Assembly: GCA_040754615.1 (NCBI GenBank)
Contig: JBFMBZ010000044.1
Coordinates: forward strand, 1 to 60,066
From: Candidatus Omnitrophota bacterium
Lineage (GTDB): Bacteria > Omnitrophota > Gorgyraeia > Gygaellales > Profunditerraquicolaceae
DNA: 60,066 bases
Direction: 5' to 3'
Part shown: positions 1 to 60,066 of the stretch, piece by piece
Layout: every line of letters begins with the position of its first letter
Numbering within the stretch: the stretch's first letter is position 1
Made by a program: the position numbers and the translations under genes
The notes under the pieces: model-generated
Databases searched by the model: none
Seen by the model: the letters and a program-made list of their open reading frames with translations, nothing else
Told to the model about the DNA's origin: nothing

Positions 1-24
1 ATTTCTTTTTCGTTGGGTAAGGGA

Positions 25-420
25 TTAGCCACGGGGCACCCCCTTTCTGCTCCTTGAGATTCGCTTAACTGCCTTAAGAAGCTGTTCAATGGTTAAGGGT
101 TTAGTTAGATATGAAACCACCCCCAGCTCTTTAGCCTCTTTTATCCTGCTTTTCTCTTTCTCCCAGGTAACCATTACGCATTTACATAATGGTGCGGCTT
201 TTTTTATTTTCCTTAAGGTTTCAAGTCCGCTTATCCCCCTCTTTAAATAAAGGTCTAAAAGGGCGATATCCGGCTTTACTCTTTTTGCTATTTTTACGGC
301 GCTTCCGCCGCTAAGGGCGGTATAAACCAAAAAGCCTCTTTTTTGAAAGATTAATTTTGCAAACTTGCAGATGTCTTTCTCATCGTCAACAATTAACAAT
401 TTCTTCTTCTCCTTAACCAT
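25..420 (-). CDS. Response regulator, stand-alone receiver (CheY-like) domain
   Basis: 131-aa ORF. REC hallmarks are present: LLIVDDEKD acidic pocket, acceptor Asp in DIALLDLYL, VMVT (Thr) and LTKP (Lys). It overlaps the upstream gene by 8 nt. Confidence 0.85.
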   Translation of the reverse strand: MVKEKKKLLIVDDEKDICKFAKLIFQKRGFLVYTALSGGSAVKIAKRVKPDIALLDLYLKRGISGLETLRKIKKAAPLCKCVMVTWEKEKSRIKEAKELGVVSYLTKPLTIEQLLKAVKRISRSRKGVPRG

Positions 421-1306
421 TTAACTTACCCTCCTCATACAAATTATGCTTTATACAGGCCTCTCTCACCGCGTCGCTCAGCCTGCGGATGGCTTCCTTC
501 ACAGGATAGGCTTCATCGTGCAAATTCGCTGGCATCTCTATAAACTTTATCCCTCTCTTTGCCAAAGACTCTGCCTCTCCCCAAGTTACTGCAGGATCTC
601 CGAAAAGTATAATCTCCTTGGGAGGATTAGGCATCTTCAGCAAGGTAGTGCCGAATTCTCCTAAGACCCCGACAAAAACGACATCCAGTAGTATAATATC
701 GGGATGGAATTTTCTGATATAATCAAGCTGATCTAAGCCGCTCTTACTGACTTCGTAAAGCCCGTTACAAATCCCTCTCTCCGTAAAACAGTCCCTCAAT
801 AATACTGAAATCAAATCCCGGGGGCTGACGATTAAAATCCTGGCCTTGGGAAAAGCATTTTCAGGCAAAGAGGTGCTTTCTGTTTTCCTCCCAGAAGGGA
901 TATGCTCTTGCGGCTTCGCTATACTTGCGCTAGAAACCTTTTCTTGAGACAATAATTCAACTACTTTATCAGTAAGCTCGTCAATTAAAAGCGGCTTGAT
1001 AAAGAAGGCATCGCAGCCAATACGGTCAATGAGCGCCTTGTATTCTATGTCATAGGCAGTCATTACGATTACCCGTACTTGGGGATAATCCCTGCGCAGC
1101 AATGTCAGGATTTCTATTCCGTCAACTTTAGGAAGTTTTATATCCAACAACACCAAATCCAGGTTATCTTTTTTAATTATATCCAGGCAGGTTTGACCAT
1201 CTTCTGCCTTAAATATCTCATAGCCGCGCGATTTAAAGAAGCCTTCTAATGTGTCGGTAACGAACTTTTCGTCATCAACTATCAGAATTCTTTTTGCTGG
1301 CTGCAT
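413..1306 (-). CDS. Response regulator with N-terminal REC domain and C-terminal degenerate (pseudo-)receiver domain
   Basis: The N-terminal half has ILIVDDEK, LVLLDIKLP, VIVMTA and FIKP (canonical REC). The C-terminal half (ILIVSPRD...IILLDV...FIEMP) is REC-like but lacks the acidic pair and the conserved Lys. Start placed at MQPAKRILIV (1306), which leaves a 4-nt gap to the upstream stop instead of the 32-nt overlap of the track start at 1342. Confidence 0.7.
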   Translation of the reverse strand: MQPAKRILIVDDEKFVTDTLEGFFKSRGYEIFKAEDGQTCLDIIKKDNLDLVLLDIKLPKVDGIEILTLLRRDYPQVRVIVMTAYDIEYKALIDRIGCDAFFIKPLLIDELTDKVVELLSQEKVSSASIAKPQEHIPSGRKTESTSLPENAFPKARILIVSPRDLISVLLRDCFTERGICNGLYEVSKSGLDQLDYIRKFHPDIILLDVVFVGVLGEFGTTLLKMPNPPKEIILFGDPAVTWGEAESLAKRGIKFIEMPANLHDEAYPVKEAIRRLSDAVREACIKHNLYEEGKLNG

Positions 1307-1310
1307 TGTT

Positions 1311-1562
1311 TTACCTCTTTGGCTTTCCTGAATCCGGTTCAATTATATCGTAAACAAGGGCCTTTAGTTCATTTAAGCTCCTGCTTGCTCCTACCGCATT
1401 TTTCTCTAAGTCCGTTAATACCTCAATTAACTTCTTTATCTCGGCAGGCATGGCTTTTTCCTTAAATCTTTCTTTTAATTCTATCTTCGTCACGCCGGCG
1501 CTTACACTGATTTTGTTGTGCCAGTTGCCTACTTTATGAAACATTTCTCTTATGTTTGCCAT
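1311..1562 (-). CDS. Hypothetical small alpha-helical protein inside the two-component operon (possible HPt-like phosphotransfer protein)
   Basis: 83-aa ORF packed tightly between two REC genes. The His-containing segment FHKVGNWHNKIS sits on a predicted helix and loosely resembles HxxKG of HPt domains. No confident family match by eye. Confidence 0.45.
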   Translation of the reverse strand: MANIREMFHKVGNWHNKISVSAGVTKIELKERFKEKAMPAEIKKLIEVLTDLEKNAVGASRSLNELKALVYDIIEPDSGKPKR

Positions 1563-1574
1563 ATTGTATTTTCC

Positions 1575-1925
1575 TTATAATTTTGCCAATAAAGCTTCTA
1601 TCTCGGTAAGCACTATCGGTTTAAAAACAACCTCATCCGCGCCTAAATTGCGCATACGCTTTTCCACTGCCTCATCATAATAAGCAGTAACCATAACAAA
1701 TTTTATTTCAGGATGATTCTTCTTGGTTCTTTCCAATATCTTGTCGCCCTCTATATCTGGAAGCTTATAATCGCAAAGCACAATATCCGGCTTTTTGTTC
1801 TCAATGATATTGAAGGCGCTCTCTCCATCCCCTGCCTTATACGCCTCATAACCGAACATCTCTAATCCTTTGGCAAAATCCTTGATAAATTCCAGCTCAT
1901 CATCAACTATTAAAACCTTCTTCAT
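1575..1925 (-). CDS. Response regulator, stand-alone receiver domain
   Basis: 116 aa with VLIVDDE, IVLCDYKLP, VMVTA and VFKP motifs. ATGA-type overlap with the histidine kinase stop. Confidence 0.85.
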   Translation of the reverse strand: MKKVLIVDDELEFIKDFAKGLEMFGYEAYKAGDGESAFNIIENKKPDIVLCDYKLPDIEGDKILERTKKNHPEIKFVMVTAYYDEAVEKRMRNLGADEVVFKPIVLTEIEALLAKL

Positions 1926-4006
1926 GCTTCTGCCCCCCTGGGGAACTCTAAAATAAAGGTAGTGCCTACTCCCACCTGGCTTTTAAAGGAAATCTCGCCT
2001 TTATTCCTCCAGACTAATTGCCTGACGATGGAAAGCCCTAATCCTGTGCCTTTAGTTGGGCCTTTTGTAGTAAAAAACGGCTCAAAAATCCGGTGCATCT
2101 TATCTTCAGCTATACCCTTGCCTGTATCTTCTATTTCAATATGCACCTTGCCATTACTGCTTGAAACCGCGCTGATTTTAATTGTGCCTGTGCCTTCTAT
2201 TGCCTGCCCGGCATTGCGGATAAGGTTAAAGAATATCTGCTGTAGTTCATGCTTGTCTGCCGAAATTCTCGGTAAATCTGAAGGAATGTGCCTTTCTATC
2301 TTGATTCTTTCTAATTCCAGGTCATGGCCTAGCACTGCCAGGGTCTCATCTATTTCTTCAGAGATATTTACCAATTGCGGCCTGAACTCTTTGGAGGGCT
2401 TGGCAAAATTTGAAAGCCGCCTGGTAATATCGGCAATGCGGTTAGATTGGGACAAAGTTTCGTTAAGTATGGCTTCGCACTCCTGAATCACCTCTTCTTT
2501 TGATTTGTTCTGATAAAAACCACGCTGTATGCCTGTTAAGAATACCTGTATCTTGGTATTGATGATATTTAAAGGATTCCCTATTTCATGGTTTATCCCT
2601 GCTGCCATTGTGCCAATTGCTGCGCGGCGCTCTGCCTGGGCTGCTTCGGTAAGAAGCTGGGCATTGCCTACGGCAATGGACTCGGTTCTGGCTAAGTCTA
2701 AAAGCACATCCAGGTCGTCTTTAGTATATCCTTCGTCTGATTTTTTCTTGCCGAGGGAAATAAACCCGATTAAGTCATCGTGAAGCTTAAGCGGCAAGAC
2801 TAAAACTGCTTTTAGCTTAAGCATCTCCTCCTGCACCGCAGGATTTGCTCCGGTAATGCCGTCTATTTGCTTTATAATAGCGGGCTTGTCTGATTTCTTA
2901 AGGTAGCTTACCAGCTTTGATTCAGAAGTAAATGTGATATTTTTATCCTCAAGCCCTAAACTGCTGTAAAGCTGGAATCTATCCTCTACTTTATTTAATA
3001 TAAAGACGACCGAGGTGTAAGGATGGATGGTTTTGCCTAAAAGCTCAAGGGTTGAGCTGATTACCTCATCCAAATTCAAAACCGTGATTACCTCATCAAT
3101 AAACGCCTTCAGTATCTGCTTATATTCATACCTCTTCTGAAAAAGGAATTTATCCGTTGAGTTAATGAGCCAGGTTTCCACAGGGCGCAAGGTAAAGGTA
3201 ATAATCAAAGCGCTGATGGCAAGGGATAAGAGGTTATTCGCCCCTCCCAGGAAGTGCGCCACCAGCATCGCCATTGCCACTACTACACCGAAAACAAATG
3301 CAAACATCCCGGCAAAGACGAGGGATTTCTTGATGACGACTTCTATGTCTAAAAGCTGGTGGCGGAGAATGGCGTAGGTAACAATAAAGGAATATAGTGT
3401 CACGCCGAAGTTACCAAAAGGATAAAGAATATCTATTTTAAACTCCGGTAAAAATGTTGAAGTTCCGCCAATAAAACCGATTAAGAAACCGGTAATTATA
3501 TATTTTGTTTGCATGTGCCTATTTCCACTTGATAGCGGAAGGAATTTAACTAATTCAAAAAAACCTGAAATTACTATCAAAAACCAAAAAGTAGCCAGAA
3601 TACAGAACGGGAGAGTTACCTTATTATAGTATAGAGAGTTAAAAATAAACCTGGTTTTATTTATTAAAATGTTTGTAAAAATGTTTAGATAGAGAAAGAA
3701 TAAACCTATTCCATAAGAAAATAAAATAATGTTTCTGCGTCTCAAATCACAAAATACACTTACTAAATGGAAAAAGGAAATAGCAACAAATATCCCGCCG
3801 ATATGAGCAAACTTCCAACCAAATAGCGCAAGTTCTTCGGTTTTAGATTGCCCTACTATAAAACAACCGATGCCCCAAATAGCTACGGCGATATTAAAAA
3901 CTACCAAAATTCGGTGAATTTTGAGTTTGCCATATACAAAAGTAAACAAAGCTAGTATAAAACAAGAAATTCCGCATGATAAACCAGCTAAAGCGAATAT
4001 ATTCAT
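1922..4006 (-). CDS. Sensor histidine kinase (N-terminal 7TM region, GAF, HisKA, HATPase_c)
   Basis: 694 aa. The first ~290 aa are multiple hydrophobic helices, followed by a GAF-like middle region. H-box AAGINHEIGNPL, N-box FFNLIRNAGQA, G1 DTGKGI and G2 GTGLGLS are present. Confidence 0.85.
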   Translation of the reverse strand: MNIFALAGLSCGISCFILALFTFVYGKLKIHRILVVFNIAVAIWGIGCFIVGQSKTEELALFGWKFAHIGGIFVAISFFHLVSVFCDLRRRNIILFSYGIGLFFLYLNIFTNILINKTRFIFNSLYYNKVTLPFCILATFWFLIVISGFFELVKFLPLSSGNRHMQTKYIITGFLIGFIGGTSTFLPEFKIDILYPFGNFGVTLYSFIVTYAILRHQLLDIEVVIKKSLVFAGMFAFVFGVVVAMAMLVAHFLGGANNLLSLAISALIITFTLRPVETWLINSTDKFLFQKRYEYKQILKAFIDEVITVLNLDEVISSTLELLGKTIHPYTSVVFILNKVEDRFQLYSSLGLEDKNITFTSESKLVSYLKKSDKPAIIKQIDGITGANPAVQEEMLKLKAVLVLPLKLHDDLIGFISLGKKKSDEGYTKDDLDVLLDLARTESIAVGNAQLLTEAAQAERRAAIGTMAAGINHEIGNPLNIINTKIQVFLTGIQRGFYQNKSKEEVIQECEAILNETLSQSNRIADITRRLSNFAKPSKEFRPQLVNISEEIDETLAVLGHDLELERIKIERHIPSDLPRISADKHELQQIFFNLIRNAGQAIEGTGTIKISAVSSSNGKVHIEIEDTGKGIAEDKMHRIFEPFFTTKGPTKGTGLGLSIVRQLVWRNKGEISFKSQVGVGTTFILEFPRGAEA

Positions 4007-5439
4007 TTTCTTTTTTCCTTATAAAGAATGGAATTGGCTATATCATAACCATGGTTAGCAACAAAGGCAATACCGCTACTTCGATTAGACCAATGACCGG
4101 TTAGATATAAATTCTCAATTTCAGTCTTCTGAGAAGCAAAAGGATTGCAGAATTGTTCTATAGTACTAGCCCATCCATAGGATGCGCCTTGATAATTGTT
4201 CGTCCATTTATTAAGACTAACTGGGGAAGCGGTTAATTTTAAACTGGCATACTTCGATAAGTTTGGAATTATCAATTCCCCCAATGCAATTAACCTATCT
4301 GCAAACATATCTATCTTACCCTTGGTCCAAAACTTATCATTTACATATAATGTATTTGTTTCTAAGCATACTGAAATATTTTTATAACTCTGCAGAGATT
4401 TATCTGTTGAAATATGCGATGTTAATAAAAGAAACTGGCTTTCATGAGATATCATTGAAGAGTATAAATCATCAATATCAAGCTTATTAAGCAATATTAT
4501 ATTTTTATCCGATTGCAATTGAGACGAAATCTGCTCTTCGGATCGGATTCCTAAGTAAACAAGAAATGAAGATGGCGAAGGTTGCTTTCCTGTAATTTTC
4601 TGTCTAAAATGTAAATGAATATTTTCTTCATCAATCATTTCAAGAAATAATTTTCTTACATCGCAAGCAGAAATTATATATCTAGATAATATCCGCTTGC
4701 CATCATTCAAAGTCACACCTCTTGCTTTCCCATCTTGAATAATTACTTTCTTAACGGTCTTAGCCGTCTTGATCTCGCCTTTTAATTCTACTAATCTTTG
4801 TGCTAAAATATCAGGGAGAGCCTGCATTTTCTTTAAAGGATAATATCCGCCATCAAAAACAAATTCTCTAATAATCAGGCAGCCTACAACTGAAGATGCT
4901 TGATTTGGTGGTAATCCTACAAATCCTAATACCAAAAGCCCTAAAATTGTTTTTAACTGATTGTCTTTAAAATAAATGTCTAATAATTGCTGAAATGTCT
5001 TACTGCGAAACCTAGATAATGCTGGTATATCACTTAGAGCTATAAAGCTAAACAATTCTTCGATTTGCTTTTTTTCTTTAGGAAAATGCCGTTGGAACTC
5101 TTTTATTGTATCATCCAGCAACCCGTGTATTTTTATGCTAAGATTAGGAGTGATTATAATATAAGAGGGTTCATATCTTAAAATTTTTAGTCTATCTCTG
5201 AGCTCTAAATCAAAAAGTATCTTATCAAGTTGCCCGCCTTCACGTAAACTCCCTAAAGCATGCGCACATGCATCAAAACTATACCCTTGTCTTGTAAAAG
5301 ACGCACAATATCCTCCTACCTTGGCATTCTTTTCTACAATCAGAGTCTTTAAGCCAGCTTTGGCTAAATAACACCCGCAAACAAGTCCGCTTATCCCCGC
5401 GCCAATAATTATTGCATCATAATCATAATGTTCTGCCAT
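4003..5439 (-). CDS. FAD-dependent oxidoreductase, phytoene desaturase (CrtI/CrtD)-like family
   Basis: N-terminal Rossmann motif DAIIIGAGISGLVCGCYLAKAGLKTLIVEKNAKVGGY and C-terminal NLYLTGHW...G motif typical of the CrtI/amine-oxidase fold. 4-nt overlap with the kinase start. Confidence 0.8.
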   Translation of the reverse strand: MAEHYDYDAIIIGAGISGLVCGCYLAKAGLKTLIVEKNAKVGGYCASFTRQGYSFDACAHALGSLREGGQLDKILFDLELRDRLKILRYEPSYIIITPNLSIKIHGLLDDTIKEFQRHFPKEKKQIEELFSFIALSDIPALSRFRSKTFQQLLDIYFKDNQLKTILGLLVLGFVGLPPNQASSVVGCLIIREFVFDGGYYPLKKMQALPDILAQRLVELKGEIKTAKTVKKVIIQDGKARGVTLNDGKRILSRYIISACDVRKLFLEMIDEENIHLHFRQKITGKQPSPSSFLVYLGIRSEEQISSQLQSDKNIILLNKLDIDDLYSSMISHESQFLLLTSHISTDKSLQSYKNISVCLETNTLYVNDKFWTKGKIDMFADRLIALGELIIPNLSKYASLKLTASPVSLNKWTNNYQGASYGWASTIEQFCNPFASQKTEIENLYLTGHWSNRSSGIAFVANHGYDIANSILYKEKRK

Positions 5440-5703
5440 TCATTCTTTCTTTTTTTCTAAAGCTTGTTTTACTAACGCTAGTGCTTCGCCTATAGTGGTG
5501 ATTTTGGGAACTTGCTCATCTCTTATGCTGATCTTAAAACGCTTTTCTATGGCAACAACTATTTCAATTGCTTTAATTGAATCCACCTGTAAATCTTTCC
5601 AAAAATTAGTCTCTGGCTTTAGATCCCCCGGCTCTCTAAGAATTACATCGGCTATTAATTTTTTAACTTCCTCTTCTAGGTTATCTGGTATCTTGTTTGG
5701 CAA
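5440..5703 (-). CDS. Acyl carrier protein (phosphopantetheine-binding)
   Basis: 87 aa. LQVDSIKAIEIVVAIEKRF carries the DS(L/I) phosphopantetheine attachment serine in a four-helix ACP-sized protein. GGAGG ribosome-binding site upstream. Confidence 0.75.
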   Translation of the reverse strand: MPNKIPDNLEEEVKKLIADVILREPGDLKPETNFWKDLQVDSIKAIEIVVAIEKRFKISIRDEQVPKITTIGEALALVKQALEKKKE

Positions 5704-5762
5704 AGTTAGCCTCCTTCGTTATTTTTGTTGATTTGCATTCTCCTGCTTTTTCAGCCAATCAA

Positions 5763-5981
5763 TTAACGCCTTTTTCCTGAACTGCCATGACTTGCCAATT
5801 TCTGGGACCATTTATCTTTCAAAAGCTTCTTAATATGGTACTGCTGAATCTTGTTGGGCTTGGTTTTTCCATTAAGCCACCTGTTTACAGTAACAAAAGA
5901 AACTCCCAGCCGGGATGCAATATCCTGCTGGGAGATTTTATGTTCTAATCGATAAGAATCTAGTGCTTTTACTAAATTCAT
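5763..5981 (-). CDS. XRE-family helix-turn-helix transcriptional regulator
   Basis: ISQQDIASRLGVSFVTVNRWLNG is a classic HTH_3 motif. Start placed at the second ATG (MNLVKA, 5981) because a TTGACT-16-TATAAT promoter ends 7 nt upstream, implying a leaderless mRNA. The track start at 5990 lies inside the -10 box. Confidence 0.7.
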   Translation of the reverse strand: MNLVKALDSYRLEHKISQQDIASRLGVSFVTVNRWLNGKTKPNKIQQYHIKKLLKDKWSQKLASHGSSGKRR

Positions 5982-5988
5982 ATTTAGC

Positions 5989-6016
5989 ATTATATATCAT
6001 AATATAAATAAGTCAA
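5989..6016 (-). promoter_or_regulatory. Sigma70-type promoter (TTGACT-16 nt-TATAAT) for the XRE/ACP/kinase operon
   Basis: Minus strand reads TTGACT tatttatattatgata TATAAT gctaaat ATG. The predicted +1 coincides with the ATG. Confidence 0.5.
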
Positions 6017-6097
6017 ATAAAATTTAACGCTCCAAATATTTATTTCTGGCCGTGACTGTGCCAAGTATTTATGCTCTATGCGATTATTTTTAGACAC

Positions 6098-6127
6098 GGC
6101 CGCGCTCTACCACTGCGCTACCCTGGT
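6098..6127 (-). pseudogene. tRNA 5' fragment (acceptor 5' strand, D-arm, 5' anticodon stem), non-functional
   Basis: ggccgcgctctaccactgCgctacc is almost identical to the matching part of the tRNA-Phe gene 170 bp away. No anticodon loop, T-arm or 3' acceptor strand follows. Confidence 0.5.
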
Positions 6128-6200
6128 TTTGAGCCGTTAGTGAGCCAATAAGTGCAAATAAAACACAAATCCATACAAAAATACTTAACCGGACACAGAG

Positions 6201-6243
6201 AAATAAAAAAGGCGTAACTGTATATGATTTATACAATTACGCC
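6201..6243 (-). terminator. Intrinsic terminator (second of two after tRNA-Phe)
   Basis: Minus strand: GGCGTAATTGTATA aatca TATACAGTTACGCC followed by TTTTTTATTT. Confidence 0.6.
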
Positions 6244-6251
6244 GTAAATTA

Positions 6252-6281
6252 AATAAAAAAGAGGGGTTATGAAACCCCCCC
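6252..6281 (-). terminator. Intrinsic terminator immediately after tRNA-Phe
   Basis: Minus strand: GGGGGGTT tcat AACCCCTC followed by TTTTTTATTT, about 10 nt after the tRNA CCA end. Confidence 0.65.
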
Positions 6282-6290
6282 TTAATTAGA

Positions 6291-6365
6291 TGGTGCCGAG
6301 GAGAAGAATCGAACTTCCCACGCCGGCCTTTTCAGGGCCGCGCTCTACCACTGAGCTACCTCGGC
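6291..6365 (-). tRNA. tRNA-Phe (anticodon GAA), CCA encoded
   Basis: The reverse complement folds by hand into a cloverleaf: GCCGAGG-TA-GCTC-AGTGGTA-GAGC-G-CGGCC-CTGAAAA-GGCCG-GCGTG-GGAAG-TTCGATT-CTTCT-CCTCGGC-A-CCA (75 nt). Confidence 0.93.
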
Positions 6366-6479
6366 TATATATTATCTGCGAATCCGCCAAGCTTTGTGGC
6401 GGAGAGCTACCTCAGCAAATCTATTTGTCAGCGTCGGAAATGCCGCTGGCTATAGCTGTAATAACTTTGAGCCTATATT

Positions 6480-7148
6480 CTACACGAATTTTCTCACAAG
6501 GAAAGGAGAAAATATCAGGTAGATTAGAAAAAGCGAAAATATCGAAGTTTCGGGAAATGCAATAAGGATCAAAGCAAACGGGATAATTAAGAACAAAACA
6601 ATCTTTTTCTTTAAAACCTGCTTAATCCCGTCTAAATTCAAATACCTTATCCTGGAGACCATCAAAAAAGAAAGGCACAGGACCATTATCAGGAATAATG
6701 CCGGAGGAGGCAACTGCGTATATTTACGGTAAATCAATATGAAAGACGCCAATACGCCACCGCTCACAGTAGTAGGCAAGCCGTAAAAGAAAACCTTCAG
6801 GTTTTCTTTCGGAGTAATGTTATATTTTGCCAGCCGCATTACGCTGCAGGATAAATAAATAAATAAGGAGAGTATGGCATAAAGATGGAAGTGCCGGTAA
6901 ACAAAAATATAGCCTAAAATAGAAGGCGCTACCCCGAACGCCACCACATCCACAAGGGAATCCAGCTCCTTGCCGAATTCGCTGGTTAAAGAATACCTTC
7001 TGGCTAGCTGGCCGTCAAGGCCGTCGATGATTACCGAAATTATTATCGCCCAGCAGGCAAAAGTAAAATGGCTTTCCAAAGAAAAAATGATGGAGATAAA
7101 AGCCGAAGCGAGGCTGATAGCGGTAAAAAGGTTTATCAAATTAATCAT
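6480..7148 (-). CDS. pssA: CDP-diacylglycerol--serine O-phosphatidyltransferase (CDP-alcohol phosphatidyltransferase family)
   Basis: DGLDGQLARRYSLTSEFGKELDSLVDVVAFGVAP matches D-G-x2-A-R-x8-G-x3-D-x3-D with the S-FG-ELDS...FGVAP flavour of small PssA enzymes. The protein is polytopic. Confidence 0.75.
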   Translation of the reverse strand: MINLINLFTAISLASAFISIIFSLESHFTFACWAIIISVIIDGLDGQLARRYSLTSEFGKELDSLVDVVAFGVAPSILGYIFVYRHFHLYAILSLFIYLSCSVMRLAKYNITPKENLKVFFYGLPTTVSGGVLASFILIYRKYTQLPPPALFLIMVLCLSFLMVSRIRYLNLDGIKQVLKKKIVLFLIIPFALILIAFPETSIFSLFLIYLIFSPFLVRKFV

Positions 7149-7543
7149 GGGCCTGCCCCTTCTATTATTTTTACAAAGAAATCCTGCGCCAGGCTTAAAT
7201 TGGGAAAATGGAACCTGCGCGCTGAAACTTTCAGGCGGTTACTGGATTGGGTAAGTTTAATCACCCTGATCCAGACTTTGCTGTTTCCGGAATCTAACTC
7301 AATATAGCCGCGCAAGGCTTCTTCCTGTTTTACGGTGCCGCGGATACTGCTTATGGAGAGGGCAGCATCCCAGAGCGAATCGTAGGATTTATCCGTGTCT
7401 CCCTGAATGGTATCCCCGCTAATCGCATAAATACCCACCCCTCCGGCTGCCATTCCGACGAGCAAGGGGGCGCAACCGGAAATATTTACAAAAACCATGC
7501 AGGCCAAGGAAAAGTAAAATATAATCTTAAACAACCGCTTCAT
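7145..7543 (-). CDS. Putative lipoprotein (unknown function)
   Basis: Signal peptide with lipobox VNISGC, 132 aa, 4-nt overlaps on both sides. Confidence 0.6.
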   Translation of the reverse strand: MKRLFKIIFYFSLACMVFVNISGCAPLLVGMAAGGVGIYAISGDTIQGDTDKSYDSLWDAALSISSIRGTVKQEEALRGYIELDSGNSKVWIRVIKLTQSSNRLKVSARRFHFPNLSLAQDFFVKIIEGAGP

Positions 7544-9102
7544 CTCATCCTTTCTTGCAGGCCCTTCTTTTTTCTCCAGGCAATCTTAACCAATACTGCC
7601 AGCGTCAGGAATATTAATAAAAGCCCCAGCCTTGTGCCGAGGACAAACGGCTTATTCAGGGAAGGCACGCCTTTCATAAATATGAAGGGAATCCACTCCT
7701 GCCAAAACCACATCCCTAAGATAATGAATAAAAATAAAGGCGTAATGTATTTTATGATAAATTTATAAATTACGGGCACGCGCATCTCTGAACCCCGGTG
7801 AATCTCATCCCAGGCCTTCTCCATGCCGAATATCCAGGCAAAGAGGATGGTTTCAATAGTGGCAAATACTACCAGAAAGAAAGTCCCTCCCCAGAAATCC
7901 AGTTCGTCGACCACTCCGTTTTTCAGGAAAAAGATTGCCGGCTGGCAGAGCAAGAATGCGATAACCCCGAATATCAATACGGCTTTCCTGCGACTGATAT
8001 CAAATTCATCCTCTAAAAATGCTACTGCCGGCTGCGCCAATGAAACCGAAGAGGTAATCCCCGCCAGAAACAACAGGAAAAACCAGATAAAACCAAGAAT
8101 CTGCGCAAGCGGGAGTTTGTTTAAAACAAGGGGCATAGTCACAAACCCCAAATTAAAGACTCCTGAGCGGGCAATTGACTGGATATCAACAGGCCCAAAG
8201 AAAACAAAAGCTGCGGGGATGATAATGCTTCCTCCCAATATGACCTCTGCCAGCTCATTGGTGCTTGAGGCAGTGAGCCCAGAAAGGACTACGTCGTCCC
8301 CCTTAGACAAATAACTGGCGTAAGTAAGGATTACACCAATACCGACGCTAAGAGTAAAAAAGATCTGCCCTGCTGCCTCGAGCCAGACCTTGGCGGATTT
8401 TAAGGCCGAAAAATCCGGGTTCCACAGGAATCCAAAGCCGTTAAAAACATTCCATTCGGGTTTGGAAGGGTCAGGCGCTCCCAAAGTTAAAACCCTAACT
8501 AAAAGTATTGCGCCAAAAATAAATAAAAGCGGCATAGCAAACTTGCAAAGTTTCTCAATTCCTCCTTTTATGCCGTAATAAATCACCCAGATATTCAGTA
8601 CGAAGGTGATCAGAAAGAATAAATAAGCCGGCAACAGGCTGCTGAAATACTGGTTTTTCTCCAAGCCCTGATAGCCGCTCAAGAAACTTTGCATTGCTGC
8701 CTGGTCAGAAAACCCCGCATATTTCCCGGTAACGGCAAAAAAACTATAGGCCAGAGTCCAGGATTCTATAAAAGTGTAATAAATAAAAATCACTAATGGC
8801 CCGAAGATGCCGATTACTCCGAAATATTTTATAAAACGGTTTTTTTGCCAGATGCTGTGGAATATCCCCGGGGCAGTTCCATGCTCAAAACCTCCTCCGT
8901 AACGGCCAAGGGTCCATTCAATCCACATCAGGGGGATTCCCAGCAAAAAAAGGGAGACGAAATAAGGAATCATAAAAGCGCCACCGCCGTTGGCAGCGGC
9001 CTTCGCCGGAAACCTCAGGAAATTGCCCAGGCCTATGGCAGAACCTGCAACTGCCATGATGATCCCCAGCCGCGTCCCCCAACTATCTCTTTTCAGTGCC
9101 AT
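7540..9102 (-). CDS. Sodium-dependent transporter, neurotransmitter:sodium symporter (SNF/NSS) family
   Basis: WGTRLGIIMAVAGSAIGLGNFLRFPAKAAANGGGAFMIPYF is the signature NSS N-terminus. About 11-12 TM helices. Confidence 0.9.
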   Translation of the reverse strand: MALKRDSWGTRLGIIMAVAGSAIGLGNFLRFPAKAAANGGGAFMIPYFVSLFLLGIPLMWIEWTLGRYGGGFEHGTAPGIFHSIWQKNRFIKYFGVIGIFGPLVIFIYYTFIESWTLAYSFFAVTGKYAGFSDQAAMQSFLSGYQGLEKNQYFSSLLPAYLFFLITFVLNIWVIYYGIKGGIEKLCKFAMPLLFIFGAILLVRVLTLGAPDPSKPEWNVFNGFGFLWNPDFSALKSAKVWLEAAGQIFFTLSVGIGVILTYASYLSKGDDVVLSGLTASSTNELAEVILGGSIIIPAAFVFFGPVDIQSIARSGVFNLGFVTMPLVLNKLPLAQILGFIWFFLLFLAGITSSVSLAQPAVAFLEDEFDISRRKAVLIFGVIAFLLCQPAIFFLKNGVVDELDFWGGTFFLVVFATIETILFAWIFGMEKAWDEIHRGSEMRVPVIYKFIIKYITPLFLFIILGMWFWQEWIPFIFMKGVPSLNKPFVLGTRLGLLLIFLTLAVLVKIAWRKKKGLQERMR

Positions 9103-9568
9103 TTTGCGTATTTTCTAATTTAAGAAACCAGCCCTCCAGATCTAAAAGCGCCTTCTGGATTTGCGGGCTTAAATTATCCCCGAAAGAAATGTCCTTTGGC
9201 TGAATAATTAAAATAATTATATCCGCCCTGATATGGCTTTGCAAGTAATTTATTGCCAGGGCTAAAGAGGCATTATGGGTGGAAAAGAGGTTTACCGTTT
9301 CTAAATCGGCTCCCTCCCAAATCCTGAATTCTCCGGGCCTACCGCCAAAATCTACCGCGTCAATAATAAGGAGAGTATCCGGATTATCCCGGATAATCTT
9401 TCCCAGGTAATTTTCCGGGCTTTCTGCGGCATCATAAACCGTAAAAGGGATTTTGTTTTGCAGGCGCAGGGCTAAGATGGAACCTATTCCATCGTCAGAG
9501 CGCAGGGTATTTCCGATCCCCACGATAACTACCCTGCCTTTAAGGTGGGATTTAAGATGGCCGAGCAT
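9083..9568 (-). CDS. Hydrogenase maturation endopeptidase (HycI/HyaD family)
   Basis: VVIVGIGNTLRSDDGIGSILA, IIDAVDFG and STHNASL provide the Asp/Asp/His nickel-binding triad motifs of hydrogenase maturation proteases. Confidence 0.8.
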   Translation of the reverse strand: MLGHLKSHLKGRVVIVGIGNTLRSDDGIGSILALRLQNKIPFTVYDAAESPENYLGKIIRDNPDTLLIIDAVDFGGRPGEFRIWEGADLETVNLFSTHNASLALAINYLQSHIRADIIILIIQPKDISFGDNLSPQIQKALLDLEGWFLKLENTQNGTEKR

Positions 9569-9593
9569 ACATAAGAAGGCCTAAGAAAAAAAA

Positions 9594-9827
9594 TTACATA
9601 ATCTCCAATGCTGCCTGAATAAAGGGCAAAACGCCTTCTACTTCTTCCCTGGATAATCTTCCTAACTTCGCAAATATGACATTTCCCTGCCTGTCTTTGA
9701 CCTCCCGGGTAATCTGTAGTTTCTTCGGCCCGTTATTATAAGAATGCACGCTTACGATAATCTTGCCTTTATCCGTATCCAGCTCTTTCACAAACACCTT
9801 CTCATCAAGATTGTTTTCATACGGCAT
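9594..9827 (-). CDS. PC4/YdbC-like small nucleic-acid-binding protein
   Basis: 77 aa. The pattern DKGKIIVSVHSYNNGPKKLQI...KLGRLSREE resembles bacterial YdbC (PC4 fold) proteins. Recognised by pattern only. Confidence 0.45.
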   Translation of the reverse strand: MPYENNLDEKVFVKELDTDKGKIIVSVHSYNNGPKKLQITREVKDRQGNVIFAKLGRLSREEVEGVLPFIQAALEIM

Positions 9828-9853
9828 AACTATCCTCCTTTCGCGTTTCCCTG

Positions 9854-10264
9854 TTAATATTCCAATTTAATTTCAAAATTCTTCCTGCCGTCACTAAGAG
9901 TTACGGATTCCTTCTTGATATCTACCACCTCAAATCCAGAAACCTTTTCTCCGATTCTTACCACCGTATCGTTTATGGACGCCATGGGGTTTTCGCTGTC
10001 CCAGATGATGCCGTCAATCTTTAACTCCAGGGCCCCTGCCGAAGAATATACCTTGCCGCTAAAAGGGCACCTTACCCATTTTAAATCCGCCTCTTCTACG
10101 GTTTTCTTATCCGCGCTCTCAGCCAAAAGCTCTCCAGAAGAAAGCGCAGGCCCGCCCTTTACAGCTTTTCTTTTCTTTATTTTCGCCAGGGAACTTGCCA
10201 GGGTTAAGGCAAAAATAAGGATTAGCGCAACCGTAACGATTATCTCTATACGTTTTTTTGTCAT
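9854..10264 (-). CDS. Membrane-anchored pilus assembly protein (PilP/GspB-like C-terminal beta domain)
   Basis: N-terminal TM anchor. The C-terminal LKIDGIIWDSENPMASINDTVVRIGEKVSGFEVVDIKKESVTL is typical of PilP/GspB/GspC-type domains. Sits directly after pilO. Confidence 0.4.
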   Translation of the reverse strand: MTKKRIEIIVTVALILIFALTLASSLAKIKKRKAVKGGPALSSGELLAESADKKTVEEADLKWVRCPFSGKVYSSAGALELKIDGIIWDSENPMASINDTVVRIGEKVSGFEVVDIKKESVTLSDGRKNFEIKLEY

Positions 10265-10265
10265 A

Positions 10266-10844
10266 CTATCTTTCCCTGGCTGAATAAACAGATATCTTCA
10301 AAGAGGCGTCTAGCTGCGGCTCACCCTCCCCTCTTCCCTGAATATTTACTTCATTTATGCTTACCAGAAACGGAAAATTATTCCTTAAGGAATAGAGGTA
10401 TTCGCATAACGAGCGGTATTCGCAGGCTAAACGTAATGAAACCGGGAATTCCTCCATTTGGAAACCGGAGGCATTATCCTCCAAGGGCTTCTTGGCAAAA
10501 GGAGAAATGCTTTTTACCTGAATCTTAAGTTTCTTAGCCGCCTCCAACAGATTGTAGATTACTTTCTCATCAGTATCGGGAAAATAGTTTTTAAGGCCGG
10601 AGAGCTCTACTTTCATCTCCTTTACTGCCTGGTTTAATTCCTTTCCCGAAGTCAGCCGGTTTATTTCTTCAATTTGCGACTCAATAAGCCCGAGTTCTTT
10701 TCGCGCCAAAGCATACTGCCTGCCTAAGGGCCGGTACACAACAGCCCAGGCCAGTATCAGAAGGCCAAAGGTAAATATAGAAAGGTAAATTATTTTTTTC
10801 TGCTCTTTTGTCAGTTTATTTAGGGGGAAAATAATTTTTTTCAC
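10266..10844 (-). CDS. Type IV pilus assembly protein PilO-like
   Basis: 192 aa with a single N-terminal TM helix, a coiled coil (ELGLIESQIEEINRL) and a ferredoxin-like C-terminal domain. 4-nt overlap with pilMN. Confidence 0.6.
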   Translation of the reverse strand: MKKIIFPLNKLTKEQKKIIYLSIFTFGLLILAWAVVYRPLGRQYALARKELGLIESQIEEINRLTSGKELNQAVKEMKVELSGLKNYFPDTDEKVIYNLLEAAKKLKIQVKSISPFAKKPLEDNASGFQMEEFPVSLRLACEYRSLCEYLYSLRNNFPFLVSINEVNIQGRGEGEPQLDASLKISVYSARER

Positions 10845-12442
10845 GGCAATTTGAAATCTACGCTGAAATTTAATACCTCGGAATTATTCTCATTTACGCT
10901 CTTTTCTACGGAATTAATATTTGCCCCGGTAAAATAACCGGATTTCTCCATGGCCCCTACGAACCTGGTGAGTATTTCTTCGCGGCCGCTTTCGCTAAGC
11001 CGTAAAGACCCAGTAACGTTCATTATCCCGGTTTTAGCATTTAAAATAAGGCTCTCCAGAAAAACCTGCTTTCCTGCGGCATTACTTATTTTCTTTAATA
11101 TGCCGTATATCGGAGGCTGGGAATCCCGGGCATTGTTTATAAAATTATTCAAACCGTCCACCTTCATCTTCGTATCCTTGATTTCTGATAATGCGCCAAG
11201 ATGTAAGGCAGCGTTCTTAAGCCTCTGGCGGTAAGCCTTAACCCCTGCCCAGGCAACCAGGGAAGAAAAAGCAAGTAACGATACAATAATAAATGCGATT
11301 AAACGCAAAGAAACCTTCTGAATTTTCTCAATCCTTTCGCTGCGGAAGGCCCGCGGCATCAGGTTGAAATTTTCTTTGTAATCTAAAGCTGCGCCCAGGC
11401 TGCCTAAGCCATTAAGCAAATCATCGGGCCCAATAGCAGGACTTTTAATGATTTCATCAGGCACAGAAATCTTAGATACCGCAATCTGTACGTCATTATG
11501 CAAAAATTCATCCAGGTGCGGGATAGATAAGCCAGGGCCGGCAAGGAATAGAGAGTTTACTGCCTGGCCGTTAAATTGCGAGGTGTAATAATTTACGGAG
11601 CGCTTCAATTCCAGCGACAGCCTTTCCAAATCCTGGCGCAAGAGAGAAGAGATTTGAAAAGAGTTCAGTTTATTTTTGTATACGATATTATCCTTTGTAA
11701 CCCCTACCTTAAACAAAACCTCTTCTATTTCTTCTGCGTTTAATTGCACCTTTCCTTTATCCAAAGCAAGCGTTCCCGTAAGGGAATTCCTTAATTTATT
11801 TAACGAAACGGGAAGCTGGCGGAAAAACTCTAATTTATTATCCCTCTCTATTACAAAAAATGAATAATCATCTCCGAGGTGCAGGATGCCGGCAGGCTCA
11901 TTCTTCCTGCCTGATAGATACTTCTCTACTATGCTTATGTAACTTGAGATAAATGGGATAACCGCTACGCAACTTAAGCCCGCTTGTTTTAAAACCAAGA
12001 CTTGCTCTTCTATCTCTTTTTCCTTTGCCGCCAGGCATACGCAATCCAGTAAATTTGTCCCGTCCTCTTTTGTTTTCTGGCCCAGTATCGCGAAATCAAT
12101 GACCGCCTCGTCAATTGCCACAGGCAATTCTTTTTTTATCTGCCATTTTATGGCTTCGGGTATTTCGCTCTCCGGCATCAGGGGTAATAGCAGGCGCTTT
12201 GAGAATATGCTGCCCAAGGCCGGGATAAGGATAGCACCTCGCTCCTGAATCTGGTTAGTGCGCAAAAAATCCCGGATAGCGTTTAAAGAATTCTCTTGGG
12301 GCAGGAGGTTTTTTATCGGTGTAATGGTGAGTGCCTGTACTTGCGGATGAGCCGTAAGCCCAACGTACATCAGCTTAAGGCCGGAACTTACATCTACGAC
12401 AATAAGAGAACTGCTCTTTTTCATCAATATATTTTTAAGCAT
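10841..12442 (-). CDS. Type IV pilus assembly PilM-PilN fusion protein
   Basis: The N-terminal ~350 aa is an actin-like ATPase fold (PilM). It is followed by NLMP, a TM helix (LIAFIIVSLLAFSSLVAWAG) and a periplasmic PilN-like domain. Confidence 0.75.
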   Translation of the reverse strand: MLKNILMKKSSSLIVVDVSSGLKLMYVGLTAHPQVQALTITPIKNLLPQENSLNAIRDFLRTNQIQERGAILIPALGSIFSKRLLLPLMPESEIPEAIKWQIKKELPVAIDEAVIDFAILGQKTKEDGTNLLDCVCLAAKEKEIEEQVLVLKQAGLSCVAVIPFISSYISIVEKYLSGRKNEPAGILHLGDDYSFFVIERDNKLEFFRQLPVSLNKLRNSLTGTLALDKGKVQLNAEEIEEVLFKVGVTKDNIVYKNKLNSFQISSLLRQDLERLSLELKRSVNYYTSQFNGQAVNSLFLAGPGLSIPHLDEFLHNDVQIAVSKISVPDEIIKSPAIGPDDLLNGLGSLGAALDYKENFNLMPRAFRSERIEKIQKVSLRLIAFIIVSLLAFSSLVAWAGVKAYRQRLKNAALHLGALSEIKDTKMKVDGLNNFINNARDSQPPIYGILKKISNAAGKQVFLESLILNAKTGIMNVTGSLRLSESGREEILTRFVGAMEKSGYFTGANINSVEKSVNENNSEVLNFSVDFKLP

Positions 12443-12472
12443 CTTTCGTAAAATATTATAGCATATTTTGAG

Positions 12473-13087
12473 TTAAAAACTTTTAATTTCTGCGCTCGCA
12501 AGCAGGTCAACTGCACCCTGGAATTCGGAAAAGCTTCCTGAACCGCTTTTTACGGTAATATTAAGGATTACCCGGCGGATTTCTGAGAGGCTGTCAGAGC
12601 CGGAAACCCAATCTGCATCGCCTGCCTTTTTATAACTGAAGATTACGGAAGGAGTGGCCTTGCCGTCTATGGTAATTGATGAACTGATATAATAAGGAAT
12701 TACTGTTTCCTGTGACCAGCTTGAGCCGCCGTCAGTGCTGCTTGAACGGTAGATATGTTTATCTAAAGGGTCCCAGCGGAAACGCACGGAAATCCCCTCA
12801 TCAGAGGTTGGATAGCCATAAGTATATGAAAATTGGGTTGCAGAGGCATCCAGGGGTGTCCGTGCGTATCTTATCCCCCGGAAATCCTGATTTCCTTCTA
12901 TTACGGCATAGCTTGCCTCTTCGGCGACTTTTGCCGTATCTAGCTGCCGGGGCCCATACATATATAACTGCACCAGGAAAATCACTATACCGGAAAATAC
13001 CGCGCCAAGTATCGTGATAACCAAGATAACTACTATAATTTCCGTTAAAGTAGCGCCCTTTTCTTTTTTAAGCCTATTACCATGCAT
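12473..13087 (-). CDS. Prepilin-type N-terminal cleavage/methylation domain protein (minor pilin)
   Basis: KG/ATLTEIIVVILVITILGAV: class III signal peptide with Glu5 and a hydrophobic helix. Confidence 0.7.
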   Translation of the reverse strand: MHGNRLKKEKGATLTEIIVVILVITILGAVFSGIVIFLVQLYMYGPRQLDTAKVAEEASYAVIEGNQDFRGIRYARTPLDASATQFSYTYGYPTSDEGISVRFRWDPLDKHIYRSSSTDGGSSWSQETVIPYYISSSITIDGKATPSVIFSYKKAGDADWVSGSDSLSEIRRVILNITVKSGSGSFSEFQGAVDLLASAEIKSF

Positions 13088-13853
13088 AGCTTGCAGTTTG
13101 CGTTGCGTCGCTCATTATAAAGACTAAACTGGCAACTGAAGAAAGGTTCTTGCTAAACTCAAAGAGCCCGGTATTGCTGTAAGCGGTACTCGGGCTGAGT
13201 GTAAAATTTGTATCAAACGTTATGGTGCTTCCGGAAGCGGCATTTCCAGACCATCTTCCTGTCCCGTCCATAGTAATTGTACTAAGTTTAATCCCGCTCT
13301 GTCCGGAAAATGTTATAATCACTCCCGTAATGGTTATAGAAGAAGAGCCTGTATTTTCCAGGGTAATGTTTTGCAGGAGACTGCCGGAAATATCCCCTCC
13401 AGAAACGCTCAGGGAATCTGCCTGGCCTCCCCCGGAAACTGCGCCTCCTGCGCTTCCTGCGCCAAATGAAACAGCTGCTACGTAAGTTATCAAATCTACC
13501 AGATGCGCGCTCGTTTCTCCTGCGGGATAAACCCTTACCCGCACCTGTTTTAAGTTATTATCCCAACCTGCGGCATAATTTACTGTGCGGCGCACATCAT
13601 AGCTGTATCCTTCATAATTGCTTATAGTAGTATCGTAACCATCTGCTAACGTGGTATCGGAAAAGCTGAGGTTATTGACCTTAGCCATTTCAACCTTGGC
13701 TAAATTCTGGGCTGCCGTTAAATTCCTGGCATAGACTATGGCGCGTAAATACTCCATAGACATAAATCCCAGGGGTATCATTACTATGCCCAGGACTACA
13801 ATTGTAATGACCAGCTCAACGAGCGTAAAACCGCTTCTATTTTTAATCATCAT
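13077..13853 (-). CDS. Prepilin-type minor pilin
   Basis: RSG/FTLVELVITIVVLGIV. Start set at the ATG that forms an ATGA overlap with the upstream stop. The track start at 13883 adds 10 unlikely residues. Confidence 0.75.
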   Translation of the reverse strand: MMIKNRSGFTLVELVITIVVLGIVMIPLGFMSMEYLRAIVYARNLTAAQNLAKVEMAKVNNLSFSDTTLADGYDTTISNYEGYSYDVRRTVNYAAGWDNNLKQVRVRVYPAGETSAHLVDLITYVAAVSFGAGSAGGAVSGGGQADSLSVSGGDISGSLLQNITLENTGSSSITITGVIITFSGQSGIKLSTITMDGTGRWSGNAASGSTITFDTNFTLSPSTAYSNTGLFEFSKNLSSVASLVFIMSDATQTASYAW

Positions 13854-14632
13854 GGTATTATATGGCCTGCGGGCTCCTGCCATGAAGTAATCCTATCGGT
13901 GCCGGTATCATAAGTAGCGCTAAGGGTCCTCCTTGCCTCTACCACAGGGCCGTTCCTTATTTCTCCCGTTGCAGTGATAGAAAACTCTCTGTTTGCCCCC
14001 AGACCGCTTTTTAAAAGATACGTTTTAAAAGTCGAGCCGTCACTAAAAATAAAGGTGCAAACCACTTCATCGGAAACATTATTGGAAAACTGAAATACCT
14101 GGTCATTGGCTCCGGCATAAGATACGCCCGAAGCGATTGAAAGGTCATTAATGTTCAGGGATGCCGGCGAACTTACCGTCCCTGTCCAGACAGTAGTATT
14201 GCCTAACGTAACCTTAGTAATGTCTCCCCCAAAGGTCCAGGCCAGTATTATATCCGTTATTGTAATAGAACTTGCGGCATTGGCATTCTTGAGCGCTATG
14301 CGCTTGAGGTTTTTCCCGGAAGCCTGGGGGCTAGAAGCATCCACCCACAAAAAATTGGAATCCTCTCCTAAATGGTAATAAAATTCTCCGGAAACGTTTA
14401 TATTCTGCGCAGCGTCCCAAAGGGTATCCGGCCGGTAATCCACTATCGCCCGCATAATCCCTGCCTGCGCCATATATAACGCCTTATCCTGGTTGATAAG
14501 GGCAAGATTAAGCCGAAGCGACTCGCTAATATAAACAGATATCCCCAGCGACACTATAGAAAGCAAGGTAATAATAATTATCGCCTGAATCAGCGCAAAG
14601 CCTTTATTTTGCCTCATTAAAAGGATATTCAT
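13850..14632 (-). CDS. PilX/GspK-like minor pilin (lacks Glu5)
   Basis: NKG/FALIQAIIIITLLSIV pilin-like N-terminus with Gln at position +5. ATGA overlap with the YfhO-like gene. Confidence 0.65.
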   Translation of the reverse strand: MNILLMRQNKGFALIQAIIIITLLSIVSLGISVYISESLRLNLALINQDKALYMAQAGIMRAIVDYRPDTLWDAAQNINVSGEFYYHLGEDSNFLWVDASSPQASGKNLKRIALKNANAASSITITDIILAWTFGGDITKVTLGNTTVWTGTVSSPASLNINDLSIASGVSYAGANDQVFQFSNNVSDEVVCTFIFSDGSTFKTYLLKSGLGANREFSITATGEIRNGPVVEARRTLSATYDTGTDRITSWQEPAGHIIP

Positions 14633-16986
14633 CGCATTTTTAATTTTAACACAACTAAAATGACAATCAACAAAGTACTTAAACTTATTAACAAGCCGAT
14701 TTTAAAAGAGGCGGGATTATACCGGAATACCACCAGATGCTTTCCCGGATTAAGATATACTGCCCGTAAAATAAAATTTGCCCTGTAAATCTTCTGGCGC
14801 CTGCCGTCCACAAAAGCCTCCCATCCGGGATAATAGTTATCCGCAAACACAAGCAGCCTGGGGATATGCAGGCAATCCGCTTCAATAATTACTTCATTCG
14901 GCTCGTAGTGGATAATCCGGCATGATTCTCTTTTTGTTTTATCCGGAAAAGCCAAATAATATTCCCCGGAGCGCAGAACAGGCTCCTCTTCTAAAATTAC
15001 TTCTTTATCCGGATTAAAAGACTTTGATTTTAATTTAGCTGCGATATCCATTTCGTCCTTCAATATTACGAAGCTGCTGGCCAAGAGCGCCCTGGGCAAG
15101 GCATTCCTATTCTTGTAGAGAAAGGAGCCTTCAGCGCTCCGGATGAGTTCGCATCCGGGATCTTTAATTTCCCTGGGAGTAAGGATATATTTGACGTTCA
15201 GCATGTTCAATATATTGGTGCTTGAGGGAAGCGGCGCCGTATCGGCGAGGTTTAGCACTTTGGAATAATTGAGATTGTGTATGGATAAATACCCCCTTGT
15301 GTCGCTAATCCCGTGCTCAATAAGGCGGTTTGCCGAAAGGCCATCTATGGAATTGACAAAGGCCTCTTCATAAGTGCCGCCCTTTAACAATTCATGCGAT
15401 TTATGCATCTGGTAAGACGCATAAATCCTGAAGAGGCTTTTATCTTCTTTTAAGTAGGCTATATTGGGAGTTTCTTTATGTATAATTTTAGCCGGCACAG
15501 CAGGGTTGATTTCCAAATTTTTTACCCCGTATAAATCCACAAAAATAAGGCTAAGCAATATAAGCCCCAAAGCGGATAAAGGGAGTTTTTTCTTTGCGCC
15601 TAGAAATAAGAAAAGGCCCGCCAGGATAAAGAAAACCAGCATCCTTCTAAAATTAAAAAGGTCTACGCCAAAAATAGTGAAATATTTTAAGTTATAAGAC
15701 CTGTCTTTAAACTTAATGTTTTCAAAGAGCTTAAAAAAGTAAGCGTGAATCTGCTCTTTAAATATATAAAGCAAGAGGAATAAAATTGAGGCGATAAAAG
15801 TTGCCAAGAAAATGGATTTAATAAACTTTATAAACTTCTCATCGCCCTCCCTTACCATCCGGCAATACTCCTGCCAGCCTGCTCCGGTTAAGAAGGCAAA
15901 GGAAACCGCGCTTAAAAAGAAGAATTTTATAGGGTAGCGAATGAGGCCAAACCCAGGGATAACCTTGTATAATAGCGCGTAAACCGGGGTAAACTTGCCG
16001 AATGTAAAGATAAGTCCGAGAATAAAAATAACCTTGAAGAAATTGGAATTTTTATTCCGGCAAAATATTACGGCGATTAAAAACAATATAAAGGCAGCCA
16101 CGCTCAGGTAAGAAAGCAGGAGCCAGTCCTGCCGGAAAGGGGCTTCTTCCTGAAAATGCAATGGCCCGTAAAAAAAGGGGAGCAGGAAATTAACAATATC
16201 CCGGGGCGGAAGCGACCAATGGGTGCTTAAGTCAAAGGCTGACTGCTGCCGCGTGGATAATTTTATTAGCTCTATAAAGGGGAGTATCTGAAAACTGAAC
16301 AATAAAGCAAAGAGCAGAATAGTTGAAATAAAAACTCCCCAGATTCTTAACATACTCCCTTTTTTGCGCTCTATAAAAAAAAGTGAATACACGCCCAGGC
16401 TGATAACCGTAGCGAACATGGGCGTAGGCTCTCCTCCCAAAAACATCATCCCTAAGAATACCGCACTTAATACAATATCAATCAGCTTATTATTCGTGAG
16501 GCTGCGGTGATAGAACAGAAAAGCCAGAGGGAACCAGACCGCTGCTGCCAAAGTCGTGGTCAGGTTAATTACCGCAATAAGGTATCCTCCGAACATAAAA
16601 GTAATTGCTGAAATCAGGGCGCTCGTCTGGTTAAACTTTAGGCTGCGCATTAGAATATAAAAGAAAAACCCTCCCAGGAAAATATGCAGGATAATAAAGA
16701 AATTAAAGGCAAAATCAAAATCAAAGATTAGATACACTAAACTGGGAGGATACAGGACTGCTGATTGTAACGCAGCGAATAAAGGGTGGCCAGAGCTGAT
16801 ATAAGGGTTCCAAAAAGGGAAATTCCCCTTTTTTATCTCTGTGAAGGCAAATTGCCTTAAAGGGTAATAGTAGCGCGAAAGGTCGCGAAAAGAAAGAACC
16901 TTATCCGATAAGATAATATCCGTAAAGTAGAAAAAAACCAGCCCGGATAGTAACAGAAAGGCTAATAAAGTGCGGGTAATTTTCAC
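14629..16986 (-). CDS. YfhO-family polytopic membrane protein (GT-C-type glycosyltransferase-like)
   Basis: 785 aa with more than 12 TM helices and a C-terminal soluble domain. The N-terminus FRDLSRYYYPLRQFAFTEIKKGNFPFWNPYISSGHPLFAALQS is typical of YfhO proteins. GTG start. Confidence 0.65.
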   Translation of the reverse strand: MKITRTLLAFLLLSGLVFFYFTDIILSDKVLSFRDLSRYYYPLRQFAFTEIKKGNFPFWNPYISSGHPLFAALQSAVLYPPSLVYLIFDFDFAFNFFIILHIFLGGFFFYILMRSLKFNQTSALISAITFMFGGYLIAVINLTTTLAAAVWFPLAFLFYHRSLTNNKLIDIVLSAVFLGMMFLGGEPTPMFATVISLGVYSLFFIERKKGSMLRIWGVFISTILLFALLFSFQILPFIELIKLSTRQQSAFDLSTHWSLPPRDIVNFLLPFFYGPLHFQEEAPFRQDWLLLSYLSVAAFILFLIAVIFCRNKNSNFFKVIFILGLIFTFGKFTPVYALLYKVIPGFGLIRYPIKFFFLSAVSFAFLTGAGWQEYCRMVREGDEKFIKFIKSIFLATFIASILFLLLYIFKEQIHAYFFKLFENIKFKDRSYNLKYFTIFGVDLFNFRRMLVFFILAGLFLFLGAKKKLPLSALGLILLSLIFVDLYGVKNLEINPAVPAKIIHKETPNIAYLKEDKSLFRIYASYQMHKSHELLKGGTYEEAFVNSIDGLSANRLIEHGISDTRGYLSIHNLNYSKVLNLADTAPLPSSTNILNMLNVKYILTPREIKDPGCELIRSAEGSFLYKNRNALPRALLASSFVILKDEMDIAAKLKSKSFNPDKEVILEEEPVLRSGEYYLAFPDKTKRESCRIIHYEPNEVIIEADCLHIPRLLVFADNYYPGWEAFVDGRRQKIYRANFILRAVYLNPGKHLVVFRYNPASFKIGLLISLSTLLIVILVVLKLKMR

Positions 16987-17003
16987 GGGAGCCTTGTATT
17001 TAT

Positions 17004-17033
17004 GAAAAAAGCCCTGACTTTATGGCCAGGGCT
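17004..17033 (-). terminator. Intrinsic terminator/attenuator after the major pilin gene
   Basis: Minus strand: AGCCCTG gccataaagt CAGGGCT TTTTT, 20 nt after the pilin stop. Confidence 0.65.
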
Positions 17034-17052
17034 TTGCAAATAATTTCCTGAA

Positions 17053-17451
17053 TTAATAGGTGCTGGAATCTGCGGTAGCTCCCCAGATTGCTCCGTTAGT
17101 GCTGTCATACAACCACCCTGCTCCGGTAGTGGTATATCTGGCAGATGCAGTAGCCGCGAGGACCGCCGTAGAGTCATTATAAGGGTTGGGCGGGATGCTG
17201 CCATTTGCCATTACTCCTGTGGAAGTAGTGGTTAATTGCGAAAGCGAAGGATAGTCTGCAGTTCCGCTGGTTGCGCTTTTTGCATACCAGATTGCGATGC
17301 CGCTTCTTAAGCCGCCTAATGCCCCCTTACAGGCTGCGGTCCTTGCCTCGCCCTGCAAATTAAAAAATGTAGGAAGCGCTACAGCTGCGAGTATGCCGAG
17401 GATGACAATGACCATTACCAGCTCGATTAAAGTAAAACCTTTTTTCATCAA
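17053..17451 (-). CDS. pilA: Type IV major pilin (prepilin)
   Basis: MMKKG/FTLIELVMVIVILGILAAVALP is a canonical type IVa leader with the Glu5 helix. 132 aa with a Ser/Thr-rich C-terminal half. It has its own promoter, a strong GGAGGG ribosome-binding site and a terminator. Confidence 0.85.
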   Translation of the reverse strand: MMKKGFTLIELVMVIVILGILAAVALPTFFNLQGEARTAACKGALGGLRSGIAIWYAKSATSGTADYPSLSQLTTTSTGVMANGSIPPNPYNDSTAVLAATASARYTTTGAGWLYDSTNGAIWGATADSSTY

Positions 17452-17480
17452 CCCTCCTTCGGAAATTCCTGATTTTTCTT

Positions 17481-17509
17481 ATGCTATCACCCCAAAAAAA
17501 CAAAGTCAA
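17481..17509 (-). promoter_or_regulatory. Sigma70-type promoter for the major pilin (TTGACT-17 nt-TAGCAT, TG at the extended -10 position)
   Basis: Minus strand: TTGACT ttgtttttttggggtga TAGCAT, about 35 nt upstream of the pilin ATG. Confidence 0.45.
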
Positions 17510-17626
17510 GGATTTCTTTTATAGCCTTGCCTTAAACTTGCGGGTGGATCGGCTTGTTTCTAAGCAGCACGCAGGAGGCTTGGCTATTTATTTGGTATTA
17601 TTGAAACAAGACAAGCCAACCGCTTC

Positions 17627-18841
17627 CTATGCCGGCTTAAAGACCTTGATAAGATTCCACATCGGCAGGAATATTGCTAAAGCCATAATTAAAACCATTA
17701 CCGCTAAAATGAGAATTAGCAGCGGCTCGATATAAGTTGTCAGGTTTCTGATGGTGTATCCGGATTCCAAATCGTAATAGTCCGCGACGCTAAGAAGCAG
17801 GTCATCTACCTTTCCTGACTGCTCCCCTACGGAAACCATCTGGGTTACCACAGGAGGGAATAATCCGCTTACTTTCATCGGCTCTGAGAGGCCGCGGCCC
17901 TGGCTTACGCTCTCTTTTATATTGGACACTGCCCGGCTAATTATTACATTGCCGCAGGTCCTTCCGGAAAGGTCTAAAACTTCCAAAATTGATACTCCGC
18001 TTTTCATCAGAGTGGCGGTCACCCTGGCAAAGCGCGACATAATGAGCATGGTAGTAAGAGCGCCGAAAACAGGGGTTCTCAACTTAAAGTTATCCCAAAC
18101 AGTGCGGCCATACGCAGAGCGGATAAACCTGAAGAATGCAGATAAGGTTATGCCTATCCCTAAAATAAATAAATACCAGTATTTTTTAAAAGCAAGGTTT
18201 ATGGCAATAAGAGCCTGGGTCGGCAGGGGAAGAGCAGCATTAAACTGGCTGTAAATAGAAGCAAAACGCGGGATAACGAAAGTTACAACGATTAAGAACC
18301 CCAGGCACAAGACGGACAGGGCTATCAAAGGGTAACGCGTAGCTGCCTTGATGCGGTTTTGCGTATCCATCTTCTGCTCAATAAGTAAATTTAAACGCGA
18401 CAGGATTTCAACCAAAGAGCCTCCTGCTTCTGCTGCGCGGACCATACTGACAAATACTTCATCAAAAACGCGGGGGTGCTTCTTCAGCGCCTGGGAAAAA
18501 CTCATTCCTTCTTTGATATCGCGGCTAACCTCGTTTATAATCAAACGGAAATAATTGTTTTTTGCCTGCTCGGCGATGGCAGTGAGGCCGGAGAGCAAAG
18601 GAAGGCCTGCCTTTTGCAGGGAATAAAGCTGGCGGGTGAAAGCGCTCAGTTCGTTTAATTTCACCGCCTTAAACCTGGTTAAGAAACTCTGCGCGGATAA
18701 ATTGTGCGCTGCTTCAATGGATATGGGCAGATACCCCATATCATTAAGCTTTTTCGCTGCTTCATCGGCGCTAGATGCTTCTATCGCGCCTGTGACCTGC
18801 CTTGAAAATTTATCACGGCTGCGGTATTTAAAGTTTGCCAT
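17627..18841 (-). CDS. pilC: Type IV pilus platform protein PilC (GspF family)
   Basis: 404 aa with two T2SSF repeats and 3 TM segments. Typical FTRQLYSLQKAGLPLL and FPPVVTQMVSVGEQSG motifs. Confidence 0.9.
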   Translation of the reverse strand: MANFKYRSRDKFSRQVTGAIEASSADEAAKKLNDMGYLPISIEAAHNLSAQSFLTRFKAVKLNELSAFTRQLYSLQKAGLPLLSGLTAIAEQAKNNYFRLIINEVSRDIKEGMSFSQALKKHPRVFDEVFVSMVRAAEAGGSLVEILSRLNLLIEQKMDTQNRIKAATRYPLIALSVLCLGFLIVVTFVIPRFASIYSQFNAALPLPTQALIAINLAFKKYWYLFILGIGITLSAFFRFIRSAYGRTVWDNFKLRTPVFGALTTMLIMSRFARVTATLMKSGVSILEVLDLSGRTCGNVIISRAVSNIKESVSQGRGLSEPMKVSGLFPPVVTQMVSVGEQSGKVDDLLLSVADYYDLESGYTIRNLTTYIEPLLILILAVMVLIMALAIFLPMWNLIKVFKPA

Positions 18842-18844
18842 CTT

Positions 18845-20518
18845 TTAGGCTTCCTGCGTTACCCTGAGGGCTTCCTCTGCCGAGGTAAAGCCGCTCTTTA
18901 CTTTCTGTATACCGTCTTCATAGAGGGTGCGCATCCCAAAGGATACGGCTTTCTTACGGATCTCATTTGCCGGCATTTTAGCAGTAACCATATTCTTGAT
19001 ATCTTCATTGATGAGCAATAGCTCAAAGATACCGATGCGCCCGGAAAACCCGGTATTGCGGCATTGGTTACAGCCTCTTCCCCGGAAAAATTCCATCTTT
19101 TCATTCAACTGTAAATCCTGCAATACCTCACTTGAGGGGGTGTAACTTTCTTTGCATTTGGGGCAGATTAAGCGCACCAGCCTCTGGGCCAGTATGCCGA
19201 TTATGGAACTTGCAATCAAAAACGGCTCAACGCCCATATCGATTAAACGGGTAAGGCTGCTTGACGCATCATTTGTATGCAGGGTTGATAAAACCAGGTG
19301 CCCGGTCAAAGACGCCTGTATGGCAATTTCTGCGGTTTCTTTATCGCGGATTTCTCCGACCATAATAATATCCGGGTCCTGCCTTAAAATACTCCTCAAG
19401 CCATTGGCAAAAGAAAGGCCCGCCTTGAGGTTTACCTGAGTCTGCCGGATTAAAGGGATTTCATATTCCACCGGGTCCTCAATGGTGATTATATTTTTCT
19501 CTACCGAATTTATTGTGGATAAAGCCGAATATAGCGTAGTAGTTTTTCCGGAACCGGTGGGCCCGGTAACCAGGATTATGCCGTTGGGACGGCGGATTAA
19601 CCGTTCAAACGCCTTTAAATCCCCTGCCTGCAATCCTAAGTCTTTTAAGCCTAATAGCAAAGCAGACTTATCCAGGATCCTGATGACTATATTTTCTCCG
19701 TGCATAGTCGGGAAAGTAGAGACCCTCAAGTCTAAGTCCTTGCCTTCCATCTTCAGCTGAATCCTCCCGTCCTGGGGGTTACGCGACTCTGCGATATCCA
19801 TCTTCGCCATTACCTTTATCCGAGAGGCAAGGGCGCTTTGTAAATGCTGCGGAATCTGCTCTATTTCATGCAAGATTCCGTCAATGCGGTAGCGGATAAG
19901 CACGCCTGTCTGCGCAGGTTCAATATGTATGTCCGAGGCGCGCATTTTTACTGCCTGTATAATAATCAGGTTGGCTAACTTGACTACCGGAGCTTCTTCC
20001 GTGAGCGCGGCTAAGCCTTTTTCGCCCCTGGCCTTCTCTTCCAATTTTTCTTTTGTCAGGCTTTCTGCCAAATCCTTTATACTTCCTTCTGCCGTGTAAT
20101 ACTGGTCTATAATCTGCTCTATCATCTCGGAGGTTGATAAAACCGGCTCTATCGCGCCTGTGCCGCTTTTTAGCCGCATTTCATCAATTGCCATAATATT
20201 CAAGGGGTCAGCCATGGCCACGGTCAGGGTATCCCCGATCTTAAATATCGGGACTGCCTTGTATTTTCTGGCCATATCTTCGGGGATGACCTTAAGGAGC
20301 TCAATATCAATCAGATAATCGGATAAATCCATAAAGATAACCCCCATATCCTGTGCCAGCGCCTGCATAACATCATTTTGGGAAATAAAACCCAGCTTCT
20401 CCAGCGCTTTTTCTATCGGCATACCGGTTTTATTTACCTCTTCCCTTGCCCGCAAAAGCTGCTCTTCGGTAATAATCCCCTTTTGTATCAATGCATCCAA
20501 TCTTAACATCTGCGACAT
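18845..20518 (-). CDS. pilB: Type IV pilus assembly ATPase PilB (GspE family)
   Basis: Walker A GPTGSGKTT, Asp box, Walker B IIMVGEIRD, His box and the tetracysteine CPKC...CNQC. Start set at MSQMLRLD (20518). The track start at 20608 would overlap the upstream REC gene by 71 nt. Confidence 0.9.
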   Translation of the reverse strand: MSQMLRLDALIQKGIITEEQLLRAREEVNKTGMPIEKALEKLGFISQNDVMQALAQDMGVIFMDLSDYLIDIELLKVIPEDMARKYKAVPIFKIGDTLTVAMADPLNIMAIDEMRLKSGTGAIEPVLSTSEMIEQIIDQYYTAEGSIKDLAESLTKEKLEEKARGEKGLAALTEEAPVVKLANLIIIQAVKMRASDIHIEPAQTGVLIRYRIDGILHEIEQIPQHLQSALASRIKVMAKMDIAESRNPQDGRIQLKMEGKDLDLRVSTFPTMHGENIVIRILDKSALLLGLKDLGLQAGDLKAFERLIRRPNGIILVTGPTGSGKTTTLYSALSTINSVEKNIITIEDPVEYEIPLIRQTQVNLKAGLSFANGLRSILRQDPDIIMVGEIRDKETAEIAIQASLTGHLVLSTLHTNDASSSLTRLIDMGVEPFLIASSIIGILAQRLVRLICPKCKESYTPSSEVLQDLQLNEKMEFFRGRGCNQCRNTGFSGRIGIFELLLINEDIKNMVTAKMPANEIRKKAVSFGMRTLYEDGIQKVKSGFTSAEEALRVTQEA

Positions 20519-20537
20519 TCTTTCTGGGCGAGTATCT

Positions 20538-20906
20538 TTATGCTCCGATAAGCTCCTTAATCTTTTCCAAAAGCGCCGGCGGGTCAAAAGGCTTGGCGAT
20601 ATAGGCATCGGCCCCGACTTCCTTACTCATCTCTGCTACGTCATGCTGAGCGCGCGCAGTAAAAAGAATTATGGGAATATGTTTATATTTTGCGTCAAAT
20701 TTTAACATGCGGCAGACTTTGTAACCGTCAATTTTGGGAAGCATCAAATCCAGGATAATCAGGTCCGGCTTATCCGTATGCGAACGCATAAGCCCCTCCT
20801 CGCCGTCGGAAGCCGAAATAACCTCATAGCCATTTGCCTCAAGACGCATTTTTATAAGCTCTACCAGTTGCGTTTCGTCATCCACTATCAGGATTTTCTT
20901 AGGCAT
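20538..20906 (-). CDS. Response regulator, stand-alone receiver domain (1 of 4 tandem)
   Basis: ILIVDDE, LIILDLMLP, ILFTA and IAKP motifs. 122 aa. Confidence 0.85.
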   Translation of the reverse strand: MPKKILIVDDETQLVELIKMRLEANGYEVISASDGEEGLMRSHTDKPDLIILDLMLPKIDGYKVCRMLKFDAKYKHIPIILFTARAQHDVAEMSKEVGADAYIAKPFDPPALLEKIKELIGA

Positions 20907-21249
20907 CTTTTATTATCTTTTCTATATCCTTTAAAGAAAACGGCTTCTTTAGAAAAATGTTTATCCCTAAGTCTTTGGTAAACTCCTCATTGATTAAATC
21001 GTATCCCGAGATCATCGCTATCGTAGCCTGGGGGTTAGTTTCTTTTATCACTTTGACTAATTCCACGCCGGTCAATTCCGGCATATTGCAATCAAGGAAT
21101 ACGCAGTCATATTTGTTTCTTTCCAATAAATGCTTGGCCTCTTTGCCGTCGAAAGCCAAATCCACGCTGCAGTGTAGTTTATCCAGGTATTCCTTAAGGA
21201 TCAGGCAACACTGCCGTTCGTCATCCGCTACCAGGACCTTCTCTTTCAT
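20899..21249 (-). CDS. Response regulator, stand-alone receiver domain (2 of 4 tandem)
   Basis: VLVADDE, CVFLDCNMP, AMISG and LKKP motifs. 116 aa. Confidence 0.8.
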   Translation of the reverse strand: MKEKVLVADDERQCCLILKEYLDKLHCSVDLAFDGKEAKHLLERNKYDCVFLDCNMPELTGVELVKVIKETNPQATIAMISGYDLINEEFTKDLGINIFLKKPFSLKDIEKIIKDA

Positions 21250-21632
21250 TTTGCTTTATATTGGTCAGCGAGGTTTAAGAGGCTGGAAATATTGTTTATC
21301 TCCTCTTTAAGGTCGCTATTTTTCACGATGAAACCCGAGGCATCAAACCTGTTTGCCAGGCGGAACCTTTCTTCATTATTGAATGCGGTAATAATAAATA
21401 CCGGCAATTTTTTGTCTTTTTTCCTTATGCATCTTAAGACTTTCAAGCCGTCCATTTCAGGCATGAGGATGTCAAGCAGGACAGCTCTGGGCTTATCCTC
21501 TGCTATTTTAAAAAGCGCTTCTTTCCCGTTATTGGCCGTAATTACTTCATAGCCTCCTGCCTCAAGCCTTACCCGCATCATCTCTAAAAAATCAGGCTCA
21601 TCATCAACTACAAGTATCTTCTTTTTTTCCAT
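21246..21632 (-). CDS. Response regulator, stand-alone receiver domain (3 of 4 tandem)
   Basis: ILVVDDEPD, AVLLDILMP, FIITA and IVKN (Lys retained, Pro replaced by Asn). 128 aa. Confidence 0.8.
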   Translation of the reverse strand: MEKKKILVVDDEPDFLEMMRVRLEAGGYEVITANNGKEALFKIAEDKPRAVLLDILMPEMDGLKVLRCIRKKDKKLPVFIITAFNNEERFRLANRFDASGFIVKNSDLKEEINNISSLLNLADQYKAK

Positions 21633-21644
21633 CCTTCCCTCCCT

Positions 21645-22019
21645 TTACGTAGCCCCAAGCAAACTTTTTATCCTGGCAACTAATTCCTTGGAATCGTAAG
21701 GCTTCTTTATACAGGCATCCGCGCCTGCTGCCAGGCATTTTTCCTCAATGTCTTTTGTGCCTGAACCGGTAATTATAATAATAGGTATCTTGCGTGTTAG
21801 GCTATCCTGTTTTAGTTCTTTACAAACCTCATAACCGTTCATCTTGGGCAAGAGCAGGTCAAGCAGGATTAAATCCGGATTTTCTTTTTTTGCCTTAAGA
21901 AGGCCCTCCTGACCGTCAGAGGCGCAAATCATCTCCAGGCCGCTTGCCTCAAGCCGGATCTGAATCATCATCACCTGGTCCGGTTCGTCTTCAATAAAAA
22001 GTATCTTCTTTTTAATCAT
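21645..22019 (-). CDS. Response regulator, stand-alone receiver domain (4 of 4 tandem)
   Basis: ILFIEDEPD, LILLDLLLP, IIITG and IKKP motifs. 124 aa. Confidence 0.85.
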   Translation of the reverse strand: MIKKKILFIEDEPDQVMMIQIRLEASGLEMICASDGQEGLLKAKKENPDLILLDLLLPKMNGYEVCKELKQDSLTRKIPIIIITGSGTKDIEEKCLAAGADACIKKPYDSKELVARIKSLLGAT

Positions 22020-22020
22020 T

Positions 22021-24852
22021 CTATCCCGTAAGAGAACATGAGCTTTTTGCTTTTTGAATCAGGTCCTCCTCGCTGCCTGCTTCGTCCGGAAAGACTGAAC
22101 AGCCAAAATGCAGGCTTATCTTTTCAGCTATCCTGCTTGTGCTCAGGTACTCATTAAGCACCTCTTGGAGCCTGGCCTTTACCCTTACGGCATTTTCCTT
22201 ATCGCATTCAGCCAAAATAACAATAATCTCTCCGGTATCTTTAATGACCATATCCCTCTCTTTACGCAATGTCCGGTTTAAGACCGTCTCCATGTCTTCA
22301 AGTATGCCGCGTATCTGTTCGGTGCTCAGTTTCTGCCTAAGCTTATCAAAATCTTGGATAGATACCAGGACTAAAGTCATCTTGACGCTCTTCTTGACCG
22401 CCTCTTTCATGCCGGCGCTTACATATTCCTTGAACAGCTCTTCGGCGCTGTATTTCGGCAAAACAAAACTGAATTTAGTGCCTTTTCCAACCTCACTATC
22501 TATCCAAATCCTTCCCTTGTGCATTTCCACAATATTCTTCACTATGGATAATCCCAGGCCAGTGCCTTTTTCTCCGGGGCCTGCCACGCGGCCAAACTGC
22601 TGGAATTTGTTAAACACAAGGGGCAGGTCTTCTTTAGAAATTCCTACTCCGGTATCGGCTACAGCGCATTCTATCTGGCTGCCTTTGTCATAGACCGCTA
22701 TTTCTATATATCCTTTTTCCGTAAACTTAATGGCATTGCCTAAAAGGTTGGTAAAGACCTGGGTAGTCCTGTCCTTATCAATATATAACTCAGTTTCTTG
22801 TTCCGGTAAAGCTATTTTTAACTCAATGCCCTTTGCCTTGGTTTTTAACTCAAATGAAGAAGCCAGCTGGTTTACTAATTTATTTATGTTCACTAATTCC
22901 CTCTTAAGTTCAATGCGGCCGGCTTCTATTTTAGATATGTCTAAAAGGTCATCTATGATCCTGGATAAGCGGTCTATATTGTCCCTTGAGGTGGCAAGTA
23001 TCCTCTCCTGTTTCTCGTTTATCTCTCCGGTAATCCTGTCCAGGACAATGCTTAAACCCTCCTTGGTAATGGAAAGAGGGGTCCTTAACTCATGAGAGAC
23101 GGTAGAAACAAATTCCGTCTTCATCCGGTCTATCTCTTTTTCTTGCGTGATATCCCTTAAGACCACGACCAATCCAATAACCTTAGAGGCTGCATCTTTT
23201 ACCTGTGCCACCTGGCAGAGTAAAACTAAACTCTCATTGCCTTTGGGCACGGTAATTTCTTCAACAAATGAGCTTTTCTTGTAGCCGTATTTTTTTAACA
23301 AAAGGCCCAGGTTCAGGATTGCGGATTTATTGCTCAGCATATCCATATTAACTTCGGTTTCTGCAGGAAAACCGAACAAGCGCTTCGCCGACGCGTTAAG
23401 CATTACGAGTTGGCCTTGGGCATCAAACATAATGATGCCCTCCAGCATGCTGGCCATCATTGCTTCCATCTTCAGCTTATCTGCGGTAATAGCCTCCTTT
23501 GTCTCCTGCAGGTCCTCCAGCAAATTTAAGGTTGCTTCCTTGCTCTGCTCTAATTCCCGCGTGCGCTCCTTAACTTTTTCTTCAAGGCCTGCTGCCAGTT
23601 CTTGAAGTTTATCCCTGCCTTCCCGGATTTCTTTCTGTTCCCCTTTAATAGTAGCTATCATGTAATTGAATGAGTCTGATAGCTGTTCCAGCTCATCGCC
23701 GGTCCTAATCCGGACTTCATAATCCAGGTTTCCTTTGATAACCTCCTCCGTGGCTTCGTGAAGCTTCTTTATCGGCTTGACGAAAACGCCGCTAAAGAGA
23801 AAGCCTGTCGGTATGACAATCATTATCATTATGCCTGCCAGGCTGAACATCTGAAGCATAAGCGTATTTAAAGGCGCAAATACCTCCTCAACCTCCTGGT
23901 CAACGCTGACATACCAGCGTAAGCCTGCCTTTGACAAAAGAGGGTGTTTGAGCTCGCTGAAAGCACTAAATAGCCCTCCTTTGTGTATATGTGCCTCCTT
24001 TATCACCGACCAGCCTAGCCGGCTTTGCATTAATTTTTGAAAATCCGCTTCGCTGCAGAAATTTGAACTCAGAGGGGCTCCCCCGGGATGAAATATAATC
24101 CGGTTATTGTCGTCAAGCAATACTGCGTGCCCGGTTTTCCCGAGCCCGATATTTTCTAAGGGCGCAAAAAAGGAATTAAGGTCTATGGCCTCTCTGCATA
24201 TGCCGATTAAATTGCCTGCGCTGTCTCTTAAGGGAGAGGCAATGCCGACGCTCGGCTTTCCGGAAGCTCCATCCGCCTCTATGCCGCTTACGAAATCATC
24301 TCCCTTGCCTTGCATAAACGCCTTCTTCCACCAGGTTGCGTCCGCATGGAAAAATCCCGAAGCCTCCCCGGAAGCCGCAACCAGTCCTCCGTGTTTATCA
24401 GTTAAGATTATCTCTAAAACGCGCTGGTCAGCCTGAACCAAGTTTTTGAGGCTTAAGCTTAAGGGGCTGTCAAGGTATGGCTTGATAAGAAGGCCGTATC
24501 GCGCGGGATCCTTCCATTGCCTGTCCATCTCAGAAAAAGAAATCTTCATTTCTTCCTCTGACATATCTTTATACTTCAAGTTAGCATTTAGGACTGCCTC
24601 CTGCCAGAAAGGGCTGCTTAAATGCACCCGCAAATCTTCCAATTCCGCATTGATTATCCTTTCAATTGCCTGCGCCAGTATCCGGGCGTCCTGGACCCTC
24701 TCTTTGCCTATGGTATTGCGCAATAAATTAAAACCCCAGAAATATCCGCAAGCTATGGCTATGGCGAGGATAAGAAAGCTGGTAAGGCAAATAAGGAGGG
24801 TAATCTTTCGCCTGATGCCGGTTTTGTGTTTTATGGGGCGCGGTCCGTTCAT
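22021..24852 (-). CDS. Sensor histidine kinase: TM, Cache-like periplasmic domain, HAMP, coiled coil, PAS, HisKA, HATPase_c, C-terminal degenerate GGDEF-like domain
   Basis: 943 aa. H-box FVSTVSHELRTPL, N-box FTNLLGNAIKFT, G1 DTGVGI and G2 GTGLGLS. The last ~120 aa follow the GGDEF fold pattern (VLVSIQDFDKL...DTGEIIVILAECD...ISLHFGCSVFP) with TGEII in place of GGDEF. Confidence 0.85.
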   Translation of the reverse strand: MNGPRPIKHKTGIRRKITLLICLTSFLILAIAIACGYFWGFNLLRNTIGKERVQDARILAQAIERIINAELEDLRVHLSSPFWQEAVLNANLKYKDMSEEEMKISFSEMDRQWKDPARYGLLIKPYLDSPLSLSLKNLVQADQRVLEIILTDKHGGLVAASGEASGFFHADATWWKKAFMQGKGDDFVSGIEADGASGKPSVGIASPLRDSAGNLIGICREAIDLNSFFAPLENIGLGKTGHAVLLDDNNRIIFHPGGAPLSSNFCSEADFQKLMQSRLGWSVIKEAHIHKGGLFSAFSELKHPLLSKAGLRWYVSVDQEVEEVFAPLNTLMLQMFSLAGIMIMIVIPTGFLFSGVFVKPIKKLHEATEEVIKGNLDYEVRIRTGDELEQLSDSFNYMIATIKGEQKEIREGRDKLQELAAGLEEKVKERTRELEQSKEATLNLLEDLQETKEAITADKLKMEAMMASMLEGIIMFDAQGQLVMLNASAKRLFGFPAETEVNMDMLSNKSAILNLGLLLKKYGYKKSSFVEEITVPKGNESLVLLCQVAQVKDAASKVIGLVVVLRDITQEKEIDRMKTEFVSTVSHELRTPLSITKEGLSIVLDRITGEINEKQERILATSRDNIDRLSRIIDDLLDISKIEAGRIELKRELVNINKLVNQLASSFELKTKAKGIELKIALPEQETELYIDKDRTTQVFTNLLGNAIKFTEKGYIEIAVYDKGSQIECAVADTGVGISKEDLPLVFNKFQQFGRVAGPGEKGTGLGLSIVKNIVEMHKGRIWIDSEVGKGTKFSFVLPKYSAEELFKEYVSAGMKEAVKKSVKMTLVLVSIQDFDKLRQKLSTEQIRGILEDMETVLNRTLRKERDMVIKDTGEIIVILAECDKENAVRVKARLQEVLNEYLSTSRIAEKISLHFGCSVFPDEAGSEEDLIQKAKSSCSLTG

Positions 24853-24853
24853 T

Positions 24854-25408
24854 TTACATACAGGCGCGGTTAATCTTTTCTTCCAATTCCTTAATCTGCT
24901 TCTTAAGCTCTATCATTTTAAGTTCCCTGCCTACTGCCACCTTATTAAACCTTTCCAAATCAATTATTTTCTTTTTGAGGCTCTCCTCCATGTTCTTCTG
25001 CGCGGTAATATCTTCCAGCATCTCTACAGCTGCAACGATATTACCGGCCTTATCCCTTACCGGAGAAGAAATAATTCTGTAATTGACAACGCTCTCTTGC
25101 CGCTTTGTTTCTGTAACTACCTCGCGGACCTGGCCGTCTTTTAAAGTCTGGCAGACCGGGCAATATGCGCATGGCTCTTCTGTAGGCGGCTTATTAAACA
25201 CGCGGTAGCAAATATTATTTTCATTTAAGTCCACATTCGGAAACCATTTTTTCATCTGGCTATTCATCATCAATATCCGCATCTTCGGAGAAATGAGCGA
25301 TATCCCGATTCCGATATTATCTACCACTGCCCTAAACTTTTCTTCGGACATCGTCAACTCTTCGGGGTTACACGTAATTTGTTCCTGCTTTTTTAAGTTG
25401 TCTTCCAT
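24854..25408 (-). CDS. PAS domain protein with C-terminal coiled coil
   Basis: 184 aa. PAS core with a CAYCPVC motif, then LEDITAQK and a heptad-rich tail. The stop is 1 nt from the kinase start. Confidence 0.7.
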   Translation of the reverse strand: MEDNLKKQEQITCNPEELTMSEEKFRAVVDNIGIGISLISPKMRILMMNSQMKKWFPNVDLNENNICYRVFNKPPTEEPCAYCPVCQTLKDGQVREVVTETKRQESVVNYRIISSPVRDKAGNIVAAVEMLEDITAQKNMEESLKKKIIDLERFNKVAVGRELKMIELKKQIKELEEKINRACM

Positions 25409-25411
25409 TTT

Positions 25412-25450
25412 AAAGAAAAAAACCGGATCAGCCTTTTCAATGTGATCCGG
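25412..25450 (-). terminator. Intrinsic terminator hairpin located inside the leader of the PAS/kinase operon (candidate attenuator)
   Basis: Minus strand: CCGGATCA cattgaaaaggc TGATCCGG TTTTTTT. The U-tract ends 7 nt before the PAS ATG. Confidence 0.65.
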
Positions 25451-25476
25451 GTTATTTAGGGTTTTTCATCTCCCTA

Positions 25477-25505
25477 ATTATATTTAATATCTTTTACTTT
25501 GTCAA
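25477..25505 (-). promoter_or_regulatory. Perfect-consensus sigma70 promoter TTGACA-17 nt-TATAAT
   Basis: Minus strand: TTGACA aagtaaaagatattaaa TATAAT. It lies just after the MazG-like stop and upstream of the terminator hairpin and PAS gene. Confidence 0.6.
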
Positions 25506-25510
25506 ACTCT

Positions 25511-25819
25511 TTAAAATTTTTTCCCGTGCCTGTGCGGCCTGGTCTTATTAAAATCTATTTTCTTGAGCAGGGTCTCTTCCAGGTCAATGCCCCGCGCACC
25601 GCAATAATCAAAAATACGGATGCAGCAATCCGCCAGCTCTTCGGCAACCTCGTCTTTTGTGCCGTGGTTACGCATTGCCTCCAGCGCCTCGGATAATTCC
25701 GAGTGCATTAACGCAATGAGCTCTCCGTCATTACGTTCGTTTTCCCACCATCCTTTTTCTTTGGCAATACGATGGCAAGTGGCGATGAAATCATTTATTT
25801 TCCATACTTTCCTGTTCAT
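25511..25819 (-). CDS. MazG-like nucleoside triphosphate pyrophosphohydrolase (small all-alpha NTP-PPase)
   Basis: 102 aa. ELIALMHSELSEALEAMR...EVAEELADCCIRIFDY is the EExxE...ExxD metal-binding helix pair of the MazG fold. Confidence 0.65.
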   Translation of the reverse strand: MNRKVWKINDFIATCHRIAKEKGWWENERNDGELIALMHSELSEALEAMRNHGTKDEVAEELADCCIRIFDYCGARGIDLEETLLKKIDFNKTRPHRHGKKF

Positions 25820-26258
25820 CGGCTATTCCTTCCTCTACTTTTGGTTCTAATGCTTTTTTTAAGTAGGAATATAACTTCTTTGAAACCAACTCGTTAGCAT
25901 AAGTGCTCGGGGAAGAGACTTCCAGCTTAGTTCTCCCCGGGCCTGCTTCGCTAAAGAATACCCCTACCGGCGTGGTATCTTCCTCTGAAACATAAACCGC
26001 GATTAATTTCTTTGCTGCGTCTTCGGTATAGATATAGGCTCCTATATCAGCCAGCCCTGCTTTTGCGTTCTGGTAGCATACTTCATAACTGCAGTTAAAA
26101 GTCTCGCTGACAGCGTCTTTGCGGCTTGCCTCTATCTCCCTTGTAGAAATCCCCAAAAACCCCCTCGTCTTCTCCTTCGCCGTAGTACAGCCGTAAAAAA
26201 AGAAAAAGGAAGCGGTAAAAACTAAAATTAACCCGAAATTAAGAATTGATAATTTCAT
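25791..26258 (-). CDS. Putative lipoprotein (unknown function)
   Basis: Signal peptide with lipobox FFFYGC. Start set at the ATG (MKLSIL) 7 nt after GGAGG. The track start at 26270 is a TTG inside the ribosome-binding site. Confidence 0.6.
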   Translation of the reverse strand: MKLSILNFGLILVFTASFFFFYGCTTAKEKTRGFLGISTREIEASRKDAVSETFNCSYEVCYQNAKAGLADIGAYIYTEDAAKKLIAVYVSEEDTTPVGVFFSEAGPGRTKLEVSSPSTYANELVSKKLYSYLKKALEPKVEEGIADEQESMENK

Positions 26259-26273
26259 TTTATCCTCCAATTT

Positions 26274-26391
26274 TAGAAACAGTTTCCGAGTTGTTCGGGA
26301 AAGTGGGCACTAAGGCACTTATGCTTCTAGTCTATTCCACTGTCCCGATTAGCATAGAAACAGTTTCCCGATTGAAATGGAAACTGTTTCT
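26274..26391. repeat. Three copies of a 13-bp palindromic element AGAAACAGTTTCC / GGAAACTGTTTCT (candidate operator or alternative RNA pairing)
   Basis: Copies at 26274-26287, 26355-26368 and 26379-26391. The last two form a perfect 13-bp inverted repeat with a 10-nt spacer. The first abuts the ribosome-binding site of the lipoprotein gene. Confidence 0.6.
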
Positions 26392-26394
26392 GTG

Positions 26395-28410
26395 CTATTC
26401 ATTTATCACATGCAAAATCTTATCCAGATTTTTGCGCGCCTCTTCTTCTCCCCTCGCCGCAAACTCCCCTGCCTTATGTAATTCCAGCCAATACAGCCCC
26501 GAGGTATCCGGGTGAAGGACCACATCCGCAAGAAGCGCTTCTCTTTGCGCTACTTCAGACTGCAGTATCTCTACGCTGCTAAAAATAATATCAAGTATAT
26601 TGACCTTAAATATACCTTTTAAATGCTCTTTCAAACTGAACCACCTTCGCTTTTTTATATCCTCGGGTATATCCACCTTGATTTCTTTTTTAAGCTTTTC
26701 ATACTGCTTTAAGACATCTTCCCTGGAAGGCGTAACATTAACGGCGATAATCTTTTTTACCCCCATCTTTAAAAGAACCTCGGTAGGCAGCGGATTAATC
26801 ACCCCGCCGTCAAAAAGCATCTCCTCCTTGAATTTAAAAGGCGCAAATACCCCCGGCATACTGCAGCTTGCCATAATCGCATCTACAAGTAAGCCTGTAT
26901 CCAATACCCGGGGCTCTTTCCTTTTCACGTCGCTGGCGATAACTTTCAAAGGAATCTTTGTATCATAAAAAGTTTTTTCTCCCAGGTGTTTTTTCAAAAA
27001 CCGGTGCAGCTTTGTGCCTTTTATAAAACCGAGGCGCGGAAAGGTTAAATCAATGAGGCCCCAGATATGCTTGGGCTCCCTGAATTCTTTGGTAATTTCC
27101 AGTATCTCTGCGCTTGTTTTTCCTATTGCCCAGAGGCAGGCGATAAGGGCGCCTATGCTTGTCCCGGCAATGATATCAATGGGTATCTTTTCTTCCTCAA
27201 TTACCTTTAAGACGCCTATATGGCAGAATCCATAAGCTACCCCTATCCCAAACACAAGCCCTACCTGGCACTCCCCGATTTGCCGGGAAATGCGCCGCAC
27301 CGTGCGGGCGTATTCGCAATTGGGCTCATCCAAGACCAGCTTGTCAGAGCGGCTCAAATCCATATGCGGCAGGGTGGCAAATACATTTTTACCGAGCACG
27401 CCCACCTGCTCAACGTGAGAGAGCTTGGTAAATTTATACTCGTTGATGATAATGTTGATTTTTTCTTCTTCAAAATTGAACTCCTCTTTAAGCCGCTTAA
27501 TTAAATTATGGGTCTTCTCCAGGTCCAGCTCATCGGGACTGGAAAGTATGTGGATTAAATCTGACTGGTTAAGGATGCTGAAGATATTCCTGTCCATCAC
27601 CGAAGGCAAGTCCAGGATTAAATAATGGTAATCATTTACTAGTAAGCTTAAAATTCCCAGAAGGCTCTTTACGCAGGAATACTCTTGTGGGTTATAATGA
27701 AAACAGATTAAGTCTATGCCGAAGCTGTTGGTTAAGATAAATTCCTTTGCCCGCCTGGTATTCTCGGAAAAATCAGCGCAAAGGTTAATGGCCTTTTCTT
27801 GCGTAATTTCCAGCCTTCTGGTGAGGCTGTGCTTTTTATCTTCGGGAAGGACATCAAGGATAATTACCCTTTTACGGGTCTCCTTCTGAATGCTTAATGC
27901 CAGGTTAAGGGCGTAAGCTGTTTTTCCTGCCTGCGAATAAGAGCTGAAGACAGAAATAATCGTACTCTCAAAGATTGTCTTCTGGTGCAGGTCTTTGTGT
28001 TTTAGCCTTCGCGACAATACACGGCTCAAATCAATGGCAAGGTGGGGGATTTTCTGCAGGATAAAATCAAAATCTGACTTGCCTATAGTTAGGACCAGGG
28101 AATCGTTTAAGGCCTGGGACGTAACCGAATGCGGCTCATTGGTAAGAAGCGAAATAATCCCGAAATATTTTCCGCGGTGCAGGTATTCCAATATGGTTTT
28201 ATTTCCGGCATTATCCTGCGTGTAAATTATAACTCTGCCCAGGATAAGCGCGTAAAAACCGCTCGGGACAGAGCCTTCCTGATAGATGATTTCACCCTTC
28301 TTATACTCCCTGAGAGAACTCTTTTCTTTTATAATCCTGATCTGCCGCTCTGAGAGAGAAGAAAATAAAGGGATTTCTTTAAGTATTATATCTTTATTCA
28401 GTAATTCCAT
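26395..28410 (-). CDS. Cyclic-nucleotide-binding domain / ParA-MinD-like P-loop domain / patatin-like phospholipase fusion protein
   Basis: The N-terminal cNMP-binding beta-barrel region (GEIIYQEGSVPSGFYALILGRV...) is assigned by pattern. The middle has IISVFSSYSQAGKTAYALNLA...RVIILDV and YLILDLP (deviant Walker A/B). The C-terminus has GLVFGIGVAYGFCHIGVL (oxyanion Gly-rich motif), GTSIG (GxSxG) and a DGG Asp motif. Confidence 0.8.
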   Translation of the reverse strand: MELLNKDIILKEIPLFSSLSERQIRIIKEKSSLREYKKGEIIYQEGSVPSGFYALILGRVIIYTQDNAGNKTILEYLHRGKYFGIISLLTNEPHSVTSQALNDSLVLTIGKSDFDFILQKIPHLAIDLSRVLSRRLKHKDLHQKTIFESTIISVFSSYSQAGKTAYALNLALSIQKETRKRVIILDVLPEDKKHSLTRRLEITQEKAINLCADFSENTRRAKEFILTNSFGIDLICFHYNPQEYSCVKSLLGILSLLVNDYHYLILDLPSVMDRNIFSILNQSDLIHILSSPDELDLEKTHNLIKRLKEEFNFEEEKINIIINEYKFTKLSHVEQVGVLGKNVFATLPHMDLSRSDKLVLDEPNCEYARTVRRISRQIGECQVGLVFGIGVAYGFCHIGVLKVIEEEKIPIDIIAGTSIGALIACLWAIGKTSAEILEITKEFREPKHIWGLIDLTFPRLGFIKGTKLHRFLKKHLGEKTFYDTKIPLKVIASDVKRKEPRVLDTGLLVDAIMASCSMPGVFAPFKFKEEMLFDGGVINPLPTEVLLKMGVKKIIAVNVTPSREDVLKQYEKLKKEIKVDIPEDIKKRRWFSLKEHLKGIFKVNILDIIFSSVEILQSEVAQREALLADVVLHPDTSGLYWLELHKAGEFAARGEEEARKNLDKILHVINE

Positions 28411-28411
28411 A

Positions 28412-29632
28412 TTATTCTAACTTTGCGTCTCTTGCAACTACCGCAAATTTCTTTGCGCTCTCCCGTACAGTCCTTTTATAAGTAGAGTAATCTACCTCAA
28501 TAAGGCCGAAGCGCGCTCCAAATCCCTTATCCCACTCAAAGTTATCTAAAAGAGACCAGTAGATATAACCCATTACCTTCACGCCTTTAGCCATCGCCCG
28601 GTAGACTTCTGCCAGGTGCGAAGAGATAAATCCCCAGCGCAGCTCGTCATCTTCGGTACAGATACCATTCTCAAGGATAAATACCGGCTTTTTATATTTC
28701 TTTAATTTCAAAAGCAGTTTATAAAGGCCTTGCGGATAAATATCCCAGCCCAGCGAGTTCTTTTTCAATTCGCCATGTTCTTCTTTGCAGACATCAACCA
28801 GCAGGCTCCTGATGCCCCAATTAGCTGCATCCACGATGCTATGCGTATAATAATTAATCCCGATAAAATCAAGGGACCTGCGATGCGATAAAGTATCCAG
28901 GAGGGAAAAATTAAAAGATTTATTCCTTAAGAAAACAGCTACTTTGTTTCTTAAATTCTTCCTGCAGGGGGTAAAATCCTGCAGGTTCTTTGCTATGCTC
29001 ACCGAAGGAGAAGCCAGCCCTCTCGCCTTATAAAGCTGGTGTATTTTCCTGTACGCTCCTATGTGGGCAGAGATTAAATTGCGTTTTACCCTTACTGCGG
29101 AAAGAAGCGACTTCTCCTGGGGCGGCCAGGCTCCTAAAATATAGGCATGATAAATATACACCATAGGCTCATTGATAGTAACCCAGTATTTGACGTGGTC
29201 AGATAAAGCCTGAGTAATAGCCGAAACAAAACGCAGGAAATAGATAATGTTATTTTTATTCTTCCATCCGCCTTTTTGAGCAAACCATATAGGAGAGGTA
29301 AAATGATGCAGCGTGACTATAGGCTCGATATTTCGCTCTCTAAGGCTTACGATAACATCGCGGTAGTGGCTTATTTCCCTTTCGGAGAATACGCCTTCTT
29401 CGGGCTCTACGCGGCTCCATTCGATAGAGAGGCGGTGGGCGTTATGATTAAGGGATTTGGCTAAATCAAAGTCCTGCTTATAAAATTCGTAGTGCCGGCA
29501 GGCGCTTGCCGAAGGCTCTTTTAAGCGCACCCTTCTCTCCCACTCCCACCAGTCGCTGTTAAAGTTATTCCCTTCCACCTGATAGGCGGAAGTAGCAGCG
29601 CCAAAGAAGAAATCTTTAGGGAATTCAATCAT
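28412..29632 (-). CDS. Glycoside hydrolase family 1 (beta-glucosidase/beta-galactosidase)
   Basis: FFFGAATSAYQVEGN, the acid/base motif TINEP, the nucleophile motif ILENG and WSLLDNFEW are all GH1 signatures. Confidence 0.9.
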   Translation of the reverse strand: MIEFPKDFFFGAATSAYQVEGNNFNSDWWEWERRVRLKEPSASACRHYEFYKQDFDLAKSLNHNAHRLSIEWSRVEPEEGVFSEREISHYRDVIVSLRERNIEPIVTLHHFTSPIWFAQKGGWKNKNNIIYFLRFVSAITQALSDHVKYWVTINEPMVYIYHAYILGAWPPQEKSLLSAVRVKRNLISAHIGAYRKIHQLYKARGLASPSVSIAKNLQDFTPCRKNLRNKVAVFLRNKSFNFSLLDTLSHRRSLDFIGINYYTHSIVDAANWGIRSLLVDVCKEEHGELKKNSLGWDIYPQGLYKLLLKLKKYKKPVFILENGICTEDDELRWGFISSHLAEVYRAMAKGVKVMGYIYWSLLDNFEWDKGFGARFGLIEVDYSTYKRTVRESAKKFAVVARDAKLE

Positions 29633-29657
29633 AATAAATACAATTATAGCATCTACA

Positions 29658-29685
29658 AATAAAAAATCCCAACAAAATGTTGGGA
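29658..29685 (-). terminator. Intrinsic terminator forming the riboswitch expression platform
   Basis: Minus strand: TCCCAACA tttt GTTGGGA TTTTTTATTT, ending about 25 nt before the GH1 ATG. Confidence 0.7.
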
Positions 29686-29694
29686 CCTTAAGCA

Positions 29695-29826
29695 GGCCGA
29701 TAAAGGTACGAGACTCATCCCTCCCTTTAGCTTCGGCAACTCAGCCACCTTACTCAAGGTGCTCTTTTGAGGTTAGGTCTGTAAGTTTTGCGTCCCCCAG
29801 TTTCCCGGGGTTTGCCCTTATCGGCC
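29695..29826 (-). promoter_or_regulatory. c-di-GMP-I (GEMM-I) riboswitch aptamer
   Basis: RNA reads AAGGGCAAACC-CCGG-GAAA-CUGG-GGGACGCAAAACUUACAG-ACCUAACC-...-GUAAGGUGGCUGAGUUGCCGA. From memory it aligns block by block with the Vc2 aptamer (GGGCAAACC..GAAA..GGGACGCAAAGCC..CCUAAACC..GGUAGGUAGCGGGGUUACCGA). A GNRA loop and receptor helix are present, plus an outer GGCCGAUAAGG/CCUUUAUCGGCC stem. Confidence 0.85.
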
Positions 29827-29833
29827 TAATTAA

Positions 29834-29862
29834 AGTATACATTAAATCAGAAAGATTTTCAA
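29834..29862 (-). promoter_or_regulatory. Sigma70-type promoter TTGAAA-17 nt-TATACT driving the riboswitch transcript
   Basis: Minus strand: TTGAAA atctttctgatttaatg TATACT ttaatta GGCCGA. The predicted +1 is the first G of the outer riboswitch stem. Confidence 0.55.
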
Positions 29863-29873
29863 GACAGCGGGCT

Positions 29874-30311
29874 CTATCTTCTTTTCTTTTTTACGGGTTC
29901 GGGGTTTAGCTGGGTGCTTAATACCTCCCAGGTCTGGGGGCCGACTTTACCGTCAACTTTAAGGCTGTTGGCCTTCTGAAATTCTTCAATGGCCTTTTTA
30001 GTCATAGGCCCTGCCTTACCGTCTATTTCTCCGGCGTAATAACCCGCGTTCTTCAGGGCAGTTTGAATCTCAATGTTGGTGGGTTTATACGGCCCGGCAG
30101 GCGGCAAAGGCGCGAGGTCCCCTGGCTTTGCGTTTTGCGCCTCGCTAACTTGCGCTTTGGGTTCGGCCGTGATAGCGGGAGAACCGGTCAGAGTGCTTAA
30201 CTCCTCCATAGATAATGGCTCCGGCATTTGCGTAACATCCGTTTCTTTTTGTCCACAACCAAAGACGCAAATACTAAAAAATATGACCATGACAACTACC
30301 GCGTATTTCAT
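29874..30311 (-). CDS. Lipoprotein with C-terminal peptidoglycan-binding (PG_binding_1) domain
   Basis: Lipobox VFGCG. IQTALKNAGYYAGEIDGKAGPMTKKAIEEFQKANSLKVDGKVGPQTW is the PGB1 repeat. Start set at MKYAVV (30311), 6 nt after AGGAGG. Confidence 0.8.
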   Translation of the reverse strand: MKYAVVVMVIFFSICVFGCGQKETDVTQMPEPLSMEELSTLTGSPAITAEPKAQVSEAQNAKPGDLAPLPPAGPYKPTNIEIQTALKNAGYYAGEIDGKAGPMTKKAIEEFQKANSLKVDGKVGPQTWEVLSTQLNPEPVKKKRR

Positions 30312-30336
30312 TAAACTCCTCCTTCCATACAGATGG

Positions 30337-30411
30337 AACACCGACCCTTCCTTTAAGGTCGGGTGTTAACTGCCAGGCGAAACACCGGCCCAACCGATAG
30401 GGCCGGGTGTT
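30337..30411. repeat. Two tandem, sequence-related stem-loops (AACACCCGRCC...GGYCGGTGTT)
   Basis: Hairpins at 30337-30367 and 30381-30411 share the AACACC/GGTGTT stem base. They lie between the MFS stop and the next ribosome-binding site. Neither has a strong U-tract. Confidence 0.55.
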
Positions 30412-30417
30412 AAATAT

Positions 30418-31620
30418 CTATGCTCTTCTAATCCCGGGGTAAAACAAATTCAGGAATAAAAGGTATGTTATACAGATAGAGCCGCCGAGCATAATCGTAA
30501 ACGAAATCCCAATATACTTTGAAAGCCCTCCTATAACAAGGCTGCCCAAAGGAGCAAAAACCGACAGGATTATCACAAATAAGCTCATTACCCTGCCCCG
30601 GAATTCTTCTGTCACATTAAGCTGTAGCAACGTATTCACCAGGGCTGCGGAAGTAAAACGGGAGGCTCCTATAAACACTAAAGCCAGAAGCGAAAATGCA
30701 AATATCTTAGATAAGGAGAAGGCGACGACCGAAGAGGCAAAAATAAAAGCGGCAAACATAAGCAGCCTTCCCTTTGCTTTAAAATCTCCCATTTGGATTA
30801 AAATAAACCCTCCGATGAGTGCGCCAAACCCGGCAGAAGACATCAGCATGCCTAAGCCTTTTACATCTACCTTTAATATGCTCTTGGCGAAAATCGGCAT
30901 AAACGTGCCGTAGCCCGAACTAAAAAAAGTCACGACCGCAACCGTAACAAGCAGCATTAAGATAAGCCGGCTCTCCCTTAATATGTTGAGGCCCTCTTTT
31001 AAGCCCTGCCAAACTGTCTTTCCGGCGTTGCAAGAGATATCAATAACCTTTTTCCTTCTCACAAAGAAAAGCGATATTATTATGGCCAGCGAAGAAACGG
31101 CATTGGCGTAAAAACAGCTGGATATGCCCAACGAAGAAGCAATGATTCCGGCAAGCGCCGGGCCGATTACCTGGCTGGACTGAAAAGAAATTGAATTCAA
31201 GGTAATGGCATTAAAAAGCCTTTCCTTATCAACCAGTTCCCTTATAAACGCCTGCCTGCAGGGCAAATCAAAGGCCCTGACTATGCTGCTTAAAAAAGCA
31301 ATCAGCCCTACGTAAAAAGGAGTAATGAGGTTTGCCTGCGTTAACACGCCCAAGGTAAAGGCTAAGAGCATAAAAAAAGCCTGCGTGACGATTATAATTT
31401 TTTTCCTGTCTATCCTGTCGGCTAATACTCCTCCGAAAAGAGTCAGGCTAAACATGGGGACCGCGCCGATGAAATCAATTAACCCTAAAAGAAACGCCGA
31501 ATTGGTGAGTTTATAAATGAGCCAGCCCAGGGCAATGACCTGTATCCAGTCGCCGATTAAGACTATGGTCATACCAAACCAGTAGAGCCTGAAGTCCCTA
31601 ATTTTGAGCGCAGCGAGCAT
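30418..31620 (-). CDS. MFS transporter (EntS/MFS_3-like)
   Basis: 400 aa with 12 TM helices. The N-terminus FRLYWFGMTIVLIGDWIQVIALGWLIY is typical of this MFS subfamily. Starts 7 nt after the last hydrogenase-operon gene. Confidence 0.75.
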   Translation of the reverse strand: MLAALKIRDFRLYWFGMTIVLIGDWIQVIALGWLIYKLTNSAFLLGLIDFIGAVPMFSLTLFGGVLADRIDRKKIIIVTQAFFMLLAFTLGVLTQANLITPFYVGLIAFLSSIVRAFDLPCRQAFIRELVDKERLFNAITLNSISFQSSQVIGPALAGIIASSLGISSCFYANAVSSLAIIISLFFVRRKKVIDISCNAGKTVWQGLKEGLNILRESRLILMLLVTVAVVTFFSSGYGTFMPIFAKSILKVDVKGLGMLMSSAGFGALIGGFILIQMGDFKAKGRLLMFAAFIFASSVVAFSLSKIFAFSLLALVFIGASRFTSAALVNTLLQLNVTEEFRGRVMSLFVIILSVFAPLGSLVIGGLSKYIGISFTIMLGGSICITYLLFLNLFYPGIRRA

Positions 31621-31627
31621 TATTTTG

Positions 31628-32239
31628 TTATGATTTTAAAACTGCCTCCCGGCGGCAGCGCGGGCAGAGAATTTTTATTCTGTCAGGACGGTTAAATTCA
31701 ACTTCTTTTTCCGAAACAGGTTTCTCCTTTAAGGCGAGGTCGGAAGATTCAAGATAAGAAAGAATAAGCGAAGGGTTGGAAAAACATAATGGGCCCAGTC
31801 TCTTTGCCACCCACACATACTGGTCGACAGGCACAACGGGCTCTTGACAACAGGAACAGAGGACGAATTCTTTTTCTATGGCCTGCTTTAAATCTTCTCT
31901 TTTTTCCGTAGTGGCCAAATCAAATTCCCGGGAAAGGACTATGCCTTTTTTCGTCGGGCAATTGGCTTCGCACTGGCCGCAGAAAATACAGATATCCCAA
32001 TGCACGGTAAGGACCCTTTTTGGCTTCCCGTTTTCTTTCTTGTCCGCAAAATCAATCGCCCTTGCCGGACAAACCTGGCTGCAGGCAGTGCAGCCCATGC
32101 AGTCCTCTTCGTGAAAATAGGGCCTGCCGCGGAACCTCTCAAAAGGCGTATGCGGTTTAAAAGGAAAGGGGCTGGTGTAAGGCCCTTTTATTAATGCCCT
32201 GATTGCCTCTTTTAATTCCCTTAATTTAGGATACCTCAT
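31628..32239 (-). CDS. 2x[4Fe-4S] ferredoxin-type subunit (NuoI/HycF/MbhN-like) with Cys4 C-terminal extension
   Basis: Cluster motifs CMGCTACSQVCP and CIFCGQCEANCP, plus an extra CSCC...CPRC pair in a ~70-aa tail. Confidence 0.75.
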   Translation of the reverse strand: MRYPKLRELKEAIRALIKGPYTSPFPFKPHTPFERFRGRPYFHEEDCMGCTACSQVCPARAIDFADKKENGKPKRVLTVHWDICIFCGQCEANCPTKKGIVLSREFDLATTEKREDLKQAIEKEFVLCSCCQEPVVPVDQYVWVAKRLGPLCFSNPSLILSYLESSDLALKEKPVSEKEVEFNRPDRIKILCPRCRREAVLKS

Positions 32240-32558
32240 CTTCTTCGTATTTGTCGCAAACAGATTTTTCCCAAAGTTTTACCCCGGACTTATGCGCTCC
32301 CCGGGCGAGTGCATGGGCAGCCACAGGGGAAGTAAGCAATAAGAAAACGCCCACCATAACCGCTTTGATACCTGTAGGCGTAAGGCCCTTCAAGATGAAA
32401 GTGCCAAAAAGTATACTGCAAGTCCCTAATGTCACGCATTTTGTAGTTGCCTGAAGCCGGTTATAGACATCCGGCAGCCGCAAGAGCCCGACGCAGCCGA
32501 ATATATCAAAAAATAAACCTATGGCAATAAAAATGTAGGCTACAACCTCATTCATCAA
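32226..32558 (-). CDS. Mrp/Mnh antiporter subunit G-like (MbhC-like)
   Basis: 110 aa, 3 TM. GLLRLPDVYNRLQATTKCVTLG is the MnhG signature. Confidence 0.8.
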   Translation of the reverse strand: MMNEVVAYIFIAIGLFFDIFGCVGLLRLPDVYNRLQATTKCVTLGTCSILFGTFILKGLTPTGIKAVMVGVFLLLTSPVAAHALARGAHKSGVKLWEKSVCDKYEEDEVS

Positions 32559-32919
32559 ACCCTCTTCCTTCCAGATATTTGGCTAATGCCAGCGCTCCGA
32601 TAAAACTTTGCAAAGCCCAGGCAATGCCGATATCCAAATACCAGTCTCTTCCCGTCGGTATGCTTAGAAGCGCGCAGAACCCCACGATGAGAATCCCCAG
32701 CGTGTCAATCGCAACTGCGCGGTCTGCCGGAGTTGGCCCGAGCATAAGCCGGACCAGGCAGAACAGAAAGCAGAGCATTAAAATAAAAAAACAGCGCGCA
32801 AGTAAAGGAGACTGCCAGCCCAAGAGGCTGGGGATAGGATAAATTAAGATGCCTGCTAAAACAGTTACTATTGCAATGAGCCCCAAGGCGTAACGCATGT
32901 CTTTTGAAATTTTAAGCAT
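32548..32919 (-). CDS. Mrp/Mnh antiporter subunit F-like (MbhB-like)
   Basis: 123 aa, 3 TM. The LLGPTPADRAVAIDTLG motif is typical of MnhF. Confidence 0.75.
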   Translation of the reverse strand: MLKISKDMRYALGLIAIVTVLAGILIYPIPSLLGWQSPLLARCFFILMLCFLFCLVRLMLGPTPADRAVAIDTLGILIVGFCALLSIPTGRDWYLDIGIAWALQSFIGALALAKYLEGRGFDE

Positions 32920-32925
32920 AATCGG

Positions 32926-33420
32926 TTATTCAAAAATCCTCTTTAAAATGCTTTCGAAGTTTTTCACGATTTTTTCAGTCGCGGCGATTTCATCGGTAGC
33001 CTTGACGTCAATCCAGTGTATATACAATACGCCTTCCTTCTGGTTGATGTCTACGGACAAGGTCCCCGGGGTAAGGGTAATGGAATTTGCCAGAAAAGTT
33101 AACCCTGTATCGGATTTAAGCCTGGTCTTTACCTTTACAATCCCCGGGTTAATGGGAAGTTTAGGATGAAGCACCCGCAGCGCCACATCAATATTTGCCT
33201 TTAAACATTCCCATAAGAAAAGAGGCACATAATAACAAAACCAGATATAGCGGGAAGCGTGTTTAAAATGCGATGCCCGCCTTATAAACATATCTCCGGT
33301 GAGCAAAGACACAAACGCGGCTACAAAAATCCCGACTAATAAATGCTGGATATCTATTGGCCAGGTCAAAAGCAGCCAAACCAGGAATCCGAAAACAAAT
33401 AATATTATTCTGCTTTTCAT
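32926..33420 (-). CDS. Mrp/Mnh antiporter subunit E-like (MbhA-like)
   Basis: 164 aa. NIDVALRVLHPKLPINPGIV...ANSITLTPGTLSVDI is the MnhE pattern. Confidence 0.75.
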   Translation of the reverse strand: MKSRIILFVFGFLVWLLLTWPIDIQHLLVGIFVAAFVSLLTGDMFIRRASHFKHASRYIWFCYYVPLFLWECLKANIDVALRVLHPKLPINPGIVKVKTRLKSDTGLTFLANSITLTPGTLSVDINQKEGVLYIHWIDVKATDEIAATEKIVKNFESILKRIFE

Positions 33421-34919
33421 TTAACCGCTCCAAAGACTGCCTGAGAATATTCTGTGCCCCGCGCCAGGACAGAAACCGCATTATCCAGGAAAGGCCTAAG
33501 CGCCGGTATGAGCATAAGGCCGCCAAACACACAAATAACCGAAAGCGCAATCATCGCAAGCTTCATAAAACCGGGGGCCTCTTTGATATCCTTAAACTTC
33601 TCTTTCAACTCTCCGAAGAAGGCATATTTTTCTACCTTCATAAAGGAAGCCAAAGTCAATATGCTTCCTATAACTGCGCACAGCGCATAAACCAAGTAGC
33701 CTTTCTCAACGCAGGCCAGGATAATTATCAACTTGCTAAAAAAACCGTTAAAGGGCGGAATTCCGGCAATAGACATTGAAGCAATAAGGTTTGTTGAGCC
33801 GGTCACCGGCATAATTTTATTCAATCCTCCGGTTTCTTTTAAATCGCGCGTTCCCGCAGCATAATCCACTGCCCCGGAATTCAAAAAGAGGAGCGACTTA
33901 AATACGGAGTGGTTAAATAAATGAAACAACCCTCCCAGGATGCCTAAGGGCGTACCCAGGCCTATACCTAAGACTATATAACCTATCTGGCTGATGGAGT
34001 GATACGCCAAAAGCCTCTTTAAATCCCACTGCGAGAGCGCTAAAATTACCGCGACTAACAACGATAATGCGCCCAGGAAAGTCAATATGGAAAGGTAATT
34101 TGGGCTTGAGCCGATTACATTAAAAAATATCCGCACCAAAGCATAGACGCCTAAAGTCTTGATTAAAACTCCGGAAAGCATGGCTGAAATGGATGCCGGA
34201 GCAGAAGGGTGCGCGTCAGGAAGCCAGGCATGAAAAGGCACGAGTGCCGCCTTTAAACCAAAACCCATCAGGAATAACACGCCGACAAACGGAACCAAAA
34301 ATTTATTCTGCTGGAAGCTGATAACTCTTGAGATATCCGCCATATTCAAGGTGGAGGTAAAACTATAAAGGAAGGCAATGCCGATAAAGATGAAGCTGGA
34401 GGCAACCGAGCCCATAATCGCGTATTTAAAAGACGCTTCCAATTCCTCTGCTTCCGTGCCGAAGGCAACCAGGGCATAGCTTGCGATGGAAGCAATCTCC
34501 AGGAATACAAAAAGGTTAAATAAATCTCCGGTAACGATAATCCCGTTCATTCCGCAGAGCATCAAAGAAAATAAAGTAAAGAATTTAGTTTTATCGGTGT
34601 ATTTCTGCATGTAACTGACAGAGTAAAGCGCGACAAAAAACGCGATTAAGTTTACGGTGACCAGCATAAAGCTGGTTAAGCCGTCCAATACCATGGAGAT
34701 GCCAAAAGGCGGCATCCATCCTCCGATTTTATAGACCAGGATTTTCGCGGGAAGAGACTCTACCAATATGGGGGTATAAAGAGATAACGATAGAAGTAAA
34801 CCACTGCTTATGCATGCGGCGATATCCGCAAAGCGCTTGACAAATCTTCCCAAAAGCGAGATCAGAAATGCGCTTGCTAAAGGTATGATCACAAAAAAAG
34901 GAATAAGGTTCTCTCTCAT
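33417..34919 (-). CDS. Mrp subunit D / NuoM-NuoN-like proton-translocating antiporter subunit (MbhH-like)
   Basis: 500 aa, ~14 TM. Proton_antipo_M core with WLPDAHPSAPASISAMLSGVLIK. Confidence 0.85.
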   Translation of the reverse strand: MRENLIPFFVIIPLASAFLISLLGRFVKRFADIAACISSGLLLSLSLYTPILVESLPAKILVYKIGGWMPPFGISMVLDGLTSFMLVTVNLIAFFVALYSVSYMQKYTDKTKFFTLFSLMLCGMNGIIVTGDLFNLFVFLEIASIASYALVAFGTEAEELEASFKYAIMGSVASSFIFIGIAFLYSFTSTLNMADISRVISFQQNKFLVPFVGVLFLMGFGLKAALVPFHAWLPDAHPSAPASISAMLSGVLIKTLGVYALVRIFFNVIGSSPNYLSILTFLGALSLLVAVILALSQWDLKRLLAYHSISQIGYIVLGIGLGTPLGILGGLFHLFNHSVFKSLLFLNSGAVDYAAGTRDLKETGGLNKIMPVTGSTNLIASMSIAGIPPFNGFFSKLIIILACVEKGYLVYALCAVIGSILTLASFMKVEKYAFFGELKEKFKDIKEAPGFMKLAMIALSVICVFGGLMLIPALRPFLDNAVSVLARGTEYSQAVFGAVK

Positions 34920-34924
34920 TATTT

Positions 34925-35263
34925 TTAGCCCTTAAGCTTCTTTATCTTGGTAATATCAAAGGTGCCGTATTTTTCATAGATGCGTATGGCGATAGATATA
35001 ATCAAAGCAGTCACTCCCAGGCCGATAACAATTGAAGTAAGCACGAGGGCCTGCGGCAGGGGGTCAACCATCTGTGCGATCAGCTGGCCCTGGGCGTCAA
35101 TGGGCGCCCTGCCATGGTATTTATAGCCTACGAGCACGAAAAATAAGTTCATGGAGTATTCAATAATGCCTAAGCCCACAATCATCTTCACGAGGTTACG
35201 TTTGCGTAATACCCCGTAAAGCCCAACGCAAAATAATACAAGGCATAATACATAAAGCAGCAT
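34925..35263 (-). CDS. Mrp subunit C / NuoK-like (MbhG-like)
   Basis: 112 aa, 3 TM. LRKRNLVKMIVGLGIIEYSMNLFFV is the NuoK/MnhC pattern. Confidence 0.8.
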   Translation of the reverse strand: MLLYVLCLVLFCVGLYGVLRKRNLVKMIVGLGIIEYSMNLFFVLVGYKYHGRAPIDAQGQLIAQMVDPLPQALVLTSIVIGLGVTALIISIAIRIYEKYGTFDITKIKKLKG

Positions 35264-35265
35264 AG

Positions 35266-35712
35266 TTATTCCTTTTTAGATTTCTCTAATATTACCAAAG
35301 CCAGAAATATGGCAAATAAACCCACTCCTACCTTGATGCCGATAGATAAGTTGCTGAATATTATGGTTCCTGAGCTGAATAATCTAAAGGGCTCGCCCTT
35401 GGAAAAAATATTCAAAAAGAATGATCCGCCTAAGAATCCCAACATTGCCACTAACAAAAACATGATTGCGCCTATGCTCTCCAGGTTTGAAGCAAGATCT
35501 TTGGAAACCTTAGAAACCGCCACGTCTTTGCCGAAGGCAAGCATCATATGCACAAAAGACAATGCCACGATTACCCCACCGGCAAAACCTCCGCCCGGAG
35601 AAAGATGGCCATGCAAGATTATATAGATACCGAAAAGCAGGATAAGGCCGATAGTCAGGCGGGTGATAGTTTTTACTATCAGGGTCATCCCTGTTTTTGG
35701 GTTATCAATCAT
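35266..35712 (-). CDS. MnhB-domain membrane subunit (MbhF-like)
   Basis: HGHLSPGGGFAGGVIVAL is the MnhB signature. 148 aa, 4 TM. Confidence 0.75.
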   Translation of the reverse strand: MIDNPKTGMTLIVKTITRLTIGLILLFGIYIILHGHLSPGGGFAGGVIVALSFVHMMLAFGKDVAVSKVSKDLASNLESIGAIMFLLVAMLGFLGGSFFLNIFSKGEPFRLFSSGTIIFSNLSIGIKVGVGLFAIFLALVILEKSKKE

Positions 35713-36233
35713 TTTTCTATCTTTTTCCTTCCAGGCCGGCGCAAGACCGCCATTATCCCGATTACCGAAGTAAATAATACCGTTGCCTCACCCAGCGTAT
35801 CATAAGCGCGAAAATCCAATATTACCGCCGTCACCAGGTTTACTGCCCCGGTCTTTGCCGTGCCTTCTGCCAGATATTTTTTTACCACGACCATAAGCGG
35901 CTCGCCAAAAGCAGGCAGTTCCGTTATGGCCTGCCAGGCGAAGAAAAGAAAAACCGCAACAAATGCCAGGGTAGAAATGGTATTAAATACCCAGCGGCCC
36001 TCGATAACCAAAGGCAGGTCTTTTTTGATGGTGGCGCGGATAAGGATAATTAAACAGAGGATTTCAACTACCAGCTGCGTAATGGCTAAGTCCGGAGCCT
36101 TAAGGACTAAAAAGGCAAGGCAGAGGGCAAAACCCACTGCTCCCACGGCAATGACGCTTGATAGCAAATCCTTTACTTCAATTGCCACGATTGCCGCGAA
36201 AATCATGAATATTAAAAGTATATACAGTTCCAT
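35709..36233 (-). CDS. MrpA C-terminal/MbhD-MbhE-like membrane subunit (DUF4040-type)
   Basis: 174 aa, 5-6 TM. APDLAITQLVVEILCLIILI is typical of DUF4040/MbhD. Confidence 0.65.
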   Translation of the reverse strand: MELYILLIFMIFAAIVAIEVKDLLSSVIAVGAVGFALCLAFLVLKAPDLAITQLVVEILCLIILIRATIKKDLPLVIEGRWVFNTISTLAFVAVFLFFAWQAITELPAFGEPLMVVVKKYLAEGTAKTGAVNLVTAVILDFRAYDTLGEATVLFTSVIGIMAVLRRPGRKKIEK

Positions 36234-36234
36234 C

Positions 36235-37893
36235 CTATTTGACTAACAGCGCCCAGAATAAACCCATCATCCCTAAGAGTGTCCAGACTAAATAAGTAGG
36301 CAAAACTCCGTTATGCAGGTATTGCAGGAATTTACCTATCCCAAATACCCCCTTCTTGAGCTCTTCATAAATATCAAAAGAGCCGGATTCTGCCCTGCGG
36401 TAAATATTTTTTATTGCCCCGAAGTCTTTTATGGTGTTATAAAACTCCGTGCCCGCAACTTTATTTTCTATTCCGATTATTTCCCCTCCGGTAAAACAAT
36501 TCTCCTTACGGATGCTTTTTTTGACGTTTCCGAGATAAAAAATTGCAATCCCTATGATTATTCCGCTCGCCACTAAAATGGCGCTTAAGTATGAATAGAA
36601 ATTATCCGCCCCGGGCGCATAACCTATGGCAGGAAAGATAAGGTATTTCAAAGGTAAGGCATAAGCAAATATTCCGAATGCCACACAAAGAAAACTAAGT
36701 ATTAACACCGGTGCGCTCATAGACAAGGAAACCTCCCCTTTTTTGGAATGGCTTGGCTTTTCAATTGCTTCTCCCAGAAAAGCCGAATGTAATAATTTCA
36801 TGAAGCTGGCGAGGGTCAGGCCGGAACCGAACAATGCCAAAATTAAACAAAATATACCGACGGCCCGTAAACCCGGCCCTTGCGACTCTAATTTTGTAAC
36901 CACTCCCTGATAAACCATGAGCTTGGAAAAGAAACCGTTAAGCGGCGGGATGCCGGAGATAGATAAGCTGGCGATAAGACAGGATATATAGGTAAGAGGC
37001 ATGCTCTTGGCCAGGCCGCCTAATTTATCTAATTCAACAGTATGAGTGCGCGACTCTACATTACCGCTTGTAAGAAAGAGAGAGGATTTATATATTGCAT
37101 GATTAAGCATATGGAATATTCCGCCGGCGATGCCTATGGGGTTAGCAGTGCCTATCCCCAAAACCATATAACCTACCTGAGAAACCGCATGGTATCCTAA
37201 TAACCTCTTCATATTATGCTGCACTAAAGCCATCATTACAGCCGCAATAACCGTTAAAGCGCCTACGAGCATCAAAAAGACGCTCATTGCCTCGTTCATA
37301 GCAAACAAATTTAAGGAGATCCTTGCCAAGAGATAAATACCCAGAAGTTTATCTAAAGAGGCGGGCAAAAACGCTACTACCGGAAGCGGAGCTTTTTCTG
37401 CGCAGTCCGGAATCCATGAGTGTAGAGGCATTGCGCCTGCCTTGGCAAAAGAGGCTAAGGCAATTAAGATATATGCTAAAATAGAAAGCCCGTTATCCAG
37501 GCCCAAATTTATCTGATCCATCTGCCAGGTGCCGGTCAAGCGATAAATTATGCCTATCCCTAAAAGCATAAGCGCGTCAGAGCCGCCGATGATGATAAAG
37601 GTCTTTTTCGCGGTATCAGAGGCATTCTCCGCCAGATTAATCAAAAGATAAAGAGTTAAACCTAAAAAGCCCCATAATATCAAAAGTAAAATCAGGTTAT
37701 TGGCAAGGCTTGCGCCGACAGAAGCAAGTGCGGTAAGAATAAAATAAGTATAATATTGCACCAGGCCTTTTCTCCCTTTCATAAATCCAAAGGAGTAAAC
37801 CAAGCTTAGTAAAGAAAAGAAGACCACAGCTAAGGCTATGAGCCCGCTTAAGCTATCTAACTTTAATAATGGATAAAAATTATTTATATTCAT
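36235..37893 (-). CDS. NuoL/MrpA/HyfB-like proton-translocating antiporter subunit
   Basis: 552 aa, ~15 TM. Core motifs HSWIPDCAEKAPLPVVAFL and GIAGGIFHMLNHAIYKSSLFL (Proton_antipo_M). Confidence 0.85.
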   Translation of the reverse strand: MNINNFYPLLKLDSLSGLIALAVVFFSLLSLVYSFGFMKGRKGLVQYYTYFILTALASVGASLANNLILLLILWGFLGLTLYLLINLAENASDTAKKTFIIIGGSDALMLLGIGIIYRLTGTWQMDQINLGLDNGLSILAYILIALASFAKAGAMPLHSWIPDCAEKAPLPVVAFLPASLDKLLGIYLLARISLNLFAMNEAMSVFLMLVGALTVIAAVMMALVQHNMKRLLGYHAVSQVGYMVLGIGTANPIGIAGGIFHMLNHAIYKSSLFLTSGNVESRTHTVELDKLGGLAKSMPLTYISCLIASLSISGIPPLNGFFSKLMVYQGVVTKLESQGPGLRAVGIFCLILALFGSGLTLASFMKLLHSAFLGEAIEKPSHSKKGEVSLSMSAPVLILSFLCVAFGIFAYALPLKYLIFPAIGYAPGADNFYSYLSAILVASGIIIGIAIFYLGNVKKSIRKENCFTGGEIIGIENKVAGTEFYNTIKDFGAIKNIYRRAESGSFDIYEELKKGVFGIGKFLQYLHNGVLPTYLVWTLLGMMGLFWALLVK

Positions 37894-39107
37894 TAACCTA
37901 TCACCTGCGACCTATTACCTATGGCCTTCTTCATATCTTCAGTCTTCTGTTGTGATAACTTAATCAGGTCCCAGCCATTCATAACCTTTTTATCTTTAAT
38001 CTTATCTATAACCGCCACTCTCTCAGTACAGCAATAGCAGGGGTCAACTGCTGCCAGGGTAATCGCCGTATCTGAAATCGTCTGTCCGACTGCCGCCACT
38101 TTATTGGAGGCTACATTCATATAACTGGGAGCGCGAATTTTATGCCTTACCGGCCGGTTTGTGCCGTCAGAGCGCACATAATGAAAGCACTCGCCGCGCG
38201 GAGCTTCTACCCTGCCGATGCCCTCTCCGGCGGGAATATCCTTAATGTTTGCGTCAATTTCACCCTTAGGCATTTTATCCAAGCACTGCTGGATGACGCT
38301 CACGGATTCATACATCTCCAGTATCCTGACTACGGTCTTGGCAAAGACATCCCCCTCTTTTTCCACAATCACATTCCAGCGCACCCGGTCAAAGACTCCG
38401 TAAGGATCATCCCTTCTTACGTCTATATTCACTCCGGAAGCGCGCGCAGTTGGGCCGACCACGCACCATTCCATCGCCTGACTCTTATTTAATATCCCTA
38501 CACCTTTTAGCCTTGCCTGTATTACCGGGTCATCCATTACCGCGCCCTTAAACATATCCAGGGCCGGCTTTAATTCATCCAGGGCTTTCTTTAAAACAGG
38601 CACATCATCGTCGCAGATATCCCGGCGCACTCCGCCGATTTTACTCATCCCGTAGTGGTTACGGTTTCCGCAAATCATTTCAAACATATCCAAAACCGGC
38701 TCGCGGTATTTCCACGCCCACATCCAGACAGTATTGTATCCTATGAAATGACCGGCTAAGCCCAGCCACAATAAATGGCTGTGAATCCTCTGCAGCTCAT
38801 CGATAATAGTACGGATGTAAAGGGCTCTCTGCGGCACAACATTCTGCTCTCCGCCTAAAATATCTTCAATTGCCAAAACATAAGCATAAGGATGGCTGGA
38901 TGAACATATACCGCAGATTCTTTCTACCAGGAAAGCTACCTGGTCAAAATGCTTATGCTCCGAAAGCTCTTCAATCCCGCGGTGCATATAACCGATGACA
39001 ATATCAATATCCGTGACCTTCTCTCCTTCGGTATAAAGACGGAAAAATTCCGGCTCTTCCTGTAAAGGATGGTAAGGGCCTATGGGTATGATTACTTTAT
39101 GCGACAT
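37893..39107 (-). CDS. [NiFe]-hydrogenase large (catalytic) subunit, group 4 (MbhL/HycE/EchE-like, NuoD fold)
   Basis: The N-terminal Ni-binding motif RICGICSSSH and the C-terminal DPCYCCTER are both intact. About 44 residues follow the C-terminal motif. Confidence 0.9.
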   Translation of the reverse strand: MSHKVIIPIGPYHPLQEEPEFFRLYTEGEKVTDIDIVIGYMHRGIEELSEHKHFDQVAFLVERICGICSSSHPYAYVLAIEDILGGEQNVVPQRALYIRTIIDELQRIHSHLLWLGLAGHFIGYNTVWMWAWKYREPVLDMFEMICGNRNHYGMSKIGGVRRDICDDDVPVLKKALDELKPALDMFKGAVMDDPVIQARLKGVGILNKSQAMEWCVVGPTARASGVNIDVRRDDPYGVFDRVRWNVIVEKEGDVFAKTVVRILEMYESVSVIQQCLDKMPKGEIDANIKDIPAGEGIGRVEAPRGECFHYVRSDGTNRPVRHKIRAPSYMNVASNKVAAVGQTISDTAITLAAVDPCYCCTERVAVIDKIKDKKVMNGWDLIKLSQQKTEDMKKAIGNRSQVIG

Positions 39108-39119
39108 ATTCGTTAAAGG

Positions 39120-39554
39120 TTAAGTTTTTTCCTTCCTTAAAGGGTACTTGCCTTGCGGCCATTCGTCAGCCAGAAGCAGGCGTTTTAAATTAGGATGGCC
39201 GATAAAATTAATCCCGAGCATCTCCCACATCTCGCGCTCAATCCATTCCGCCCCTATTATCAACGGAGCAATGGACATAATCTCCGGCTTCTTCTTGTCG
39301 GCAATGAGAGTGCGCACATTGATTAATTTTCCTGTGTGGTCATGCGAAAAGTGATAAATTATCTCTATCCCTTGCGGAGTATCCATCCCGCTCGCAATAG
39401 CGAAACGGCACCCTAAATCTTTAAAAATGAATTTTGCCACATCGGGGATATCCTGCGGATTAAAATCAATATAAATACGCCGCGGCGCCTTCTCGTCTAT
39501 TTTGATAACTTTTGACTTAAACTCTTCTTTTATCCTGCTTGTAATATCTTCCAT
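39120..39554 (-). CDS. NuoC-like (30-kDa, MbhK-like) hydrogenase subunit
   Basis: 144 aa. AEWIEREMWEMLGINFIGHPNLKRLLLADEWP is the Complex1_30kDa C-terminal pattern. Confidence 0.8.
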   Translation of the reverse strand: MEDITSRIKEEFKSKVIKIDEKAPRRIYIDFNPQDIPDVAKFIFKDLGCRFAIASGMDTPQGIEIIYHFSHDHTGKLINVRTLIADKKKPEIMSIAPLIIGAEWIEREMWEMLGINFIGHPNLKRLLLADEWPQGKYPLRKEKT

Positions 39555-39556
39555 AT

Positions 39557-39985
39557 TTATTTCTTCTTTCCGTTAAGTTTTTCAATCAGCTTGGCAATAC
39601 CGGCAATCATCGCCTCGGGTTTTGGCGGGCAGCCCGGGATATACACGTCAACCGGGACCACCTCATCAACCGGGCAGGGGCTGTTATATGAGTCCTGAAA
39701 CATTACCCTGCCGCAGGCGCAATTGCCTATCGCGACTACTACGCAGGGCTTGGGAGCCTGGATGTAGAGCTTGGCGAGCCTCTCCTTTGTCTTATAATTC
39801 GGGACGCCGGTAACAAGCAGGGCGTCGGCATGGCGCACGCTTCCCACTAAAACTATCCCCAGCCTCTCTACGTCATAGCGCGGAGTAAGTAAATCCAAGA
39901 CTTCAATATCGCAATTATTGCAGGGGGAAGTTGCCGCATGAAAAACCCAGATTGATTTAGTTAAGGCTTTTATTTTAATGCTCAT
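39557..39985 (-). CDS. [NiFe]-hydrogenase small subunit, NuoB-like (MbhJ-like)
   Basis: SPCNNCDIE, GNCACGRVMF and IPGCPPKPEA supply the four Cys of the proximal [4Fe-4S] cluster in NuoB-type spacing. Confidence 0.85.
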   Translation of the reverse strand: MSIKIKALTKSIWVFHAATSPCNNCDIEVLDLLTPRYDVERLGIVLVGSVRHADALLVTGVPNYKTKERLAKLYIQAPKPCVVVAIGNCACGRVMFQDSYNSPCPVDEVVPVDVYIPGCPPKPEAMIAGIAKLIEKLNGKKK

Positions 39986-39986
39986 T

Positions 39987-40898
39987 TTATCTTCCTAACA
40001 ATGCCGATATCACGGATAACCCGGCTAAAACAGTAACCGGCCCCCAGAAAAATTTCAGGGCCTGGTCAATGCGCAGCCGCGGATTGGTATTCTTAATTAA
40101 AATAATCCCGACTAATAACGCAACATATTTCAATACCAGAAATAAAAAGCTGGTGTCTTTGCCTAAAAATAGCACCGTAAGAAAAACCGGCATGGCATAG
40201 AGCAGGATTGCCTTGGTTAATTTAAAAGCTGCCAGGGGCTTGCCTGAGTATTCAATTAAGACCCCTCCCATTATCTCCTGCTCTGCCTCGGAGATTTCAA
40301 AAGGGGCAAGGCCTAATTTCGCCTGCATGCATAATATTGCAACCGCGAAAGCAATGCCTCCGGAAAAAGAGGCGATATTAGAGCCGAAGTTAATCTGATG
40401 GTTTAATATCTCGCCCATCTCGAGGGTCATGCCGCTTTTAATAATCACCGTAATCACCGATAAAATGAAAGGCAATTCATAAGCTAAGACTAATTTCATC
40501 TCCCTGGATGCGCCCTGCGAAGCCAGGGGGTTTCGCGAAGAAGATGCGCCCAGTATCAAAGAGAGCGCCGGGACAATTAGCAGGTATATTACTACTATGA
40601 GGTCAGCAGGTAAACCCTCCAGAGGAGAAATTATTGCCTGGCCTAATAACCCCGCTACCAATATGACGCTTACCAAGCCCAATAATGGCGCAATCAAAAA
40701 AGTAAGGCTTGCTCCCGCAGGCACTATGGTTTCCTTGCCGAGTAACTTTACGATGTCTACGAAATTCTGATACCAGGGAGGGCCTTGCCTCCATTGAATT
40801 CGGGCGCTCACTTTACGATCTATCCAGCAGGCTATCAGGCCGGTAATGGAAGCGAATAAGAAACCGGGAAATACGAGATAATTAAATAATATTTTCAT
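39987..40898 (-). CDS. NuoH/HycD-like membrane subunit (MbhM-like)
   Basis: WIDRKVSARIQWRQGPPW motif and 8 TM helices. Start set at MKILFNY (40898), adjacent to the upstream stop. The track start at 40931 overlaps it by 37 nt. Confidence 0.85.
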   Translation of the reverse strand: MKILFNYLVFPGFLFASITGLIACWIDRKVSARIQWRQGPPWYQNFVDIVKLLGKETIVPAGASLTFLIAPLLGLVSVILVAGLLGQAIISPLEGLPADLIVVIYLLIVPALSLILGASSSRNPLASQGASREMKLVLAYELPFILSVITVIIKSGMTLEMGEILNHQINFGSNIASFSGGIAFAVAILCMQAKLGLAPFEISEAEQEIMGGVLIEYSGKPLAAFKLTKAILLYAMPVFLTVLFLGKDTSFLFLVLKYVALLVGIILIKNTNPRLRIDQALKFFWGPVTVLAGLSVISALLGR

Positions 40899-41386
40899 TT
40901 TTTCTTCGGCTGCAGCTCTTCCCTTGACCACTTCAGGGTATGTACTGCCAGATGTTCTCCGACAAAATAAATATTTTTTTCCGGGTCTTCCTGCACCTCT
41001 TTTAGCTCTATTGCCTTTTCCGGGCAGCTAGTAACGCATTTGGGAATTTTTGTGCTTACCCCTAAGCAAAAATCACACTTAGAATCCAAATACGGGATAA
41101 AATCCTGAAAGATAATCCCGAAAGGGCAGGCAACAGAGCAGCATTTACAGCTGGTGCAGAGCATCTTATAACGTTTAATATGCCCATCAGGGGCCCTTTC
41201 CAGGGCATTATGGTAGCAGGAATTCACGCAGGGCGCTTCTTCGCAATGCCGGCAGATGGTGGCAAATGTCGCGTATTCCCTTAGCGAGGCAATCCCGTTA
41301 TTCTGGGGATGGTAAAAATAGTCGCAGGCGACCCTGCATTCCTCGCATTTGTTACAGATATCTAAATCAATGTATAAGCGTTTCAT
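40895..41386 (-). CDS. Multi-[4Fe-4S] electron-transfer subunit (HycB-like)
   Basis: Four Cys groups: CNKCEECRVAC, CRHCEEAPCVNSC, CTSCKCCSVACP and CDFC...CVTSCP. Confidence 0.8.
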   Translation of the reverse strand: MKRLYIDLDICNKCEECRVACDYFYHPQNNGIASLREYATFATICRHCEEAPCVNSCYHNALERAPDGHIKRYKMLCTSCKCCSVACPFGIIFQDFIPYLDSKCDFCLGVSTKIPKCVTSCPEKAIELKEVQEDPEKNIYFVGEHLAVHTLKWSREELQPKKK

Positions 41387-41389
41387 TAA

Positions 41390-42208
41390 TCAATCCCAAA
41401 TATCGTAAATATCCTTTAAGTCCTCGTAACTGAAAACCGGGCCGTCTTTGCAGGCGTAGAATTTCCCGATTCGGCAATGCCCGCATTTACCGAGGCCGCA
41501 GGACATATTCTTTTCCATAGATAGATAAATATCCCGGGGGTTAAACCCTAATTCCAATAATTTAAGGGTGGCAAATTTCATCATTATCGGAGGGCCGCAG
41601 ACTATGGAAACTGCCTTTGCCATATCTATAGGCAGGTCTTTTAATATAGTGGTAACTAAACCTACGTTCCCCTTCCAGCTGGGATCCCCCGTATCTACGG
41701 TTACCCGTACTTCAGTATTTTTTAATTTTGCCCAGGAAGGCAAGGATTCTTTATATACAATATCTTTCGGCGTGCGCGCCCCGTAGCATAAGACTACCTT
41801 ATTATAATTATCAATCTGGGAAAATAAGCTGAATAAGAGGCTGCGTAGCGGCGCCAAGCCCACCCCTCCGCCTACAATCAGGATGTCTTTGCCTGTAAAT
41901 TTATCTAAAGGATAGCCTTTCCCATACGGCCCGCGCACCCCCAGGACCTCTTTTGGCTTCATTTCATGGAGCCTTGAAGTAACCGCGCCTACATTCATTA
42001 TAGTCACGTCTATTCTTTCCTTTACGGAAGGGTCTGAAGAAGGTGTAAAAGGCGCCTCGCCTAAGCCGGGGATAGTAAGCTCAATAAACTGGCCGGTCCG
42101 GAAGCTGAATTCCTCTTCCAGCTTAAGCACAAAGGTCTTTATGGCCGGGGTTTCTTCTTTTATCTCTTCAATTTTAGCCTGAATGGGCAGGTATATGTTT
42201 TTCTTCAT
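41390..42208 (-). CDS. FAD/NAD(P)H-binding oxidoreductase with C-terminal [2Fe-2S] (sulfhydrogenase gamma HydG/AsrB/PyrK-like)
   Basis: FRTGQFIEL...APFTPSS (flavin-binding beta barrel), ILIVGGGVGLAPLRSL (NAD(P) Rossmann) and CGLGKCGHCRIGKFYACKDGP ([2Fe-2S]). Confidence 0.8.
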   Translation of the reverse strand: MKKNIYLPIQAKIEEIKEETPAIKTFVLKLEEEFSFRTGQFIELTIPGLGEAPFTPSSDPSVKERIDVTIMNVGAVTSRLHEMKPKEVLGVRGPYGKGYPLDKFTGKDILIVGGGVGLAPLRSLLFSLFSQIDNYNKVVLCYGARTPKDIVYKESLPSWAKLKNTEVRVTVDTGDPSWKGNVGLVTTILKDLPIDMAKAVSIVCGPPIMMKFATLKLLELGFNPRDIYLSMEKNMSCGLGKCGHCRIGKFYACKDGPVFSYEDLKDIYDIWD

Positions 42209-43274
42209 ATAATCTTCTTAAAATATAACGGATATCTATCCTTCCGGGGCAGACATCAATGCACCTTCCGCAGCCGCAGCAGGCCTGGAAACCGAGATTG
42301 GAGATAAAGAAATCAAATTTCTTAAGGTAGCGGTTACGCAGCCGCATATAACGCATGCGTAAAGGATTGGCCCCGCCGGCAACGCGGGAAAAATTCTTAT
42401 AAAGGCAGCCGTCCCAGATACGCACCCTGCGCGGGCTTCCTTCTTTTACATCGTCCGTCAAAAGGAAGCAATGGCAGGTATCGCACATAAATACGCAGCC
42501 GCCGCATTCTACGCAAGTGCGCATCTGTTCGTTCCAAACCTGCGAATTGTAGCCGGATAAAACTATATCCTGCAAAGTATCTTTTTTAGGGATTTTATGG
42601 CATGAGAGGTGCTCTTCCATGCGTTTTATCACTGAATCTCTTTTTGCGGCCCTGCCTGAGAGCTGGCCTGCGTTTGCAGGGGTAAGGATATTCTTTATTC
42701 CATCTACCATCTTCCTGGCTTTATCTGAAGCTACGTCAAGCAGGTAACCATCATTAATGGGGGATAAATTCAGGTCAAAGCCTTCAGTGACGTGCGGGTT
42801 AATCTCAAAGGCGCGGCAGAAGCAAGCCTCTTTAAAGGAGGGGCAATCCCCGGAAATAATCAATGCCTGAGCTCTTCTTTCTTTATAAAGCGCGTCTTCT
42901 TCGTTACCCTGCAAGAAAACATAATCCTGGATTTTTAAAGAAAAGATATCGCAGTTTTTTATCCCGCAGATAGCAAGCGGTTTTTGCGCGCCCTTGCCTT
43001 CCTGGCTTTCGAAATATCTGCCTATCTCCTCCTTAAAATGGGTAAAGAATGCGCGGGTAGGCTCAACTGCGCGGTATTCGCTAAAAACTATGTCTTCTTT
43101 TTTAACTTCGGAGAATCTTTTCAGGAGGTAGTCGTCAGAAGGAAGGTTAAAGCCGTATTCACATTTTACCTTAAAGGGAGTCTTGGTCTTTATGGGGACA
43201 AAAAGCTCATACTCCTGGTTTATGTGTTCGTATAAAGAGAGGAGGTTTTCGGCGCGTAAGAAATATGTTTCCAT
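42174..43274 (-). CDS. 4Fe-4S dicluster subunit (sulfhydrogenase beta HydB/AsrA-like)
   Basis: 366 aa. CVECGGCVFMCDTCHC and CCGCGRCIDVCP motifs in a HydB/AsrA-like arrangement. First gene of the hydrogenase operon. Confidence 0.7.
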   Translation of the reverse strand: METYFLRAENLLSLYEHINQEYELFVPIKTKTPFKVKCEYGFNLPSDDYLLKRFSEVKKEDIVFSEYRAVEPTRAFFTHFKEEIGRYFESQEGKGAQKPLAICGIKNCDIFSLKIQDYVFLQGNEEDALYKERRAQALIISGDCPSFKEACFCRAFEINPHVTEGFDLNLSPINDGYLLDVASDKARKMVDGIKNILTPANAGQLSGRAAKRDSVIKRMEEHLSCHKIPKKDTLQDIVLSGYNSQVWNEQMRTCVECGGCVFMCDTCHCFLLTDDVKEGSPRRVRIWDGCLYKNFSRVAGGANPLRMRYMRLRNRYLKKFDFFISNLGFQACCGCGRCIDVCPGRIDIRYILRRLYEEKHIPAHSG

Positions 43275-43311
43275 TAATTACTTTAAAACGGGATTTATAA
43301 TAAGCGGGGGG

Positions 43312-43329
43312 TTTGTGAAAAATCACAAA
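43312..43329. promoter_or_regulatory. 18-bp palindrome TTTGTGA-AAAA-TCACAAA upstream of the hydrogenase operon (candidate operator or 5'-UTR hairpin)
   Basis: A perfect 7-4-7 inverted repeat lies 38-55 nt upstream of the first hydrogenase-operon ATG. The half-sites equal the TGTGA/TCACA of Crp/Fnr- and Rex-type boxes but with a 4-nt spacer. Confidence 0.4.
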
Positions 43330-43355
43330 ACAGCCCATTAATTAAAAGTTTGTAT

Positions 43356-43384
43356 AATATAACATAATTCAATATGCTTGTCTA
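43356..43384 (-). promoter_or_regulatory. Possible sigma70-type promoter TAGACA-17 nt-TATATT for the hydrogenase operon
   Basis: 5/6 and 5/6 matches with a 17-nt spacer in AT-rich DNA. It sits upstream of the palindrome and the ATG. Weak evidence. Confidence 0.3.
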
Positions 43385-43397
43385 TAAAATTTTTTCT

Positions 43398-43471
43398 AAA
43401 TAAAGGGGACGGTTCTCTGCAGAGTCGGGGACGGTTCTCTTTAGTCTACGTTTAACGCAGAGAACCGTCCC
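43398..43471 (-). terminator. Composite terminator after the yqeY-like gene, built from one 5' arm and two copies of the 3' arm
   Basis: Minus strand: GGGACGGTTCTCT -18 nt- AGAGAACCGTCCC -9 nt- AGAGAACCGTCCCC TTTATTT. Only the second copy is followed by the U-tract. Confidence 0.55.
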
Positions 43472-43495
43472 AATCTGATTCGAAAGCGTCCCTAA

Positions 43496-43969
43496 TTATG
43501 GGGAATCTGGGGGACTTTTTGAGGCAGGCGTAAGCGCTTTTCTTACCAGGTCGCTTACCAGCTTCCCGTCTGCTTTCCCCGCGACTTTGGCATTTACTTC
43601 CTTCATAACTTTGCCCATATCTTTCATCCCCTGCGCGCCGGCAGCTGAAACCGCCTCTTCAATGATTTTCTTAATCTCTTCTTCCGGTAACTCAGGCGGA
43701 AGGTAGGTTTTTAAGATCTCAAGCTCCTTCAGCTCTTTATCCGCCAGGTCCGGACGGTTCCCTTTTGTAAACTGCTCAATGGAATCCTGGCGCTCCTTAA
43801 TCTGTTTTCTGATGACTGCTACGGACTCCGGCTCTTCGAGCTTATTTTTTTTCTTGGCAATCGCCGTATTAATCAATTCCGCGCGCAGGAAACTTAAGAC
43901 CGAACTCTTTAAGGAATCCTTATTCTTCATTGCCTCTTTATAGTCGCTAAATATCTTTTCTTCCAACAC
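43496..43969 (-). CDS. GatB/YqeY domain-containing protein
   Basis: MLEEKIFSDYKEAMKNKDSLKSSVLSFLRAELIN is the characteristic YqeY N-terminus. 157 aa. Confidence 0.8.
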   Translation of the reverse strand: MLEEKIFSDYKEAMKNKDSLKSSVLSFLRAELINTAIAKKKNKLEEPESVAVIRKQIKERQDSIEQFTKGNRPDLADKELKELEILKTYLPPELPEEEIKKIIEEAVSAAGAQGMKDMGKVMKEVNAKVAGKADGKLVSDLVRKALTPASKSPPDSP

Positions 43970-44011
43970 CTTCCACCTCCGATTAGGGATTCTAATGGCC
44001 CAATTTTCTTA

Positions 44012-44911
44012 TCAGAATGATATGCATTTCTTAAAGGCTGACAGCCTCTTTTCCAAATTATTTCTTGTAAGCCCTGCCGTCCGCTTTATGCCGAAATCTT
44101 CAATATTAAACGAGGCAGCAATTGTGCCATAGGCAATTGCTTTCTTAAGGCTGCCTTCGTCTATTCTTTTGACGCGTGTAAGATACCCCATAAACCCTCC
44201 GGCAAAGGTATCCCCTGCTCCAGTCGGGTCTACTACTCTTTCCGTAGGAAACGCCGGAAGGGAAAAAACAAATTTGCTGCTGTAAAAGAAAACCCCATGC
44301 TCTCCTTTTTTGATTAAAATCATCTTCGGCCCGTAAGAAGAGAGGCATTTTGCCGCCCGGATAAGATTGCTTTCTCCGGAAAGTTGCCTTGCTTCCTGGT
44401 CATTGGCGACATAGATATCAACCTGCTTTAATAGCCTTATAAGAGGCCTGCGCTTATTGTGTATCCAGTAATTCATACTGTCTAATCCCACAAGCGAAGG
44501 TGAGCGCATATTTTCCAAAAGGTGCCTCTGTATATCCGGGTCGACATTCGCCAGGAATATGTATTTTATCTTCCTCTGTACTTCAGAAACCCGCGGCCGG
44601 AAGATAGAAAGCACGCCGAGTTCCGTGTTTAAGGTCAGGGCGGTATTTAAATCCCCCCGGTATTCTCCCTCCCATTTAAAAGTCTTACCCTTACTTTCTA
44701 TGAGTGAGGTAAGGATTATCCCTTTCTGCTTTAAGAAACTGATATGCCTCTGAGGGAAATCCCTTCCTACAATGGCCACCAGGTTTACGTTGGTGAATAA
44801 ACGCGCAGCCATGGCAAAATGTACGGCAGAGCCTCCGAGCATCCGCTTCCTTGCCCCAAAAGGAGTCTTCACTGTATCTAATGCCACCGTGCCTAAAACA
44901 ATTATGCTCAT
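44012..44911 (-). CDS. PfkB-family carbohydrate/nucleoside kinase
   Basis: IVLGTVALD N-terminus, the DPTGAGDTFAGGF anion-hole motif and NIED. Start set at MSIIVLG, which forms an ATGA overlap with the uppP stop. Confidence 0.8.
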   Translation of the reverse strand: MSIIVLGTVALDTVKTPFGARKRMLGGSAVHFAMAARLFTNVNLVAIVGRDFPQRHISFLKQKGIILTSLIESKGKTFKWEGEYRGDLNTALTLNTELGVLSIFRPRVSEVQRKIKYIFLANVDPDIQRHLLENMRSPSLVGLDSMNYWIHNKRRPLIRLLKQVDIYVANDQEARQLSGESNLIRAAKCLSSYGPKMILIKKGEHGVFFYSSKFVFSLPAFPTERVVDPTGAGDTFAGGFMGYLTRVKRIDEGSLKKAIAYGTIAASFNIEDFGIKRTAGLTRNNLEKRLSAFKKCISF

Positions 44912-45651
44912 CTTATGAATAAAAGCGTGATTACGGCCGCGATAATACAATAATATCCGAAGTAATGCAGCTTCTGCTTTAATAAAACGCTCCTGAGAAA
45001 CCAGAGGGAAAATAAACCAAAAATAAAACTTAAGGTAAAACCTGCCAGAAGCCCGGGAAAATTCTCCTTTAAGGCAAAATCAATTTCTTTTGCCTCTAAA
45101 AGAGCGGCTCCAAACACTGCCGGGATACTCGCCAGAAAAGAAAAACGAAAACACAGGGCCGGTTCTATTTTTAAGAAAAGCAGGGTAGAAATAGTCAAGC
45201 CTGAGCGAGAAATTCCCGGGATTATTGCCGCCCCTTGCGTTAAGCCTAAAATAAGCGCATCTTTTGGCTGCAGGGACTTGCGTTCGCCGCGAAGAAATCT
45301 TTTTGTCGAAATAAGGACTAAACCGGTGATTATCAAACTTAATGCCGCTAACTTATGGGAAGAAAAAAGCTTTTCAAAAAAATCCTTTCCGCTTAATCCG
45401 ATTATACCCGTTACAAAGGTTACGATTATAATCAACCATATGGTCCTTAGGGACTTTAATGCCCTTATGATATCGTTGAAAAAGAAAACTACTAACGAAA
45501 GCAAGGTGCCCAGATGCAAAATCACGGAAATCGCTACCTGGTTCTGCGCTATGCCGAAAAAATGCCCCAGAATAGCCAAATGGCCGGAGCTGCTCACCGG
45601 CAAGAATTCCGTTAAGCCCTGCACAATCCCCAATAACGCATATTTAATCAT
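44908..45651 (-). CDS. uppP: Undecaprenyl-diphosphate phosphatase
   Basis: LGIVQGLTEFLPVSSSGHL and PGISRSGLTIS are the two BacA/UppP signature motifs. 8 TM helices. Confidence 0.9.
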   Translation of the reverse strand: MIKYALLGIVQGLTEFLPVSSSGHLAILGHFFGIAQNQVAISVILHLGTLLSLVVFFFNDIIRALKSLRTIWLIIIVTFVTGIIGLSGKDFFEKLFSSHKLAALSLIITGLVLISTKRFLRGERKSLQPKDALILGLTQGAAIIPGISRSGLTISTLLFLKIEPALCFRFSFLASIPAVFGAALLEAKEIDFALKENFPGLLAGFTLSFIFGLFSLWFLRSVLLKQKLHYFGYYCIIAAVITLLFIR

Positions 45652-48311
45652 ATTAATTTAACCACCATTTCCCGCAAAGCCCTGGCAATAGCCTCGTATG
45701 ATTCTTCTCCCTTTGTTTCTTTTATTAATTCCGCTATAGTTACGGGCTTGCCAAATATAATCTTTAAAGGATGCAGGCGCGGCAGGCGCCTTGTCCTTGG
45801 CCAGGAGGCGTGAGAGCCTTTAATATATACCGGCACACAGGGGATGTCCAGCTCTTTAATCAATATGCCTATGCCTTTTTTAAAATCCCCGACGCGCTCG
45901 TCAATAGAACGCCTGCCTTCCGGAAATATACAAACAATCTTTCCGCGGGATAAAACAAATGAAACCGCCTGCATTGCCGCTATTAAATTGGTTGCGGTAT
46001 CTAATGGTATAAGCCGGCAAGCCTTTAGCGACCACCTGATCAGAGAATGCTCAAATATCCGGCTGTAACCTAAAAAGAAGGTATGCATTGCCTCTTTTAA
46101 ACTCAAGGCCGCGAAGACTACAAAGCCATCCAGGTAACTTGCATGGTTCGGGCAGATGATGAACGGCCGTTTTTTAGGAAGGTTTTGTTTTCCTTCTATC
46201 CTGAGCAGCCAGAATACCCTGAAGATAAATGCAAATATGCACTTGAATATGAAGGTAGCCAGATAATTCAAAGCACCTGGATTAAGGATAATTTTTTTTG
46301 CCACCGTTTGCGAAAGCGGCTCTTTGAAAATCTCTTTCCAATCCCTTAGCACGCCCCCAGGGCCCTCTCTCTCTGTAGCCCCTAAAGGCCCCTCTTTTAA
46401 GCCTGCGATTTTCTGGATTAATTCTTTGACCGTAGAAACGGTATAAATAAATTCATCGGGTATTTTCAAGGATAAAAGCGATTCCAGGGCAAGCCCAAGC
46501 TCCACGCGGCTTAAGGAATCAATGCCCAAATCCATCTCTAAATGGCTATCCAGGTAAATCTCCCTTTTTAGTTGCCTTGCCAGATAATCGATTATTTTTT
46601 TCGCAGTTTCTTTTTCTAATAGTTCCCGGTCTTCCGCGCTTAAAAATTGCGGCCGTGCCTGGGCCTTGACGGCTCCCTTAAGATACTTGAGAGCGACTTC
46701 ATATCTTTTAATTTTCCCCAGCGCCGTGCGCGCAAGGCCCTCTTTGGTGAGTAAGAAACCCATAATGCGTTTATACGCCGGGAGCCTGCTGGAAAGGTTT
46801 TCTAATTCCCAATGCACCTTTGGCTCAATGTTAGGCTCATTTTTTTTCTGAAAATATTCCAGGTCCGGGACCACTATGGCGTAAAGAAGCTCGCGTTTCT
46901 CTCCGAAGATCTCCTCTTTCTTAGGAAGGATGCATATCTCTTTTACATAAGGGCTGTTTAAAAAATATGCTTCCAACTCCTCCGGATAAATATTCTTTCC
47001 CGAAGCCAAGACAATTACCTCTTTTAGCCTTCCGGCCAGAAAAAGGTATCCATCTTTATCTAAATAACCCAGGTCGCCGGAATGAAACCATCCGTCCTTC
47101 AGGGCCGCGTTAGTCTCTTCCGGCATCTTAAAATACCCCTGCATTACATTAGGCCCCTTAATCAAAACCTCTCCTATGCCTTGAGAATCGGGATTATCAA
47201 TTTTTACCCGGACATCAGGAACAGGTTTTCCTACGGACCCAAATTTTATCTTTTTTAGCGGGTTAAGGGTAACAATAGGGGATGTTTCAGTTAAACCGTA
47301 ACCTTCAATTAATTTTACTCCTAATAAAAACTGTAAGGAGCGGCCGACTTTTGGCTCCAAGCGGGCCCCTCCGCTCACCAACAGGCGTAAAGACCTGCCG
47401 AATACACTGCGTAATTTAAAGATTATGGGGATGAGGAAAACAGGCCTGAGGAGGAGGGGGATTCTTTTTATCTGCTCATACACCCCTTTATGGATTAAGA
47501 AAAAAATCTGCGGAACTGCCGCAAAAAGCGTAACTTTTCCTTCCCGGATTACCCTGCTTAAATCTGCGGGCTTAAAACTGACAGGACAAAAAGTAACTGT
47601 TGCCCCCAGAAAAAGAGGCACTGCCAGAGATACCATAAAAGCATAGGCATGATGTAACGGCAGGATGGAAAGAATATTATCTTCCTTTGAACAGATATCC
47701 AATTCCCGCATGCTCATAAAATTCGAGCAGATATTTTTGTGGCTTAAAAGAACGCCCTTCGGCCTTGCGGTAGTGCCGGAGGTATAAATAAGCGAGGCAA
47801 TATCATCTTCTGATACATCCGGCAAGCCTCCCCGCCCAGGAATAACTCCTTCCATAATGCCGGAAAAACTTGTAGCATCCTGCGGGGCTGCCTCCTCATT
47901 ACCCAGAATTACTGCCAAGGCCTCAGTTTCTTTTATGACGGGATTTATTTTTTTGGAAAATATGTCTTGTGAAGTAAATATAACCTTCGCCTGGCTATCA
48001 ACCAGGCAGGAGCGCAATTCCTCATCTTCCATATGCGGGTCTAAAGGCACGCAGGATAACCCGGCATACATCATCCCCAGATAAATAAAGGCCCACTCCG
48101 GGCAGTTTTCTAATACAATCGCAGCGCGCTCATCTTTCTTCAAGCCTGTTTTTATTAAAAACTCCGCCACCTTAAGAGAGCGGGCCTTTAGCTCTTTATA
48201 GGTATATTTTCTCCAGGCCTGGCCTCCTATGTCTTGCAAGGCAATTTTTTCGGGAAAGTGCCTTACGGTTTGCTCAAAGAGCTTGTGGATAACCAGCAGC
48301 TCTTCATTCAT
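45648..48311 (-). CDS. Fusion protein: acyl-CoA/acyl-ACP synthetase (AMP-binding), carrier (PP-binding) domain, lysophospholipid acyltransferase (PlsC)
   Basis: LIYTSGTTARPKGV, GWFHSGDLGYLDKDGYLFLAGR and GKIKR (adenylation). LGIDSLSRVEL (Ppant Ser). CPNHASYLDGF (HX4D) and IFPEGRRS (PlsC motifs I and III). Confidence 0.85.
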   Translation of the reverse strand: MNEELLVIHKLFEQTVRHFPEKIALQDIGGQAWRKYTYKELKARSLKVAEFLIKTGLKKDERAAIVLENCPEWAFIYLGMMYAGLSCVPLDPHMEDEELRSCLVDSQAKVIFTSQDIFSKKINPVIKETEALAVILGNEEAAPQDATSFSGIMEGVIPGRGGLPDVSEDDIASLIYTSGTTARPKGVLLSHKNICSNFMSMRELDICSKEDNILSILPLHHAYAFMVSLAVPLFLGATVTFCPVSFKPADLSRVIREGKVTLFAAVPQIFFLIHKGVYEQIKRIPLLLRPVFLIPIIFKLRSVFGRSLRLLVSGGARLEPKVGRSLQFLLGVKLIEGYGLTETSPIVTLNPLKKIKFGSVGKPVPDVRVKIDNPDSQGIGEVLIKGPNVMQGYFKMPEETNAALKDGWFHSGDLGYLDKDGYLFLAGRLKEVIVLASGKNIYPEELEAYFLNSPYVKEICILPKKEEIFGEKRELLYAIVVPDLEYFQKKNEPNIEPKVHWELENLSSRLPAYKRIMGFLLTKEGLARTALGKIKRYEVALKYLKGAVKAQARPQFLSAEDRELLEKETAKKIIDYLARQLKREIYLDSHLEMDLGIDSLSRVELGLALESLLSLKIPDEFIYTVSTVKELIQKIAGLKEGPLGATEREGPGGVLRDWKEIFKEPLSQTVAKKIILNPGALNYLATFIFKCIFAFIFRVFWLLRIEGKQNLPKKRPFIICPNHASYLDGFVVFAALSLKEAMHTFFLGYSRIFEHSLIRWSLKACRLIPLDTATNLIAAMQAVSFVLSRGKIVCIFPEGRRSIDERVGDFKKGIGILIKELDIPCVPVYIKGSHASWPRTRRLPRLHPLKIIFGKPVTIAELIKETKGEESYEAIARALREMVVKLI

Positions 48312-49551
48312 ACTTTAAATCCCCAGAATTCTTGATGCGTAAAAGAAAAATCAGGCCCAGGGCCGTAAATAAGGCCAGGCTCAATAATGAAACCCGGTAT
48401 CCCCATTCGCCGAAACCCTTCAGGAATAATAGGATTAAACCCCAGTATAACGGCCCGAGTATGGCGGATAAAAACCCCGCGAGGTTAAACAAGCCAAAGA
48501 CCTCAGCCATTTTAGATTCCGGCGCTATCTTCACTGCCAGGGCGCGTAAGACCACCCAGGTTGAGCCCAAAGTCACGCCCACCAATGCGCCTACCGCGTG
48601 ATAGGCAAAAACCCCTTTTGAAATAGCACCCAGAATGAAACAGGCTATCCACGAAATAAAGACAATTCCCAGGAAACGCTTATGGCCCAGATAGTCGCTC
48701 AAATATCCGGAAACTAAACTGCCCAAAATAGCAAAAAAGGTAGAAAACACAATTAAGTTTGCTACTTCGGATTCATTTAAATTAAATGCGCGGGCCGCAT
48801 ATACCGACATAAAAAGCATGACCACGTTTACGCCGAAGGTGCCGAAAAAAGCTGCCTTCAGGAAATTTGAGAACCCGCCTGCCTCCTGGTTATTAAAAAG
48901 CAGTCTTTTAAGGCTTATCAGGGCTTCTATTATTTTCTCTTTTTTGAAAAGTAAATTATAGTCTATTCGCCCGCCGGGGCCTTCCCTGTCCTTCACAAAA
49001 ATCATATCAGGAAGCGCAAAGAGCAAAAATAATATTCCGGTAGGCAGGAATGCCGCCTGATAACCCTGCCTTGCCACTACTGGTTTGATAAGATAAAGGG
49101 CTAAGATAGCTCCGAGGTAACTGAACATCCTGCCTAAACCCGAAATCAGCCCGATTTTCCCCTTCGGGGAGATATCAACCAGTTGGGCATTATAAAAGGT
49201 CACTGCCGTAGAGCAGCCGAAATTTGCTGCGGCAAAGAATAACAAGCCCAGGAAGGCAGAGGTTACAAAGCCCAGGGCAATGGTAAAAAAAACAGAGATT
49301 ATCGTAAGGCTGACCAGGAAGATTCTTTTCCGGCGAGCCGCATCGGAAATAGCCCCGAGGACCGGAGAAAAAACCGCGATAAAGAAATTGGAGATTCCGT
49401 ACGCAAAACTGTACAGAATCTCCGCAGAGCCCTTTTCTAAGACAATCCACTGCACAAAATAAAGCGAGATTATATTCAGGGAGAAAAACTGGTTGGCTAA
49501 ATCATATAAAGACCAGGAGAGGATTTCAATTCCGGTGCGTATCTTAGCCAT
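48304..49551 (-). CDS. MFS transporter (UMF1/Atg22-like)
   Basis: 415 aa, 12 TM. The N-terminus ILSWSLYDLANQFFSLNIISLYF is typical of UMF1-type MFS. 8-nt overlap with the downstream fusion gene. Confidence 0.7.
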   Translation of the reverse strand: MAKIRTGIEILSWSLYDLANQFFSLNIISLYFVQWIVLEKGSAEILYSFAYGISNFFIAVFSPVLGAISDAARRKRIFLVSLTIISVFFTIALGFVTSAFLGLLFFAAANFGCSTAVTFYNAQLVDISPKGKIGLISGLGRMFSYLGAILALYLIKPVVARQGYQAAFLPTGILFLLFALPDMIFVKDREGPGGRIDYNLLFKKEKIIEALISLKRLLFNNQEAGGFSNFLKAAFFGTFGVNVVMLFMSVYAARAFNLNESEVANLIVFSTFFAILGSLVSGYLSDYLGHKRFLGIVFISWIACFILGAISKGVFAYHAVGALVGVTLGSTWVVLRALAVKIAPESKMAEVFGLFNLAGFLSAILGPLYWGLILLFLKGFGEWGYRVSLLSLALFTALGLIFLLRIKNSGDLKYE

Positions 49552-49555
49552 TTAT

Positions 49556-51385
49556 TTAGGCCTGGGGCTTTCCAAATGCATCTTCAAGTGCCTGCTCAAC
49601 CACGTCTATATCCCAAAGGTGGCTAATAAGCTCTTCTCTGATTCTTTCGCTAGAAAACCCTTCGGATTTTTTTTGCCGGATAAAACCGTCCAGGATACTA
49701 AGGTTATACTTCTGGTGGGCGTCAAATAATTGGGTAACCGGCTTCTCTTCGCTGCTTCGGTTCAAGAAGAATGAAACCAGCGCCAGGATAAACGGAATAA
49801 GCATAATAAAAACGGCGCTGGAGAATAAATACAGGGAGCTCTTTCCCAGAAAATAGGCCGCTACTCCCCAGAAGGCATCAAAGAGGTAATGCGCGGTCAA
49901 TACGGGCAAAAGTCCGAACCTGATAAAAATATAGCCGAATAATAAGCCTAATAAGGTTACCTCAAGGCCCCTGAACCAGACCGGGAATATGGCATAAATC
50001 GTGTGGCCGAACCCCCAGACAAGCGCGGAAAAAATAATGCCGAGCAATAGGCTTTTAAAATATTTATTTGCCCAGTTTATGCCGAAAAGCCTGAATATTA
50101 TCTCTTCGTTAAACGCGGCATTTAGCGCAAGTATTAATGCAGTGAGAAAAGGAAAGTATGCCGAAGAGAACTGCACCAGGCTCTGCCATTCTTCCCAGAC
50201 CCCGAGATAGCGCTGGCCGAAATCAAATATGGCCGCCTGAAAACCTAGCAGGATGAAAAATAACAAATAGCCCAATATCAGGCCGGCTGTTGCGCTGCGG
50301 CAGAAAAACGAGCTCTTTATGTAATGAAGAAGGGAGCTTTCTTTCAATTCCGGCATCCTCTCGTTACGCAGGAACTCACCGGCAAGCCCGGGGAAGATGA
50401 CCGATACGCCGAAAACTATCACGTTAGGCAGGAGCCTGCTGATATAAAGCCAGATGTAGGAAGCAAGGCTTGAGCTGGTCGGATAATTTATGAGCAGGTT
50501 TTGTATATTGTTTAATACATAGACTAAGTTGGCCGCAGCCAAAAATACCCCGATATAAATATATGGCGACTTAGAGATTTTTATTGCCAGGGTGTGCTTA
50601 TTCCTTATGACTATGACAATGGAAATGAGTATAAAGAAAATGAAGATGATAAATGAAAAACTGGAAAGGTATTCGCCGAAGAGAAGCTGATTTTCTATAT
50701 AGCGCTGGAATTTCTCCGGGATGTCCAGTTTATTTATAAAGAATTCCCTCACTTCATTTCCGGAGACGGTTGCACCCATTAACAACTTGGCGCCGCCCTT
50801 ATCTTCTTCCCAGGGGATATACACCCCTCTCTTCTCCCAGAAGAAGCTATAGTCGGTCCTCTGGTCAAGCTTCCTTGCTTCTTCTCTGTGGAAATCGTAA
50901 TTATCCAGCGTCAGTCCGTAATATTCTTTCAGGAACTCCCGGGCCTTGTTTCTGGCTGCTTCTTTTGAGGCCTCTTCCCTGGGCTCTATATCTTCTATGA
51001 GATGGGTAAAATTTAATATCTTTGCCGTTTTTGAGCCGACCTTAAAGATATACTCCTCTTTCTCAAATTCCTTAAAGAACCTTATATACCAGTAAAAGAT
51101 TTCGTATTGCTCTTTTCCTAAAAATTCCTCCTCCTTTTTAAATCCGATTGTCTTCTGCAAATACCGGTCAGCCCAGGCATCCTGATCAAATATAACCGCT
51201 ACCTTGTAATCTTTGGCATTTACGCCGAAGGAGGCAAGATAATCTGTTGCTTTGGCAAGGGCAGATTTTCTATCAACGGATAAATCAACAGAAATAAAAC
51301 GCGGGTAGCCGAATTTATACCAGAGGCAGAAACAAAAAACCGCCGCAAGGATAAAAAACAACCATTTTCTGGCAGTCATCTTCAT
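49556..51385 (-). CDS. CPBP-family intramembrane glutamic endopeptidase (CAAX protease-like) with large N-terminal extracytoplasmic domain
   Basis: NEEIIFRLFG (EExxxR), WGFGHTIY (FxxxH) and AHYLFDAF (HxxxD) in the C-terminal TM bundle. The ~220-aa N-terminal domain follows a signal anchor. Confidence 0.75.
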   Translation of the reverse strand: MKMTARKWLFFILAAVFCFCLWYKFGYPRFISVDLSVDRKSALAKATDYLASFGVNAKDYKVAVIFDQDAWADRYLQKTIGFKKEEEFLGKEQYEIFYWYIRFFKEFEKEEYIFKVGSKTAKILNFTHLIEDIEPREEASKEAARNKAREFLKEYYGLTLDNYDFHREEARKLDQRTDYSFFWEKRGVYIPWEEDKGGAKLLMGATVSGNEVREFFINKLDIPEKFQRYIENQLLFGEYLSSFSFIIFIFFILISIVIVIRNKHTLAIKISKSPYIYIGVFLAAANLVYVLNNIQNLLINYPTSSSLASYIWLYISRLLPNVIVFGVSVIFPGLAGEFLRNERMPELKESSLLHYIKSSFFCRSATAGLILGYLLFFILLGFQAAIFDFGQRYLGVWEEWQSLVQFSSAYFPFLTALILALNAAFNEEIIFRLFGINWANKYFKSLLLGIIFSALVWGFGHTIYAIFPVWFRGLEVTLLGLLFGYIFIRFGLLPVLTAHYLFDAFWGVAAYFLGKSSLYLFSSAVFIMLIPFILALVSFFLNRSSEEKPVTQLFDAHQKYNLSILDGFIRQKKSEGFSSERIREELISHLWDIDVVEQALEDAFGKPQA

Positions 51386-51386
51386 T

Positions 51387-52016
51387 CTATTTTGAATGCT
51401 CTTTTAAGAAATCAGCCATTTTGTTTTCCGGCTCACATTTTAGAGTTAAGGTTTTTTTGGTTACAGGATGCGTAAATTTAAGAAAAAAGGCGTGCAGGCA
51501 AAGCCTTTTTGCCTTGATATCAAAGTCGCGGCCAAAGGCAAACTTCCTCTCCCCTAAAAGAGGATGGCCGATTTCTTTAAAATGAATCCGGATCTGGTTT
51601 GTGCGCCCGGTTAAGGGCCTGGCTTCCACAACCGTAAAACCATTTTTTCTCTCTAAAACGCTGTATCCGGTAATTGCGCTCTGGCCGGAAATTTTATTCC
51701 TGATGGTGCCTTCGTCTTTGGGTAAGGCGCCCCGTACAAAGGCAAGGTATTTCTTCTCTACCCTACCCTGTTTAAACTCTTCCATCATCTTTTTCTGCAG
51801 GGACTTTCCTTTGGCATAAATGATTAAACCCGAAGTCTCCTTATCCAGCCGGTGACAGGGATGAAGCCGGTAAGGAATGCCTTTTGCGGATAATTCTGCG
51901 TTAACGATACTTGTTAGTGTGCGAATTTTCTGGTTAGGAGAAGGTATGGTAAGTAAGCCGTAAGGTTTATTAAAGACTATGAGCCCCTCATCTTCGTAAA
52001 CAACCGGGATATTCAT
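51387..52016 (-). CDS. RluA-family pseudouridine synthase (no S4 domain)
   Basis: HRLDKETSGLIIYAK catalytic Asp motif and GRTNQIRIHF motif. Confidence 0.85.
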   Translation of the reverse strand: MNIPVVYEDEGLIVFNKPYGLLTIPSPNQKIRTLTSIVNAELSAKGIPYRLHPCHRLDKETSGLIIYAKGKSLQKKMMEEFKQGRVEKKYLAFVRGALPKDEGTIRNKISGQSAITGYSVLERKNGFTVVEARPLTGRTNQIRIHFKEIGHPLLGERKFAFGRDFDIKAKRLCLHAFFLKFTHPVTKKTLTLKCEPENKMADFLKEHSK

Positions 52017-52020
52017 AACA

Positions 52021-52941
52021 CTATATAATCTTAAGCATCCTGTCTATCGCCAGCTTCGCTTTCCGGCGCACTTCGTCAGGGACCCTGACCTCCTGCTTCA
52101 ACTCTTCCATGGCCCAGAGTATCTTCTCCTGGGTAGTGCGCTTCATATTCGGGCAAACCGCCCGCTCCGAAGCAGGGTAAAATTCCTTGCCGGGGTTATC
52201 CGCTTTCAACCGGTAAATCAGGCCCACCTCCGTACCCACAATTATCTCCCTCGCCTCTGTCTCCCTGGCAAACTTACACATCTGGCTGGTAGAAAGCACG
52301 GCATCAGCCAATTCTACAACCTTAGGCAGGCATTCCGGATGGACAATCACCTTTGCAAAAGGATGGAAACTCCTCTCCCGCTTAATATCTTCCGGCAATA
52401 TCTTCACGTGCGTAGGGCAAAACCCATTCCAGAAGATTAATTTTCTTCCCGTTACTTTTGAAACATAATCCGCCAGGTACTTATCCGGGACAAAGATAAT
52501 TTCTTTTTCTTTTTTTAAGGCATTCACTACCGCTGCCGCGTTGGTAGAAGTACAGCAGTAATCCAGTTCTGCCTTAACTTCTGCGGAGGTATTCACGTAG
52601 CCTACCACTACTGCTTTAGGGTGTTCTTTTTTTAACTTCCTTAAGTCTTCGACGGTCATCATATTCGCCATGGGGCAGCCAGCATTTATATCCGGTACGA
52701 TGACTTTCTTCTCCGGGCATAATATTGAAGCTGTTTCAGCCATAAAATGCACGCCGCAGAAAACAATGACTTTCGCGTCGGTCTTTGCCGCCATCCGGCT
52801 TAGCTCCAGAGAATCGCCCCGGAAATCCGCGACATCCTGCACTTCAGGAAGCTGATAATTATGCGCCAGGATTATGGCGTTATGCTTCTGTTTTAAAATC
52901 TTGATTTTTTCTTCCAGGCCGTGGAATTTTCTTTTATCCAT
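52021..52941 (-). CDS. nadA: Quinolinate synthase
   Basis: ILAHNYQLPEVQDVADFRGDSLELSR, VFCGVHFMAET and HPEC are NadA hallmarks. 306 aa. Confidence 0.9.
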   Translation of the reverse strand: MDKRKFHGLEEKIKILKQKHNAIILAHNYQLPEVQDVADFRGDSLELSRMAAKTDAKVIVFCGVHFMAETASILCPEKKVIVPDINAGCPMANMMTVEDLRKLKKEHPKAVVVGYVNTSAEVKAELDYCCTSTNAAAVVNALKKEKEIIFVPDKYLADYVSKVTGRKLIFWNGFCPTHVKILPEDIKRERSFHPFAKVIVHPECLPKVVELADAVLSTSQMCKFARETEAREIIVGTEVGLIYRLKADNPGKEFYPASERAVCPNMKRTTQEKILWAMEELKQEVRVPDEVRRKAKLAIDRMLKII

Positions 52942-52942
52942 C

Positions 52943-54031
52943 TCAACTAAAAACCCTGTCGATTATCCCTCCTCCGACAACGGTCTCTTTATCGTAAAAT
53001 ACCGCAGACTGGCCGGGCGTAACGGCAAATTGCGGCTGTTTCAAACTGATTTTAATTTTCCCCTTTGACTTTAATATATATGCGGCTGCTTCCCTGTGAT
53101 TATACCTTATCCTTACCTTAAGGGCAACCCTCTTCTTTATGCTACTACCGACAAAATGCGCATCATGGACTATAAATTCTTTTTTTTCTGCCTCATCTTT
53201 TCTTCCCGCTACAATAGAGTTTTCCTTCGCGTCAATATTAGTTATGTATAAAGGGTAGCCTGCGGCCACCCCCAGGCCTTCACGCTGGCCGATAGTATAA
53301 TAAGCAATCCCCTTATGCTCACCCAAGATGTTGCCTCGCGTATCTAAAATCATCCCGGGCCTGTGGCCTGAATCCAGCCTCTCTTTTAAGAATTTACGGT
53401 AATCCGTATCTGCAAGAAAACATATCTCCTGGCTGGCGGGCTTCTCGGCCGTAGCTAAACCAAACCCCCTTGCTAATTGCCGCACCTGTTGCTTGGTATA
53501 ATTACCCAGCGGAAAAATTATGTGCCTGAGCTGCCTTTGATTCAGGCGATATAAGAAATATGACTGGTCTTTATGTTTGTCCTTAGCTTTTTTCAAAAAA
53601 TAGACGGGAGACCGGCGACCGGTAACCGGTGCCCGGGAAATCCTGGCATAATGGCCTGTGGCTAAGAATTTGGCGCCCAAAGAAAGGGCCTTTTTCAACA
53701 AAATATCAAATTTAAGGTGCTGGTTGCACCTTACGCAAGGGTTAGGGGTCCTGCCGAGCTTATATTCATTTATGAAGTTGTCTATCACAAACTCCTGCAG
53801 GGGCTTTCGCATATTGACTACATAATGCCTTATCCCTAATTTATGGCAGACGCGCCTGGCATCTTCTATGCCGGAAATACCGCAACAAGCAGGCTTCTTG
53901 CGCTCTGGGAAGTCAATAGAAAAACACATGGTCATCCCAATAACCTCATAGCCATGCTTTACCAATAAGGCAGCAGCTACCGAAGAGTCAACTCCTCCGC
54001 TCATTGCTACGGCAACCCGTTCTTTTCTCAT
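52943..54031 (-). CDS. mnmA: tRNA 2-thiouridine(34) synthase
   Basis: VAVAMSGGVDSSVAAALL PP-loop, GRTPNPCVRCN and ATGHYAR motifs. 362 aa. Confidence 0.9.
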   Translation of the reverse strand: MRKERVAVAMSGGVDSSVAAALLVKHGYEVIGMTMCFSIDFPERKKPACCGISGIEDARRVCHKLGIRHYVVNMRKPLQEFVIDNFINEYKLGRTPNPCVRCNQHLKFDILLKKALSLGAKFLATGHYARISRAPVTGRRSPVYFLKKAKDKHKDQSYFLYRLNQRQLRHIIFPLGNYTKQQVRQLARGFGLATAEKPASQEICFLADTDYRKFLKERLDSGHRPGMILDTRGNILGEHKGIAYYTIGQREGLGVAAGYPLYITNIDAKENSIVAGRKDEAEKKEFIVHDAHFVGSSIKKRVALKVRIRYNHREAAAYILKSKGKIKISLKQPQFAVTPGQSAVFYDKETVVGGGIIDRVFS

Positions 54032-54054
54032 CTTGAATTTTGGTATTATACCAT

Positions 54055-54093
54055 AAAAAAAGGGCGAGGTTCCGTTGTTTTGGCGCCTCGCCC
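54055..54093 (-). terminator. Intrinsic terminator after the cold-shock gene
   Basis: Minus strand: GGGCGAGG cgccaaaacaacggaa CCTCGCCC TTTTTTTAT. Confidence 0.7.
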
Positions 54094-54116
54094 CCTGTTT
54101 GGTTTTCGTTTGGAAG

Positions 54117-54317
54117 TTATATCTTTACTACGTTTTTAGCTTGATCACCCTTAGGGCCTTTTTCAACTTCAAACTCAACTTCCTGGCCTTCATTCAAGGT
54201 TTTATAACCGTCACCCTGAATTGCAGTATGATGTACGAAGACATCGCTGCCTGTGTCAGTAGTTATAAACCCGTAACCTTTCTGGTTGGAAAACCACTTT
54301 ACTTTACCTTTTGCCAT
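54117..54317 (-). CDS. Cold-shock protein (CspA family)
   Basis: [19 protein letters not shown] (RNP1 KGYGFI) and VFVHHTAI (RNP2). 66 aa. AGGAGG ribosome-binding site. Confidence 0.92.
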
Positions 54318-54382
54318 TAGCTACTATCCTCCTTTCTACGACTTTAATAGTAAATCCTGCTTGCGGCAGGCAGGAATGGCAG

Positions 54383-54419
54383 AAAAAAACCGCAAGGCGA
54401 GCTACTTGTTGCCTTACGG
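54383..54419 (-). terminator. Terminator-like hairpin plus U7 inside the cold-shock gene leader
   Basis: Minus strand: CCGTAAGGC aacaagtagctc GCCTTGCGG TTTTTTT. It lies downstream of the predicted csp promoter and ~65 nt upstream of the ATG. Confidence 0.5.
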
Positions 54420-54455
54420 CTTTAAGATTCCACTCCCTTATTTACTACAAACAAA

Positions 54456-54483
54456 AGTATATATTCTAATTTATAATTGTCAA
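54456..54483 (-). promoter_or_regulatory. Sigma70-type promoter TTGACA-16 nt-TATACT for the cold-shock gene
   Basis: Minus strand: TTGACA attataaattagaata TATACT. Implies a ~130-nt 5' UTR. Confidence 0.5.
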
Positions 54484-54508
54484 GAAATAAATTGTATTTT
54501 TTCGGGCC

Positions 54509-55111
54509 TCAACGCCTGTTTCTGCGGCGGGTTCGCGCATCCTGGCCTGCTTCTTTGCCGATTGACTTTCTGTGCTCTATTTCATAACGCTTCTCTGCCT
54601 GTGCTTCCTCGCGGCTGACTACTCCGTCTTTATTGGTGTCCGCATGCCTGTATCTTTCCCCTTGCCGGTATTGCTCAGGCCTTTTCTGGACAGCATTTAA
54701 TTCATCTTTATCCAGCACGCCGTCTTTATTGGTATCGGCAGTATCAAACCTTTGGGCATCATAGCTTTCGCTATACGCTTCTTTAACAATGCCTCTCCTG
54801 TGTTCTTTTTCCCACTGCTTTTCCTGCTTTGCCTCATCCAGGCTGACTAATCCATCGTTATCAGTATCCGCGTGCCTGTATCTTTCATCATCCCAATACT
54901 TCTCCGGAAGGGTTTGGGCTGCAGTTAATTCATCTTTGCTCAGGAAACCGTCTTTATTGGTGTCAACGTTGTCAAATCTTTCCTGGTCATAAGCCTCATC
55001 ATAAGCTTCTCCTGCTTCGCTGACTGCCTCGCCTTCTTCCGCAAACAGGCTCACGCTAAATAATGCAGAAATAAATACTGCCCCCAAACACAAGAATATT
55101 CTCTTTGCCAT
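54509..55111 (-). CDS. Secreted EF-hand calcium-binding protein (four EF-hand loops, internal tandem duplication)
   Basis: Signal peptide MAKRIFLCLGAVFISALFSVSLFA. Loops DTNKDGFLSKDE, DTDNDGLVSLDE, DTNKDGVLDKDE and DTNKDGVVSREE. Start set at the ATG 7 nt after AGGAGG. Confidence 0.8.
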   Translation of the reverse strand: MAKRIFLCLGAVFISALFSVSLFAEEGEAVSEAGEAYDEAYDQERFDNVDTNKDGFLSKDELTAAQTLPEKYWDDERYRHADTDNDGLVSLDEAKQEKQWEKEHRRGIVKEAYSESYDAQRFDTADTNKDGVLDKDELNAVQKRPEQYRQGERYRHADTNKDGVVSREEAQAEKRYEIEHRKSIGKEAGQDARTRRRNRR

Positions 55112-55169
55112 CTTAGTCCTCCTTTTTTTCGTATTGTAACACAATCTTCCTGCTTGTCAATTACTTGAC

Positions 55170-56975
55170 TCACCACTCTAACCGTAAGCCCGCCTCCACC
55201 CACCTTCCCGGCTGGGGGATGCCTTCTATCTCCTGATATTCCACATTAAGAAGGTTATCCGCCCGGAGGAAAACCTGGGCGTATTTATTGAGGTTATAGC
55301 TAAAATGCGCATGCAAAAGAAACCAGCCGTCGCGCCGGGGCTTTTTCTTGTAGCTAAAGCCTACCGATTGATTTCCGAAAGGAAGATTAAAATTAAATCC
55401 GGCGTTCAAAAGATGCCTTATATAATTGGGCCCGTATTTATATAAATAGCCCTGGTCATAGGTGCGTTTATCTATATACGTATAATTGGCATCCAAGCCG
55501 ATATTCTTATGAATCTGTAATTTTATGGCCTCCTCTACTCCGGATACCACTGCCTCAGTAATATTCTCAACCTGCCACTGTGCCTGGGTGGCGCTACGCT
55601 TTATCCAGTCAATCAGGTCCTCTTCGTATCTGAAAAAGCCCGTAGTCTTCAACGTTAACTTATCTTTTTTATAACTATGCCCCATTTCGTAGCTTAACGA
55701 CTTTTCTGCGGACAATCCCGCGTTGCCCAGCGTGGTCGGGTCGTTATAGTATAATTCTGTAAAAGAAGGTATGCGCGTGCTCTTGGATATTCCAAGATGC
55801 ACTTTTGAATTTTTAGTCAGGCTGTACCTGAGCGTGCCTGAACCGGTATATACATTGTTAAAGTCATCAAAATCATCCAAACGAAAAGATAGGCCTAAAT
55901 CAAGATCGTTGCTTAATTCTTTACTCTCATCAAGAAAAATGCTCTTATGATTGCGGTTATGCTTGCCTAAGTTTGTGGAGTTGATGCGCTCTTCTCCATA
56001 CTCAATGCCCAGTCCCACCCTGCCTAATTGCCCGATCTGATCCTGAAAATAAAGCGACGGAGTGTACACGTCCGTCCGGTGGTGATTGAGGTAGCGGCTT
56101 CTTACTGTTGTTTTATCCAGGGCAAACTTATCAAAGTGCCTGCGCCATAAAAAATTCGGTTTAATGATGAATCCGTCTTTATCCAGATTAAAACCGGTGT
56201 TTAAAAGAAAAGTCTTTGTCCATTCCTTTGATAAAAAACCGCTTGCAGGCGTATAAAAGTCATAGGCGCCAAACTCCTTCTCCTGGTAACCGAGGTTAAC
56301 ATTAAATTCTCCCCCGGGAATGTCCAGGGAAGAGACAAAGGAAGCAATAAAGTTTTCAAAGTCCGTGTCTTCGTAAAAGCCGTCTGACTCTTTATTCTCC
56401 AGGGAAAATCTTACTCCCAGGTTATCTAATTTATCGCTTATGCTAAACAGCCCTGACTTTGCCTGATGCTCGCCAAAACTGCCCTGCAGGACTCTTTTTT
56501 TCTCCCCCGGCTTCTTAAGTATAAAGTTTATTGCGCCTCCAATAGCATCCGGCCCAAATACGGATGAGCTTACGCCGGGAATTACTTCTATCCTTTCAAT
56601 ATCTTCACTCGTTAAGGGGATATCTGAGTTATGGTGTGCGGTCTGAGGGTCATTAATGCGGCTGCCGTCGATTAAGACCAATACGCCCTGGAAGGTAGAG
56701 CCGCGCAAAGAATAATCGGTTTGTATGCCCGCCTTGAGGGCTCGGCTTTGTAAATCTACGGGAGAAAGGCCCAGCGCCTCAACCGGAGAATTGATAGCGT
56801 AATCATTGGAAGAGGCGTATTCCAGGTAGTAGGGCTCCAAAAGATGAACCGCCTCTTTAGTGACAATTATGGGCTCTAAATCAAAAAAATAATCCTCTTC
56901 GCAGAATAGAGGATTCAGCAAGCTAAGAAAAAAGGCCAACCCAAACAAAAGGCTGCGTTTGTAGTATTTTAACAC
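55170..56975 (-). CDS. TonB-dependent outer-membrane receptor
   Basis: Plug motifs IERIEVIPGVSSSVFGPDAIGGAINFILK, a long beta-barrel region and the C-terminal GLRLEW aromatic terminus. GTG start and a signal peptide. Confidence 0.85.
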   Translation of the reverse strand: MLKYYKRSLLFGLAFFLSLLNPLFCEEDYFFDLEPIIVTKEAVHLLEPYYLEYASSNDYAINSPVEALGLSPVDLQSRALKAGIQTDYSLRGSTFQGVLVLIDGSRINDPQTAHHNSDIPLTSEDIERIEVIPGVSSSVFGPDAIGGAINFILKKPGEKKRVLQGSFGEHQAKSGLFSISDKLDNLGVRFSLENKESDGFYEDTDFENFIASFVSSLDIPGGEFNVNLGYQEKEFGAYDFYTPASGFLSKEWTKTFLLNTGFNLDKDGFIIKPNFLWRRHFDKFALDKTTVRSRYLNHHRTDVYTPSLYFQDQIGQLGRVGLGIEYGEERINSTNLGKHNRNHKSIFLDESKELSNDLDLGLSFRLDDFDDFNNVYTGSGTLRYSLTKNSKVHLGISKSTRIPSFTELYYNDPTTLGNAGLSAEKSLSYEMGHSYKKDKLTLKTTGFFRYEEDLIDWIKRSATQAQWQVENITEAVVSGVEEAIKLQIHKNIGLDANYTYIDKRTYDQGYLYKYGPNYIRHLLNAGFNFNLPFGNQSVGFSYKKKPRRDGWFLLHAHFSYNLNKYAQVFLRADNLLNVEYQEIEGIPQPGRWVEAGLRLEW

Positions 56976-56981
56976 GCAGCC

Positions 56982-57009
56982 ATTATAATATAAGAAATTA
57001 GATTGTCAA
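56982..57009 (-). promoter_or_regulatory. Sigma70-type promoter TTGACA-16 nt-TATAAT for the TonB-dependent receptor gene
   Basis: Minus strand: TTGACA atctaatttcttatat TATAAT ggctgc GTG. The -35 box is embedded in AATCTAATT direct repeats. Confidence 0.5.
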
Positions 57010-57034
57010 TTAGATTAAATTTATTAGTTTACAA

Positions 57035-57991
57035 TTACCTGCAATGCACCACGTCCCCTGCCATCACTTTTTGCGTAAGACCGCTATCCTTCCTTACCAG
57101 AAGCCCTCCATCCTCATCAATATCAATGGCCCTTCCTTCTATAACTTGCTTCTGGCAATAAACTTTTACGTGTACGCCCAAAGTTACGTTATAATTACGC
57201 CACTGTTCTAAAATAGCAAAAGCCCCCTTTTTTTCAAAAAGCCCGTAATTCTTTTCTATATTGCGTAAGAGCTGCCTAAGCAGGCTTACGCGGTCTATCT
57301 CCTCTTTTTTTTGCTCCTTTAAAGAAGTGGCGCCGCTAATGAGCGACTTTTTCTCGTTATTCACGTTCAGGCCAATGCCTATAATAATAAACCCCACCCT
57401 ATCCATCTCTGCGCTCATCTCAGTAAGGATTCCGCCTACTTTCTTATGATGAATCAGTATATCATTAGGCCATTTTATCTGGCAGGAAAGCCCTGATTCC
57501 TCTTTTATGGCTTCGCATACGCTCACAGCTGCCAGTAGCGTAAGGATAGCTGCCTGCTGAGGAAGGATTTTTGGCCTTAAGATAAGGGAAAGGTATATGC
57601 CCTTGTATTTTGGGGAAAACCACACCCTGCCTAATCTTCCCTTCCCTTTCGTTTGCGACTCTGCCAAGACCAGGCTGCCGGAGGGGGCATTCCTTAACCC
57701 GAGTTCCATTGCAACATCCATTGTGGAAGGGATGCTGTCATGGTAATAAATCTGCTTTGCGATAAATTCCGTATTCAGGCCTCTCTTGACTTCAAAACCA
57801 AATAACCGGTCAGGAGAAGAGATAAGCTTATAGCCCAGATGCGGCACTGCCACGATATCATAACCTGCCTCTTTAAGCTCTTGAATGTGTTTCCACAGTG
57901 CCTGGCGGGAAATTCCTAACTTGTTTCCTATATGATCGCCTGAAACGTATTGCTCTTTTTGCCTTAAGAAATCCAGTATTTTTTCCTGCAT
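57035..57991 (-). CDS. birA: Bifunctional biotin--[acetyl-CoA-carboxylase] ligase / biotin operon repressor
   Basis: N-terminal winged HTH (ISRQALWKHIQELKEAGYDIV), the GKGRLGRVW biotin-binding loop and a C-terminal SH3-like domain. 318 aa. Confidence 0.9.
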   Translation of the reverse strand: MQEKILDFLRQKEQYVSGDHIGNKLGISRQALWKHIQELKEAGYDIVAVPHLGYKLISSPDRLFGFEVKRGLNTEFIAKQIYYHDSIPSTMDVAMELGLRNAPSGSLVLAESQTKGKGRLGRVWFSPKYKGIYLSLILRPKILPQQAAILTLLAAVSVCEAIKEESGLSCQIKWPNDILIHHKKVGGILTEMSAEMDRVGFIIIGIGLNVNNEKKSLISGATSLKEQKKEEIDRVSLLRQLLRNIEKNYGLFEKKGAFAILEQWRNYNVTLGVHVKVYCQKQVIEGRAIDIDEDGGLLVRKDSGLTQKVMAGDVVHCR

Positions 57992-57993
57992 GG

Positions 57994-59157
57994 TTATTTC
58001 TTCTCGTATAGAGGAGACATGGCGCGTAACTTGTTGACGACTTTGGGCAGGTTTTCTAAGAGGTATTCTATATCTTCGGGCTTAGTCCATCTCCCCAGGG
58101 TAATCCTTAATGAGCCGTGGGCAATCTCGTGAGAAAGGCCTATCGCCAGGAGCACGTGCGAAGGCTCTAAGGAGCTTGAGGTGCAGGCAGAGCCGGTTGA
58201 ACAGGCAATGCCCAGCATATCCAAACTCAGCAGGATAGATTCCCCCTCAATATACTTGATGGAGAAATTGACGTTGTTCGGAAGCCTGTTATTCGGGTGG
58301 CCATTAAGGTAGACCTCCGGGATTTTTTCCTGAATCTCTTTTATCAATTTATCCCGCAGCGAAATCTGGTATTTTGTTTCGTCAGCCATAGACCCTTTAC
58401 ACAATTCAATTGCCCGGCCCAGGCCGGCTATGCCGCTGGTATTGTGCGTGGATGCGCGCCTGCCTCTTTCCTGGTCGCCTCCGTGCAGGAAACGCTCTAT
58501 GCGCACACCCTTCCTGATATATAAGGCCCCGATACCCTTGGGTGCGTAAAACTTATGGCCGGAAAGAGAGAGCAAGTCCGTATTCAGTTGATTTACATCA
58601 ACCGGGATATGCCCGACGGTTTGCACGGCGTCAGTATGAAAATAAATTCCTTTTTCTTTGGCTATTCTTCCTATATCTGCAATGGGCTGGATGACCCCTA
58701 TTTCATTATTGGCATGCATAATTGTAATCAGGATGGTTTTATCGGTAATTGCCTTTTTTACATCCTCGGGAGAAACCTGTCCATACTTATCCACATTGAC
58801 ATAGCTTACTTTAAACCCCTGGCTCTCTAAAAATTTGCACGGCTCGGTTACCGCATGATGCTCGATAGCAGAGGTAATAATATGATTGCCTTTTTCTCGC
58901 AGCGCGTATACCACGCCTTTAACCGCAAAATTATTTGACTCTGTGCCTCCGGAAGTAAAGACGATTTCTTCGGGCTTTGCGCCGATAAATGAAGCGAGGG
59001 ATTCCCGGGCATCCTCAATTGCCTTCTTTGCCTCTTGGCCAAAAGAATGGATACTTGAGGGGTTTCCGAATTTCTCGAAGAAATAAGGCTCCATCGCCTT
59101 TATAACTTCGGGGTCTGTGGGAGTGGTTGCCGCATAATCCAAATATACTCTTTTCAT
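57994..59157 (-). CDS. Cysteine desulfurase (NifS/IscS family, PLP-dependent)
   Basis: SGHKFYAPKGIGALY (PLP Lys), HTDAVQ and the STGSACTS catalytic Cys loop. 387 aa. Confidence 0.9.
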   Translation of the reverse strand: MKRVYLDYAATTPTDPEVIKAMEPYFFEKFGNPSSIHSFGQEAKKAIEDARESLASFIGAKPEEIVFTSGGTESNNFAVKGVVYALREKGNHIITSAIEHHAVTEPCKFLESQGFKVSYVNVDKYGQVSPEDVKKAITDKTILITIMHANNEIGVIQPIADIGRIAKEKGIYFHTDAVQTVGHIPVDVNQLNTDLLSLSGHKFYAPKGIGALYIRKGVRIERFLHGGDQERGRRASTHNTSGIAGLGRAIELCKGSMADETKYQISLRDKLIKEIQEKIPEVYLNGHPNNRLPNNVNFSIKYIEGESILLSLDMLGIACSTGSACTSSSLEPSHVLLAIGLSHEIAHGSLRITLGRWTKPEDIEYLLENLPKVVNKLRAMSPLYEKK

Positions 59158-59969
59158 CTTTTTGTCTGTGCCACTGCTATGTTCATGCTCCCGCTACGGT
59201 ATCCTTCCAAATCCACTGTTATGTAATTATATCCTAATTTTTTTAATTTGTCGATTACCTGTATGTGTTTATTTATTAAGCGCCCGATCTCTTTCTTGGG
59301 GACCTCGATGCGGCATAAGCCGTCATAATGCCTTAATCTCACCTGCTTAAAGCCCATCCTCCTTAATACAGACTCTGCGCAACTTACTTTACGTAATATC
59401 CTTTCTGAGATACGGGCTCCGTAGGGTATCCGGGAGGCAAGGCAGGCCTGCTCTGGCTTATCCCACGTAGAAAGGCGAAGTTTTCTGCTTAAGAAACGTA
59501 TTTCCTTTTTGGTTAAGCTTGCCTCTGCAAGCGGAGAACGCACCCCCAATTCCTTCTTGGCTTTATTGCCCGGGCGATAATCTTTTTTATCCGAAGCATT
59601 GCTTGCATCTATAACAAATTCAAGGCCGGACTCTCCGGCTATCTCTTTAAGCCTGCCGAAGAGCTCCAGTTTACAAAAATAACAGCGGTTAGCGGGATTG
59701 GCGGTAAACCTTTTATCTTTTAATTCGCGCGTATTTATTACGCGATGGCGCACGCTTATAGCCCTGGTAAATTCTTTCGCCGAATCAAGCTCCCGGGGCG
59801 TATAGGTAGGTGAATTTGCCGTAACCGCAAGGAGCCTGTTTCTGGGCAATATCCCTGACGCCACATAAAGCAAGAATGAACTATCCGTCCCGCCTGAAAA
59901 AGCTACCAAACAGGAATGCATATCTTTAAGGGTTTTTTTTAATCTGTCCAGTTTTTCTTGCGGGTCCAT
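59154..59969 (-). CDS. larE: PP-loop ATP pyrophosphatase, LarE-like sulfur transferase
   Basis: LVAFSGGTDSSFLL PP-loop, RCYFCK and ACLASRIPYG motifs. 271 aa. ATGA overlap with the cysteine desulfurase gene. Confidence 0.7.
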   Translation of the reverse strand: MDPQEKLDRLKKTLKDMHSCLVAFSGGTDSSFLLYVASGILPRNRLLAVTANSPTYTPRELDSAKEFTRAISVRHRVINTRELKDKRFTANPANRCYFCKLELFGRLKEIAGESGLEFVIDASNASDKKDYRPGNKAKKELGVRSPLAEASLTKKEIRFLSRKLRLSTWDKPEQACLASRIPYGARISERILRKVSCAESVLRRMGFKQVRLRHYDGLCRIEVPKKEIGRLINKHIQVIDKLKKLGYNYITVDLEGYRSGSMNIAVAQTKR

Positions 59970-59971
59970 GC

Positions 59972-60066
59972 TTAGAAGTGCACTTCCATTGCGCGGGTAG
60001 GGCAGACTTTAACGCAGAGCTCGCAGGCAATACATTTATTATCGTAAAAATGCACCTTGCGCGTAT
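59972..60066 (-). CDS. Partial CDS (C-terminal 30 aa): 4Fe-4S ferredoxin-type domain protein
   Basis: Hand translation of the minus strand gives ...[30 protein letters not shown], which carries CxxCxxCxxxCP. It runs off the window edge and stops 2 nt before the larE start. Confidence 0.55.

Follow-up and report, generated by a model that had tools for sequence, protein, structure and literature searches.

A c-di-GMP-I riboswitch with an unusual expression platform linked to a GH1-patatin operon in Omnitrophota

The stretch of Omnitrophota DNA analysed here, which is 60,066 nucleotides long and is called the window throughout, contains a riboswitch that is a further member of the known c-di-GMP-I (GEMM-I) class and that is equipped with an unusual expression platform. 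The aptamer sits on the coding strand, directly upstream of a gene for a family 1 glycoside hydrolase (GH1) and a gene for a multidomain patatin phospholipase. The best overall explanation of the leader, to which we give slightly better than an even chance on the basis of sequence comparison and folding models, is that the aptamer and a helix which encloses it are competing folds, that this competition operates a terminator (T1) with ON logic in most related leaders, and that in the window itself the two genes are transcribed mainly from a second promoter (P2). The comparison set consists of about 51 related Omnitrophota leaders; 45 of these were used for the counts of folds, T-runs and decoys given below.

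The first-pass annotation had recognized the conserved blocks of a GEMM-I aptamer in the gap upstream of the GH1 gene and had proposed a scan with the Rfam model RF01051 as a check. The scan (cmscan, whole window) bears the identification out: there is one RF01051 match, at 29826..29732 on the minus strand, which has a score of 72.7 bits (gathering score 35; E = 2.3e-12) and covers model positions 1-87 of 87 without truncation, and just one other match in the 60 kb, a tRNA, exceeds the gathering score of its own family. The two features that make up the ligand-binding fold are as follows.

29732..29826, minus strand: c-di-GMP-I (GEMM-I) aptamer, from the RF01051 covariance-model alignment, with positions mapped via that alignment and the Vc2 holo pairs.
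29730..29735, minus strand: 3' strand of the local helix P1a, comprising C93 and G94 (29735-29734), an AA bulge, and G and C (29731-29730).

The conserved blocks seen in the alignment are GGGCAAACC, a GAAA tetraloop and GGGACGCAAA, a CCUAA...UAAGG helix, and GGCUGAGUUGCCGAA, and the RNA has the two side-by-side hairpins, with GNRA tetraloop and receptor and with the GC/GC pairs, that characterize RF01051. The P1b hairpin (29810-29795) reads CCCCGG-GAAA-CUGGGG, and the tetraloop receptor half is GUAAGG in the window where the family has AUAUGG. The ligand-contact bases are all canonical in the alignment (in Vc2 numbering, G20 = 29816, A47 = 29789 and C92 = 29736), as are the neighbouring pairs G21-C46 (29815-29790) and C22-G45 (29814-29791), the latter of which appears in the relatives as C22-G45, U22-A45 or U22.G45. 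Beside C92 there is also a helix that can form on ligand binding, another characteristic of RF01051: under constrained folding the bound fold has the P1a 3' strand paired to GGCCG from the 5' strand, giving a short helix of 4-5 bp whose layout is that of the Vc2 holo pairs G14-C93 and C13-G94 and of the P1 annotated in the RF03167 consensus structure. Judged by its sequence, the window RNA is a bona fide c-di-GMP-I aptamer, and c-di-GMP binding is predicted.

Two related identities were considered and rejected. The G20A change defines the cGAMP types of this aptamer, and wild-type Vc2 discriminates against cGAMP; a cGAMP riboswitch (GEMM-Ib) would need A at the G20 equivalent, and since the window has G at 29816 the expected ligand is c-di-GMP rather than cGAMP. 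The c-di-GMP-I-GGC variant (RF03167) needs G47, that is, GCGAA in place of GCAAA, and the window has GCAAA. Three relatives (L195, L210 and L211) for which RF03167 is the best-scoring model all have A47 and are likewise not members of the variant; the RF03167 model probably wins in these cases because it includes P1.

The leader begins at a promoter of its own, behind a gene with a peptidoglycan-binding type domain call.

29834..29862, minus strand: promoter P1 of the riboswitch leader, with a -35 element TTGAAA (29862-29857), a 17-nt spacer and a -10 element TATACT (29839-29834).
29874..30341, minus strand: PG_binding_1 gene upstream of the riboswitch (Pfam).

P1, which had been noted in the earlier reading, agrees with the consensus at 10 of 12 positions in a consensus scan, and its hexamers and spacing are repeated in 29 of the 30 related GH1/patatin-linked leaders that have upstream sequence. 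The transcript is predicted to start at about 29828-29826, where the outer helix described below has its foot. Of the 27 leaders for which 300 nt or more of upstream sequence is available, 26 have the PG_binding_1 gene ahead of the riboswitch at a distance of 45-200 nt. No terminator was found between its stop codon and P1 in the window, so transcripts of this gene should also enter the riboswitch and the terminator T2 behind it.

The question of how the aptamer could act on transcription turns on a long outer helix and on a short element between the aptamer and the distal strand of that helix.

29815..29828, minus strand: 5' strand of the outer helix, UAGGCCGAUAAGGG, paired in the minimum-free-energy (MFE) fold and placed by Vc2 mapping; included in it are GCCG (the 5' strand of P1a), the 5-nt junction, G20 and G21.
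29693..29706, minus strand: 3' strand of the outer helix, CCUUUAUCGGCCUG, followed by CUU AAGG and without a U-tract.
29724..29729, minus strand: decoy UAAAGG, a mimic of the 5' strand, which pairs with CCUUUA of the 3' strand and leaves a loop at 29723-29707.

The outer stem GGCCGAUAAGGG/CCUUUAUCGGCC of the first-pass annotation is present, and the full strands UAGGCCGAUAAGGG (29828-29815) and CCUUUAUCGGCCUG (29706-29693) pair in the MFE structure, with z = -5.5 for the whole leader relative to shuffles. Its reading as the helix that closes the aptamer does not survive the comparison with Vc2, since it occupies Vc2-equivalent positions 11-21, which comprise the P1a 5' strand, the junction, G20 and G21. 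In the Vc2 holo structure P1a consists of G14-C93 and C13-G94, residues 15-19 form the junction, and G21 is paired with C46; the ligand is read by G20 through its Watson-Crick edge, and binding requires both that edge and the G21-C46 pair. The RF03167 consensus structure leaves unpaired the 6 nt that the outer helix binds up. Because the outer stem takes up G20 and G21, both of which are needed for the ligand, it is in the folding models an anti-aptamer helix which excludes the ligand pocket, and not the closing P1. This bears directly on the model suggested by the first-pass anatomy, in which the outer stem is a P1 stabilized by the ligand, T2 is the regulated terminator, the GH1 and patatin genes are expressed by read-through from P1, and c-di-GMP promotes termination, an OFF response like that of Cd1. 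All of the pieces required by that model are present in the right order, and Cd1 is a GEMM-I OFF switch in which aptamer and terminator coexist; but the helix sequesters G20, G21 and the junction, which the holo aptamer needs free or otherwise engaged, and the Vc2 holo pairs exclude a ligand-stabilized P1 at these positions. Together with the properties of T2 set out below, this makes the OFF model very unlikely.

The outer helix is a property of the whole family. An 11-nt exact or near-exact complement that can form it was found in about 51 Omnitrophota leaders, and the helix is part of the MFE structure in 43 of 45. Covariation in it is thin, amounting to one compensatory pair (G-C to A-U in L201) and one A.C mismatch (L210) beside wobble changes in other leaders, and its formal assessment is limited, since the function of the aptamer keeps the 5' strand fixed, as does in part the search pattern used for the metagenome leaders. 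In 30 of the 45 leaders the helix runs straight into a T-run (6 or more of 8), against a background of 3.8%; this combination is the putative family terminator T1. The T-run is also found in 10 of the 14 leaders that precede other genes, most of which lack T2 and P2. A terminator stem that encloses 100-200 nt is unusual.

Local folding predicts the decoy hairpin both for the window and for most of the relatives, and it forms in 38 of 45 bound-state models. Its flanking extension covaries to a modest degree, the observed value being reached by 8 of 1000 permutations; shuffled insertions pair about as often as the decoy insertion. The free and the bound-state models differ in energy by 16 kcal/mol in the window and by a median of 18 kcal/mol among the 45 leaders, and with a gap of this size the switch would have to be kinetic. 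A possible leader peptide in the same region (AUG at 29717 after GGGAGGG, a 21-codon open reading frame) was rejected as a chance occurrence, because relatives such as L089 reach a stop after 2 codons.

The mechanism that we favour, drawn from this anatomy and from the 51 relatives, would run as follows. A canonical c-di-GMP-I aptamer would be transcribed from P1, a sigma-70-type promoter of its own. Without ligand, the free 5' strand GCCGAUAAGGG would zip onto the distal strand CCUUUAUCGGC and build a helix of 11-14 bp around the whole aptamer. With c-di-GMP, the nucleotides of the 5' strand would instead be held in the pocket and in the short local P1a (G14-C93, C13-G94), while the distal strand would be parked on the UAAAGG decoy hairpin. 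In most relatives the U-tract behind the enclosing helix would turn it into an intrinsic terminator, T1, and in these leaders c-di-GMP would therefore anti-terminate; the anatomy of the family thus points to an ON logic of the pilM type.

The family mechanism cannot be read directly onto the window copy, because there the T1 U-tract is missing: the outer stem is followed by CUGCUUAAGG, in which 3 of 8 positions are T, too few for an intrinsic terminator. The U-tract is also weak in the closest relatives of the window (L201 and L203/L110). Under the favoured mechanism, transcripts from P1 and read-through from the PG-binding gene would in the window all run to T2, and the coupling of ligand to output would be weakened, or would take a route that the sequence does not reveal. 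The loss of the U-tract in the window and its weakness in these relatives, the insensitivity of T2 to the state of the aptamer and the case of Bc1, in which T2 masks T1 and no response is seen in vivo, are also what would be expected if the aptamer still bound c-di-GMP and altered the expression of nothing in the source genome. Such a silent copy is improbable, since the aptamer (72.7 bits), the 14-bp helix, the decoy and P1 are all intact and the module has been kept across leaders whose GH1 proteins share 53-69% identity, both of which argue for selection; the good preservation of aptamer, helix and decoy in the window argues for a retained function.

Between the outer helix and the GH1 start codon lie two further elements, which overlap.

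29661..29689, minus strand: terminator T2 (terminator scan), with stem (AAGG)UCCCAACA / UGUUGGGA(UUUU) and a U6 tract.
29643..29672, minus strand: promoter-like element P2, with a -35 element TTGGGA (29672-29667), an 18-nt spacer and an extended -10 element TGcTATAAT (29651-29643).

T2 is the terminator that the earlier reading had assigned to the riboswitch. The clean hairpin with its U6 tract is indeed there, and has the properties predicted of an intrinsic terminator: the stem (29689..29663) has 8-12 bp, with -9.9 kcal/mol for the core and -13.3 kcal/mol when extended, and the U-tract ends at 29661, which leaves 28 nt up to the ATG at 29632. The part of the claim that fails is that it belongs to the switch. 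A T2-like hairpin, TCCC..CA/TGTTGGGA-Tn, is also present behind the PG-binding gene in loci that have no riboswitch (L006, L009, L016, L204 and L205), and pair probabilities for T2 are about 1 in free and bound-state models alike, so that T2, as judged by locus comparison and folding, is ligand-independent, ancestral to the locus and not part of the switch. A search for an antiterminator by eye and by constrained folding, which covered the decoy, GGGAGGGAU, the aptamer segment UGGGUUG and the strands of the outer helix, gave just unconserved matches of 4-5 bp. The lack of an alternative pairing for either arm of T2, its near-certain formation in both states, its presence where there is no riboswitch and the conserved promoter downstream of it all count further against the OFF model. 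Since T2 follows T1 in 30 of the 31 GH1/patatin leaders, control by simple read-through is questionable even in the relatives.

P2 agrees with the consensus at 10 of 12 positions and has the TG extension in addition, and is thus predicted to be a promoter of the sigma-70 type. Its -35 element lies inside the 3' arm of T2, the T2 U-tract falls in its spacer, and it ends 10 nt before the GH1 ATG, so that an mRNA starting from it would have a very short leader. The motif TGnTATAAT precedes the ATG by 6-10 nt in GH1 loci, whether or not they have the riboswitch. It is present in 24 of the 31 GH1/patatin leaders, in most cases accompanied by TTGGGA at 17-18 nt; in one locus (L012) TTGGGA is retained though the 5' arm of T2 has been lost, and two other genes of the window have TGnTATAAT-ATG arrangements like that of P2. 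A conserved P2 between T2 and GH1 would make the operon independent of read-through from P1. In the favoured mechanism the GH1 and patatin genes would most likely be transcribed mainly from P2, and the riboswitch would add at most a c-di-GMP-dependent modulation, through leakage past T2 or through polymerase traffic into P2.

The overlap of T2 and P2 allows for another arrangement, in which ligand-free termination at a working T1 would spare P2, while read-through into T2 in the presence of c-di-GMP would occlude P2 and make the net effect on the GH1 and patatin genes negative. The position of the T2 U-tract within the P2 spacer, the identity of the T2 3' arm with the P2 -35 element and the order of T1, T2 and P2, which is conserved in most GH1/patatin leaders, are consistent with such occlusion, and it would account for the retention of a constitutive T2 downstream of a switchable T1. 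The chance that this is how the leaders work is nevertheless small, since the argument is purely one of geometry, it is inapplicable to the window, which has no T1 U-tract, and riboswitch-controlled interference between tandem promoters was not found in the literature searched.

The genes downstream of these elements are the following.

28412..29632, minus strand: GH1 glycoside hydrolase, 406 aa (Pfam PF00232, 279 bits).
26395..28410, minus strand: cNMP_binding / ParA-like / patatin phospholipase, 671 aa (Pfam).

Gene calls, Pfam and motifs agree with the earlier description of both genes and of the 1 nt that separates the GH1 stop from the patatin start. The GH1 protein has the catalytic motifs NEP154 and ENG321, falls below the NCBIfam cut-off for the beta-glucosidase equivalog, has no evident signal peptide and is 100% identical to an NCBI protein from an Omnitrophota metagenome-assembled genome. 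No Shine-Dalgarno site precedes it; this was discarded as an argument against translation of read-through transcripts, because Shine-Dalgarno-like motifs are uncommon throughout the window (about 8 of 42 crude gene starts). The patatin protein has the motifs GTSIG416 and DGG534, together with an atypical phosphate-binding cassette that is without the usual Glu and Arg. Patatin follows GH1 in most orthologous loci, and two conserved small genes stand behind the pair. Neither PADLOC nor NCBIfam produced a match above cut-off by which the operon could be assigned to a defence system.

The riboswitch is found upstream of the GH1 and patatin genes in 12 of 30 orthologous Omnitrophota loci, and the association survives the loss of GH1 (L120, L130), the loss of patatin (L210) and the insertion of two extra genes (L018/L115). 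The earlier claim that the riboswitch governs both genes is strengthened by this recurrent link and weakened by the presence of P2 behind T2 and by the insensitivity of T2 to aptamer state, and in the window such control would be at most partial. The same layout could also be that of a stand-alone RNA, in which the functional product, either the P1-T2 transcript of about 165 nt or the PG-binding gene's 3' UTR, acts as a c-di-GMP-binding small RNA or sponge, or in which the ligand alters the stability of this RNA or of the upstream mRNA, with the GH1 and patatin genes expressed from P2 independently. Promoter, aptamer and strong terminator do form a closed unit that is followed by P2, the PG-binding gene is always directly upstream and has no terminator of its own, and there are precedents in the Bdellovibrio merRNA and in the stabilization of upstream small RNAs by Vc2. 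We nevertheless regard a stand-alone role as rather unlikely, since modules with T1 and without T2 or P2 precede other genes as ordinary 5' leaders, and since the association with the operon outlasts the loss of either gene and the two-gene insertion.

These results place RNA-level c-di-GMP sensing in Omnitrophota. Omnitrophota are an uncultured phylum with very small cells. The literature search returned no paper that links c-di-GMP sensing by RNA with this phylum. The linked targets, a cytoplasmic GH1 enzyme and a multidomain patatin lipase, are outside the usual targets of motility, pili and matrix, which suggests a c-di-GMP-linked module for lipid or glycolipid turnover. It may be that the Omnitrophota leaders embody a GEMM-I platform absent from the literature searched, in which a terminator helix built from the first bases of the transcript encloses the aptamer, a decoy guards the bound fold against invasion by the terminator strand, read-through runs into the T2/P2 overlap, and c-di-GMP determines how strongly a short-leader GH1-lipase operon is expressed, through promoter occlusion or two-step attenuation instead of simple read-through; we offer this compound proposal as a doubtful one. 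The roughly 51 leaders constitute a natural experiment, since the same aptamer occurs with and without the T1 U-tract and with and without T2 and P2, and they allow the grafting of a riboswitch onto an existing terminator-promoter junction to be tested directly. They also call for caution in annotation: an order of aptamer, hairpin and gene does not by itself establish control.

Comparison with known systems helps to define what is shared and what is distinctive. The window aptamer resembles Vc2 of Vibrio cholerae (RF01051) in its full-length covariance-model match, in the P1b hairpin with GAAA tetraloop, in G20, A47 and C92, in the P2 hairpin with its receptor-like CCUAA/UAAGG and in a local P1a with a bulged A. 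It differs from Vc2 in a 28-nt insertion between the 3' core of the aptamer (GCC, 29737-29735) and the distal strand, and in that the distal strand takes up the entire 5' half of the pocket by base pairing; moreover, Vc2 is translational and OFF, whereas the Omnitrophota family looks transcriptional and ON. In the latter respect the family resembles the pilM GEMM-Ib (cGAMP) ON switch of Geobacter metallireducens, in which aptamer and terminator folds are mutually exclusive; at the level of the family, ligand binding would likewise prevent the terminator. The pilM terminator, however, uses the 3' strand that stabilizes the aptamer, while the Omnitrophota helix is built from the 5' strand and surrounds the aptamer completely, a decoy hairpin would hold the 3' strand of the terminator, and base 20 is G and not A.

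The tandem rho-independent terminators of Bc1 (Bacillus thuringiensis), of which the upstream one responds to the ligand and the downstream one does not and masks the response, recall the succession of T1 and T2 in most relatives of the window, but in Omnitrophota T2 predates the riboswitch and overlaps a second promoter, and T1 is an aptamer-enclosing helix which in the window lacks a U-tract. With Cd1 of Clostridioides difficile, where aptamer and terminator coexist and the ligand promotes termination, the window shares a 5' leader in which an intrinsic terminator comes after a GEMM-I aptamer; it differs in that no antiterminator for T2 was found and in that the switchable helix excludes the pocket. 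The merRNA of Bdellovibrio and the Vc2-terminated small RNAs offer the parallel of an aptamer in a discrete promoter-terminator transcript, possibly without action on the downstream reading frame; merRNA has no conserved downstream reading frame, in contrast to the conserved operon of the window and to the related modules that act as ordinary leaders. The patatin protein, finally, has the Ser-Asp dyad motifs, is closest to the RssA type and shows weak similarity to the cGAMP-activated lipase of CBASS; no CBASS partner genes were found, and the protein is set apart from the RssA and CBASS lipases by scores far below the curated cut-offs and by its architecture of cNMP_binding, ParA-like and patatin domains.

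A real riboswitch of a well-known class, here in a poorly known phylum, lies upstream of the GH1 gene. The Rfam scan of the whole 60-kb window returned a single full-length match to RF01051 (c-di-GMP-I), which scores 72.7 bits against a gathering score of 35 (E = 2.3e-12), and the outcome was unchanged when the leader region alone was searched with permissive filters. The first-pass annotation had placed an aptamer in this gap from conserved blocks, all of which are visible in the alignment, and its other observations were likewise confirmed: the P1 promoter and the U6 hairpin, as a structure, were located by scans, and 1 nt separates the GH1 stop from the start of the patatin gene. Pfam supports both genes (279 bits for GH1; cNMP_binding/ParA-like/patatin for the next), and a protein search assigns the contig to a Candidatus Omnitrophota MAG.

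PG_binding_1 stop (29876-29874) to GH1 ATG (29632), minus strand: intergenic span with the aptamer
29862..29834, minus strand: P1 promoter of the riboswitch leader, TTGAAA-17-TATACT, consensus scan
29826..29732, minus strand: aptamer, RF01051 match
29729-29724, minus strand: decoy UAAAGG
29689..29661, minus strand: T2, U6 hairpin with a 12-pair stem
29672..29643, minus strand: candidate second promoter P2, TTGGGA-18-TGcTATAAT, consensus scan
6294-6365, minus strand: tRNA gene, RF00005, 65.5 bits

Every testable feature of c-di-GMP-I membership was found. The covariance-model alignment maps G20, A47 and C92 to G at 29816, A at 29789 and C at 29736. The variant family RF03167 is the top-scoring model for some orthologous leaders, but at position 47 that family's consensus is different (GCGAA), while both these leaders and the window carry GCAAA; since this A47 accompanies G20 and C92, the window aptamer is read as the canonical c-di-GMP type. 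Membership in GEMM-Ib (cGAMP) and in the GGC variant (RF03167) is ruled out by the defining nucleotide of each.

Related loci were collected by a GH1-alignment scan of a single genome from each species (19 close Omnitrophota loci), by exact-protein look-ups (ten further loci), and by a metagenome pattern scan for the aptamer 5' strand (120 loci, about 40 of them leaders of the window type). The aptamer precedes GH1 in 12 of 30 loci, window counted; in the look-up set it is present in all six loci where a long gap separates the PG-binding gene from GH1 and in none of the four where this gap is short. The Rfam cut-off was passed by 18 of 20 tested leaders of the window type. GH1 and/or patatin lies downstream in 31 of 45 analysed leaders, and the riboswitch is recurrently linked to the GH1-patatin operon. 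In three of these 31 (L120, L130, L151) patatin follows directly and GH1 is absent, one locus (L210) has GH1 without patatin, and in two (L018, L115) a HisKA fragment and a response regulator are inserted ahead of GH1. Different genes follow the remaining 14 leaders, among them one for a zinc-ribbon protein together with an M20 peptidase. On the same strand, riboswitch leaders always have the PG-binding gene immediately ahead of them. The element therefore fills one syntenic slot, and adjacency by itself is no proof of cis control.

Several variations on this arrangement were observed. A second subgroup (L087, L123, L198, L155 and others) has GEMM-I leaders with the enclosing helix, a TTGcc...TATATT promoter and a T-run at the helix (T1); T2 and P2 are mostly absent, and a 100-aa zinc-ribbon protein and M20 peptidase lie downstream. 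The gene after the L112 leader encodes a protein of 866 aa that matches nothing in Pfam. In two loci (L201, 1904-2242; L210, about 520-950) an additional ORF, for a small membrane protein, separates the PG-binding gene from the riboswitch promoter. Some orthologous loci have an extra structured insert of 150-300 nt between the P2 -10 and the GH1 ATG (L211, about 900-1200; L002, about 3830-4000; L089, after TGGTATAAT), with long hairpins and a common motif, AAGTGAG..CA.AAyTTAyGGA...GAACrTAArTT; these inserts matched no Rfam family at cut-off.

The conserved gene block is GH1-patatin-unknown-MazG, preceded by MFS and PG-binding genes; a protein of 159 aa that matched neither Pfam nor NCBIfam and a small MazG-like protein (25511-26270, minus strand) follow patatin in most orthologous loci. 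CAP/PKA-type domains canonically have a Glu and an Arg in the phosphate-binding cassette. In the window protein (26395-28410, minus strand; residues about 80-100) the cassette is FGIISLLTNEPHSVTSQA, which has neither, so that the label "cyclic-nucleotide-gated" is not assured by its sequence; the P-loop of the ParA-like middle domain, SQAGKT, is also deviant. Four genes downstream of patatin on the same strand, there is a dCache-HAMP-PAS-HisKA-HATPase sensor kinase (22021-24852, minus strand). Its C-terminal GGDEF-family domain (35.9 bits) lacks the GG[DE]EF motif, and the protein is therefore probably not an active diguanylate cyclase.

The outer stem GGCCGAUAAGG/CCUUUAUCGGCC of the first-pass annotation is a real helix, present in the minimum free energy structure of the window and of 43 of 45 relatives, but it should not serve as the closing P1 of the aptamer. 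About 51 leaders have a 3' strand that complements the 5' strand exactly or with wobble pairs, and L201, which was found outside the 5'-strand search pattern, shows a compensatory G-C to A-U change. In holo Vc2 (the V. cholerae type aptamer), helix P1a consists of G14-C93, C13-G94, A12-U96 and G11-C97, residues 15-19 form the junction, and P1b includes G21-C46 and C22-G45; RF03167 has this P1 in its consensus structure too, with six nucleotides ahead of "GC" unpaired. The Omnitrophota equivalents are GCCG (11-14), AUAAA/AUAAG (15-19) and GG (20-21). Because the P1a strand, the junction, G20 and G21 are all taken up in the outer helix, this would be an anti-aptamer helix that cannot coexist with the ligand pocket. 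An alternative short local P1a would pair GGCCG with C93 and G94, then, past an AA bulge, with G and C.

In 30 of 45 leaders, among them 10 of the 14 ahead of other genes, the helix 3' strand is followed within 0-3 nt by a T-run (6 or more T in 8), which random positions of these loci show at a rate of 3.8%. This enrichment argues that in the family the enclosing helix serves as an intrinsic terminator stem, T1; since helix and pocket exclude each other, bound ligand should keep T1 from forming, an ON logic. The decoy, a purine-rich segment that repeats the 5' strand, sits immediately ahead of the 3' strand and in the window pairs locally with CCUUUA. When the pocket was constrained to the Vc2 holo pairs in the folding model, the freed 3' strand settled on the decoy in 38 of 45 leaders; the nucleotides next to the decoy and to the 3' strand covary, with a mean extension of 1.14, compared with 0.79 when permuted, and the observed value was reached in 8 of 1000 permutations. 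These results suggest a toehold scheme in which, without ligand, GCCG would nucleate on CGGC and displace the decoy, while with c-di-GMP bound P1a would hold GCCG and the terminator strand would stay occupied by the decoy. Since the modelled bound state is less stable by 11-20 kcal/mol in most leaders (median 18, window 16), the folding decision must, on this model, be kinetic.

The hairpin proposed as the switch's own clean terminator does not fit that role. Riboswitch-less GH1 loci (L006, L009, L016, L204, L205 and others) carry the same TCCC(G/A)(A/G)CA...TGTTGGGA-Tn hairpin right after the PG-binding gene, followed by TGnTATAAT 6-10 nt ahead of the GH1 ATG, and L012, which has lost the 5' arm, retains TTGGGA 17-18 nt from TGcTATAAT. 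Among the 31 GH1/patatin leaders T2 occurs in 30 and TGnTATAAT in 24, with a -35 that is mostly TTGGGA. The comparison thus points to T2 as the ancestral terminator of the PG-binding gene, to its 3' arm as the -35 of the GH1 promoter P2, and to insertion of the P1 promoter, aptamer and T1 as a module upstream of T2. Elsewhere in the window, TGcTATAAT or TGgTATAAT stands 10-13 nt ahead of an ATG at 10841-12442 and 52943-54031 (minus strand), and an SD-like motif accompanies only about 8 of the 42 crude gene starts, so very short leaders and initiation without an SD may be common in this organism.

In the window copy CUGCUUAAGG follows the outer helix, with 3 T in 8, and the nearest relatives are also weak-tailed (L201, CCAUUAAUUUAAG; L203/L110, GUUAAUUUGUU). 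The only terminator in this leader is T2, 3 nt past the outer helix, whose pair probabilities are about 1 in both free and pocket-constrained folds, and a search of the leader found no conserved pairing that competes with it. The proposed control of the operon is only partly supported: a conserved candidate promoter of the operon's own (P2) is present, T2 is predicted to be ligand-independent and the window T1 lacks a U-tract; a route for a ligand effect on GH1-patatin through this copy is not evident from its sequence. The intact aptamer, helix, decoy and P1 promoter nevertheless suggest retained function. The leader might instead act as a discrete RNA, for which Bdellovibrio merRNA and Vc2-ended sRNAs are parallels.

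The literature that was searched yielded no report of c-di-GMP riboswitches in Omnitrophota or of the GH1-patatin operon. The expression platform is unusual, and unlike the one first proposed. Among the closest functional parallels are the pilM switch of G. metallireducens (GEMM-Ib), whose mutually exclusive folds match the proposed ON logic of the Omnitrophota leaders, and Bc1, the dual-terminator riboswitch of B. thuringiensis, in which the ligand response of T1 is hidden by a T2 insensitive to ligand and no response is seen in vivo.

Follow-up and report, generated by a model that had tools for sequence, protein, structure and literature searches.

A further copy of the sixteen-gene hun operon in an Omnitrophota genome, with a predicted NAD(P)H-type input module

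The window analyzed here, 60,066 nucleotides of contig JBFMBZ010000044.1 from a Candidatus Omnitrophota bacterium (GCA_040754615.1), carries 16 consecutive genes running from position 43274 to 31628 on the minus strand. All of the open reading frames listed by an earlier sequence-only reading are present at its coordinates, and its account of gene content and order was borne out by domain assignments from Pfam and NCBIfam profiles and matches to solved structures (PDB). As judged from its sequence, the locus is a 16-gene operon predicted to encode a membrane-bound, ion-pumping [NiFe] hydrogenase together with an NAD(P)H-type flavoprotein module. The genes, separated by gaps of only -37 to +12 nt, are listed below as hunA-P.

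42174..43274, minus strand: hunA, SHI-beta/AsrA-like multi-[4Fe-4S] protein, 366 aa (Pfam Fer4_22, 1e-25)
41390..42208, minus strand: hunB, SHI-gamma/AsrB-like FAD, NAD(P) and [2Fe-2S] flavoprotein, 272 aa (Pfam FAD_binding_6, NAD_binding_1, DHODB_Fe-S_bind)
40895..41386, minus strand: hunC, HycB/CooF-like ferredoxin, 163 aa (Pfam Fer4_11; four CxxCxxCxxxC-type Cys4 motifs)
39987..40931, minus strand: hunD, NuoH/HycD/MbhM-like membrane subunit (Pfam NADHdh, 1e-59; about 8 hydrophobic segments)
39557..39985, minus strand: hunE, NuoB-like hydrogenase small subunit, one [4Fe-4S] (Pfam Oxidored_q6, 2e-26; cysteines CNNC...GNCACG...GCPP)
39120..39554, minus strand: hunF, NuoC-like subunit (Pfam Complex1_30kDa, 3e-27)
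37893..39107, minus strand: hunG, [NiFe] large subunit (Pfam Complex1_49kDa and NiFeSe_Hases)
36235..37893, minus strand: hunH, first antiporter-like (NuoL/MrpA-type) subunit, 552 aa (Pfam Proton_antipo_M, 1e-60)
35709..36233, minus strand: hunI, fused MbhD+MbhE-like subunit (Pfam MbhD, 2e-16; MbhE, 1e-9)
35266..35712, minus strand: hunJ, MnhB-like (Pfam MnhB, 2e-25)
34925..35263, minus strand: hunK, MnhC/NuoK-like (Pfam Oxidored_q2, 7e-27)
33417..34919, minus strand: hunL, second antiporter-like (MrpD-type) subunit, 500 aa (Pfam Proton_antipo_M, 4e-68; NCBIfam PRK08376, 1e-118)
32926..33420, minus strand: hunM, MnhE-like (Pfam MNHE, 6e-48)
32548..32919, minus strand: hunN, MrpF-like (Pfam MrpF_PhaF, 3e-17)
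32226..32558, minus strand: hunO, MnhG-like (Pfam PhaG_MnhG_YufB, 4e-25)
31628..32239, minus strand: hunP, NuoI/HycF-like 2x[4Fe-4S] connecting subunit (Pfam Fer4 families)

This locus is a further copy of the Hun operon, an arrangement named in 2021 when Glass et al. defined the 16-subunit operon and supercomplex in silico with CGIC/CYCC as diagnostic motifs (bioRxiv 10.1101/536078). The identification follows from the A-to-P order of the 16 genes, the presence of these motifs, and the recurrence of the same order in 47 species-representative and 10 extended Omnitrophota loci, a recurrence that also argues against chance juxtaposition. In a set of 401 species genomes of Omnitrophota, genes of the HunA and HunG types occur together in 102 of the 106 carriers, with 89 pairs on one contig at a spacing of about 3.2 kb (range 3.0-4.1 kb), while a short hun variant lacking the Mrp module retains HunABC. 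The HunABC module is obligately linked to the HunG-type hydrogenase clade, and together with the tight gene packing these patterns support the hun genes as one functional unit.

The novelty implied by the sequence-only reading did not survive comparison with the literature, as the Hun complex is published and its operon has been reported in Omnitrophica MAGs, Atribacteria, Firmicutes, Elusimicrobia, Bacteroidetes, and Kosmotoga (bioRxiv 10.1101/536078). In 2019 and 2020, an asrA/asrB/cooF module had also been noted beside the Mrp-type group-4 hydrogenases termed "Mbh-Mrp-oxidoreductase type" (Carnevali et al. 2019, PMC6349859; Méheust et al. 2020, 10.1101/765248), whose nearest relatives were stated to lie in Zixibacteria and Omnitrophica. 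Our locus has in common with this type the hydrogenase and the asrA-like, asrB-like, and cooF-like "oxidoreductase module"; the Saganbacteria version adds a molybdopterin (FdhH-like) protein, whereas no molybdopterin oxidoreductase was found anywhere in this genome. With the published Hun it shares the 16-gene order, AsrAB-like HunAB plus HunC, the CGIC...CYCC motifs of HunG, the Mrp-like Na module, and the terminal FeS protein HunP, without structural difference. This kind of operon is therefore already described, and what is new here is another copy and a reading of NAD(P)H, against the published ferredoxin, as the donor.

Within the catalytic and membrane core, both Ni-binding cysteine pairs are intact in the HunG translation (L1, RICGICSSSH; L2, DPCYCCTER) and Proton_antipo_M occurs twice, in HunH and HunL (36-42% identical), both as anticipated by the sequence-only reading. 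HunG, whose relatives at 79-89% identity make up over 100 Omnitrophota clusters, matches MbhL (6cfw_L, 3e-85) and HycE (1e-75) among solved structures. A functional hydrogenase is predicted, since HypD is encoded in this genome and HunG carries a 41-aa C-terminal extension after CxxCxxR. The true start of hunD is probably the ATG at 40898, which overlaps the hunC stop codon (ATGA), rather than the GTG at 40931. The Mrp-derived Na+/H+ module and NuoB/C/D/H/I core are common to Hun and P. furiosus MBH (group 4d; 6CFW). However, MBH is encoded by 14 genes that begin with the Mrp set and include a single antiporter-like subunit, whereas Hun comprises 16 genes and two such subunits; the sequence-only reading correctly described the gene order as unlike that of Pyrococcus. 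MBH also takes ferredoxin directly at MbhN and has neither a flavoprotein nor a HycB-like arm.

The input arm is unusually long, holding some 10 or more FeS clusters in addition to FAD. Motifs and homology lend good support to reading the first two genes as a sulfhydrogenase-type NAD(P)H module, as the beta and gamma subunits of P. furiosus soluble hydrogenase I (SHI, also called sulfhydrogenase; group 3b; 9NEZ) are the best solved-structure relatives of HunA (9nez_B, 3.6e-34) and HunB (9nez_C, 5.7e-54), with the cluster, FAD, and NAD(P) motifs of these diaphorase subunits all aligned. The HunA cysteine motifs are kept in 30 species, and HunB from 46 species, at 60-77% identity, shows no change in GEAPFTPSS, GGGVGLAPLRS, VCGPPxMMKF, or CGxGKCGHC. 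NCBIfam matches of HunA to ShyB (8e-45) and HydB (2e-40) fall below cut-off, and those of HunAB to AsrA/AsrB and ShyB/ShyC are all under the equivalog cut-offs. An A-R-x-x-K-D stretch common to HunB and SHI gamma may offer a mere hint as to NADH versus NADPH preference. SHI is a cytoplasmic enzyme whose large subunit belongs to group 3 and whose small subunit is delta, whereas the Hun pair is joined to a complex-I-like membrane hydrogenase. Wiring like that of E. coli formate hydrogenlyase-1 (FHL; group 4a; 7Z0S) is suggested by HunC and HunP, whose best PDB matches are HycB (7z0s_B, 2e-14) and HycF (7z0s_F, 3e-18), respectively; the cysteine-containing C-terminal tail of HunP (C..C...CPrCRREAV) is kept in 7 loci. 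The two systems have in common the C-terminal extension of the large subunit and the input logic of donor enzyme to HycB, HycF, HycG, and HycE, but HunAB stand in place of FdhF and FHL lacks the Mrp small subunits.

Three features precede hunA, where the upstream neighbor is yqeY rather than rex:

43398..43471, minus strand: terminator-like repeated hairpin after yqeY, read from sequence as GGGACGGTTCTCT...AGAGAACCGTCCCC...T-run
43356..43384, minus strand: candidate sigma-70-like promoter TAGACA-17-TATATT with TG extension (10/12 consensus matches)
43313..43328, minus strand: 16-bp palindrome TTGTGA-N4-TCACAA, 54 nt upstream of hunA

The predicted terminator would isolate the hun promoter from upstream transcription, and the candidate promoter, a consensus match only, is the top-scoring site of its kind in the scanned region. 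The palindrome, which occurs once in the 1.61-Mb genome, resembles a Rex-type box, except that its spacer is 2 bp short. In 15 of 44 relatives the canonical 18-mer TTGTGAAnnnnTTCACAA lies 18-60 nt upstream of hunA, several near -54 to -59, and in four of these 15 rex itself is directly upstream. Genomes with the canonical box are enriched in rex (11/15 versus 5/29; Fisher p = 6e-4). The argument from Rex is weaker here, where rex was not found in the genome and the box is of non-canonical length. Moreover, Rex also governs ferredoxin-dependent hydrogenases of other bacteria, so Rex control cannot identify the Hun substrate.

The best explanation, which we hold with moderate confidence, is that this Hun copy links NAD(P)(H) via HunB to the [NiFe] site in an ion-coupled turnover. 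The nucleotide link is indicated by the resemblance of HunAB to the NADPH-oxidizing gamma/beta subunits of SHI, the invariant HunB motifs, and the Rex operators or rex genes upstream in relatives. The genome context also suits this reading: Hun is the only hydrogenase encoded, and Rnf could already convert ferredoxin to NADH, for which an outlet would still be needed. NAD(P)H (NAD(P)+ in reverse) would bind at the HunB FAD, from which electrons would be relayed by the HunB [2Fe-2S] cluster, cross the [4Fe-4S] clusters of HunA, and be carried onward by the four clusters of HunC and the two of HunP to the proximal cluster of HunE, ending at the [NiFe] site of HunG. Turnover would be coupled to H+/Na+ movement across the membrane through HunD, the antiporter-like pair of HunH and HunL, and the small subunits of the Mrp module (HunI-O). 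Gene content, motifs, HunABC linkage, and the Rex boxes and rex genes of relatives are observed, whereas we infer which donor is used, in which direction the route runs, and its ion stoichiometry. Hydrogen formation from NAD(P)H costs about +18 kJ/mol under standard conditions and becomes favorable below roughly 10-100 Pa H2; Hun is therefore probably reversible, either venting NAD(P)H as H2, aided by low H2 or an ion gradient, or oxidizing H2 to yield NAD(P)H while a gradient is built. Two antiporter-like subunits fit the endergonic direction poorly, unless Hun works in the uptake direction or draws on the gradient.

Although an NAD(P)H donor would be a reasonable departure from the published assumption, Hun may instead be a ferredoxin-driven, H2-evolving ion pump like Mbh, as Glass et al. 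propose (bioRxiv 10.1101/536078), in which HunABC do no more than wire reduced ferredoxin to the [NiFe] site and the HunB nucleotide site is irrelevant or regulatory. The nearest solved large subunit belongs to the ferredoxin-dependent MBH, and reduced ferredoxin could come from CODH, encoded here with a Wood-Ljungdahl cluster, and from the products of four 2-oxoacid:ferredoxin oxidoreductase N-domain genes. The oxidation of ferredoxin with protons is also exergonic enough for ion pumping. Nevertheless, we consider this unlikely, as Mbh and Ech use ferredoxin without requiring a flavoprotein, all HunB FAD and NAD(P) motifs are under strong purifying selection in the 46 species, AsrB/SHI-gamma-type proteins are pyridine-nucleotide enzymes, and relatives have Rex boxes or rex genes ahead of hunA. 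Rnf, encoded in this genome, is already at hand for ferredoxin oxidation.

Improbable in our assessment is a dual-input hub, a single Mrp-coupled machine that would pass electrons between H2 and two partners, ferredoxin (at HunC, HunA, or HunP) and NAD(P)H (at HunB); NAD(P)H oxidation would be helped along by the ion gradient and by the exergonic oxidation of ferredoxin. The unusual length of the input arm would suit such a hub, as would a genome that encodes ferredoxin-reducing enzymes and Rnf and in which no second hydrogenase was found, leaving Hun as the only one; yet no NfnB/GltD-like, HydB/NuoF-like, or EtfAB-like subunit of known bifurcating flavin architecture was found in the operon, and the idea is purely speculative. 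It is more improbable still that HunABC form a separate soluble oxidoreductase co-transcribed with an ordinary Mrp-Mbh hydrogenase, be it an AsrAB-like electron-transfer pair for another acceptor or a sulfur/polysulfide reductase of the kind proposed for SHI beta-gamma, for although the sub-cut-off family matches assign no exact function and SHI has sulfur reductase activity, HunA-type genes are essentially never found apart from HunG-type large subunits, which they accompany at the fixed 3.2-kb spacing, hunC and hunD overlap, the HycB-to-HycF pairing resembles the FHL input arm, and no AsrC-like or other catalytic partner was found in the operon.

Beyond the 16 genes, an MFS_3 transporter gene (30418..31620, minus strand; Pfam MFS_3, 2e-53) lies 7 nt downstream of hunP, a point at which this locus departs from the published Hun. 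An MFS_3 gene follows hunP in L010, L014, L017, and L038 among the species-representative loci and in L054, L055, L059, and L060 among the extended loci, and was not found there in other families; it may be a lineage-specific 17th gene of the hun transcription unit.

Sixteen open reading frames are packed on the minus strand of the window from 43274 to 31628, with intergenic gaps of -37 to +12 nt, and Pfam and NCBIfam profile searches of the 16 translated genes gave the subunit assignments listed below. The sequence-only reading had proposed a group-4 hydrogenase/Mrp operon with an NAD(P)H-type input module, and ORF calling together with both profile libraries located each element of its gene list exactly where it had been placed.

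Genes of the hun operon in 5' to 3' order (minus strand, 43274 to 31628) and their profile assignments
Gene 1, hunA: Fer4_22; nearest models ShyB/HydB/AsrA
Gene 2, hunB: FAD_binding_6, NAD_binding_1 and DHODB_Fe-S_bind; AsrB/HydG/ShyC-like
Gene 3, hunC: Fer4_11; four Cys4 motifs
Gene 4, hunD: NADHdh (NuoH)
Gene 5, hunE: Oxidored_q6 (NuoB); cysteines for the proximal cluster present
Gene 6, hunF: Complex1_30kDa (NuoC)
Gene 7, hunG, large subunit: Complex1_49kDa and NiFeSe_Hases
Gene 8, hunH: Proton_antipo_M, 552 aa
Gene 9, hunI: MbhD and MbhE
Gene 10, hunJ: MnhB
Gene 11, hunK: Oxidored_q2
Gene 12, hunL: Proton_antipo_M, 500 aa
Gene 13, hunM: MNHE
Gene 14, hunN: MrpF
Gene 15, hunO: MnhG
Gene 16, hunP: two [4Fe-4S] sites, NuoI/HycF-like

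The predicted nickel-binding motifs can both be read in the HunG translation, RICGICSSSH at L1 and DPCYCCTER at L2, and are followed by a C-terminal extension of 41 residues. The operon thus presents the features of a group 4 [NiFe]-hydrogenase, namely two CxxC pairs in a large subunit of NuoD type, a NuoB-like small subunit with the proximal-cluster cysteines, and NuoH/NuoL-like membrane subunits. The gene order and the HunG motifs also agree one by one with the "Hun" complex named by Glass et al. (bioRxiv 10.1101/536078), which comprises 16 subunits including AsrAB-like HunAB, a large subunit HunG with CGIC...CYCC and a final FeS subunit, HunP. Here the 16 genes are co-directional in the order hunA-P, an order shared by relatives, and HunG carries CGIC (L1) and CYCC (L2) as in the motif definition of those authors. 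Judged by its sequence, the window operon is therefore another copy of an already named family known from genomes, and its architecture is not new.

Glass et al. (bioRxiv 10.1101/536078) reported hun in metagenome-assembled genomes of Atribacteria, Firmicutes, Omnitrophica, Elusimicrobia and Bacteroidetes and in Kosmotoga isolates, placed HunG in a clade of its own that scores as group 4g in HydDB yet lies far from other 4g sequences, and proposed ferredoxin as the donor. Ferredoxin was likewise assumed by Williams et al. 2021 (PMC8542988), who labelled the Omnitrophota enzyme "Group 4g, Mrp-linked", while Méheust et al. 2020 (10.1101/765248) used the name "Mbh-Mrp-oxidoreductase type". Carnevali et al. 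2019 (PMC6349859) reported asrA-like, asrB-like and cooF-like genes together with an "enigmatic" group-4 hydrogenase of the Mrp type, found its nearest relatives in Zixibacteria and Omnitrophica, and noted a FAD/NAD-binding domain in a module that they likened to NuoE/F. When we looked in the literature for an Mbh-type enzyme with demonstrated NAD(P)H dependence, for "HydBG + Mbh" or for Hun biochemistry, only metagenomic papers surfaced. More than 100 database clusters match HunG at 79-89% identity, and all the named ones are Candidatus Omnitrophota.

Ranking relatives by sequence search against PDB structures gave different best matches for different subunits. HunG is closest to MbhL of the Pyrococcus furiosus group 4d hydrogenase MBH (6cfw_L, 3e-85) and then to HycE of E. 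coli formate hydrogenlyase, FHL (1e-75). The best matches of HunA and HunB are the beta and gamma subunits of P. furiosus sulfhydrogenase I, SHI (9nez_B, 3.6e-34, and 9nez_C, 5.7e-54), and those of HunC and HunP are FHL HycB (7z0s_B, 2e-14) and HycF (7z0s_F, 3e-18). These matches indicate that the peripheral arm is wired as in FHL, from donor enzyme to HycB, HycF, small subunit and large subunit, except that a diaphorase pair of the group-3b type takes the place of the FHL donor enzyme. Assignment to group 4d of the P. furiosus type was rejected on layout because Mbh (mbhA-N) has a single antiporter-like subunit and takes ferredoxin directly, whereas Hun has two subunits of the Proton_antipo_M family, orders its genes differently and carries the added HunABC arm. 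The formate- and CO-linked groups 4a, 4b and 4c were also rejected, as the operon encodes neither a molybdopterin formate dehydrogenase nor a CODH catalytic subunit; the CODH of this genome sits on another contig, inside a Wood-Ljungdahl cluster. The literature describes a formate-linked hun variant with a molybdopterin protein between hunB and hunC, and this operon encodes no such protein. A group 3b sulfhydrogenase, a heterotetramer in which a large subunit of group 3 and a small delta subunit join the beta/gamma diaphorase, does not fit, since only the beta and gamma homologues were found and the large subunit is NuoD/Mbh-like; an AsrABC sulfite reductase fails because the operon lacks a gene for sirohaem AsrC and the AsrA and AsrB model scores fall below the equivalog cut-offs.

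Synteny of HydBG-like genes with group-4 operons in relatives, which the sequence-only reading had named as a check, proved consistent throughout. With HunA as query against GTDB species representatives, 47 loci were recovered, nearly all from Omnitrophota, and the order A-B-C-D-E-F-G-H is kept in every one, with H through P confirmed in the 10 extended loci. Six of the records are titled Planctomycetales, Planctomycetia or Margulisiibacteriota (L009, L011, L024, L025, L035, L037) and carry a typical Omnitrophota-type hun; these titles probably reflect inconsistent labelling or binning rather than real occurrence in other phyla. Across 401 evenly drawn Omnitrophota species genomes, a HunA-type gene (E <= 1e-65) occurs in 103 and a HunG-type large subunit (identity 62-87%) in 105, with both present in 102. 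The pair lies on the same contig in 89 of these 102, separated by 3.0-4.1 kb (median 3.2 kb), and the remainder are in fragmented assemblies. Within Omnitrophota a clear gap separates the HunG type from the next group-4 type, which is only ~45% identical to HunG. Seven loci (L010, L014, L017, L020, L031, L038, L060) hold a short variant that has lost hunI-O and has a single antiporter-like gene while retaining hunABCDEFG and hunP, in effect what appears from its gene content to be an Ech/FHL-sized core still bearing the NAD(P)H-type arm. Taken with the HunA-HunG linkage, this variant indicates that the HunABC arm is obligate in this clade of hydrogenases, whether the Mrp module is there or not. 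The second large-subunit type, at ~45% identity to HunG, is itself found in dozens of Omnitrophota genomes and often beside Hun (for example at G048:C15:7993-9078 and G312:C23:9157-10257 among the sampled genomes).

What enters through this arm is the point on which the published accounts and our analysis diverge. HunB from 46 species (60-77% identity) is invariant at a flavin site (GEAPFTPSS), a nucleotide site (GGGVGLAPLRS and VCGPPxMMKF) and a [2Fe-2S] site (CGxGKCGHC...C), all of which align with their counterparts in the NADPH-dependent SHI gamma subunit. The best-supported reading is that Hun acts as a hydrogenase that is linked to NAD(P)(H), coupled to ion movement and able to run in either direction, in which electrons would pass from the HunB FAD through its [2Fe-2S] cluster to HunA, HunC, HunP, HunE and the [NiFe] site. 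The interpretation offered by the sequence-only reading is partly supported: it stands as to anatomy, and the conserved FAD and nucleotide motifs of HunB favour it, but the novelty it implied falls because Hun had already been published. With standard potentials of -320 mV (NAD(P)+/NAD(P)H) and -414 mV (H+/H2), evolving H2 from NAD(P)H costs ~18 kJ/mol; NAD(P)H-driven evolution would require low H2 or input from the gradient, and the reverse direction, from H2 to NAD(P)H, could build an ion gradient. The ferredoxin-driven model of the literature is the chief alternative; it agrees better with the energetics of pumping ions but offers no explanation for the conserved flavin and nucleotide site of HunB. 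A hub accepting both donors is less likely, as is a soluble HunABC enzyme merely co-transcribed with the hydrogenase.

The genome containing the window (1.61 Mb, 90% complete) yielded no other NuoD/[NiFe] large-subunit homologue, [FeFe] hydrogenase, complex I or separate Mrp, and redundancy of Hun with another hydrogenase or complex I was rejected on this basis. The maturation protein HypD, looked for as a companion of a group 4 [NiFe]-hydrogenase, is encoded on contig C74 (5e-146). The genome also encodes rnfCDGEAB, four 2-oxoacid:ferredoxin oxidoreductase N-domain genes and a Wood-Ljungdahl cluster (C24:7389-17790) comprising Fhs, FolD, MTHFR, CODH, CooF, a Pyr_redox_2 oxidoreductase and AcsB. 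A genome-wide search found no molybdopterin oxidoreductase, which leaves the methyl branch lacking a recognisable formate dehydrogenase for its first step. From this gene complement, Rnf can be expected to turn reduced ferredoxin into NADH, with Hun as the predicted sole route to or from H2. Many Omnitrophota, this genome among them, have Hun as their sole hydrogenase alongside Rnf and a Wood-Ljungdahl cluster. We regard as unlikely the stronger proposal in which Hun would be an ion-motive NAD(P)H:H+ oxidoreductase working in both directions, an H2-ended analogue of complex I whose nucleotide head (FNR-type HunAB with HycB-like HunC) would have been acquired separately from NuoEFG, and in which Hun and Rnf together could replace an electron-bifurcating hydrogenase in such genomes. 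Under this proposal H2 would reduce NAD(P)+ at Hun with export of ions, and Rnf would then spend part of the resulting gradient on ferredoxin reduction; operated in the opposite direction, the two enzymes would release reductant from fermentation as H2. AcsB is present in 75/106 Hun-positive and 51/295 Hun-negative genomes (odds ratio 11.6); however, it is almost universal in the window's own family irrespective of Hun, and it is missing from Hun-positive genomes that belong to other classes, so this association is real but confounded by phylogeny and is not evidence for catalytic direction.

In part of the relatives, hun is associated with Rex. A canonical Rex operator, TTGTGAAnnnnTTCACAA, with half-site matches of 13-14/14, lies 18-60 nt upstream of hunA in 15/44 loci, and a gene for a Rex DNA-binding domain is found in 11/15 genomes with this box versus 5/29 others (Fisher p = 6e-4). 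At four loci rex itself is directly upstream of hunA, with the canonical 18-bp box between them:

L025:3453-4076, rex
L026:8431-9063, rex
L027:9208-9870, rex
L029:9239-9910, rex

Rex senses NADH/NAD+, and its boxes and genes beside hunA thus fit a role of Hun in drawing off surplus NAD(P)H, a fit that does not itself prove the substrate. The window copy differs: its box at -54 is a 16-mer (TTGTGA-N4-TCACAA), 2 bp under the consensus length and the only such palindrome in the genome, which has no canonical 18-bp box anywhere. The 90%-complete assembly gave no PF06971 match, and tblastn of the genome with two Omnitrophota Rex proteins gave a best E of 0.63. Since neither rex nor a canonical operator is detectable here, Rex control of the window copy was rejected; the 16-mer could be a relic operator or the target of another factor. 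In the lineage with yqeY upstream of hunA, the box at the corresponding position differs in length (18 bp: L003, L032; 17 bp: L007, L015, L023; 16 bp: the window), and rex was found in none of these six genomes (0/6), a pattern that looks like operator decay following loss of the regulator.

Hun is carried by approximately one quarter of the sampled Omnitrophota species and, if an ion gradient is indeed coupled to its turnover of NAD(P)H and H2, would represent a widespread, uncharacterised class of respiratory enzyme, bearing on redox balance and energy conservation in small-genome subsurface anaerobes devoid of bifurcating hydrogenases. The choice between NAD(P)H and ferredoxin, the direction and the ion stoichiometry are biochemical questions. 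The window copy adds a further instance together with its comparative context: the strict HunA-HunG linkage, a Rex association in relatives that is missing here, and the presence of Rnf and the Wood-Ljungdahl pathway in the same genomes.

The flanking genes are conserved to differing extents. The GatB/YqeY-domain gene yqeY (43496-43969) directly precedes hunA in ~30/47 species loci, with a terminator-like repeated hairpin between the two in the window and no obvious functional link to hun. At the other end, an MFS_3 transporter gene (30418-31620) begins 7 nt after hunP; this position is conserved within the window's family (L054, L055, L059, L060, L010, L014, L017, L038) and not outside it. 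The sole paralogue of this gene in the genome (C104:28753-30009, 23% identity) is immediately upstream of rnfC, which puts an MFS_3 gene next to each of the two ion-motive redox operons. HunP itself (gene 31628-32239) is, at 203 aa, longer than HycF of E. coli (180 aa) and MbhN of P. furiosus (139 aa), and the alignment of neither extends past HunP residue ~136. Its C-terminal ~70 aa contain an extra C..C ... CPrCRREAV motif, kept in 7/7 loci covering that region, which could form a zinc ribbon or a further cluster site.
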